In this document: positions 1 through 64,000 of the stretch, one piece after another
Position numbering within the stretch: position 1 is the first letter of the stretch
How the letters are laid out: each line of letters opens with the position of its first letter
From: Eledone cirrhosa
Taxonomy: Eukaryota
Direction: 5' to 3'
Assembly: GCA_964016885.1 (NCBI GenBank)
Contig: OZ024743.1
Location: forward strand, 196,726,001 to 196,790,000
DNA length: 64,000 nt
Program-made: the position numbers and the translations under genes
The notes under the pieces: model-generated
Database searches by the model: none
The model's input: only the letters and a program-made list of their open reading frames with translations
What the model was told of the DNA's origin: nothing

Positions 1-15943: not shown

Positions 15944-17605
15944 CAGCGGTGTATAATGGATATTGCCATAGGGTATACTCTGTGGTTTGCTTTAAAAAAT
16001 ATGTAAAATCACAAACCTTTTACTGTTGCAGAAGGACTCGATAAAAGTATATCAACATCATTTCCAGCAGCGTGAATTACAGTATTACTAAATAAGCTTT
16101 TTAAAAAAATCATTTACCATTGTAGCTGTATTGTGTTTCAGCCAGCATTAAACGTTTCTATCATATGTAAAGCAAAAATCGAGGGCTGTAAACAACAGCT
16201 GATTTTGTTAAATTAACGTCCTCTAAACTTTGACCAGGCTTAATATTTGTTTATATATTTCTAAGTCTGTATCATTAGATTTGAAAACAGGCGGTAGATT
16301 GGTAGATTCGAGAAAATGCCTTGCGAAATTTAATTCAAATCACGCCGAGGTCGACTCCGACTTTCATCTTTTCAGATGAATTACGTAACTGTCTTTATCC
16401 CATTGCAGAAACTAATTAGTTGGAGTGAAAATTTAAGTAAGAAAAAAATTTTTTTTAAATTTTTTTTAAAAAAATATTTTTTTATTTTACGTCCTTTATA
16501 TTATTGTTCTGCATTCTCCTGCATTGAACCACCTAGGTACTATGACATAACCTGTGTATTTGCTGGCATGGGCGTGCATCTGTGCGCTTATGTTAGTTGA
16601 TATATTAAATTATCTATATTTATCTCCAAATCACTGATTTGTCGAGCAAACTTGTCAAAACCACTTCTAAAAAAATTTTTTTTGGGGTGTTAGTAGGCGT
16701 CAGTCATCTTACCATCCCATTCCTTCTAACTAGCCTCTGTGTCACGTGATTGATTCTTTAGAATCGGCCATTTGACTTGAAGCAGTGAGAATTTCGGTAC
16801 ATAGAAATTCAGTCCTCGCAAGCTGTTCGATCTACCGAATTATTATTATTTTTATATGAGCCGCCAGTGTCCGCGCATTGCCTGGAGACTTAACTGAGAA
16901 TAGACTTCCTGATGACGCAATGAATTCTCGACAGTTGAATTACGTAACTGTCTTTATCCCATTGCAGAAACTAATTAGTTGGAGTGAAAATTTAAGTAAG
17001 AAAAAAATTAAATTTTTTTTAAAAAAATATTTTTTTATTTTACGTCCTTTATATTATTGTTCTGCATTCTCCTGCATTGAACCACCTAGGTACTATGACA
17101 TAACCTGTGTATTTGCTGGCATGGGCGTGCATCTGTGCGCTTATGTTAGTTGATATATTAAATTATCTATATTTATCTCCAAATCACTGATTTGTCGAGC
17201 AAACTTGTCAAAACCACTTCTAAAAAAATTTTTTTTGGGGTGTTAGTAGGCGTCAGTCATCTTACCATCCCATTCCTTCTAACTAGCCTCTGTGTCACGT
17301 GATTGATTCTTTAGAATCGGCCATTTGACTTGAAGCAGTGAGAATTTCGGTACATAGAAATTCAGTCCTCGCAAGCTGTTCGATCTACCGAATTATTATT
17401 ATTTTTATATGAGCCGCCAGTGTCCGCGCATTGCCTGGAGACTTAACTGAGAATAGACTTCCTGATGACGCAATGAATTCTCGACAGTTGAATTACGTAA
17501 CTGTCTTTATCCCATTGCAGAAACTAATTAGTTGGAGTGAAAATTTAAGTAAGAAAAAAATTTTTTTTAAATTTTTTTTAAAAAAATATTTTTTTATTTT
17601 ACGTC

Positions 17606-17654
<49 letters not shown>

Positions 17655-17823
17655 ATATATAGAGAGAAACACACAAATACATGCGGACACATACATATAC
17701 ATGAATATATCCACACATATCCCTGAGTTAGTGGTGCCAACCTATATATATATAGGTATGATATATCTTATTACTAATTATATCTAATGTTTCTTCTCTC
17801 TTCATAATGTACTATATATACAT

Positions 17824-17869
<46 letters not shown>

Positions 17870-18301
17870 CAGCGGTGTATAATGGATATTGCCATAGGGT
17901 ATACTCTGTGGTTTGCTTTAAAAAATATGTAAAATCACAAACCTTTTACTGTTGCAGAAGGACTCGATAAAAGTATATCAACATCATTTCCAGCAGCGTG
18001 AATTACAGTATTACTAAATAAGCTTTTTAAAAAAATCATTTACCATTGTAGCTGTATTGTGTTTCAGCCAGCATTAAACGTTTCTATCATATGTAAAGCA
18101 AAAATCGAGGGCTGTAAACAACAGCTGATTTTGTTAAATTAACGTCCTCTAAACTTTGACCAGGCTTAATATTTGTTTATATATTTCTAAGTCTGTATCA
18201 TTAGATTTGAAAACAGGCGGTAGATTGGTAGATTCGAGAAAATGCCTTGCGAAATTTAATTCAAATCACGCCGAGGTCGACTCCGACTTTCATCTTTTCA
18301 G
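14445..18301 (+). repeat. Near-identical tandem duplication of ~1.93 kb (14445-16375 and 16377-18301)
   Basis: Array units plus unique flank are repeated; 6-bp deletion near 17008; the junction interrupts a SINE. Confidence 0.9.
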
Positions 18302-18350
18302 GGGTCGAAAATTAAAGTGAAATCAAGTACTGGAGTCGATATAACCAACA
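18216..18350 (+). mobile_element. Degenerate tRNA-derived SINE (truncated duplicate at 16290-16375)
   Basis: ggcggtagattggtag head, ttcaaatc B-box, ctttcatc..ggggtcga core. Confidence 0.65.
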
Positions 18351-18502
18351 GTTTCTACACCACAAAATTATGTAAGGAAATTATTAACAGAAAATAATTA
18401 GTAACTTACATTCATTGAACATTTACACATGCACAAGATCCGAGCACACAAACAAACAAAAAACTCCCATTGTCACTGTCTTCGTCTCTCCAACTCTCCC
18501 CA

Positions 18503-18697
18503 GGCGGTGGATTGGCAGTATGGGTAGAGGGTCGGACGCCATGCTTTGCAATATAGAGTAACGCCCCTTTACGATCTAAGTTTAAGTCTCGCTGGGGTTA
18601 ACTTTGCCTTTCATCCTTACGGGGTCGATAAAATATAGTACCAGTAATGCACTAGGGTAATTGCTGGCCTTGTGCCAAAAGTAGAAACAACTATTAT
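18503..18697 (+). mobile_element. tRNA-derived SINE
   Basis: A-box TGGCAGTATGGGTAG, core gcctttcatccttacggggtcgataaa, tail ggccttgtgccaaaagtagaaacaa. Confidence 0.85.
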
Positions 18698-18870
18698 GAA
18701 CAAATGGGGCGAACGCGATGGCCACCCCGCGGCCCCGTCGAACAAAATTATTATGAGAGTATCTTGTCGACAGCAAAACTAAAATTCTTATAAAGAAAAT
18801 TAGTTTCATTTAATGAATATTCAACGAATTGTAATATTTTGATATTTGTTTCCAGAATAGTAATATATAT

Positions 18871-19452
18871 ATATTTCGTTTCTGAATTTGTTTAGCAAGA
18901 TTCTTTATCTGAAATCGTGTGTTGAAACCGATATTGTTATACTTTGGGAGGGTCATGTTGCCAATAAGAAACACACGCACCAGTTGCTTTCACTTCAATT
19001 TATTATATATTTATAAATTTACAAATCTACAAATTTATAAATTTCTGGTTGGTTGGTTGGTTCCACAACCAGATAGTTGTTTATATATAGTCATAGTCCT
19101 TTCGTCGCACACTCTGTGACCTCTTCAGTGACTGGGGATTCCTTTCTTTGTTTCTGTGCCTTTCCTTTCTTCTGTCCTACGCCATTTTGTTTCTGTGTGT
19201 GTCAAATGGCGTAGGACAGAAGAAAGGAAAGGCACAGAAACAAAGAAAGGAATCCCCAGTCACTGAAGAGGTCACAGAGTGTGTGACGAAAGGACTATGA
19301 CTATATATAAACAACTATCTGGTTGTGGAACCAACCAACCAACCAGAAATTTATAAATTTGTAGATTTGTAAATTTATAAATATATAATAAATTGAAGTG
19401 AAAGCAACTGGTGCGTGTGTTTCTTATTGGCAACATGACCCTCCCAAAGTAT

Positions 19453-19459
<7 letters not shown>
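18871..19459. mobile_element. Fold-back HHR-bearing element (~265-bp inverted arms)
   Basis: 18932-19196 is the reverse complement of 19204-19458; same family at 59176-59890. Confidence 0.88.
19258..19302 (+). ncRNA. Minimal type I hammerhead (mirror copy at 19089-19133 minus)
   Basis: AGTCA CTGAAGA G GTCAC agagtgt GTGAC GAAAGGACTA TGACT. Confidence 0.8.
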
Positions 19460-19545
<86 letters not shown>

Positions 19546-19655
19546 TTTAAAGTGTAGAAAACTTAAATACGTTTCTAAAACAGTTAAAACTGTTTAGGAT
19601 GATTATCATTAAACCACAGTAGCACATATCTTACAGAGATTATATATCACTATAC

Positions 19656-19709
<54 letters not shown>

Positions 19710-19716
<7 letters not shown>

Positions 19717-20130
19717 CTCTACATGGCTGAATACAATAAATGTAATCTGAGTTTTTCGAATATTAATAATTGTTTCTACTTTTGGCACAAGGCCAGAAAT
19801 TACCAGTATTACTGGTACTTTATTTTATCGACCCCGTAAGGATGAAAGGCAAAGTTAACCTCGGCGGGATTTGAACTCAGAATGGCAAGGGCCGTAACTC
19901 AATGCGTGAAAGCATGGCGTCCGACCCTCTACCGATACTGCCAATCCACTAAAAAAAAAAAAAAATAATAATATTCGATTCGTTTGCAATTGTGCAAACA
20001 AGCCTCATTTTTAAAGCCATTCATTCTTGCTCTTATATTGGCATGTAAACAGAACTGCAGACACTAAGGTTTCTGTGTATTACTCTTCATCAGTACAGTT
20101 CACTGTTCACCTGCCAACTGTCAGAGCTAG
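19710..20130 (-). mobile_element. HHR-bearing element (36-kb family) interrupted by a SINE
   Basis: Reverse complement of about 35990-36230; degenerate HHR at 20053-20100. Confidence 0.75.
19766..19949 (-). mobile_element. tRNA-derived SINE
   Basis: Reverse complement of the 18503/52021 family; B-box GAGTTCAAATCC. Confidence 0.88.
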
Positions 20131-20367
20131 TGAATATATTATGTAGCTACATTATGTATTATGTAGTTAAATGTATTTAGTCCAACAGCGGCTGTCGGTG
20201 TCAATGCTCACCGAGCATATATATATATGAAATACAAGGACCAATGGTTAAGCCTTCATTTATTGGTTGGTGACGCGCGTTTCGCTATGATCAGCTCAAG
20301 GTTGGATCTGTATCGATCTAGCCCAATGAACGTAATGAAGGAATAACCATTCATCATGGTTCATTAT

Positions 20368-20556
20368 TTGGATTGGCAGTAGCGGTAGAGGGTCGGACGC
20401 CATGCTTTCCAGCATAGTTACTCCCTTTACGATCTGAGTTCAAATCCCGCGGAGGTTGACTTTGCCTTTCATCCTTACGGGGTCGATAAAATAAAGTACC
20501 AGTAATGCACTGGGTAATTGCTGGCCTTGTGCCTAAAGTAGAAACAATTATTATAT
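20368..20556 (+). mobile_element. tRNA-derived SINE
   Basis: TGGCAGTAGCGGTAG A-box, GAGTTCAAATCC B-box, same core and tail. Confidence 0.88.
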
Positions 20557-20675
20557 TACACTCTGTCTACACCTACACCTCGATACTGACGGGAACCTAG
20601 ACATCGAGTGTTCACCCGGGTGAACCTACAGTAACTCCGCGTTACACTCCCTGTATGTATATATATGTGTGTGTG

Positions 20676-20714
<39 letters not shown>

Positions 20715-20719
<5 letters not shown>

Positions 20720-21319
20720 TGATGAGGGACTCATTTTATAACATGTTATCCATGTGCAACCATGCAGTATTCTTCTCCCCCATATTTTTCATATATTTAC
20801 CTAAACTGCGATTCTGTGTTTCTCTCTTTCTCTCTTACTGCTCCCTCGTTCTCTCTGTTTCTCTTACTTTCTTTCGTCCCCTCTGTCAAGTCAGTTAACA
20901 CTTTCTCTCTACTGACCTCTTCCTCGCACTCCCACTCACTCAGTCCCTGTTTCTCCCCTTCTTACTTCCTCCCGTTCGCTTCGAAAACGATTTTCCTTCT
21001 TTCTAACATCCGATTCACTAGCGAAAGGTCTGTTTCTAACTCGCACATATATTCACACAGCTTATGCTGAAAGAATAACCATGTTGCTTGTGTTTATTTC
21101 CATCTTCGGTTAGCTTTCCCCTGTGTTGTTTACTTGTCTCACTCGCTTAACGCGTTTCTATTGTCCTAATAACTTATTTTAGTTATTATCGCTCCAACGT
21201 GAGGTATATGATTTTTAATGCGATGAAATACCAATGATCGTTGGCAAATCACTGATGAGGGACTCATTTTATAACATGTTATCCATGTGCAACCATGCAG
21301 TATTCTTCTCCCCCATATT

Positions 21320-21325
<6 letters not shown>
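20715..21325 (+). mobile_element. 533-bp retrozyme-like unit with ~80-bp terminal direct repeat, carrying the permuted hammerhead
   Basis: 20715-20794 repeated at 21248-21327; flanked by (TA)n. Confidence 0.85.
21163..21263 (+). ncRNA. Candidate non-circularly permuted hammerhead ribozyme
   Basis: GTCC TAATAAC..GTTATTA TCGC t CCAACG tga GGTAT A TGATTT ttaat GCGA T GAA ATACC aatgat CGTTGG c AAATCA CTGATGA G GGAC. Confidence 0.75.
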
Positions 21326-21364
<39 letters not shown>

Positions 21365-21375
21365 TATAAATGTAT

Positions 21376-21433
<58 letters not shown>

Positions 21434-21566
21434 GTGAGGTTTTTTTTACAAAATGAAAAATAACCGAGGTGTCCTACACGAGTGGAAGTATAAAGAAAAA
21501 GGGATGAAATCGAAAATGCAACTGAAGTCTTATTTTTAAAAAAAATATATATATATTTATTTGGTT

Positions 21567-21604
21567 CCTTTACCGGTTTCGCAGTTCTTCTGCTTTTCAA
21601 AAGG
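21567..21604 (-). ncRNA. Minimal hammerhead, U3-A8 core variant
   Basis: CCTT TTGAAAA GCAG aagaa CTGC GAAACCGGTA AAGG. Confidence 0.75.
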
Positions 21605-22635
21605 TGAGTTGAGATGGAGGGTCTGTGGTTTTTCTCACATCTGGTTGGTCTCTAAATGTTACTTGTTTTATATGGAAAAAGTGGCTCGAAAACCAGGTTT
21701 TTCGAGAAGTAATTTGATTGGTTTGTCAATAATTATAATAAATTTCGCGCCAGTTCGCGTTACAATAGTTCTTCAAATAAGAGAGGGGGGGGGGGGGTTG
21801 TCACAGGTTGTTTTTTCATATATGAGTGTTTGAATTTCTTTTTACTTGAAAAAATGAGGCTCACGAAGGCTTTTTTTTGGTTGGTTATAAATGAAATTTG
21901 GCTGTCACGTGAACAAGTTTTCATTACATTTTTGCGCCCTTATTTGGAAAACTATTCTGTAGTCTTTATAGTGAATGTTATGACAATGGAGAGATAGTGG
22001 TCAAGGGAAAAGGGATTGGGAGAAATGTTCTGGTTCAGTGAATATGGCCAGCTGTCAGAGTTCAGGTGTCAGACTTCAGATTTTCTATTGAGACTGAAGA
22101 TATGTTTATTTGTGTGCTTGTGTGTGTGTATATGTGTGTGTGTGTATGTGTGTATTGGAAGATGATTCTATTAGTAGAGATGGGGGAGGGAGTTGTGTGT
22201 GTGTGTATATGGGTGTTATGTGTGTGTGTGCGAGTATGTTAGATGGAGAGAATATATATTTTGTGTGTGTGTATATATATATGTGTGTAGGAAAGTGGTT
22301 CTATTAGTAGAAATGGGGAGGGTGTTGTAGGTGTGGGGGTTGTTATGTGTGTGTATGGGTGTTATGTGTGTGGGAGTATGGTTAGCATGTTAAGATGAAG
22401 AGAATATATATATATATATATATTGTGTGTGTGTGTATGTGTGTGTGTAGGAAAATGATTCCTTTAGTAGGAATATTTTTGAATGAACATATTTTCCTGA
22501 CTTTTTCGTGTTTGCTGTTGTATTGCCAGTGCAAACGTATGTTTAAGGTTTGTTTAGTTCGGGTTTTTATTTTCTAAAGTAGAAGGTGTTATGTGTGTGT
22601 GTGTATGTCATATTGTGGTGTTGACATAATGTATA

Positions 22636-24852
22636 TTAAACCTTATTTAATGTTGGTCTATATTTTTGAATAAACATATTTTCCTTATTTATTCGCATTT
22701 GTTCTGTTGTATTGTTAGCGCAAAGGTAAAATGGGAAGACTTGGAATTTGGGTGTCTTATTACTTGCGCAAATGTCTAGATGTGCACTTAGTGGTATCTG
22801 TCTCGTGGTTGGATCTCGTAATTGTTGGCGATGAACTGTCATTCTGTTTCTGAGTGTGAGTTTAGTTTGTCCTATATAATCTTCATTGCATCCTTTACAT
22901 TTAATGGCATAAATTAGATTTTTTGATGAGCAAGTGAAGTGATTTTTTACAGTAAAATTTTGTCCTGATTTAAATGTATACGTGTTGCCTTCAATGAGGT
23001 GAGTGCAGGTTCCACAATTAGAGCGACCACATTTTTTGATACTTGGTTGTGGGTTTGTGGTAGGTAATTTGGCATTGGTGAGTAATGTTTTCAGTGATTT
23101 TGGTTGTCTTTTGCTTTTGATTATTTTGTGTGTTTCAAGGGCTTTTTTTCATTCTTGGGTTTTGTTTTAGTAGTGGGATGTTATTGTGAATAGTTTTGTA
23201 AGCTTCCGCATTTCTTGGGTTGTGTGTTGAGATATATGATAGAATATTGGACGTACCTTGAATTTGTTTCTGTTTCCGTAATTCATCAATGCCTATTGCT
23301 TTAGCCCTTTCTATTCCATTATTTATTAGTAATAGTGGGTACTCTCTCTCAAGTAGAATTTCCTTTAATTCTTGAAGTCTTTTATTTCGCGTTTCATAAT
23401 TGGAGACAATTGTGCAAATTCTTCTTGCTAGGTTAAAAGGAATGTTCGTCTTCGTGTGCTTTGGATGGTTGGAGGTGAATAGCAGATATTGTTTGGAATC
23501 TGTTGGTTTGTAGTGTATGTCAGTTTCGATATTTGTGTCTTTTTTGTGATTAAGATGTCCAGAAATGGGAGTTGATCTTGGCTGTATTCCATTGTGAATT
23601 GGATGTGGTTATTGATGCCGTTTATTAAGTTTTTGAAATCCTTCAGTTGGTCGAGTGTGTGGGACCAAAGAATGAGGCAATCATCCAAGTAGCGTTTCCA
23701 ATTCTCTGATAAATATTTGTGGAAGTTCAATCCGTATTTTGATTTGGACTGTTCATATATCTGGACTTCTAAGTATGCCATGACTAAGTTGGCATAAGTT
23801 GGAGCGGCTTTTGTGCCCATCGCAGTCCCCGATATTTGCTTGTAAGTATTGCCATCGAAATCAAAAAAGTTGTTCTGTAGGATGAATTTTAATCCCTCGG
23901 TGATGAAGCTTTTTTCTATTCTGTCAGGTATCTCATTGGGATATTTCTCTAGCCAGAATCCTATTGCTTCTAGTCCGTATTGGTGTGGGATCGTTGTGTA
24001 GAGATTCACTACATCGAAAGACACAATAATAGTGTCGTTGTTGACATGTTTGGGGAGGTGGTTTAAGAGGTCCAGATCGTCTCTTACAAGGCTTGGTATG
24101 TGTTTCAGTATTGGTTTCAGTAGTATGTCTATAAAGTTGCTCAATCTGTGTGTTTCACATTGTGGGCCCGCTACAATTGGTCTTAATTTAAGGTCTGTGG
24201 GGTATTGTGTGTTCACGCAGGCTGAGGTGGATTGTTTACAGGCATCGTTGATTATTTTACATTTGTGGATCTTCGGAAGTCCGTAAAGGTTGCTGGTTTT
24301 GTATTCAAAATTTGTTAAATAATCGCGTTCCTTTTTAGTTAGGTCTTCCTGGTATCGATAAATCAGTGTGTTTAATTTGGTCATTATTTTTGATTGCTGG
24401 TAGTTTTTTACTCTTTCATAGTAATTAGCATTTTGTAAGAGAGAGAACATAGAATTTTTATATTTTTCAGCCTCCATAATGACAACAGTACTTCCCTTGT
24501 CCGCTTCCTTAATTACAATGTCCGGATTGTTTTTTAGTTCATGGATAATCTCCCATTCCCTTCGACTTGTGTTGGGTTTGGGTTTAGGTTGCGGTAGTTC
24601 ATGGTATGGGAAGGTAGCTATGTGGTCACAAAATTTGTCCAGAACTCTGTTTCTACCTTTTGTTGGGTTGTAGCTGCTTTTATTCCGTACAATTGATTCG
24701 TCGTTATTCTCCTTGTCAAAGAATTCCTCTGTGTGACGTAATTTTCTACAGAAGTGTGAGATATCGTCATTTATCTCGTTGGGGTTAGGATATTGTGGTG
24801 TTGGTGTGAATTTCAGACCTTTGGAGAGAATTTTTACTTGTTGGGCTGAGAG
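22636..24852 (-). pseudogene. PLE RT + GIY-YIG, frameshifted
   Basis: LSKGLKFTP, IKEADKGS, YGLPKIHK, RPIV, GTAMGT, WKRYLDD; NLIYAIKCKGCNEDYIGQT at about 22865-22920. Confidence 0.9.
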
Positions 24853-25170
24853 ATTTATTATAATTATTGACAAACCAATCAAATTACTTCTCGAAAAACC
24901 TGGTTTTCGAGCCACTTTTTCCATATAAAACAAGTAACATTTAGAGACCAACCAGATGTGAGAAAAACCACAGACCCTCCATCTCAACTCACCTTTTGAA
25001 AAGCAGAAGAACTGCGAAACCGGTAACCAAATAAATATATATATATTTAAAAAAAAAATAAGACTTCAGTTGCATTTTCGATTTCATCCCTTTTTCTTTA
25101 TATATATATATATATATATATTAGTATAAATGTATACATATATATATATATATTAGTATAAATGTATACA

Positions 25171-25254
<84 letters not shown>

Positions 25255-25514
25255 CACATGTACCACGCGGTTAAACCACTGAGAGTGAAGGACCCATAGC
25301 CTTTGTCAGGGCGTTCTTCTAGGAGAAGGCAACTCAGGAAACTGGGATAACTCCGATATAAAACCTGCGGCTCAGTAGTTACCGATGATGTTGATCATTT
25401 CTTCTTTTCGAGTTATAGCTACTGTCGCTCAGAGAGTGGGATTGGCTCAGTGCACAGACTTTCCTCACTTTAAAAAATATGTTCACACACAGGCATTGCA
25501 CGATAGAATCGTTA

Positions 25515-28500
25515 TCTATAAAAGGCAGATTGTTGTTGTTGTGTGTGTGCGCATGTTCAATGTTTATACATTTGCACAATTTCAAACCGATTCGACTTAA
25601 AGTCTGGAAGAATGTTGTAAATAGTCTAACTTAGGTCAACAACTATTTATTTATTTCAACCTCGCCCACAATTACGGAAATGATCGATAAAACTAAATAC
25701 ATGACGCTTTACCCCTCAAATACAATCTGATTTATACTACCTAACTCCCATACATACTGCCACCTTCTCTTATATACGCTTATAAACCCACTCCTTAATA
25801 ATTTCACACAATTACATTTTGTGTATAACATATTTACACGTTTAGTGAGTGAAAAAAAAACACATAGGGATTTTGGGCCAAACAACTTCACATTGCTGCA
25901 TATTTACACGTTTATTGAGTGAAAAAAAAAACCACATAGGGATTTTTGGCCAAACAACTTCACATTGCTGACAGAAGCGCGCTTTAAACAAACTGTGAGT
26001 TATTTATTTGCCTCTGTAAGAATGTTGTCAATGGTCTAACTTAGGTCAACGACTATTTATTTATTTCAAAATCACCCACAATTACGGAAATAATTTCCTC
26101 TCTCTACTCCACATAAAAATCGAAAAAAAAAAATACATGCTCACACACAATTATATTTTGTGTATAACATATTTACACGTTTATTGAGTGAAAAAAAAAA
26201 AAATATTTATTTTTGGCCAAACAACTTCAAATTGCTGACAGAAACGCGCTTTCAACAAACTGTGAGTTATTTATTTGCCGTTCGTACTCCCATTTTTTCC
26301 CCTGCGGAACGCAGACAGTTTTCAGCCTTATACTTTCAAAGGCAATTTTGCTGTAGAAGTAACTTTCACCCTTTCTTTTTCACATAAAAGGCCACCTAAA
26401 AAGAGAAGTCGCCTCGGTCGCCATACCGCGTCAGCGGCGGCGAAGAGGGCGATTACAGCAAACGAGCCCCCGAGAAAACTGCTTTAAGACTTTCACAGAA
26501 CGCCTTACGTTCAGCGGAATGCAGAGCTGCTGGAAGTTTTCAACAACGCACCGCATACCTAGCCAAGATGGCTTCATACGACGCCTCGAGACGTACTGCG
26601 ATGTGCGATTCAGAGCGGGCGATACGTCATTCCAAAAAAAACGCTTCTATTGCTACTTCCAGGGCTTCAGAGGGCCCGGAACAAAGGGCGACTCGCCTGA
26701 ATAGAAACGCTGCTGCTACTGCTGCTTCTAGGGCGTCAGAGGGCCCGGAACAAAGGGCGGCTCGACTGAATAGAAACGCTGCGGCTACTGCTGCTTCCAG
26801 GGATTTGGAAGGTTTGGAACGGCGGGCGAATCGCATTGCTAGGAACGCTGCGGCTATGACTGCTTCCATGGCTTCTGAAGATGCAGACGGGCGCTCCATT
26901 AGGATTGCAAGGGTGGCTTCTGCTACTGCTGCGAGAGCTTCCCATGACCCACAGGAGCAACATTCTACGTTGGAGCGGAACAGTCGACGACAAGAAGCTG
27001 CCCGCGGTGTGACGAGCCACGACAGCCCATACTGGCACCTACGGGCTTTCAAGTATGAGCCCAACGTTAACTACTCGATGTGTGCCGACATAAATATAAG
27101 GGAAATGCGCTTCAATTGCAAAATCTGCAATGCTAAAAAGTGGGCTGAGGAGCCACCTGCAATGTGCTGCTTAAACGGTAAGGTCAGCTTTCCCCCTCTT
27201 GGGGAACCACTAGAGCCTTTGAAGGAACTACTTACTGGTTCTACCTCAAGGTCATCCAAATTCCTTCAACTCATCAGGAAGTACAATTGTGCGTTTCAAA
27301 TGACTTCTTTCGGGGCTAACGTTGTCAGAGAAAGTGGTTGGATGCCTACTTTGAAGGTCCAAGGACAGGTGTACCATCTTATTGGGTCGCTCCAGCCACT
27401 ACAAAATTACAAGCCTTCGTTCCTTCAAATTTACTTCATTTCTAAATACAGTAGGTAAGTTGATGCGCGGTTCGGCGTTATTCCAACACCTGCAAACACT
27501 GACGTTGACACTTTTGAAAGGGACGTGCTGCTCGGTCTTCAAAACTTGCTTCATGAGCACAACAGTTATATTCGCAGTTTCAAATACGCATTGGAAACAA
27601 ATCCTTCACCAAACTTCACCATTGTCATCGATGCTGACAAAAGACTTTCTGGGGAGCACGCACGCCGTTATAACACTCTTTCGTGCAATGAAGTGGCCGT
27701 AGTTATCCATGGTGAACAGCACAATAAGCGAGACATAGTTCTTCAAAGTTGTGACAGTGGTCTTCGACGTATTAATGAGACGCATCGTTCATACGACGCC
27801 CTGCAGTATCCCCTTCTTTTTGCATACGGAGAAGACGGGTACCATTTCGGCATTCCTCAGCGCAAACCAAACGAGCCCACTGCTGCGACATCTAAAACTG
27901 TTTCATGCATGGCTTTATACTCATACCGCTTCATGACGAGGCCTAACGATTTCAGCACCCTGCACAGGTCACGGGAACTGTTTCACCAGTTTGCAGTTGA
28001 CATGGCTGTAAAGATGGAGTCGGAGAGACTGTGCTTCATAAAATTGAATCAAAAGCAGCTGCGCTCAGACTCCTACATCCATTTGCGTGACGGCATCAGG
28101 AATGACACTGACCCCCGGAACATCGGCAAAATGTGCATTCTCCCCTCAACCTATACGGGTGGGGGGGGCGGGCGGTACTTGCACGAGCGAACACAGGACG
28201 CTATGACGTTCGTTTGGCATTATGGGCGCCCCGATTAATTCATCATGTTTACGTGTAACCCCAAGTGGGTTGAGGTTACGCGTGAACTTATCCCAGGGCA
28301 GCAGTACTGCCATCGGCATGATATTATTGCCAGGGTTTTCAGGCAGAAGCTGGCTAAGCTAATTGATCTAATAAAAAAAGGGAAGGTTTTCGGGCCTGTT
28401 AGGTGCCACATGTATACTGTTGAGTGGCAGAAGAGAGGGTTGCCACACGCGCACATTTTGGTTTGGTTGGTCACCAAAATAGACCCTACAGTTATAGATG

Positions 28501-31500
28501 ACGTCATCGCAGCGGAAATACCGGACCCCGTTGTTGACCGGCAGCTGTACGATATTGTGAAGGCACACATGGTGCACGGTCCATGCGGTCCCGGTTTTCA
28601 AAAGTTCTCTTCATGCCACAAGGACCATGTGTGCACTAAACGATACCCAAAGAGGTTTGTTGAGGAGACCCAGACCGGCGACGACGGATACCCACTGTAC
28701 AGACGAAGGCAGCCTGAGAACGGTGGATTCACTATGACGTTACGGGGTCATCAAGTTGATAATAGGTGGGTGGTCCCGTACTGTCCATTTCTGATGAAAA
28801 CTTTCAACGCTCATATAAATGTGTTCTGTCATTCAGTGAAGTCGATAAAGTACATATGTCAATATGTTAACAAGGGTTCCGACGCTGCCATGTTCGGCCT
28901 TCAAAACGACAATAGCAGGGACGAGGTCTCGGAGTACTTGGCAGGTCGATATATCAGCACTGGTGAAGCTTTGTGGCGGATATTCGGGTTTCCACTTCAC
29001 CAAAGGCACCCCACCATCATACAACTAGCCGTTCATTTGGAAAACGGCCAGCGGGCTTACTTTACTGAACAGACTGCTGCTCATTTGGCGGCCAATCCAA
29101 AAGAAACAACTTTGACTGTTTTTTTTACGCTTTGCCAACTTGACACATTTGCAAAAACACTTTCATATCCTCAGGTCCCGTCCTACTACGTGTGGTCAAA
29201 CAACACTTGGGTGCGTAGGAAGTTAGGTCAGGATGTTGAAGGACATCCTAGTGTTAAGTTTGACAGTTGTCTAAGAAGAGTGTACACTGTACCTCCCAAC
29301 CAGCTTGAGTGTTATCACCTGCGCCTTCTCCTCCATGAGGTTTTTGGCCCACAAATCTTTCGAGACATAAGAACTGTTGAGGGTGAATTATGTGATACTT
29401 TCCGGGAAGCCTGCTTTAGGCGTGGCCTTTTGGAGGATGATTCACAATGGGGCGCCACTATGGCAGAGGGCGTTTTGTTAAAATCTCCTAAAAGACTAAG
29501 ATCGCTTTTCGCTATTCTACTCCTATGGTGCGACTTGGGTGATCCGGCCTCTTTATGGCTTAGTTACAAAGATTATATGTTCCTGCGTCACGCTCAGTTG
29601 CTAAACCCATCGATGGAGGTCGGGTACAGTGACCTCATTTACAACAGGGCGCTGCTTGAAATCGAAGGTACTGTTCTCGATATGGTCGGTTGTGCGTTGG
29701 CTGTGTATCGCCTACTTTCAACAAACCGGGAAGGCGCAAACACTCTGTCTTCGGATTTGCTGCGTGAGACATCTTATAATGTTGACGAGCTTGCCCAGAA
29801 CATAGCGGAGAATGATCCAAAGCACCTTCCAGAACAGAAATTCGCTTACAACTCCGTTGTTAATTCTGTCCGGGGCAAAGCTGGGGGTATTCTTTTCCTG
29901 GACGCTCCTGGGGGGACTGGGAAAACTTTTGTCACCAAATTAATATTAGCTGAGATTAGGCGAACAGAAGACATTCCTTAGCTGTGGCATCATCTGGAAT
30001 TGCGGCTACTTTGTTGCCGGGCGGCAGAACAGCTCACTCCTATTTCAAGCTGCCGCTTGACTTAGCGAAGACTGAGACACCCACTTGCAACATCAGTAAG
30101 AGCTCCGATCAGGCAGAAGTGTTCAGACGATGCAAGCTTATCGTTTGGGACGAATGAACGATGGCCCACAGAGGTGCTCTTGAGGCGCTCGATAGAACTC
30201 TGAGAGACATCAAAGACTCTACGGCTCCAATGGGAGATATAACACTTCTTTCAGGAGACTTCAGGCAAACGCTTCCCGTTATTCCCAAGGGGATTAGAGC
30301 TGATGCAGTACGTGCGTGTCTTAAGTCATCCGCATTGTGGCCCCTGGTGAAGACTCTGAAACTTGACACTAACGTGCGTGCTCATATGCGAGGTGATATC
30401 AAATCAGCAGCATTTTCTCACACCCTCCTTGCACTTGGCGAAGGCAAAACGCCCGGGGATGAAAAGGGTAATATTGCCATCGACTCACTTTGTACCATTG
30501 TTAGTACGCCTTCTGATCTCAGGGATGCAGTGTTCCCAGATCTCCAAGCAAATTATCAGAATATGGATTGGCTTGCCCAAAGGGCTATTCTGGCCCCGAG
30601 GAATAAAACTGTTAACCATATTAATGATCAAATGCTAAAACTCATTCCTGGGATGGCTACGTATATAAGTCTATCGATAGAACTCCTGACCCCGAGGACG
30701 TCATCAACTATTCAATAGAGGTACTAAATTCCTTTGAGCCCCCCGGATTACCCCCACACATTTTGAAACTTAAAGTTGGTGCCCCTATAATGCTCATTCT
30801 AAATTTGGTTCCGCCGAAACAATGCAATGGCACGCGTTTGGTCGTTAAGTCCTTAGCTCCCAATCTGATTGAGGCCACGATAATCACAGGGTGCGGTTGG
30901 GGCAAGGTTGTGCTCATACCGAGGATGCATCTTTTCCCATCAGGAGCAGACCTACCTTTCACATTTTGGAGGTCCCAGTTCCCGGTCAGGCCATGCTTCG
31001 CAATATCAATTAACAAAGCGCAGGGACAAACACTGTCTGTCGCGGTAATACATTAGGGGGAGCCGTGTTTCTCTCATGGTCAGCTTTACGTTGGCTGCTC
31101 GCGTGTCGGCAGCAAGAGTGATTATTTCGCGTTCGTTCCGCAAGGAAAAACGAAAAACATTGTGTACAAGGAGATTTTATAGGATTACCTCGATTCCTAA
31201 TTTTATAACTTTTTTATTTTTTTTATTTTTTGCCTTTTCGTGAGTACTTTCTAAGTAGGTTAACCTTCACTGCAGTGCACTGGACACTCCCCACCATCTG
31301 CCGTACAAAGGCTGATTCTCGCGGCGTTACAAAGCTTCATTGCAACTCCGACCCTACTCAAATATCAGCTGTTGCTCCTCACCAACCCCCGTTTGGTGGG
31401 CCTCGGAGGACCGCGGACAGGTTAGTATTTCACCTCCGTACGACTCTCAAAGGGTCAACAATGCTTTAATGACGGGATTTACATTTTTAGGCGGTTCCCT

Positions 31501-32002
31501 GCAATTACTTCACACTTCACCAACACTTGGCCTCCGCTCAGCTCTATTTCCCTCCCTCCGTCGGCACAGCAGCAGGCTCATCTTCTACGTCCAACGTACA
31601 AGATGCACCAACCATACAATGACCCCTCTTCCTCTATTTTGGTTGTCATAATTCGACAATGTTTTCAGACCCCTGTTTGCGGTTCCCTCAATCCACCCCT
31701 CCTCCGTTAAAACATGTCATGCAGAACAACTCCATCGCAGTTCTGTTGTTCGGCTAGCATCGTCTACGCGAGTGTTGCGCAAGTACTGTGAAACAATAAA
31801 TTTGAACACTTCTTTGCACAGAGATAATATCCATAGGCGAAACTACAATTGTCACTGCTGACGCAGCTCCTGCTTCGACAGTGCAGGTTTGCAATTTATT
31901 CAACCAGTGCCTGGCAGACAAAAAAGTGCTACCATAAAATGGGTGGTGCAACCTAACTTTGGTAACTTACTGACCCCGAGCAACGCCGGGCTTTAATGCT
32001 AG
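25515..32002 (+). mobile_element. Helitron, apparently full length but decayed
   Basis: Candidate 5' A|TCTATAAAAGG at 25515; 3' hairpin CCCG agcaacgc CGGG then CTAG|T at 31999-32002; RepHel inside. Confidence 0.85.
26568..31180 (+). pseudogene. Helitron Rep/helicase (HUH + PIF1-like SF1), several stops and frameshifts
   Basis: N-terminal RASE..EQR repeats, CKIC..CC zinc motif, EWQKRGLPHAHIL, KYICQYVNKG, DAPGGTGKT, IVWDE, GDFRQTLPV, INKAQGQTL, HGQLYVGCSRV. Confidence 0.95.
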
Positions 32003-32019
32003 TATATATATATATATAC

Positions 32020-32105
<86 letters not shown>

Positions 32106-32190
32106 GTATATATATGTATGTATGTATGTAAATATATATATGTATGTATGTATGTATGTATATATATATATATGTATGTATGTATGTATA

Positions 32191-32226
<36 letters not shown>

Positions 32227-32250
32227 TGTATGTATATATATATATATATG

Positions 32251-32297
<47 letters not shown>

Positions 32298-32307
32298 GTA
32301 TATATAT

Positions 32308-34784
32308 CTTGACTTCATGAATGAGTTTTTCTTGTCCCAACTTGTCCTTGCACCAACGAGGCATCAGAAGAACATTCTGGATCTAGTGTTTAGTAACCAC
32401 ACTAACACTATACATAATATTACAGTGGAAAAAACCCTTCTCTGAGACCATGACATGGTTCTTTGTAACCTGAGATTCCACCAGCCGAAAGCTAATCCCA
32501 GGGTCCTCTCTCCAGCCCACCCATTTGATAACATGGATCTCCACAATGCCAACTGGGATGCAATTATGAACGAACTATCACATGTCGACTGGTCTTTTAC
32601 ACACGCACACACTTCTACCAACATCAAAACATCTTGGCAGATCTTTGTAGACACTGTCACAAATATATGTACAAAACACACCCCACCAAAACCTATGAAC
32701 AAAACCAAGTGCAGTATCCCCCAAAACAGAAAAACAATTATCAGAAAAATAAAAAGAACAAACAAAAAAATTAACACACTAAAATACTGCCAACAACAAG
32801 ACACACATTCAATGGCTATCAGCCTGCTTGAGTCAAAAAAATATAACCTCCAGCAATGCATGATGACCATCATCAATAACCAGAGAATAGCTGAAGAGAG
32901 GTGGACCATTGATAAAATCAAACTCAACCCCAAAGTGTTCTTCTCATTCGCTAAAAAACACAAGGTCACTGTCTCCACTGTTGACCCCCTAGTTGATGAA
33001 AATGGCACACTCCAGGACAATGCCAAAACCATGGGTGAGATACTGCAGAAACAATACTGCTCTGTTTTCAGCAAACCTGATATGGCCGATCTGGGCCGTA
33101 TCAGTGACATTAACCCCCAGCACATTATATCAGACATAACGTTTGGCGCTCCTGATGTCTTAGCGGCAATAAACGAAATTAAACACAATTCAGCAGTAGG
33201 CCCCAACAGGTTCCCTGCTTGTGTCCTGAAGGTGTGTCGACACCAACTTGCAACTCATCTTGCTAATCTGTGGAGGAACTCACTGGACACTGACTATATT
33301 CCTGAAAACTTTCTGTCCCAGTCTGTTGTCCCAGTCTTCAAAAAGAGAAATAAGTCCCTTGCAGTGAACTACCGTCCGATCTCATTCACCTCTCATATTA
33401 TCAAGGTATTTGAGAGGGTGGTGAGATCACGAATAACCCACTTTCTTGAAAGCAACGGCCTGCTGAACTCCAACCAACATGGGTTCCGTAATGGAAGGGA
33501 CTGGCTAACGCAGCTCCTGCGTCACTTTGACGATGTTTTGAGAGCCTTGGGAGAGGGCTCCAACACTGATGTCATCTACCTTGATTTCAGCAAGGCCTTC
33601 GACAGGATTGATCATAAGATTCTACTGAAAAAACTATCCAATGTTGGTGTCTCTGGAAGGTTACTACAGTGGATCAAATGTTTCCTGACAGGCAGAACCC
33701 AGCATGTTGTAGTCGAAGGAGTAAAATCAAGCCCTGCCAAAGTCAGCAGTGGCGTCCCACAAGGCACTGTGTTGGGTCCACTTCTTTTCATCATCTACAT
33801 TAATGACATTACTGACATCATCAAACACAGCAACATCAGAATCTTCGCAGATGATTCAAAGCTCCAAAGGGTCATCAATGAGGTGGGTGACCGGACTTGC
33901 CTTCAGTCAGACCTACTGGCTGTTATCCAATGGGCAGAGATGAATAATATGCTGTTGAATGAGGATGAATTTGAACTAATCCACTGGAAAAAAAGGATGC
34001 CCTGAAACTACCATACTCTCTTCCTTCGGGTGAAACTTTAATGGCTTCCAATAACATCAGAGACCTGGGAGTAATTGTGGACAACAATATAAGCCGGGCC
34101 ACTCATATAAACAGCAAAATTGATATGGCCCGCAGAATGTGTTCCTGGATTCTCAGAACTTTCTAGTCGAGAGATATCCACACTGTTGTCCTTCTCTTCT
34201 CCACTTTTGCCCGACCCCACCTTGAATACTGTTGTCACCCCACACGAAACAAAGTATCATGAAAGTTGAAGCACCCCAAAGGTCAATTACAAAAAAGATA
34301 GATGGCATGACAGGCCTTGACTATTGGGGTCGATTAGAAAAGCTCAAACTTTATTCTCTTCAACGTCGCCGTGAGCGCTACATTATCTTAAGATGTGGAA
34401 AATATTCCATCAGCTTAGCCCAAATGATGTTGGCATCACCTTTGATGGCATCGCTTGGGCCCCGTGCTATCCGCCCACGAAAAAATCCCACTTGCATCAC
34501 ATAACAACAATACAGCACAATTATTTCACCTCAATTGGCCCTGCACTCTTTAACATTACACCAAAACACATCAAAGCAGAGACAGACCCCATCAAGTTCA
34601 AGAAGTCTTTGGATAAATTCCTTCAACAAATCCCGGATAAGCATCTTACACCCGTAAACAATAACTCTCTGCTCGAGTCGGCCATAGTGCCCAAACACTG
34701 ATTTGTAAGACTTCGCCAGGTGGTGCTATTAAGTTAGACATGGTCTGGGTCAAAACTGGCCGAAACCTATCAAAGTTATCAAAG

Positions 34785-34786
<2 letters not shown>
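32308..34786 (+). mobile_element. CR1/L2-group LINE, 5'-truncated (end of APE domain + RT), decayed
   Basis: [67 protein letters not shown]; (aaagttatc) tail. Confidence 0.92.
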
Positions 34787-34822
<36 letters not shown>

Positions 34823-34883
34823 GATTATATATATGTATATGTATGTATATATATATATGTGTGTATATGTATGTATATATATA

Positions 34884-34913
<30 letters not shown>

Positions 34914-34914
<1 letters not shown>

Positions 34915-35720
34915 ACTCTTTTACACTTTTACCTGTTCCAGCCATCCGGCTGAGGACATGCTGGAGCACCGCCCTTGTTGCTACACATTTTATCTCCAGC
35001 CTGTATGGGTTGGCCACTGGTGCAAGAGGGAGTTCGTTGCTGCTGCCCTTAGGTTTCTCCCGTGCTTTGCAGATCTCTCAGATCCCTCGGCAGCTTGTTG
35101 AAGAGTTGAGGGCCCTTGAACCCCAGGCTATTGCAATATCTGCTCCTTATTCTAGATGTGGAAGACGGGACCTTTCGCACTACACAGTGACGTTCTGTTC
35201 GACGGTTGGTCCAGCTCCTAATGCCAAGGTTTGGTGCTAGTCCCTCCAGGATTTTCCACATGTATATCACTGCGTATCTCTCCCGTCTTCGTTCCAAGGA
35301 GTTGAGGTTCAGTTCTTTTAGCCTCTCCCAGTAGCTTATCTCCTTCATCTTCGCAATCCTCTTGGTGTAGCTTCGCTGGATTGCCTCAAGCTCCGTGGTT
35401 AGTTTGACACTATGGAGTGATCACAACTGGGAGCAATAGTCCAGGCGGCTGAGGACAAATGTCCTCCATAGTGTCAACATGGTGTCTCGGTCTCTTGTCC
35501 GGAAAGTCCTCAAGATCCAGCCAGCGAGTCGTCTGCACATTGTCGCCACTTTCATGATGTGTGAGGAAAAAGATGCATCATCGCTCATGTCTATACCCAG
35601 GACTCGTATCGATTTCGACACGGGGATATCGGTCCCTCCTGGTCCGGCGTAACCGTGTTGTACTGTATTTGTGTTTGCAGGTTTGTATTGTAGGGCTTGG
35701 AATTTGGAATCATTAAACTT
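34914..35720 (-). mobile_element. CR1/L2-group LINE 3' fragment, second family
   Basis: GWILRTF, SRLDYCSQL, YWERLKELNLNSLERRRERY. Confidence 0.88.
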
Positions 35721-36232
35721 GCAAACGAATCGAATTAATATTGGAAAAACTCAGATTACATTTATTGTATTCAGCCATGTAGAGCGAAATTTTTTTATTT
35801 ATTTGAATTTGGCAAAGCCGGCCATTTATCGCTCGTATACAGGAAACTGACTGGCCAGTCTACTGATATGCAAATCTGGCTGATCATTGGATCTACTAAT
35901 ATGCAGATCTGACTGATCGGCCAGTCTGCTAATATGCAGATCAGGCCGATCAGTCACTGTATTTTTGAAAATAGCATATATTTTCACTATCTCTGACAGT
36001 TTGACAGGTGAACACTGAGCTGTACTGATGAAGGGTGATACCCAGAAACATTAGTGTCTGCAGTTCTGTTCGCATGCCAACATAAGAGCAAGAATGAAGT
36101 GTTCATTCTACTGACATGGTTATAAAATTGAGGCTTGTTTGCATAATTGCAAACGAATCGAATGTTATTATTAATATTCGAAAAACTCAGATTACATTTA
36201 TTGTATTCAGCCATGTAGAGCGAAATTTTCTT
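35720..36232 (+). mobile_element. Retrozyme-like unit with terminal direct repeat
   Basis: 35720-35790 is repeated at about 36147-36228; HHR at 36018. Confidence 0.75.
36018..36065 (+). ncRNA. Type I hammerhead motif
   Basis: AGCTGTA CTGATGA a GGGT gat ACCC a GAAACA ttag TGT C TGCAGTT. Confidence 0.8.
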
Positions 36233-36559
36233 TTATATATATATAATCCTGGTGTGTGTATATGCATTTTTATATATATGTAATCCTGGTATGTGTATAT
36301 GCATTTTTTCTTCTAACTTTAATTTTATACCTAATTGTGTATGGTTGACGATATATTTAATCGATTTCCACGTGCTATTGAAATGATGAGTAAATATTCT
36401 ATGGCTGTTGATCGCGAATAAATGACTATCGTTTATTTATCTATTGTTTCTTCACAGGGTTTAATTGGTTTTTTTTTGTGTGGTTGATTATGCTATTTGG
36501 GAGAGGAAATTGAGTATATATCTTATCAAATGATTCTAAGGACATAATTTATAGTATAT

Positions 36560-38480
36560 AGGGAACCAGATGGACCATAACGCACCAGAGTAATCAATAC
36601 TTAGGGTAGTAGAGTGGGAAATAGGAAAGAGTATGACCCTGACGGCAGAGCCCAAGCCGTTTCGACGGCTATTTCTGAACTAAATTAGAATTTTTAGCCT
36701 GGTGAATAAATAGCCGAACTTGTCAAGGGGGTACTTCCTTATATGAGAATATTGCAGTTGTCAAGAGGATTGGTTAAAATTTGTTGTAAACACAAATAAG
36801 TCTATCATGGCATTGGTGGTAGGTAGGGGTGGCTGAACTTGCCTGTAGGACAATAGGGGAGTGAATGGAGCTGATACAAAATTAAAGGGGTTTAACACGT
36901 CTGCTATAAGTAGTTAGTAAAACATATTTGGCCAATTCTATCTTAAAATTACAGGGGTGGGGGAACTGATGCTAGAGAGGCCCGATGGGCTGCATCGGGG
37001 TAGGCGAAAGGGGAAAAGCAGACGAGGAAGAAAATAGGGGGTGGAAGGAAGTGATAGGATGAGACAGGGGGAAGAAGGAGACAAAGAGGAAAAGAAAAGA
37101 AAAGAGATACATCTACCTAAGTAAGCTGGGGTTTCCCCTAACTTATTCGGCAAGTGGGGGGTATCAGCCCTTGTCTACCCACCCGGGTCATTATGGGGTT
37201 TGAGTGCGAGGTAAGTCCTACGCAATCTGTGTTTGCATGCGGTTACCAGTTCGTCTTTCTTGTTTAGGAATTGGTCCTTCGAAAACAACATTTGTAATGT
37301 TTTCTCCGAGCATAAGTTACACGAACGGCGTCCTCCCGTGTAAGAGTTAGCTCTGGACAGTAAGTTCCAAGTGAGATTGTAGGTTATATTATTATCTTGG
37401 AGGTCCCAGATGTGGCCCGAAAGTGTAGTGGCATGTCGCCGGACCGGGTTTCGGAGAGTATGTCGGTGTTGGTAGAGCCGGGTCTTGAAGTCACACGCGG
37501 TTAATCCTATATGAGCTTTGTTGGAGGTGTCCGTCCTCACGTTGCACTGGTAGATCACGTTACGTTCTCGGCATTTGTTGTTGAGAGGGCACGTAGATCT
37601 ATCAGGGCAGTTACACCTGGTCGGCTCTCCACTGATATCTAGGTTATTTCTTCCATAGGAGTTGAGTTTGTTGTTGTTTGAGGAGACGATGTTATGTGCG
37701 AAGTTAGGTGTGGTGTTGTAGGAGAGTTTGATGGTGTTTTTGTTGATTATGTTGTGGTAGCGTGTTGTAGTGGGAAGTGTTTTTCGAGGAGTCTAAAGAA
37801 GATTTTCCCGATCGGTGTTGCCACCTCGGCATTATGGGAAGGATTGAACCACGTTACGTTGCGTGTGCGGCGGTGTCGCCTGCTGATTCCGCTAAGGGAA
37901 GCTGGATAAAAGGATATTTCCTCCCGGAAGCTACTCCGCTTGAGGGCCTGGTTGTAATGATGCGCGTGTTCGTCGAATATCTGCTCATTAGCGGACAAAC
38001 GAGATATGCGGGGGGAGATGTTTTTAACCAGGTTATTAGTGATGTTTCTAGGATGGTTAGAGCGGCGGTGGATGTAGTGCAGGTTGTCGTTTGGTTTCCT
38101 GTATGGGTAGTACAGATCATTTTCGAGGTTAAGGGTAACGTCCAGGAAATTGACTCGGGTTAGGGACGTTTGTAGGGTGATTTTAAATCCACGGTCCCGG
38201 AAGAAGTTGATTAGTTGTTTACGGACCCGATCTGTACTACTGGGGTTGTACCCTTTGAGGGTGAGGAGCCCATCATGCCGGTACAATCCACCGCCGAATG
38301 CAGGAAACATTTCGGTGAGTTTAAATAGTAGGAATAATCCTATAAGATCTGTGACCTCGGCCGAATCCGTCGCGCCCATACTGACGTTGAAGGGGGAGTC
38401 GGGATCTCTCTTTATCCACTTGGAGTTGTCGAAAAGTAGGAAACGGCTTGAGCTCTGCCGTCGGGGTCATATTTTTCCTA
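36560..38480 (-). mobile_element. Penelope-like element of a different clade (possibly Nematis-like), 5'-truncated, with inverted pseudo-LTR stub at 38440-38480
   Basis: MGATDSAEVTDLIG, GLYRHDGL, VNFLDVTL, VIYQC..HIGLT..FKTR, CNLC.EK; HHR-like motif at 36651-36729. Confidence 0.85.
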
Positions 38481-39227
38481 TATATATATATATATATTGA
38501 AAGGATAACAAGGACGATTGATTACTCCTTCATTGCATTTATTGGTAGGTGACGCGCGTTCGCCACTGATCAGCTCAAGGTTCGATCTGTATCGATCCTA
38601 CACGACTCAATAATCGGCGGCTCGGCGGACCCTTTAAAATGCTATAAGAAAATGAAATACATGCTATGTAGTAAAGACAGAATTTCAAGAGATTGACAAT
38701 ATGAGTTGTTTTGATTAGTGGGAAGGATCAGAGGGATGTACTGGCCTGTAGTGTATGTGCGGTTGATGTGATGATGAGATGTTGGTGACGGTCGCTGGTT
38801 GTGATGGGCTGTGGTGTGGTGGTGGCGGGTTGGCCTTGGCCTGTAGTGTCTGTGGGGGTGGATGTGATGATAAGATGGTGGTGACGGTCGCTTACTGGGA
38901 TGAGTTGTGGTGTGAGGTTAGTGGGTTGTCGGTAGACGGGTTGGCGTGTGTGGGGTGTTGTTGTTGTGTTGTTGTTTTTGGTAGTGGCGTTTGTGGTGGT
39001 GTGGTGGATGTGTTGGTGGTGTCGATAAAATAAAGTACCAGTAATACACTGGATAATTGCTGGCCTTGTGCCAAAAGTAGAAACAATTATTATTATTATT
39101 CCTACATTAAACTATAATTACACTCCTTATTCCTTACATTAAACTGCAACTATCTTGACACTATTTAAATAACGTCTTCCTTGTGAATTTTGTGGTCTTG
39201 TTTTGCTTAACTAATGAATATATATAT

Positions 39228-40026
39228 ATAAAAGACGTAAAATAAGAAAATTTAAAAAAATTTTTTTTAAATTAACTTACTTACTAAAATTTTCACTCCA
39301 ATTAGTAAGTAAGTTAATTTTTTTAAATTTTTTTTTTAATTTTCTTATTTTACGTCTTTTATATTATTGTTCTGCATCCTCCTGCATTGAACCACCTAGG
39401 TACTATGACATAACCTGTGTATTTGCTGGCATTAGCGTACATCTGTGCGCTTATGTTAGTAGATATATTAAATTATCTATATTTATCTCCAAATCACTGA
39501 TTTGTCGAGCAAACCTGCCAAAACCACTACTAAATTTTTGGTGTGTTAGTAGGCGTCTGTCATCTTACCATCCCACTCCTGCCGACTAGCCTCAGTGTCA
39601 CGTGATTGATTCTTTAGAATCGGCCATTTGACCAGTGGCAGCGAGATTTTCAGTACTTGGAATCCAGTCCCCGATAGCTGTTCCATTTACCGAATTATTA
39701 TTATTTTTATATGAGTCCCCAGTGTCCGCGCATTGCCTGGAGACTTGGCTGAGAATAGACCTCCCTGATGACGCAATGAAATTCTCAACAGTTCATTACG
39801 TAACTGTCTTTATCCCATTGCAGAAACTAATTAGTTGGAGTGAAAATTTTAGTAAGTAAGTTAATTTTTTTAAATTTTTTTTTAAATTTTCTTATTTTAC
39901 GTCTTTTATATTATTGTTCTCCATCCTCCTGCATTGAACCACCTAGGTACTATGACATAACCTGTGTATTTGCTGGCATTAGCGTACATCTGTGCGCTTA
40001 TGTTAGTAGATATATTAAATTATCTA
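39228..40026 (+). mobile_element. Diverged copy of the 559-bp retrozyme family with a short inverted arm
   Basis: Homologous to the 14-kb array; HHR at 39761-39840; 39228-39300 inverted. Confidence 0.88.
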
Positions 40027-40059
40027 TATATATATATATATATATATATACATACATAT

Positions 40060-40190
<131 letters not shown>

Positions 40191-40717
40191 AATTAGAATT
40201 GGTGCTCTGAAATAGCCATATATATATGAATGTATATATAGTGTATTTTGCAATACATTTTATGCTTAATTAAAAGCATTTTGAAGACCTTATGCTATTG
40301 TTTTAGAGTAGTGACAGACTCACTTACTTTAATTTCAGCAAACAGGGGGAGATAAAGCTGACAAGGCCTTGTTTCTGCATTTATTGATGCTTATCAAAGC
40401 CAACTACTCCTCCCGTCCGCTGAAATTACGGATGTTATGTTCTTATAGAATTCTAGTAAATAATCGGCAACCGCTCTGTATAATCAGTTCCTGATTATTT
40501 ACTAGAATTCTATAAGAACATAACATTCTTAATTTCAGCGGACGGGAGGAGTAGTTGGCTTTGATAAGCATCAATAAATGCAGAAACAAGGCCTTGTCAG
40601 CTTTATCTCCCCCTGTTTGCTGAAATTAAAGTAAGTGAGTCTGTCACTACTCTAAAACAATAGCATAAGGTCTTCAAAATGCTTTTAATTAAGCATAAAG
40701 TGTATTGCAAAATACAC

Positions 40718-40722
<5 letters not shown>
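40191..40722. mobile_element. Fold-back HHR-bearing element
   Basis: About 40236-40460 is the reverse complement of about 40495-40722; shorter relative at 47335-47550. Confidence 0.88.
40557..40602 (+). ncRNA. Type I hammerhead, U3-A8 core variant (mirror copy at 40356-40401 minus)
   Basis: GGCT TTGATAA GCAT caataa ATGC a GAAACAAGGCCTTGT C AGCT. Confidence 0.78.
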
Positions 40723-40811
<89 letters not shown>

Positions 40812-41755
40812 TAGAAGGCGTATTTAATTTGTTGGAAGTCCGACAAATATAAATGTTTATAACTGATTTAGAGCACTCAACAGATACTGGAGTAAATATT
40901 CAATGATATTAAATAAATGGAAACTATATTTATAAAACCATATTTATTTTATTATATATATTTCAAGGGTACCAAGACACATTGGTACGCTTTCATCAGA
41001 TAAAATACAAAGTATTGTAAAATACAAAATAAATGTTTAGATAAAAACGTGGTCTATAAATGTACAGTTAAAACTAGTGATAATATATTTAACTATGTCG
41101 GTGCAACTTCTACAGAATTTAAAAGTCACTGGAATAACCAGAATTGCTCTTTCCGAAGATTTGATGAAAAATCTTCAACTTCTCTTTGAAATCTGATATG
41201 GAACTTAAAGTGTAAGAATATAGACTATTCATTAGCTTGGGAAACAGTTTCAAAAGCACCCGAGTACCGAAACACAGCTTTTTTACATACTTAAATGTAA
41301 AAATTCTATTAATCTAAGAACGAATTTATTTAATTCTTGTAGACATCGCCAGATTTCAATATCAGAACTATATATAACTTATGAATTATACTTATAATAT
41401 TTCTACTTATTTCCATAACAATCTCATCCACTTGGTTTTAATATATTGATATCTCTAAATCATAATATCTATAACATTTGCTGTAATTCCACTTCTTAAA
41501 GTTTCATAAAATATATGCGTATATAATTCTAATTTTTTTTTTAATTTTAATTTTAATAATTTAAATTTCTTTATTTTTATTTTTATTTCTTTAATATTTA
41601 TTTCTTTAAAAATTACTTATCTCTTATAAATTACTTTTTTTTTTTAATTTTCTCAAATTTTTCAATATTTTTCAATACTTTTTCAATAATTTTTCAATAC
41701 TTTATCAATAGTTACATATATATACATATATATATATATATCCGTTCGGACAAAA

Positions 41756-41888
41756 GCTCGTTGAAGAAGTAACTCCAGTCCCCCGTTGTCTGTAAGTCTT
41801 ATATTTTTATGTGAGCTGATAGAGGACGGTTTAAGGATTTACAGAAACCCAAGAAGCTAGATATACCATCTCTCTAGTGGGTCCGGGT
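41756..41888 (+). ncRNA. Candidate expanded type I hammerhead
   Basis: GCTCG TTGAAGA a GTAA...TTAC a GAAACCC..CTAGA..TCTAG..GGGT C CGGGT. Confidence 0.55.
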
Positions 41889-42122
41889 ATGCTTTTTACA
41901 TTCATTTCATTTATTGATTTATTGATAATTTATCTGAGTGTCCCGAATCTTCCATATCGAAATTTTTCGGTTATTTGGTTGATTGTAGACATATTCTACG
42001 TGTGATGGTATTTTAACGATAGTTATAGCTCTGATTTATTTGAATTATAGAGCCCTCTGCCGCTCATCTCGAATTTTGTTTATCGTGAACTCGTGCGCCG
42101 ATTTTTCGATACTCGATTATTC

Positions 42123-42174
<52 letters not shown>

Positions 42175-42357
42175 CATGAGAAGAAAGAAGAATACTGCGT
42201 GGTTTGCACATGGGTTACATATGATAACACACATATATATATATACATACATATATACCTACATATATATATATATACATACATATATATATATATACAT
42301 ATACATATATATATATATATATACATACATAATATATATATATATACATATATACAT

Positions 42358-42455
42358 ATGCTCACCGGCATCCAGAGTTGACATTGCACTCAGTGCTCCT
42401 GTAGGAGCCTCTACATGGACACACTGGAAGAGGAAGACCAAGGTTAATGTATGTT
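42358..42455 (+). mobile_element. Short RTE LINE fragment
   Basis: Matches 2984-3080. Confidence 0.8.
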
Positions 42456-43008
42456 AATGATTAAACTATTAAATTATCAATTAAACATTTAATCAAATTT
42501 ATTAATTAAACCTTAGATAAAGTTTTTCAACCTATCATTATAATGAATCCTGCTATTATTCATCCACGCTATATTCGTTTCTTCGCTTCTTCTCTCCTGT
42601 CACGTAAACAAAATTACGCTATTATTGTCCTTATAACTAATATTCTCTCTCACTTAAATATAGTCACGTTTACTCTCTCCCACTGGCAAAAATATATATA
42701 AACTATTCCTTTTCTCTTTCACTTTCTTTTTCCCCTCTTCCAACGGTTTAATTTAAATATACTGTTATTTAAACCTTTCCGACACCAATTTAAAAACTAA
42801 ATCAACAATAAATCTAATATCTCCACTATCCAGCAAGCTCCAACCGGTAAGGTTGCATTTTTTCAGGGTATGTCAATATTTATTTATAAAACTAATCTGT
42901 ATTATATTTTATCTGATGAAAGCGCACCATAATCTACCTTGGTGGCCCTTGAAATATGTATAATGAAATATATATGGTTTTATAAATATAGTTTCCATTT
43001 GTTAATAT

Positions 43009-43910
<902 letters not shown>

Positions 43911-43911
43911 C

Positions 43912-46188
<2,277 letters not shown>

Positions 46189-46304
46189 CACACACACACA
46201 CACATATATATATATATGTGTGTGTGAATATATAAATATTTATATATATATATGTATATATATATGTGTATGTATATAAATATGTGTATGTATATATATA
46301 TATA

Positions 46305-46530
46305 AGCAAAGAGTTATTTAATTTGTTGGTTATTCAACAAATTTAATTATAACAGATTCGAAGCACTCTACAGTTTTCTTCTGGAGTATAAATGGAAACT
46401 ATACTTTATAAAACCATATTTATTTTATTATGTATATTTCAAGGGTACCAAAATTTTGGTACGCACTCTTCAGATAAAATATAAAAGTTGTTTTATAAAT
46501 ATTGACATATCCAAAAAACAAGAACTTATC
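46305..46530 (-). mobile_element. Solo pseudo-LTR with HHR (same family as 40.9/45.9/61.3 kb)
   Basis: Minus strand CTGAAGA..GTACCAA..TTGGTAC..GAAATATACATA ATAAA. Confidence 0.75.
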
Positions 46531-46604
46531 GTTCGTTTTAAGTTCAATTTGATATATATCTATGTGTATGTATATACATAGATATGTATCCCAGTACATA
46601 GATA

Positions 46605-47338
<734 letters not shown>

Positions 47339-47545
47339 TAGGATTGGTGCTCTGAAATAGCGATGTATACATGAATATATGTATAGTATATTTGACAATA
47401 TACTATATGCTTAATTAAAAACATTTTGAAGACCTTGCGCTATTACTTTAAAGTATTGACTATGTCACTTCTTTTTTCTTAAAATAATAGCGCAAGGTCT
47501 TCAAAATGTTTTTAATTAAGCATACAGTATATTGCCAAATATACT

Positions 47546-47574
<29 letters not shown>

Positions 47575-47577
<3 letters not shown>

Positions 47578-47852
47578 CTTTATTTTTAAATTTTCTCATT
47601 CCTTGTATTTTGATCATGCTTTATTTTTATTTATTATTTATTATATTTTTGTCTTTATTTGTTAATTTTTCATTCGCACCGTTTCCTTTCGCTATATGTC
47701 TCTCCACCACTCCCCTACACACCTTTTGAACTCTCACCTGAAGAAGGGCTTATGCCCGAAACGTCGTCCCCCCCTACCCCCCACTCTCCTGAGCGTGAAT
47801 TTAATAAACATTTATCGTACTGCCTCTCTGTTCTGTCCCTGTTCAATTTTTC

Positions 47853-47856
<4 letters not shown>
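47575..47856 (+). mobile_element. Solo pseudo-LTR of the 3734-7217 PLE family with HHR
   Basis: Reverse complement of about 3734-4005; CTGAAGAAGGGCTTATGCCCGAAACGTC. Confidence 0.85.
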
Positions 47857-47905
<49 letters not shown>

Positions 47906-47909
<4 letters not shown>

Positions 47910-48120
47910 AAGGAATTGTGGTAAGGAACCAAATGGACTATAACGCACCAGAGTACTCAATACTTAGCGTAGAATAGAGTGGATAATAGGAAAAAAGTAT
48001 GACCCCGACGACAGAGCTCAAGCCGTTTCGACGGCTATTTCTAGACTCAAAATATTTCGCGTCCAGAAATAGCTGTCGAAACGGGTTGAGCTCTGCCGTC
48101 GGGGTCATACCTTTTCCTAT
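47906..48120. mobile_element. Fold-back mini-insertion of the 36.6-kb PLE pseudo-LTR
   Basis: Hairpin at 47986-48120 plus ~80-bp tail homologous to 36560-36625. Confidence 0.8.
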
Positions 48121-48752
48121 ATATATATATATACATATATATATCAACTAGAAATTGATTGACATATATATATATATATATTTTAAAAAAACGCACGAAA
48201 CAATCACGGGGGATAATTTGTAAAGTGTGTAAGCACACACAACTAGGTAGGTAACTAATGAAAGTTTAACTAGAATTTCAAATATAGATACCTTTTAAAA
48301 TGATTAATCTTCCTTGTATATATTTCATTAAAGAAATATATTTCACCATTAATCGAGAAAATCACAGTAGTCAAACACCGAATTTTCAGCAAGGGAGAAG
48401 ATTTAACTATCTGTGTTTACACAGCAAATGCAAATCTGCAAATGACCCGTCGCACGTGTTGAATTTTTTTAAATAAACAGATCTTACCAGCGTCATCCCA
48501 GTGGCGTGAATAGGATTATCGACAGCTAGAAATAGCAGCCGAGTCCTTTCAACTGAGTTAGCTCTACAATTAAGGGGCCGTATATAGATCCAAAATTAAA
48601 TTAAGGGTGTCATGTCCGAGACATGCGCCATATCCACTGTAGAATATGTTCAAAGATTCCAATGAGTAGATCCGAGCATTTTATATCAACTAGAAATTGA
48701 TTGACATATAAATATATATAAAATAAACACATGACAACCTTCATTTAATTTT

Positions 48753-48808
<56 letters not shown>

Positions 48809-49030
48809 GCACATATATATATCTATATACATACACATATCTATATATATATACATATATATATATGTACACATATATATATATATGTGTGTGTATATAT
48901 ATATACATACACATATATATATACATATATATATACACATATATATATACACATATATGTATACATATATATATATATATATGTGTGTGTATACATATAT
49001 GTGTATATATATATATGTATATATATATGC

Positions 49031-49111
<81 letters not shown>

Positions 49112-49344
49112 TATATATATATGTATATATATATAAAGTCCCTTGTTGTACAGCCTACCATGTTATTCTTCATTCTTTCACTATTATTACTCCAAGTATA
49201 ACCTGCATAGGAATTCTCGCGAACTCGCTGCCTAACTATGGAAACATCTTGTTGAGTCAAACAACGCCGTACGTTAAAACTATCCACAATACAGAGTACT
49301 CACAACCTCTAACTGGATTACCTATAACGAAAACTTGTTATTCC

Positions 49345-49485
<141 letters not shown>

Positions 49486-50120
49486 TGTATGTATGTATGT
49501 ATGTATGTATGTATGTATGTATGTATGTATGTATGTCTCATGGTCGGGTCGTTGGCGACTAAACTGGCAACCCCACCAAGGTTTCTTGGTGAGGAGGGTG
49601 ACTTTGGACATCCTGCAGGAATAAAAACAAAAACCTGTCAAAGGGCAAAGGAGCTCTTAAGAGTCAATAGCCATCCAAAATCACCGGGAGAGATTACCCC
49701 TTAGCCTTTGTCAAGGCAGAATTCTAGGAGAAGGAAAACTCTGATATAACACCTGCAACCCTGATGGTATCCAATGATGTTGACTTGTTCTTCTTTTTGG
49801 TAAATATCATCTTGGTTAAGAGAGTGGGACTGGCTTTGTGCAGCGCCTATACTCACTATAAAAGCTTCACGGCACAGGCATTGCTTTATATCTGGAGATC
49901 TCTCTGCACTTGTCGTCACATGGTACCATGGGCCCAGCACTATGTGTCAATAATTGTCATAAGTGTAGTGTTTGTACCAGAGTTTTCAAGTCGCTGGCTG
50001 GACTAAAAAGTCACACTCGTTCAGCGCATCGGTAGGGGTTCTCCTACATGGATATAAAGTAGTGGCCGTACTCGAAAACGAGTTGGCAGCCACCATGTAT
50101 GTATGTATATGTATGTATAT

Positions 50121-50162
<42 letters not shown>

Positions 50163-50896
50163 CTATATATATATATGTATGGTGCTACTGGTAACATGTA
50201 TCCCAGTACAACCTGTCTCATGGTCGGGTCGTTGGCGACTAAACTGGCAACCCCACCAAGGTTTCTTGGTGAGGAGGGTGACTTTGGACATCCTGCAGGA
50301 CTAAAAACAAAATCTGTCAAAGGGAAAAGGAGCTCTTAAGAATCAATGGCCATCCAAAATCACCGGGAGAGATGACCCCTTAGCCTTTGTCAAGGCAGAA
50401 TTCTAGGAGAAGGAAAACTCTGATATAACACCTGCAACCCTGATGGTATCCAATGATGTTGACTTGTTCTTCTTTTTTGGTAAATATCATCTTGGTTAAG
50501 AGAGTGGGACTGGCTTTGTGCAGTGCCTTTGCTCACTATAAAAGCTTCACGTCACAGGCATTGCTTTATATCTGGAGATCTCTCTGCACTTGTCGTCACA
50601 TGGTACCATGGGCGCAGCACTATGTGTCAATAATTGTCACAAGTGTAGTGTTTGTACCAGAGTTTTCAAGTCGCTGGCTGGACTAAAAAGTCACACTCGT
50701 TCAGCGCATCGGTAGGGGTTCTCCTACATGGATATAAAGTGGTGGCCGTACTCGAAAACGAGTTGGCAGCCACCATATGTATATATATATGTATATATAT
50801 ATGTATGTATATGTATTAATATATATATGTATGTATATGTATATATATATGTGTGGGTGTGTGTGTGTGTGTGTGTTGTGTGTGTGTGAGTGTGTG

Positions 50897-50981
<85 letters not shown>

Positions 50982-52020
50982 CAACATAGACCAGCAGTGG
51001 ACAAAGGTACATCTAAATATGTGTGCGTGAAGTTGTGTGTGTTTGTCTTTGGACATACATTTTTGCAAAGAAAAATAACAAACAGGAAGCCCTATAAAAA
51101 ATACTTTAAAGTGACGTAAATATCCATTTTCTGGAGGATATTTCAAAATCTGTAAAGTAATACATCATCTCCTCTGTTAATCTTCTTATCTTTCTTTTTT
51201 CTTTATTCTATTTCTTTCTTTATTATTTTTGTTTATTTATTTCTTCTTTTGCTTCTTTCTTTCTTTCTTTATTTATTTATTTATTTATTTATTTCCATCA
51301 TCTTGATTTCTTTCCTGTTTTCCTCGTCCTGGTGTCTCGTTCAATCTCTCCAATTTCCTTTCAGTATTTCATATATCATGGCTCCTTCGCCCAGTTATTC
51401 GTTCCAAATTAATTATAGATGCCATATGTATTTCATCTTTTCAAATTTATGAATGATTTAGTAAGTTACAAATAATTTAATTTAAGATATGAATCCCATA
51501 TCATAATAGTATACAGACAGTGGATAGAGAAGTAGGTTTTCTATCACAACAAGCCGATGGTTTTGGTGTGCATCCTTGCCAATATCATTGCCATAAATAT
51601 AATATATACAACCACTAAGAAATATTTAGCTGCCTATGTTTTACTGTTTACTTCATAAATTGAAAACCAGCATTGACATCTCAGAAACTACTATGATGAG
51701 AGAAATATCTAAGTCGTATTTTTAAAATTGTTAACAACCATTAGATCATTTAACAATCGTTAGATCATCGGACTAAATGGTTACATGGCAACATCTTTAT
51801 ATTAGAAGTTCAAATACCGCCGAGATAAATTTGCCTTTCATACTTCCTGCTTCGATAAACTAAAGTACCAGTCATGTACTTCGGGATTTATCGACATTCC
51901 CTTCCTCTAAAATTCCTGGCTTTGTGCCAAAATTAGAAACCATTATATTGGAATAAGAAAAGATTACTCGTATGTTTTTCCTTTGTTTTCGTTCACTATT
52001 GTATCATGTTATTTGGATAC

Positions 52021-52209
52021 GGAGGATTGGCAGTATCGGTAGAGGGTCGGACGCCATGCTTTGACGCATAGAGTTACGGTCCTTGCCATTCTGAGTTCAA
52101 ATCCTGCCGAGGTTAACTTTGCCTTTCATCCTTTCGGGGTCGATAAAATAAAGTACCAGTAATACACTGGGTAATTGCTGGTCTTGTGCCAAATGTAGAA
52201 ACAGTTATT
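52021..52209 (+). mobile_element. tRNA-derived SINE (older relative at about 51790-51948)
   Basis: A-box, GAGTTCAAATCC B-box, gcctttcatcctttcggggtcgataaa core. Confidence 0.88.
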
Positions 52210-53216
52210 TGGATATCCAACATGTGGTCAAATATATCCGAGGTTCTAACGATTCTGCCAATTCGCTTCTTCATCATCCACTAGGTAGAATTATGCTTGT
52301 TTTCTGGACACATGCAGTTGTAACCTTGATCATAGACAGGTTAGGCAACACATGTACCTAACAATAATAGCAAATAATTCCTATTTCATTTTGAAATTTT
52401 AATATGCACATGGCTATCTACCTATTTATCGTAAAATCACTTAAACTTTAACTTTACAAAATACTTCAGTAATGCTGGTATAGTCACTGTCTCCGTCTTT
52501 CTTACTCTCCCCATCTCTCACTATTATAAGTAAACAGGAGCCCACGCGCTGGCCGCCCCACGTCCCTGGCGGACAGAAAAGAGAAGGCGTTGGTGGTGAG
52601 TAGGGAGGTGGTCCTAGGGCCAAGAACATCAGAAGTCTCCACTGCTATTTATATTCAGCCTTATATTCAGCCTTATACCACACTTACAATCGTCCTGGTC
52701 AGCTTTCCAATTAGATCCGGTGCATTGACTACATAAGAAGATTTTGAAGTAGAGTTTATATTATGTATATTTCTTCACAGACATGTATATATGGGCCCAT
52801 AATTCTGGATTGAGTCGTAGAGGCAGCTGCGGGTAGCCAACTCTGTACTGACAATGGTGAATATGAGGTTATCTTAGGGCAAAGGACACCAGAAGTCGCC
52901 GCTGCTAGGTAGATATATTTTCCTCTGCAAATCGGAATTCCACGAAGACATAAAACGATTTCTATCGCGACCAGGAAACATGTTATTTTAGAAACCGGAA
53001 ATAATGTGTAACACAATAGTCACGAAATATAAGTTTATATATTCTGATTTGAATTTGTATACATACATGTGAATAAACAAGTTGATATAATGTATACAAA
53101 AGCGTTATTTATTTTAGCTTGCTTACACACATGCATGCAGACGCTTATCTCCACGAACTGTGTTTTTTTAAATGTATTTAATGTAAATATACATGCAAGT
53201 ATGAATAAATCAGGGT

Positions 53217-54571
<1,355 letters not shown>

Positions 54572-55432
54572 TAACTTTAACTTTGATAACTTTAATAGGT
54601 TTCGGCTAGTATTAGCCCAGGCCATGTCTAACTTAATAGCACCACCTGGCGAAGTCTGACAAATCAGTGTTGGGGCACCATGGCCCACTCGAGCAGAGAG
54701 TTATTGTTTACGGAGGCATATGCGGGTGTAGGAGGCTTATCCGGGATTTGTTGAAGGAATTTATCCAAAGACTTCTTGAACTGGATGGGGTCTGTCTCTG
54801 CTTTGATGTGTTTTGGTGTAATGTTAAAGAGAGCAGGGCCAATTGAGGTGAAATAATTGTGCCGTATTGTTGTTATGGGATGCGAGTGAGATTTTTGTCG
54901 TGGGCGGATAGCATGGGGCCTATGTCTTGGGTGTACACTAAAGGTGATGCCAACATCATTTGGGCAAAGCTGATGGAATATTTTCCACATCATGCAGATA
55001 ATGTAGCGCTCACGGCGACGTTGGAGAGAATAAAGGTTGAGCTTTTCTAATCGACTCCAATAGTCAAGGCCTGTCATGCCAACTATCTTTTTGTAATTGA
55101 CCTTTGGGGTGCTTCAAATTTCATGATACTTTGTTTCGTGTGGGGAGACCACAGTGGACAACAGTATTCAAGGTGGGTTGGGCAAAAGTGGAGAAGAGTG
55201 TAGATATCTCTCGACTGGAAAGTTCTGAGAATCCAGGAACACATTCTGCGGGCCATATCAACTTTGCTGTTTATATGAGTGGCCCAGGTTATATTGTTGT
55301 CCACAATTACTCCCGGGTCTTTGATGTTGTTGGATGCCACTAGAGTTTCACCCGAAGGAAGGGAGTATGGGAGTTTTAGGGCATCCTTTTTTTCCAAAGT
55401 GGATTAATTCAAACTTATCCTCATTCAACAGC
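54572..55432 (-). mobile_element. CR1/L2-group LINE 3' fragment (family of 32308-34786)
   Basis: Reverse complement of about 33950-34786; LEYCCPLWSPH, LYSLQRRRERY. Confidence 0.9.
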
Positions 55433-55511
55433 ATATATGTTTATATATATATATATGTCTATAAATATATATATGTTTATATATATATATGTATATATAT
55501 ATATACATGTA

Positions 55512-55742
<231 letters not shown>

Positions 55743-55831
55743 ATATATATATATGTGTGTGTATATATATATATGTGTGTATATATATATATGTATGTAT
55801 ATATATATATGTGTATATATATATATCTATG

Positions 55832-55906
<75 letters not shown>

Positions 55907-56005
55907 GTATGTATATATAAATATGTGCATATGTATATATATGTCTATAAATATATATATGTTTATATATATATATGTATGTATATATACATGTATGTAT
56001 TTATA

Positions 56006-56076
<71 letters not shown>

Positions 56077-56199
56077 TTTATATATATTTATTAAAATAAC
56101 AGATTAGTCTTCAAATTTATTATTATTACTATATATATATATGTATATATATATGTATGTATGTATATATATATATATGTATATATATATATGTATATA

Positions 56200-56693
56200 T
56201 ATTCATTAGTTAAGCAAAACAAGACCACACATTTCACAAGGAAGACATTATTTAAAGATTTTCAACATAGTTGTAGTTTAATGTAAGGAATATAAAGAAG
56301 AAGAAGAATAATACTAATAATGTCCGTTTACAATTGTTTCGCTACTCCATATAATTTTTCTGGATCAAATGATTATAGATCATTATTGATCTGGTTCAGT
56401 TGAAGATAATTAACTTAGGAAAAATTGCTTAATTTATATTCCTTTTGAAGTTCCGATGAACTGCTCCAATTTTATCTAAGTTAATTATCTTCAACTGAAC
56501 CAGATCAATAATGATCTATAATCATTTGATCCAGAAACATTAGATGGAGTAGCGAAAAAATTGTAAAGGGACATTATTAGTATTATTATTAGTATTCCTT
56601 ACATTCCTTACATTAAACTACAACTATGTTGACAATCTTTAAATAATGTCTTCCTTGTGAAATTTGTGGTCTTGTTTTGCTTAACTAATGAAT
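56200..56693. mobile_element. Fold-back element with candidate expanded HHR
   Basis: 56200-56420 is the reverse complement of about 56475-56693; fragment at 39100-39220. Confidence 0.8.
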
Positions 56694-56874
56694 ATTTCCA
56701 TCTCTCTGCACCTAACTTCTGCATGAACCCAGCCACCTAGCTGCCTTCCACTGCATATTGCACATTGAGCACATGCCTTTACGCTTTTGGCTTCTAACTA
56801 ATTCACCAATCTCTCTTCTCCTCTCCTCATCCACCTCTCTCTTTAAGATTGGTTACTCTTGAACTGTGTATATG

Positions 56875-56911
<37 letters not shown>

Positions 56912-57016
56912 GTATATATGTATATATGTATGTATATATGTATATATTTATGTGTATATGTAGGAGGTGAGTTTTATTGTAGCACAATAAAGCAATGTGT
57001 ATATATATATATATAT

Positions 57017-57660
57017 ATATAAAACATGAGAAGAAAGAAGAATACTGCGTGGTTTGCACATGGGTTACATATGATAAAAATAGTCCTTAGTCAGTGATTT
57101 TCCAACCATCATTGGTATTTCATCGCATTAAAAATCAGATACCTCAGGTTGGTGCGAACAATAACTAAAAAAAGTTATTGGGACCAGAATTCGCGTAAGG
57201 CGAGGGGGACAAGTAAACAACATAGAAGGATAAAAGCAAACCGAAGATAGGAAAATAAACAAGCAACATGGTTGTCCGGTCAGCATAAGCTGGGTGGATT
57301 TCATGAGCGAGAGGGGTACAGACCGTGTTGATGTGTGTGAGATGTGAGCAAGAAGAGACCCACACAAGCCAAACGGGAGGTAGTGAGAAGGGTAGAAACA
57401 GAGAGTGAGTCAGTGGAAGTGTGAGGAAGAGGTCAGTCGAGAGAAAGTGTAACTGATAGAGGGGGCGAAAGAAGGTGAGAGAAACAGAGAGAGCGGGGAA
57501 GCAGTAAGGGAGAAACAGACAAACGCAGCCGAGGTAAATATATATAAAAAACAGGAGAAGAAAGAAGAATACTGCGTGGTTTGCACATGGGTTACATATG
57601 ATAAAAATAGTCCTTCGTCAGTGATTTTCCAACCATCATTGGTATTTCATCGCATTAAAA

Positions 57661-57664
<4 letters not shown>
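57017..57664 (-). mobile_element. 527-bp retrozyme-like unit with ~120-bp terminal direct repeat, permuted-HHR family
   Basis: 57020-57137 repeated at 57546-57664; full motif at 57083-57184. Confidence 0.85.
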
Positions 57665-57719
<55 letters not shown>

Positions 57720-57965
57720 ATATAAGTACGTACACGTACATACATATATGTATACAGACGTACAGTAGTATGTATATATATATACATACATGCACACATA
57801 TATATATGTACGTATGGATTCACCGAACATTTATTATAATACTCGGTGTGTTTGTAAACAAACATCCCGTATCAAGCTATATGGATAAACCCCGGTTACG
57901 GCCTCCCACAAGCCTCCCACAAGCCCCCCCCCCCTCACAGAGCTGGCATATCTAAGAACTGACTA

Positions 57966-58021
57966 ACTGCCTGATGAGGTCATAGCCATTCAATGGCTAT
58001 CATCGAAATATATATAGCAGT
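57966..58021 (+). ncRNA. Type I hammerhead motif
   Basis: ACTGC CTGATGA GGT c ATAGCCATT c AATGGCTAT c ATC GAAATATATAT A GCAGT. Confidence 0.82.
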
Positions 58022-58094
58022 AAATAAAGGATTATGAGTTCATGCAATGGACTTATGTTTCGTCACTATATATATATATATATGTGTATATATA

Positions 58095-58209
<115 letters not shown>

Positions 58210-58264
58210 AACAAGGGGAGAAGAATACTGCATGGTTGCACATGGATTACATATTATAAAATTA

Positions 58265-58366
58265 GTCCCTCATCAGTGATTTGCCAACCATCATTGGTAT
58301 TTCATCGCATTAAAAATCAGATACCTCAGGTTGGTGCGAGCAATAACTAAAATAAGTTATTGGGAC
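58265..58366 (-). ncRNA. Candidate non-circularly permuted hammerhead ribozyme (best copy; element about 58205-58545)
   Basis: GTCC CAATAAC..GTTATTG c TCGCA CCAACC tga GGTAT C TGATTT ttaa TGCGA T GAA ATACC aatgat GGTTGG c AAATCA CTGATGA G GGAC. Confidence 0.78.
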
Positions 58367-58571
58367 AAGTGAAACGCGTAAAGCGAGTGAGACAAGTAAA
58401 CAACAGAAGGAAAAACAAACCCAAGGTTGGAAAAACAACAAGCAACATGATAGTTATCCGATCAGCATAAGCTGGGTGAATTTCATGAGCCGTCAGAGAA
58501 GCAGACCGTACGCCATGAATGCGGTGTGAGAAAGAAGGAACCCCACTACTATATATATATATGAATATTTA

Positions 58572-58995
58572 GGCAGTGATCTACATGTGGAAATTCCTGG
58601 AGCGACTATCACCAAACTTTGGCATTGGGAGCTGGACCAACCGTCGAACAGGACGTCACTGTGTGGTGCCAAAAGTCCCGTCTTCTACATCTAGAATAAG
58701 GAGCAGATATTGCAATAGCCTGGGGTTCAAGGGCCCTCAACTCTTCAACAAGCCGAGGGATCTGAGAGATCTGCATGATGTGGATGTCTTCAAGAAACAT
58801 CTCGACACCTTGCTATCCAGGATCCTGGATGAGCCCACAGCAAAGCACGGGGGAAACGTAAGGGCAGCAGCAACGAACTCCCTCTTGCACCAGTGGCCAA
58901 CCAATACAGGCTGCAGATGAAATGTGTAGCACAAGGGCGGTGCCCCAGCATGGCCTCAGCCGGATGGCTGGAACAGGTAAAAGAGTAAAAGAGTG
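58572..58995 (+). mobile_element. CR1/L2-group LINE 3' fragment (family of 34914-35720)
   Basis: Reverse complement of about 34914-35272; IYMWK..GPQLFN. Confidence 0.88.
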
Positions 58996-59036
58996 TATAT
59001 GTATGTATATAAATGTATATATATATATATGTATAA

Positions 59037-59122
<86 letters not shown>

Positions 59123-59140
59123 ATGTATGTATATATATAA

Positions 59141-59172
<32 letters not shown>

Positions 59173-59175
59173 AAA

Positions 59176-59890
59176 TATTGTTATACTTTGGGAGGTTCAT
59201 GTTGCCAATAAGAAACACACGCACCAGTTGCTTTCACTTCAATTTATTATAATAAATTTATAAATTTATAAATTTCTGGTTGGTTGGTTGGTTCCACAAC
59301 CAGATAGTTGTTTATATATAGTCATAGTTCTTTCGTCACACACTCTGTGACCTCTTCAGTGACTGGGGATTCCTTTCTTTGTTTCTGTGCCTCTCTTTTG
59401 TTCTGTCCTACGCCATTTTGTTTCTGTGTGTGAAAACACACACACACATAGAACAAACAACCAACCAGTAACATGTAAATAAACAAATAAATAAATGAAC
59501 ATAAACACACACAGACACCCGGATATGGCGCATGCGCAGACTGAGCACACAACACACACACAGAAACAAAATGGCGTAGGACAGAACAAAAGAGAGGCAC
59601 AGAAACAAAGAAAGGAATCCCCAGTCACTGAAGAGGTCACAGAGTGTGTGACGAAAGAACTCTGACTATATATAAACAACTATCTGGTTGTGGAACCAAC
59701 CAACCAACCAGAAATTTATAAATTTATAAATTTATTATAATTTATTATAAATTTATTATAATAAATTGAAGTGAAAGCAACTGGTGCGTGTGTTTCTTAT
59801 TGGCAACATGACCCTCCCAAAGTATAACAATATCGGTTTCAACACACGATTTCAGATAAAGAATCTTGCTAAACAAATTCAGAAACGAAA
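59176..59890. mobile_element. Fold-back HHR-bearing element; HHRs at 59320-59364 (minus) and 59623-59667 (plus)
   Basis: ~260-bp inverted arms; homologous to 18871-19459. Confidence 0.88.
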
Positions 59891-59983
59891 TATATATAAA
59901 TATGTATATATATAAATGTATATATATATGCATAATTATATAAAAATATATATAAATGTACATATATATATGTATATATATAA

Positions 59984-60097
<114 letters not shown>

Positions 60098-60118
60098 GTA
60101 TATATATATATATATATA

Positions 60119-60560
60119 TTGCTGTAGTGGAGTCTGTGCTGCTGTATGGGTCTGAGACTTGGACACTGACCAAGAGACTCACTCAGATGGGGGATGGGTG
60201 CTACACGAGAATGCTGAGGATGGCTCTGAACATTAATCAGTATACACTGAGGATGAAAAACTCAGAGCTGTATGGGAGCATCCCAAAAGTCAGCTCAAAA
60301 GTGACACAGAGGAGACTGAGGTTGGCTGGACATGCTCACCGACATCCAGAGTTGACATTGCACTCAGTGCTCCTTTGGGAACCCCTACATGGACACACTA
60401 GAAGAGGAAGACCAAGGTTAACTTATGTTGATGCCCTAAGGACAGACACTGGTCTGTTGGAGATGCAGGATATGGCAGCGATAATGAGGGACAGAGACCG
60501 CTGGAGAGAACTCGTCCATGGATCTCGGGAATTTTACCCGCCTTAGATAGATAGATAGAT
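60119..60560 (+). mobile_element. RTE LINE 3' fragment with (TAGA)n tail
   Basis: [12 protein letters not shown]...GSREFYPP*. Confidence 0.9.
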
Positions 60561-61181
60561 ATAAATGTATATATATATAAATGTATATATATATATATAT
60601 ATGTATGTATATATATATGTATATATATAAATGTATATATATGTATATATATAATAAATGTATAATTTTAGTCTACGACTTCTGCTATACCATTTACGTG
60701 GTTTTGTCTTTGCGTGCTATTGTTCTCCACGCTCCACATATGACTTATTATCTTCGTTTTTTCGTTCATTGCCAGAGAACGTCTCTATGCACCACCTAAG
60801 AGAACATTAGTCTACGACCTCTTTTATACCATAAACGTGGTTCTGTCTTTGCATGTAATTTTTTGTCACCGCTCCTATTAATGACGTTTTATTCGTTTTT
60901 TCCCATTCTTTGCCAGCGAACGTTACCACGAACCAAAGTATCGTCTTCCTGTCTTCCTCCGGTTGCAACGTTTTTTGAAATATCCAGTTCTGCGTTTACA
61001 GATTGACTTTGTGAGTTTCAGAAGATCCCGTTAAGGGTGAAAGCAGCCATTCTTTGCTTAAACTTTAATCTGCTATTTTAATAAATATTTGCTCTACGGT
61101 TCTTATATATTTGATATATATTTTCCTTATCGAGCCCTCTTTGGATTTTAGTCTTCAATTTTATTATTATTACTATAAATG

Positions 61182-61213
<32 letters not shown>

Positions 61214-61245
61214 TATATGTATATATATATGTATGTATATATATG

Positions 61246-61280
<35 letters not shown>

Positions 61281-61281
<1 letters not shown>

Positions 61282-61635
61282 CGATATTAAACAAATGGAA
61301 ACTATATTTATAAAACCATATTTATTTCATTATACATATTTCAGGGATACCATATTAAAAATATGGCATGCCTTCTTCAGATAAAATACAATATATAAGC
61401 AGTTTTATAAATAAATTTGACGTGTACCATAGAATTTTGAACAACTTCCATTTAAAAAAGTTGGTTTGGTAGTTAATATGGTATCCCTGAAATTTGTATA
61501 ATGAAATAAATATGGTTTTATAAATATAGTTTCCATTTGTTTAATATCGTATATCTACTCCAAAACTTGTTGAGTGCTTTATATCAGTTATAAAATATTT
61601 ACTCGTTGTAACCCAACAATTTTAAATAAAACTTT
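61281..61635. mobile_element. Fold-back pseudo-LTR insertion, HHR at 61325-61385 (minus)
   Basis: 61281-61357 is the reverse complement of 61474-61551; CTGAAGA..GAAATATGTATA ATGAA. Confidence 0.75.
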
Positions 61636-61663
61636 TGCATGTATATATATATATGTATTTTTC

Positions 61664-62302
61664 TAGGTAAAATTCCCGAGATCCATGGACGAGTTCTCTC
61701 CAGCGCTGCCATGTCCTGCGTCTCCACAGACCAGTGTCTGTTCTTAGGGCATCAACATACGTTAACCTTGGTCTTCCTCTTCCAGTGTGTCCATGTAGGG
61801 GCTCCCACAGGAGCACTGAGTACAATGTCAACTCTGGATGTCGGCGAGCATGTCCAGCTAACCTCAGTCTCCTCTGTGTCACTTTTGAGCTGACTTTTGG
61901 GAGGCTTCCATACAGCTCTGAGTTTTTCATCCTCAGTGTATACTGATTAATGTTCAGAGCCATCCTCAGCATTCTCGTGTAGCACCCATCTACCATCTGA
62001 GTGAGTTTCTTGGTCAGTGTCCAAGTCTCAGACCCGTACAGCAGCACAGACTCCACTACAGCAATGAAGAGGCGGATCTTCAGGTCTTTACGAAGGTCCG
62101 ACTTCCACAACTCACAAACTGTGGCACACCGCTCAGGCCTTGCTCTTCCTCTCAACCACATCATCTTCCGCATTTCCAATCTTTGTTCCCAAATACAGGA
62201 AACCCTCAATCAATTCTAGCGGCTTCTCGCCTACATTAGTGATCCCCTCTGACTTCTCAACATTCTCTACCAGATATTTTGTTTTAGTCTCATTCATCCC
62301 CA
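61664..62302 (-). mobile_element. RTE LINE 3' portion, inverted
   Basis: Same family as 2540-3190, on the minus strand. Confidence 0.9.
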
Positions 62303-64000
62303 CATTGGCAGTGAGGAACATGACCAATGCTGCAGTAGGAGGAGTGGGTTTTGTTTTCAGCACAAAATCAGTCTATTGGTGAGGGAAATAATACCTGTCT
62401 CCCCACGAGTGTTGAGGGTGACCTTCAATGGAAACCCAAGACTGACAGTCATCTCAGCCTATAGTCCAACCGAGGGAGACTGTGATGTGAGTGCGGAAGA
62501 GTTCCTTGAGGAGGTGTGTAGAGCTGTCAACACCACACAATCACACCACATCCTGCTTGTTTTGGGGGACTTCAATGCACATCTGAGAAAGGAGGGCAGT
62601 GAAGATCCTTTCTGGTACTTCCATAACAACACCAACCGAAATGGAAGACTACTGAGAGACACCCTGCTGGAGGCGAACTTGATAGTGACCAACCTAAGGT
62701 TTAGGAAGAATCCAGGGAAGATGTGGACCTACATCTCAGATATGCACCTGTCCAAGTCCCAGATTGATTTCATTCTGGTGAGGAAAAAGTGGCGGAATAG
62801 TGTTCTGAACACAGAACCATACAACTATTTCAGTACACTGGGTAGTGACCACAGGCTTGTTATGAGTGAGGTCCGGGTGAGCTTAAGAAAAAGCAAGGCT
62901 CAGCCCCGGAGAGCAATCTATGACTGGGGAGATTTCAAGGAAGATGATAAGCTACAGGAGAGGTTCACAGTGGAAGTGAGGAACTGGTTCAGTGCTCTGT
63001 GTGGAGAGACAGAGGAGAGAGAGATTGGATGGACTGAGGAGAGTGTGACAAGGAGGTATGGGCACTTCACCAATGCAGTGGCGGAAGCAAGTGAGACCCT
63101 GGTGCCGAGGAGAAAGAACAAAAAGAAGCACGTCAGCTCTGCAGACCCCAAAGTGTGTGCAGCCAGAGAACACCTGAAAGTTGCCAAGGACCAATTCTAT
63201 GCTGATCCTACAGAGGAGAGGATGGAGACTGTGGAGGTGATGATGGAAGAACTCTGTACCGCTTACACTGAGGCCGGAGAGGAGGCACTGATAGAGAAGA
63301 TCAGAAGTGTGGAGAGAGCGGTTGATAGGTCTGGATGTAAGGAGAGCTGGATGATCATCAACGAGATCACAGGGAGGAAGAGAAGGTGTTCGATTCAGAT
63401 CCAGGGAACGGGGCCCGAGGATAGGAAGAGGAAATGGCTAGACCATTTTAGGACCCTACTAGGAGAGCAGCCCTCCACAGTCCAGAGCACTGGGGAGATC
63501 AGGCGGCTGTTAGAAGAACTGGATATTGAGACAGAGCCCTTCACCAGAGAGGAGCTTCAGAGAGCCAAGAAGAAGATCAAGGAGGGCAAGGCTCATGGAG
63601 AAAATGGAGTGGCATCAGAGGTGATGAAGAGGTGTGATTTTGATGATATCATCCCGGGGTTCTGTAACCAGGCACTGGAGAAAGGAGTTGCCCCGAATCA
63701 GTGGAGGATTAGTAACATCGTCCCAGTGCCAAAGCAGGGAGATTTCTTTAACACCAACAACTACAGAGGGGGGGGTCTCGCTGACGTCACTTATGGCAAA
63801 GATCCACAACAGGAGGATTCTTAACAGGATCCAGCTCGAGTTGGATAAGAAGCTCAGGGACAACCAGAACGGTTTCAGAGAGGGAAGATCAACCACCAGT
63901 CACATCCTGATGCTGAGGAGGATATTAGAGGGAACTAGAGCAAAGTGCCTTCCTGCGGTCATGGTGGTTTTCATTGACTTTAGGTAGGCCTTTGATTCTG
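62303..64000 (+). mobile_element. RTE LINE APE endonuclease + start of RT, frameshifted, runs off the window
   Basis: GGVGF, ISAYSPT, LGDFNAH, QIDFILV, GSDHRLV, IVPVPK, NYRG, QNGFREGRST, VFIDF. Confidence 0.92.

Follow-up and report, generated by a model that had tools for sequence, protein, structure and literature searches.

The window analysed here, a stretch of 64,000 nucleotides of Eledone cirrhosa DNA (contig OZ024743.1), contains four near-complete copies of a putative hammerhead ribozyme, at 21163-21263 and 12197-12297 on the plus strand and at 58265-58366 and 57083-57184 on the minus strand, along with truncated ones. Reading the 21-kb copy from its 5' side, the first strand of helix A precedes a 7-bp hairpin; the 5' strands of stem II and then of helix P come next, and three bases lead into block S. 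A 4-nt linker separates block S from block G, after which six bases, the strand completing P, block C, a single base and the strand completing helix A follow in turn. All letters of the hammerhead core are present, namely, CUGANGA (21252-21258), GAAA (21225-21228) and the UH triplet (21207-21208). The features of this repeat family in the window are as follows.

20715-21332, plus strand: whole insertion, flanked by (TA)n tracts and made up of 1.16 units of a non-coding 533-bp repeat, with a truncated 5' end and a fixed 3' end
20764-20809, plus strand: second small stem, covarying, whose loop carries the U-rich CAUAU end site; whole only in the read-through unit, found by a pattern-guided search and less strongly supported
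21163-21166, plus strand: helix A 5' strand, pairing with 21260-21263; closes the ribozyme domain and connects the rest of the unit
21167-21188, plus strand: 7-bp hairpin with a U-rich loop, inserted in the stem II junction; subfamily majorities differ by a double change at 4 of its 7 pairs
21189-21193, plus strand: detached stem II 5' strand, pairing with 21219-21223; one double change (subfamily E)
21194-21199, plus strand: 5' strand of P, the tertiary helix between stems I and II, pairing with 21239-21244; two-sided changes in 5 of 6 pairs, 96% paired
21200-21202, plus strand: non-bulged strand of the k-turn-like loop (3n, G2n, A1n)
21203-21214, plus strand: block S, with the stem III 3' strand, U16.1 (21207), H17 (21208) and the stem I 3' strand (21209-21214)
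21219-21232, plus strand: block G, with the stem II 3' strand, 11.1 (21224), GAAA (21225-21228) and the stem III 5' strand
21233-21244, plus strand: bulged strand of the k-turn-like loop (3-nt bulge, G1b, A2b, 3b) and P helix 3' strand
21246-21263, plus strand: block C, with the stem I 5' strand, CUGAUGA (21252-21258), 10.1 (21259) and the helix A 3' strand
12197-12297, plus strand: copy of subfamily B in a unit of about 620 bp, with a G-C-rich stem I
57083-57184, minus strand: copy of subfamily A3, core broken at G8
57609-57668, minus strand: the upstream one of the tandem units in the 57-kb insertion, whose 5' truncation falls at or beside the predicted cut, (TA)n microhomology blurring the point
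58265-58366, minus strand: copy of subfamily A in a 5'-truncated unit (to about 58540)

After CUGANGA, at most one pair of stem II can form; upstream of block S, positions 21189-21193 make up the rest of the strand. P and stem III would be nested, with stems I and II crossing them as two pseudoknots of 5-6 bp, so short that no knot should be needed. By likeness to the hammerhead core, cleavage is predicted between 21208 and 21209. The distal pair of stem II is U.U in the subfamily of the 21-kb copy, and the outer pair of helix A is G-C, A-U or U-A, depending on the subfamily. The G8 change that breaks the core of the full 57-kb copy was absent from the original prediction, which was made from the window alone.

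Genomic copies and covariation of the fold

A pattern search of the 3.0-Gb assembly found the S, G and C blocks all kept at 10,651 places, compared to none for the reversed control. Narrower, partly overlapping patterns yielded 4,865 (control, 1), 763 (control, 3) and 1,804 (control, 14) places. Among the 40 matches scored, the 121-base motif of the 21-kb copy has at least 4 other places of 100% identity. The motif of the 12-kb copy is 100% identical over 116 nt at at least 26 places among the 41 matches listed, indicating that the retrozyme family has spread recently.

We built an alignment from 290 genomic loci, which gave 371 core matches, 267 of them distinct. An identity filter against hand-picked representatives kept 192 of the 267 and dropped 75 as truncated or unrelated; 179 of the filtered copies were distinct over the motif, and a maximum of 22 per subfamily left 143 rows. 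Subfamily F (6 rows, of other lengths) was excluded, so that the final alignment has 137 rows in nine subfamilies, with the window copy replacing one genomic row and with subfamilies E and G represented by just 6 and 3 rows. The invariance of CUGANGA and GAAA is no evidence, since both were demanded by the search patterns. The G and A of the k-turn were absent from the earlier patterns and are part of the 1,804-place pattern, which was the source of most subfamily E rows.

On the named structure, 92.2% of the 4,635 cells are paired in the 137 copies. The original prediction had staked its permuted hammerhead fold on pair-preserving double changes being enriched in a larger alignment. This enrichment was found: two-sided changes occur in 24 of 34 pairs across the nine subfamilies, and the fold is upheld. 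The covariation score was 0.349, versus 0.179 in shuffles (none of 500 as high) and 0.03-0.09 with slid partners; a measure of further pair types in the 137 copies did not exceed the shuffles (115 of 500). The strongest covariation, overlooked by that prediction, is in stem I, where all 6 pairs show two-sided changes and 94.6% are paired. Two-sided changes were seen in 2 of 5 pairs of stem II and 3 of 5 of stem III, and stems I to III are 90-96% paired. Helix A covariation is understated because subfamily B is one base shorter. Since the copies are related, we compared differences between subfamily majorities with private mutations. The former comprise 21 double, 3 single-kept and 7 broken changes (31 in all), versus 7, 34 and 146, respectively, among 187 private mutations (Fisher p about 4e-16, for changes that are not independent in related copies). 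The covariation is thus real and much stronger than the window alone shows.

The letters that had suggested this covariation were read correctly in the window. Helix P is CCAACG/CGTTGG at 21 kb and CCAACC/GGTTGG in the 57-, 58- and 12-kb copies, and the hairpin is TAATAAC/GTTATTA at 21 kb and CAATAAC/GTTATTG at 57 and 58 kb. The 10.1-11.1 pair is likewise G.U (21 and 58 kb), A-U (57 kb) or G-C (12 kb), as predicted, but genome-wide a strict pair is not kept: it is standard in 116 of 137 copies, with four pair types, and mismatched in 21. C.A or A.A recurs at this position in subfamilies C and D, which counts against our main explanation. By eye, in subfamily F and in several Naiads it is the upstream strand that provides the partner of 11.1. 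The predicted A/C variation at H17 was confirmed (A in 88 and C in 46 of the 137 copies) and is polymorphic within two subfamilies, but the claim that this position is never G was too strict, with G in 2 copies and U in 1. Position N7 varies between U (111) and C (23), as proposed, and is also A in 3 of the 137. U16.1 is present in 133 of 137 copies and H17 is not G in 135 of 137; both positions lay outside the search patterns.

A k-turn-like loop between stem III and helix P

The loop joining stem III to P consists of a 3-nt bulge followed by G.A and A.G, which is the standard k-turn sequence. G1b.A1n is found in all 9 subfamily majorities, A2b.G2n in 7 of 9 and A2b.U2n in 2 of 9. A1n, G1b and A2b are each at least 90% conserved in the 137-row alignment. 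Positions 3b.3n and 2n vary, as they do among the natural k-turns covered from PMC5061560, in which the variant with U at 2n corresponds to Kt-23. The loop is k-turn-like by its sequence, and a kinked fold is predicted. Box C/D-type and U4 k-turns fold upon L7Ae binding, according to the same part of PMC5061560. We found no report of a k-turn inside a hammerhead in the literature on hammerheads, kink-turns and retrotransposons, a search confined mostly to papers outside subscription.

Subfamily F, which lies outside the alignment, has Watson-Crick pairs at the k-turn positions. In the five loci viewed, out of 1,306 first-look candidates, it has a longer hairpin and, where the k-turn would be, a simple bulge of 3 nt, and its 10.1-11.1 pair is a canonical G-C with the partner from the upstream strand.

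The carrier unit and its insertion pattern

The 533-bp period noted in the original prediction was confirmed, with 20715-20799 and 21248-21332 differing at 1 of 85 bases. The terminal direct repeat proposed with it is, however, the overlap of a 1.16-unit partial tandem; such overlaps are of variable length, and an LTR-type element was ruled out. Units measure 527-534 bp (A group), 610-626 bp (B), about 540 bp (D and G), 644 bp (C) and 753 bp (F); they are pyrimidine-rich and low in GC and, outside F, 57-89% alike. Each dispersed tandem unit carries one ribozyme, and partial tandems have periods of 527-534 and 610-626. No shared open reading frame was found, the longest Met-ORFs of 33-169 amino acids not being common to the units. 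No ORF with N-terminal GIY-YIG and reverse transcriptase (RT) was present in or beside the units examined, which makes the element non-autonomous.

Where copies meet (TA)n, they end at an internal U-rich CAUAU site, of which there are one or two; in the A group, this end lies 64 nt beyond the core. The stem at 20764-20809 is a candidate reverse-transcription start site. The 5' ends fall anywhere in the unit, and many copies have inverted neighbours. The (TA)n targets, partial tandems, 5' truncation and inversion are the signature of Penelope-like transposition, and the retrozyme-like carrier suggested by the original prediction is upheld by this insertion pattern with its fixed 3' ends, by the conserved fold and by the copy number.

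We then used the 5' breakpoints of 178 copies. The break lies 6-90 nt upstream of GAAA in 49, and 129 extend further. Of the 49 breaks, 5 fall within 3 nt of the predicted cut, a mild enrichment (post hoc p=0.03) that gives a weak hint of cutting. The 7-9-nt cluster of breakpoints is explained by (TA)n microhomology. Breaks within 20 nt of GAAA were seen in only 17 of 178 copies; these few stops, together with the 129 copies that run beyond the stretch, indicate that most templates had either not been cut or been rejoined, which counts against our main explanation. A ligation scar at H17 was ruled out, since adjacent units showed 1 difference at this position among 37 pairs versus 1.19 expected.

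Unit folding is weak, at -63 to -148 kcal/mol for 527-753 nt. Single copies have modest folding z-scores of -1.4 to -2.7, and the nested helices alone were recovered, with a program that does not model pseudoknots. Rfam gave no match in the window at the gathering threshold; it holds no model of S-G-C order.

Comparison with known hammerheads and retrozymes

The SGC form is one of the non-circular permutations of the hammerhead blocks and was found in environmental RNA and DNA; hammerheads of types SGC and CSG have been shown to cut in vitro (Eckert et al. 2023, PMC10085705). The ribozyme described here shares with these types the block order S-G-C, the full core, a short linker between stems I and II (4 nt, versus typically 3 in the published forms) and a helix that connects stems I and II at their free sides. 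It differs from type SGC in several respects. The ring is opened within stem II, whose 5' strand lies upstream of block S and not behind CUGANGA, so that the Block C assumption of PMC10085705 is broken. Moreover, a hairpin junction is inserted, and the k-turn-like loop lies between stem III and the tertiary helix. In the alignments of the Eckert supplement, which were searched for a few terms, neither Octopus nor k-turn gave a match.

Animal non-LTR retrozymes, as far as described in the covered part of Cervera and de la Pena 2020 (PMC7229834), are similarly non-coding, low-GC dispersed tandems with one hammerhead each. A dependence of such retrozymes on Penelope-like elements (PLEs) is proposed there and by Li, Clavereau and Pollet in a 2026 preprint (10.64898/2026.07.22.740005). 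Those retrozymes have type I hammerheads in units of 150-450 bp, whereas the units here are 527-644 bp (one 753) with a reversed-order hammerhead, and (TA)n targeting is strict here. In the type I hammerhead of non-LTR retrozymes, the order is C-G-S; here it is S-G-C. The circles of PMC7229834, in the same covered part, are highly self-paired, whereas the present unit is weakly so, which counts against our main explanation. The unit resembles a retrozyme and an SGC hammerhead, yet fails one defining feature of each. Both surveys used just type I/III descriptors (the preprint, type I models only), as far as the covered part of PMC7229834 tells. In the literature on permuted hammerheads, octopus, Naiads and mollusc retrozymes, mostly that outside subscription, we found no report of an S-G-C hammerhead in an animal genome.

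Reversed-order hammerheads in Naiad elements

In the part of Craig et al. 2021 (PMC8557442) covered here, Naiad PLEs are reported to lack canonical hammerheads, some being labelled "HHR_core" or "HHR_half_core" and fitting no descriptor. By eye, and as a count that is not exhaustive, about 18 of the 54 published Naiad consensus sequences in its supplement carry a reversed-order hammerhead close to the 3' end. The reversed block order would explain why no descriptor fitted. In the Octopus bimaculoides and O. vulgaris entries, both the layout and the 8-nt hairpin loop are those seen in the window; a standard k-turn is present too, and the helix letters differ. Three Acropora Naiads, one from Morbakka, one from Clytia and that of Eulimnadia have a detached stem II strand without a k-turn, and the motifs of Euprymna and Beroe are weak. 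All 8 nematode entries are clean type CSG, four of their names being deduced from file order. No reversed-order hammerhead was seen in the crab entry, and the spider and ostracod ends carry CUGACGA motifs that do not fit the fold; all of these readings of the supplement were made by eye.

The unit also shares (TA)n targeting, partial tandems, 5' truncation and inverted 5' copies with the Naiads as described in that part of PMC8557442, traits that PLE clades other than Naiad have as well. The ends of the Octopus Naiad consensus sequences in the supplement share the ribozyme layout and a similar core-to-end distance; the unit differs in having no ORF. The design is shared with Naiad 3' ends and was probably taken from there. 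The S-G-C topology, the k-turn-like loop and the Naiad link all go beyond the original prediction.

The genome contains 96 Naiad matches, all short or broken (longest open frame, 233 amino acids) and with copies 70-91% alike. These remnants resemble the published Octopus Naiads. No intact Naiad helper was found with an RT-motif pattern (0 matches) or a second pattern (3 decayed matches), searches that a distant Naiad family could escape. Neither ten 10-kb stretches upstream of divergent copies nor two more contained a coding element. The Naiads are thus old and broken versus the young retrozyme copies, which counts against our main explanation.

In one old Naiad family (six loci), the end, located 0.6-1.4 kb beyond the RT match, is a remnant in S-G-C order whose stem II forms a local hairpin. 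In the core of this remnant, UUGAUAA, U3 and A8 replace C3 and G8 in a pair-keeping swap, and the copies are only about 75% alike. At four loci, older copies of the motif match the published Octopus Naiads in their stem II letters; the 10 kb upstream of three of these copies contained no RT.

Proposed mechanism and alternatives

We consider it likely that the repeat is a non-autonomous, PLE-mobilised retrozyme whose non-circularly permuted S-G-C hammerhead is predicted to cut and to circularise the RNA. In a transcript of tandem units, stems I to III and P would form a double pseudoknot, in which the k-turn would bend back the arm of stem III and P and let P clamp stems I and II at their tips. 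The RNA would be cut after U16.1-H17 (21208/21209), yielding a monomer of roughly 530 nt whose ends would be held by four helices and rejoined into a circle. The endonuclease/reverse transcriptase of a PLE may then nick (TA)n, start at the internal U-rich CAUAU site 3' of the core and copy one to three rounds. Internal priming has been shown for one PLE, according to the covered part of PMC11167929.

It is possible, but unlikely, that the fold is real and serves mainly as a binding or start signal for a helper protein, with slow or protein-dependent cutting, so that the template is an uncut linear multimer and no circle forms. Most copies read through the predicted cut site, and the weak 10.1-11.1 pair would also suit such a role, as would U.U at 3b.3n, which is characteristic of snoRNA-like, protein-bound k-turns. 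The hammerhead of an anole PLE points in the same direction and against our main explanation, because its cleavage depends on protein and it is dispensable for insertion in vitro (PMC11167929, in the part covered). However, all catalytic positions, including an H17 other than G, are kept across subfamilies with units 57-89% alike, and a pure binding site would need none of them.

That the active form is instead a domain-swapped dimer, in which S and G of one unit meet the detached stem II strand and C of its neighbour, appears improbable. Lunse and colleagues reportedly found in 2017 that minimal PLE hammerheads act as dimers, which would speak for this arrangement. The plain 3-nt bulge of subfamily F and, by eye, the near-continuous III-P helix of the Eulimnadia Naiad in the supplement would be hard to bend back in a monomer. 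On the other hand, a monomer would need an element such as the k-turn-like loop, which is present in nine subfamilies and in two Octopus Naiads, and every unit is closed by its own helix A.

A neutral AT-rich satellite or SINE, with a motif and pairings that arose by chance or were inherited without selection, is hardly credible: modest z-scores, Rfam silence and non-independent changes in related subfamilies would fit it, but the folding program does not model pseudoknots and Rfam has no S-G-C model, the ratio of double to broken changes between subfamilies (21 to 7), set against that among private changes (7 to 146), contradicts it, and the same layout occurs with unrelated letters in other phyla among the supplement entries covered.

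Returning to the cutting and circularising retrozyme, we consider more likely than not a wider reading in which much of the Naiad clade would normally carry a reversed-order hammerhead as its 3' ribozyme, as CSG in nematodes and in the detached-stem-II form in cnidarians, a crustacean and cephalopods. The window family would then be active, k-turn-assisted and present in more than 10,000 copies, having outlived its Naiad parent via another helper. If so, non-circularly permuted ribozymes, hitherto placed on anonymous contigs, would gain a home in animal genomes, where thousands of natural variants could be studied. The apparent absence of hammerheads in Naiads would be explained, which bears on the universality of a 3' ribozyme in PLEs. 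A hammerhead opened at the stem II junction is excluded by current descriptors, so that genome-wide ribozyme counts are likely too low. A k-turn within a hammerhead, if confirmed, would be a natural handle for protein control of cleavage.

Neighbouring elements in the window

Several other mobile elements were observed in the window. A Neptune-like PLE with a CxxC linker lies at 22640-25245 (minus strand), with a single frame break and an inverted copy at 21427-21746; it may belong to a family that targets (TA)n and was active recently. No sequence shared with the adjoining repeat was seen, and we take it as a co-target of the same (TA)n. Other Penelope-like RT/GIY-YIG elements are present at 7440-8957 (plus; Neptune-like, CxxC linker), 5574-7349 (minus) and 37175-38466 (minus). 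Minimal hammerhead cores in canonical order and of the usual Penelope type (CUGANGA, 4-bp stem II, GAAA) were found at 3854 (minus) and 47738 (plus), both missed by Rfam at its gathering threshold.

A Helitron Rep-helicase remnant, whose N-terminal portion carries 69-bp repeats, spans 26400-30718 (plus). An array of 559-bp tandem repeats at 12841-18301, which includes an inverted block and a duplication of 1.9 kb, contains CUGAUGA and has a diverged copy at 39304-40168. Palindromic or fold-back elements occupy (TA)n at 12550-12680, 18932-19459, 40123-40809 and 42858-44141, and the fold-back element at 12.55 kb recurs beside retrozyme copies at two other genomic loci. At another locus, a 466-bp repeat and its mirror copies have GAAA upstream of CUGAUGA at a similar spacing, with no evident S block.

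What the first reader, a model, noticed from the sequence alone, without database searches (positions are those of the whole stretch)
58265..58366. Candidate non-circularly permuted, pseudoknotted hammerhead ribozyme in a ~530-bp mobile repeat family
Seen: the minus strand reads GTCC CAATAAC ttatttta GTTATTG c TCGCA CCAACC tga GGTAT C^ TGATTT ttaa TGCGA T GAA ATACC aatgat GGTTGG c AAATCA CTGATGA G GGAC. Every hammerhead core element is present and pairs correctly: stem III GGTAT/ATACC, H17=C, stem I TGATTT/AAATCA, CUGAUGA, GAAA and a single 10.1-11.1 pair. The strand order, however, is NUH strand, GAAA strand, CUGANGA strand. Established: types I/II/III are circular permutations that all keep the cyclic order CUGANGA, GAAA, NUH, so this order is none of them and standard descriptors would miss it. 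Stem II is replaced by a junction (GTCC/GGAC, CAATAAC hairpin, TCGCA/TGCGA), and an extra helix CCAACC/GGTTGG crosses the fold. Inference: a rearranged self-cleaving ribozyme that processes a retrozyme-like RNA. Natural non-circularly permuted hammerheads have, to my recollection, been reported before; whether this animal family or topology is among them needs checking.
Basis: partly seen in the sequence, partly recalled or inferred. Interest (0 to 1): 0.95.

Follow-up and report, generated by a model that had tools for sequence, protein, structure and literature searches.

The report
Rearranged hammerhead ribozyme in animal retroelements
A predicted self-cutting RNA motif whose three parts are joined in an order so far reported only from environmental sequence data sits in a very abundant jumping repeat of this animal genome, and the same design appears in several published Penelope-like retrotransposons that were described as lacking a canonical hammerhead.

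Summary
Window 58366-58265 (minus strand) holds a complete hammerhead core in the order cleavage site, GAAA, CUGANGA. That order is 'type SGC' of Eckert et al. 2023, who found it only in metatranscriptomes. Here it lies in a tandem, non-coding repeat (units 470-706 nt) inserted in (TA)n. Half of the motif matches exactly 13,920 times in the genome, against 3 control matches. Across 11 subfamily consensuses the catalytic positions are invariant, only N7 and H17 vary, and stem I, the crossing helix and the side hairpin covary. Unlike published SGC ribozymes, stem II is interrupted by a four-way junction. Read by eye, 5 of 17 published Naiad retrotransposon 3' ends carry an SGC core (4 with the same junction; coral, crustacean, cephalopods), and 2 nematode Naiads carry type CSG. 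Naiads were reported to lack canonical hammerheads. Best reading: a non-autonomous, Penelope-mobilised retrozyme that probably descends from a Naiad 3' end. Cleavage, expression and monomer versus dimer action are untested. Insertion 5' ends do not cluster at the cut site, and only decayed Naiads were found in this genome.

The parts
58205..58551 (-). Focal insertion: 5'-truncated single unit (~347 nt) of subfamily A (unit ~532 nt), between TA runs
   Evidence: TA array 58067-58205
58265..58366 (-). Type-SGC hammerhead motif with four-way junction in stem II
58363..58366 (-). P0 5' strand (closing helix; pairs with 58265-58268)
   Evidence: G-C to A-U change in 2 of 11 subfamily consensuses; pair probability 0.99
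58341..58362 (-). P1 hairpin (7 bp, 8-nt loop)
   Evidence: 5 of 7 pairs with two-sided change; 74 of 77 consensus cells paired
58335..58339 (-). P2 5' strand = displaced distal stem II strand (pairs with 58305-58309)
   Evidence: first four pairs invariant in 11 of 11 consensuses, fifth paired in 6 of 11; one two-sided change
58329..58334 (-). Crossing helix 5' strand (pairs with 58284-58289); analogue of Eckert's stem I-II interaction helix
   Evidence: 5 of 6 pairs with two-sided change; 65 of 66 cells paired
58314..58325 (-). Block S: stem III 5' strand, U16.1 (58321), C17 (58320), stem I 3'-side strand; predicted cut between 58320 and 58319
   Evidence: cleavage itself inferred by analogy
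58296..58309 (-). Block G: stem II strand, U11.1, G12 A13 A14, stem III 3' strand
58269..58282 (-). Block C: stem I strand, CUGAUGA, G10.1
   Evidence: stem I 5 of 6 pairs with two-sided change; 10.1-11.1 paired in 10 of 11 consensuses
56981..57668 (-). Neighbouring partial tandem of subfamily A3 (one full but mutated motif, one starting near the cut site); lower end approximate
   Evidence: (L078)
20715..21329 (+). Partial tandem of subfamily A2 (CUGAUGA at 20719 and 21252, spacing 533)
12029..12310 (+). Truncated copy of subfamily B (unit ~620 nt) with compensatory stem I and G-C at 10.1-11.1; ends approximate
42163..42227 (-). 3'-end fragment of the family, without the ribozyme

Best explanation
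The motif is a type-SGC (non-circularly permuted) hammerhead ribozyme whose stem II is nicked after pair 10.1-11.1 and carries a P0/P1 side domain as a four-way junction. It belongs to a non-autonomous, non-LTR retrozyme-like family. Proposed cycle: (1) a tandem copy is transcribed (inferred); (2) the ribozymes cut after C17/A17 and release a unit-length RNA (inferred from core conservation); (3) a host ligase circularises it (inferred from known retrozymes); (4) a Penelope-like RT/GIY-YIG enzyme nicks (TA)n, primes at a CAUA(UA) site 70-135 nt downstream of the cut, and copies backwards across the ligated junction, giving fixed 3' ends, ragged 5' ends and lengths up to about two units (anatomy shown, enzyme inferred). 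The ribozyme module most likely descends from the 3' end (pseudo-LTR) of a Naiad element, since autonomous Naiads of other animals carry the same seven-helix design (about 0.65). Whether one RNA copy folds alone or two copies dock as a double hammerhead is open (about even).
For: Core: in 141 unique full-length copies collected by a profile rather than by a core pattern, each of the 11 fixed core positions is kept in 136-141 copies, H17 is never G, and 127 of 141 have the complete core. In 11 subfamily consensuses the fixed positions are invariant and only N7 (U/C) and H17 (C/A) vary. Helices: 92.6% of 680 cells paired, 19 of 34 pairs with two-sided change, 0 of 500 shuffles reach this, slid controls 25-50% paired (20 hand-picked copies). 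The motif is more conserved between 6 distant units than the rest (76% versus 59%). Anatomy: 27 of 30 type-A loci end 125 nt after the cut, with TA repeats at the 3' end in 29 of 30; 8 of 30 (A), 15 of 30 (B) and 16 of 30 (E) exceed one unit. Precedent: SGC ribozymes cleave in vitro and need all four helices (PMC10085705). Naiads target (TA)n and some have a 'half core' with the second half on either side (PMC8557442). The same P0-P1-P2-crossing helix-S-G-C layout, with different helix sequences, was read by eye in Naiad_Ovul, the record before it, Naiad_EuTe and Naiad_Amil.
Against: No cleavage or expression data. Insertion 5' ends do not pile up at the predicted cut: 0 of 30 loci chosen by the 3' end and 1 of the first 20 distinct loci listed, against 9 of 20 at the TTAA linker (counted by eye). 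No young Naiad was found in G000: all 115 matches are fragments, the best non-self ones 63-68% identical with stops. The SGC profile gave no significant hit in the Naiad relics' own 3' regions. 10 of 17 Naiad 3' ends read showed no parsable permuted core. The largest sampled cluster (E) has C.A at 10.1-11.1. P2 and stem III barely covary within this genome, and stem III was partly fixed by the pattern used to collect copies. Relatedness inflates the shuffle test (tool caveat).
Confidence: 0.8

Rival explanations
1. Domain-swapped double hammerhead (a rival for how it works, compatible with the rest). Each copy folds into the nested shape P0, P1, crossing helix, stem III. Its 20-nt terminal loop (cut site, stem I strand, stem II strand, GAA) docks into the junction of a second copy, which supplies CUGAUGA and the partner strands. 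Two ordinary three-way cores form, so tandem precursors cut and the monomeric circle is spared.
For: Single-strand folding favours exactly the nested set (mean pair probabilities P0 0.60, P1 0.83, crossing helix 0.53, III 0.71; P2 0.07, I 0.06; centroid). A crude length estimate (2.8 A per bp, 6.5 A per nt, my assumption) makes the single-copy fold just possible here (need ~41 A, have ~43) but too short for Naiad_EuTe (55 versus 40) and Naiad_Amil (60 versus 41). Amphibian retrozyme hammerheads work as dimers (PMC7229834 passages). Eckert et al. note the same geometric puzzle for zero-linker SGCs.
Against: ViennaRNA cannot form crossing helices, so the low P2 and stem I probabilities are partly built in. 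Published SGC RNAs cleave during transcription of single-copy templates. The estimate fits a monomer for Naiad_Ovul and Naiad_Hpol. Many genomic copies are single.
Confidence: 0.4
2. The fold is real but does not cut in this family. It is a protein-binding or packaging signal inherited from a ribozyme, and tandem copies arise from uncut read-through RNA.
For: No 5'-end pile-up at the cut site. Element lengths stop near two units. 8 of 9 Xenopus retrozyme dimers tested did not cleave (Li et al. 2026 preprint). C.A at 10.1-11.1 in subfamily E.
Against: The conservation pattern follows the catalytic rules exactly (free N7, H17 never G, G5/G8/G12 fixed) across units only 51-62% identical overall. 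A ligated circle would also erase a 5'-end signal.
Confidence: 0.1
3. The retrozyme's SGC ribozyme arose independently or from another Penelope clade, and the likeness to Naiad motifs is convergent.
For: Only Naiad relics are present in G000, while C-terminal-endonuclease Penelope elements with long frames and canonical type I hammerheads are present. No significant unit-to-Naiad-relic DNA match apart from one separate insertion in L231 (best other E 0.009).
Against: Seven helices in the same order, the same 8-nt P1 loop as Naiad_Ovul, a TTAA-containing linker as in Naiad_Amil and Naiad_Esco, the same position near the 3' end and the same (TA)n target. Mobilisation today by another clade is compatible with Naiad descent.
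Confidence: 0.25
4. Chance complementarity in an AT-rich repeat.
For: Short helices; z-score of the minimum-energy fold only -1.45; no Rfam hit.
Against: 0 SGC hits in shuffles; two-sided changes in 19 of 34 pairs; core invariance.
Confidence: 0.02

Closest known systems
Type-SGC hammerhead ribozymes (HRIMA-1 and variants; Eckert et al. 2023, PMC10085705)
   Same: Block order S-G-C, short linker between stem I and stem II, extra helix tying the other sides of stems I and II, intact core.
   Different: Published SGCs are from metatranscriptomes and none was found in genomes of known organisms. In SGC-1 and SGC-3 the stem II strand and the interaction strand follow CUGANGA at the 3' end (oligo sequences). 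Here both lie 5' of block S, and the ends are closed by P0 with a P1 hairpin, a four-way junction that breaks their 'block C' assumption.
Non-LTR retrozymes of animals (Cervera and de la Pena 2020, PMC7229834; Li, Clavereau, Pollet 2026 preprint 10.64898/2026.07.22.740005)
   Same: Non-coding tandem units with one hammerhead each, GC below 50%, dispersed monomers and dimers, Penelope-like insertion pattern.
   Different: These are defined by type I hammerheads and were searched with type I descriptors. This family has SGC, and its units (470-706 nt) are longer than the 170-400 nt RNAs of the 2020 paper.
Naiad Penelope-like elements (Craig et al. 2021, PMC8557442)
   Same: (TA)n target; motif near the 3' end on the sense strand; same helix layout in 4 consensuses and an SGC core in a fifth (read by eye).
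   Different: Naiads are 3.4-4.4 kb and encode GIY-YIG plus RT; this family is non-coding. The paper reports no canonical hammerhead and leaves 'HHR_core' and 'HHR_half_core' unexplained.
Type-CSG hammerheads (Eckert et al. 2023)
   Same: CSG, SGC and GCS are circular permutations of one another; two nematode Naiad consensuses read as CSG.
   Different: Different opening point; only two metagenomic examples were published.

Membership tests
Hammerhead ribozyme | CUGANGA, GAAA and UH (H not G) | tested here: met
   127 of 141 full-length copies complete; 11 of 11 consensuses
Hammerhead ribozyme | Stems I and III flanking the core | tested here: met
   stem I 65 of 66 and stem III 55 of 55 consensus cells paired; stem I covaries
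Hammerhead ribozyme | Stem II closing the core (pair 10.1-11.1) | tested here: met
   paired in 10 of 11 consensuses in four pair types, C.A in one; continued by P2
Hammerhead ribozyme | Site-specific self-cleavage after H17 | not testable with these tools
   needs in vitro transcription
Hammerhead types I/II/III (Rfam models) | Cyclic order CUGANGA, GAAA, NUH | tested here: not met
   order is S-G-C; no hammerhead hit in Rfam
Type-SGC hammerhead (Eckert 2023) | Block order S, G, C | tested here: met
   definition
Type-SGC hammerhead (Eckert 2023) | Short linker from stem I to stem II (typically 3 nt) | tested here: met
   4 nt, TTAA in 10 of 11 consensuses
Type-SGC hammerhead (Eckert 2023) | Helix joining the other sides of stems I and II | tested here: met
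   crossing helix, 5 of 6 pairs covary
Type-SGC hammerhead (Eckert 2023) | Block C unbroken: stem II strand directly follows CUGANGA (HRIMA-1 layout) | tested here: not met
   only one pair follows A9; the rest of the strand is 5' of block S behind P0/P1. So SGC by order, but not a member of the HRIMA-1 motif
Non-LTR retrozyme | Tandem non-coding units, each with a hammerhead, GC below 50% | tested here: met
   33 tandem pairs listed (some loci overlap), units 470-706 nt, GC 40-46%
Non-LTR retrozyme | Type I hammerhead | tested here: not met
   type SGC; works like a retrozyme but falls outside the published definition
Non-LTR retrozyme | Expressed as linear and circular unit-length RNA | not testable with these tools
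   needs RNA data; see Tried and rejected
Naiad Penelope-like element | ORF with N-terminal GIY-YIG and RT | tested here: not met
   units of 470-706 nt are far too short
Naiad Penelope-like element | Insertion into (TA)n | tested here: met
   TA at the 3' end in 29, 27 and 26 of 30 loci for A, B, E; not specific to Naiads
Naiad Penelope-like element | Sequence homology of the unit to a Naiad pseudo-LTR | tested here: inconclusive
   same architecture in published consensuses by eye; G000 relics too decayed

The most novel reading that the evidence does not exclude
Non-circularly permuted hammerheads are a widespread, overlooked ribozyme type of animal genomes. They are the 'missing' hammerheads of Naiad retrotransposons (SGC with a four-way junction in coral, crustacean and cephalopods; CSG in nematodes) and they drive their own retrozyme families at more than ten thousand copies. 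In the boldest form they act as domain-swapped double hammerheads, which would also explain the geometric puzzle of published SGC RNAs.
Probability: 0.6. Interest if true: 0.92.

Novelty: new variant of a known kind. Interest (0 to 1): 0.84.

Why it matters
Non-circular permutation in RNA was reported once in the searched library, from environmental sequence, with no SGC example in a known genome. If these motifs cleave, the topology is common in animal genomes and invisible to the type I/II/III descriptors used for ribozyme and retrozyme censuses, so those counts are too low. It would also overturn the reading that Naiad retrotransposons proliferate without hammerheads and make the role of ribozymes in Penelope-like transposition testable across the clade. 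The natural subfamilies supply ready-made compensatory variants for structure work on a hammerhead with a four-way junction in stem II.

Tried and rejected
Cut-site footprint in the genome: one window copy starts at the predicted cut, and 41 exact TA-plus-cut-site junctions exist genome-wide. But 0 of 30 loci chosen by the 3' end start there (L115 and L116 are one element), and among the first 20 distinct loci one starts there and nine at the TTAA linker. TA microhomology (many subfamilies have A at H17) explains this, so it is rejected as evidence. Expression: no RNA holder listed. Other organisms: runs X4, X5 and X8 gave only 3-4 short contigs each and are not counted; X6 (another organism label and study) gave 48 contigs over most of the unit including the ribozyme, with variants like subfamilies A2 and C. 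Family-specific full pattern: 0 matches in metagenome contigs and 0 in viral contigs. Autonomous partner: the Penelope element beside the SGC copy in L123 is a separate insertion with a canonical type I hammerhead. An 18-nt motif of the Naiad_Ovul ribozyme has 0 matches in G000. The 3' regions of eight Naiad relics hold at most a suggestive GAAAT(A/G)CC ... C(A)GAUGA remnant at the family's spacing in L222, not significant; further flanks of the relics were not examined. A type I hammerhead assembled over three tandem units was considered and rejected because a compact 100-nt fold with covarying local helices exists. Rfam over the whole window returned microsatellite-driven hits in the 150 rows shown of 421. 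The repeat finder was swamped by (TA)n. Three look-ups of earlier scan findings returned nothing on this motif.

Full report
Observation. The three hammerhead blocks occur in the order cleavage site (S), GAAA (G), CUGANGA (C). A descriptor allowing all six block orders (stem I at least 5 bp, stem III at least 4 bp, stem II at least 1 bp) found 3 SGC and 5 type I motifs in the window, and 4 SGC and 9 type I motifs in 35 arbitrary 10-kb stretches (35 of 39 fetched; 4 targeted ones left out). Five local shuffles of the same DNA gave 0 SGC, 1 CSG and 1 SCG. Rfam has no hammerhead hit over the element at E<=10.

The host repeat. The window lies in a 3.0-Gb animal genome, G000. A cephalopod is likely, an inference from Naiad relics that resemble the published octopus Naiads by eye. 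The S+G half of the motif matches exactly 13,920 times against 3 for the reversed control. Tandem copies give units of 470-706 nt, GC 40-46%, 65-70% pyrimidine on the ribozyme strand; distant subfamilies are 51-62% identical. In 30 loci each of subfamilies A, B and E, chosen by the ribozyme alone, 3' ends are fixed: A 27 of 30 at +125 from the cut; B 20 at +120 and 7 at +71; E 13 at +96 and 11 at +135. They abut TA repeats in 29, 27 and 26 of 30, 5' ends are scattered, and 8, 15 and 16 of 30 are longer than one unit, up to about two. Inverted neighbours occur (L101/L102). This is the pattern expected from target-primed copying by a Penelope-like enzyme (established knowledge; PMC8557442 passages; PMC11167929 first part). 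The focal copy is a truncated single unit.

Selection on the fold. Of 294 profile hits in the held DNA, 141 unique copies were full length; 127 have the complete core and none has G at H17. Clustering gave 11 subfamilies with at least two copies (13 singletons left out). In their consensuses the fixed core is invariant, N7 is U or C, and H17 is C or A. Cells paired: stem I 65 of 66, crossing helix 65 of 66, stem III 55 of 55, P1 74 of 77. Pair 10.1-11.1 forms in 10 of 11 in four pair types, with C.A in the largest sampled cluster. P0 has a G-C to A-U swap in two subfamilies and is shifted by one base in B. The first four pairs of P2 never vary and the fifth is often open. On 20 hand-picked copies, 92.6% of 680 cells pair, 19 of 34 pairs change on both sides, 0 of 500 shuffles reach this, and slid controls pair 25-50%. 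Caveats: copies are related, most of those 20 were collected with a pattern that fixes stem III, and B, J and H2 are misregistered at P0 in that alignment. The motif is 76% identical among six distant units, the rest 59%.

What is known. Eckert et al. 2023 (PMC10085705; text parts 2-6 of 8 read, supplement parts 1-2 of 42) named this order type SGC. [quoted passage not shown] In their tested SGC-1 and SGC-3 the stem II strand and the interaction strand follow CUGANGA (read by eye). Here those two strands sit 5' of block S and the molecule is closed by P0 with hairpin P1. Stem II thus becomes a helix nicked after its first pair, with a four-way junction (inference from the pairings). Animal non-LTR retrozymes are defined and searched by type I hammerheads (PMC7229834, abstract and passages; Li et al. 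2026 preprint, parts 1-3 of 5; its supplements were not seen).

The Naiad link. Craig et al. 2021 (PMC8557442; passages, and supplement parts 1, 10, 15, 18, 19, 24, 25, 27 of 59) report that Naiads target (TA)n and lack canonical hammerheads, and they flag 8 'half cores' whose second half lies on either side. I read the 3' ends of 17 of their 54 Naiad consensuses by eye, without a computed control. Four carry the full layout of our motif with different helix sequences. Naiad_Ovul and the near-identical record before it (Naiad_Obim by file order) have stem I CTGCCC/GGGCAG, P2 GACAC/GTGTC and the same 8-nt P1 loop. Naiad_EuTe has stem I GGAAG/CTTCC and P2 GACGCC/GGCGTC. Naiad_Amil has stem I TAGGAT/ATCCTA, P2 GGCTCC/GGAGCC and P0 AACTGT/ACAGTT. 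Naiad_Esco has S-G-C with stems I, III and the crossing helix but an imperfect junction. Naiad_Hpol and the record before it (Naiad_Hcon by order) read as type CSG. The other 10 showed nothing I could parse; several are marked incomplete. In the four full Naiad motifs position 11.1 pairs with the first base of the displaced strand rather than with the base after A9, a one-pair shift at the junction.

Against a simple parent-child story. G000 holds only decayed Naiads: 12 motif hits and 115 protein matches from 150 scored of 164 candidates, the best non-self ones 63-68% identical with stops. The SGC profile finds nothing significant in their 3' regions. Copies 96-99% alike must have been moved recently, so either by an undetected Naiad or by the C-terminal-endonuclease Penelope elements that are present with long frames (window 7440-8954, RT plus GIY-YIG; L123). 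Insertion 5' ends do not mark the cut site. That fits a ligated circular template but equally an uncut one.

Mechanism. Shown: sequence, helices, covariation, copy number, insertion anatomy. Inferred: transcription, cleavage after H17, circularisation by a host ligase (by analogy), and priming in (TA)n. A copy that starts at +125 and holds two ribozymes needs about 710 nt; 7 of 30 type-A loci are at least 737 nt and could seed a new unit-length RNA. The single-copy fold must bring the end of stem III back to the top of stems I and II. A crude length estimate allows this here and for Naiad_Ovul and Naiad_Hpol but not for Naiad_EuTe or Naiad_Amil. The nested helices that ViennaRNA predicts are those expected if two copies dock as a double hammerhead, so both modes stay open.

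Novelty. Searches of the held library: 'non-circular permutation' + 'hammerhead' (8 papers, 6 listed); 'type-SGC' + 'hammerhead' (only Eckert); 'retrozyme' + 'hammerhead' + 'permuted' (18, 16 listed); 'Naiad' + 'hammerhead' (4, 3 listed); and two broader ones. No listing describes a permuted hammerhead in an animal genome or in Naiads; most were seen as listings only, and subscription papers are not covered. Verdict: a new variant of known kinds (SGC hammerhead, retrozyme), well supported as a conserved fold, untested as a catalyst, with a lead that bears on a published open point about Naiads. Interest 0.84.

Noticed in passing
window 40999(-), 42913(+), 45967(+), 46473(-), 61380(-), 57971(+): Several canonical type I hammerheads with short, self-complementary AT-rich stem III; five passed the descriptor, and nine more were found in 350 kb elsewhere.
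   Followed up: partly
window 19128(-)/19263(+) and 59359(-)/59628(+); L123:7240-7300: Minimal type I hammerhead in inverted pairs; the same sequence lies in the 3' end of a Penelope-like element with RT and C-terminal GIY-YIG-like motifs in L123.
   Followed up: partly
window 12875-17800 and 39300-40000: A 559-nt tandem repeat in both orientations carrying CUGAUGA in a large hairpin loop, with no GAAA block that I could place; possibly another retrozyme-like family.
   Followed up: no
window 3854(-), 47738(+), 413(-), 865(+): Further CUGANGA motifs in repeats, some followed by a short stem II and GAAA.
   Followed up: no
window 7440-8954(+), 23431-25065(-), 5577-7349(-), 37178-38466(-): Penelope-like RT frames of several kinds; the first has Pfam RT and GIY-YIG hits, the second an RT hit, the others were recognised by eye.
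   Followed up: partly
window 26400-29978(+): Helitron in several frames (Helitron_like_N and PIF1 hits).
   Followed up: no
window 32446-34002(+), 62253-63821(+), 2147-2884(+): LINE-type endonuclease/RT fragments.
   Followed up: no
PMC8557442 File S5, Naiad-3_Dst and the record before it: A CUGACGA whose stem I partner may lie about 450 nt upstream, a possible long-range SGC arrangement; seen by eye only.
   Followed up: no
PMC10085705 SGC-1 and SGC-3; Naiad_Ovul: An extra U follows A9 in both tested SGC RNAs and in Naiad_Ovul, at the place of the variable 10.1 base of this family.
   Followed up: partly
L210-L231: About a hundred decayed Naiad fragments in G000, all broken by stops or shifts.
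   Followed up: partly
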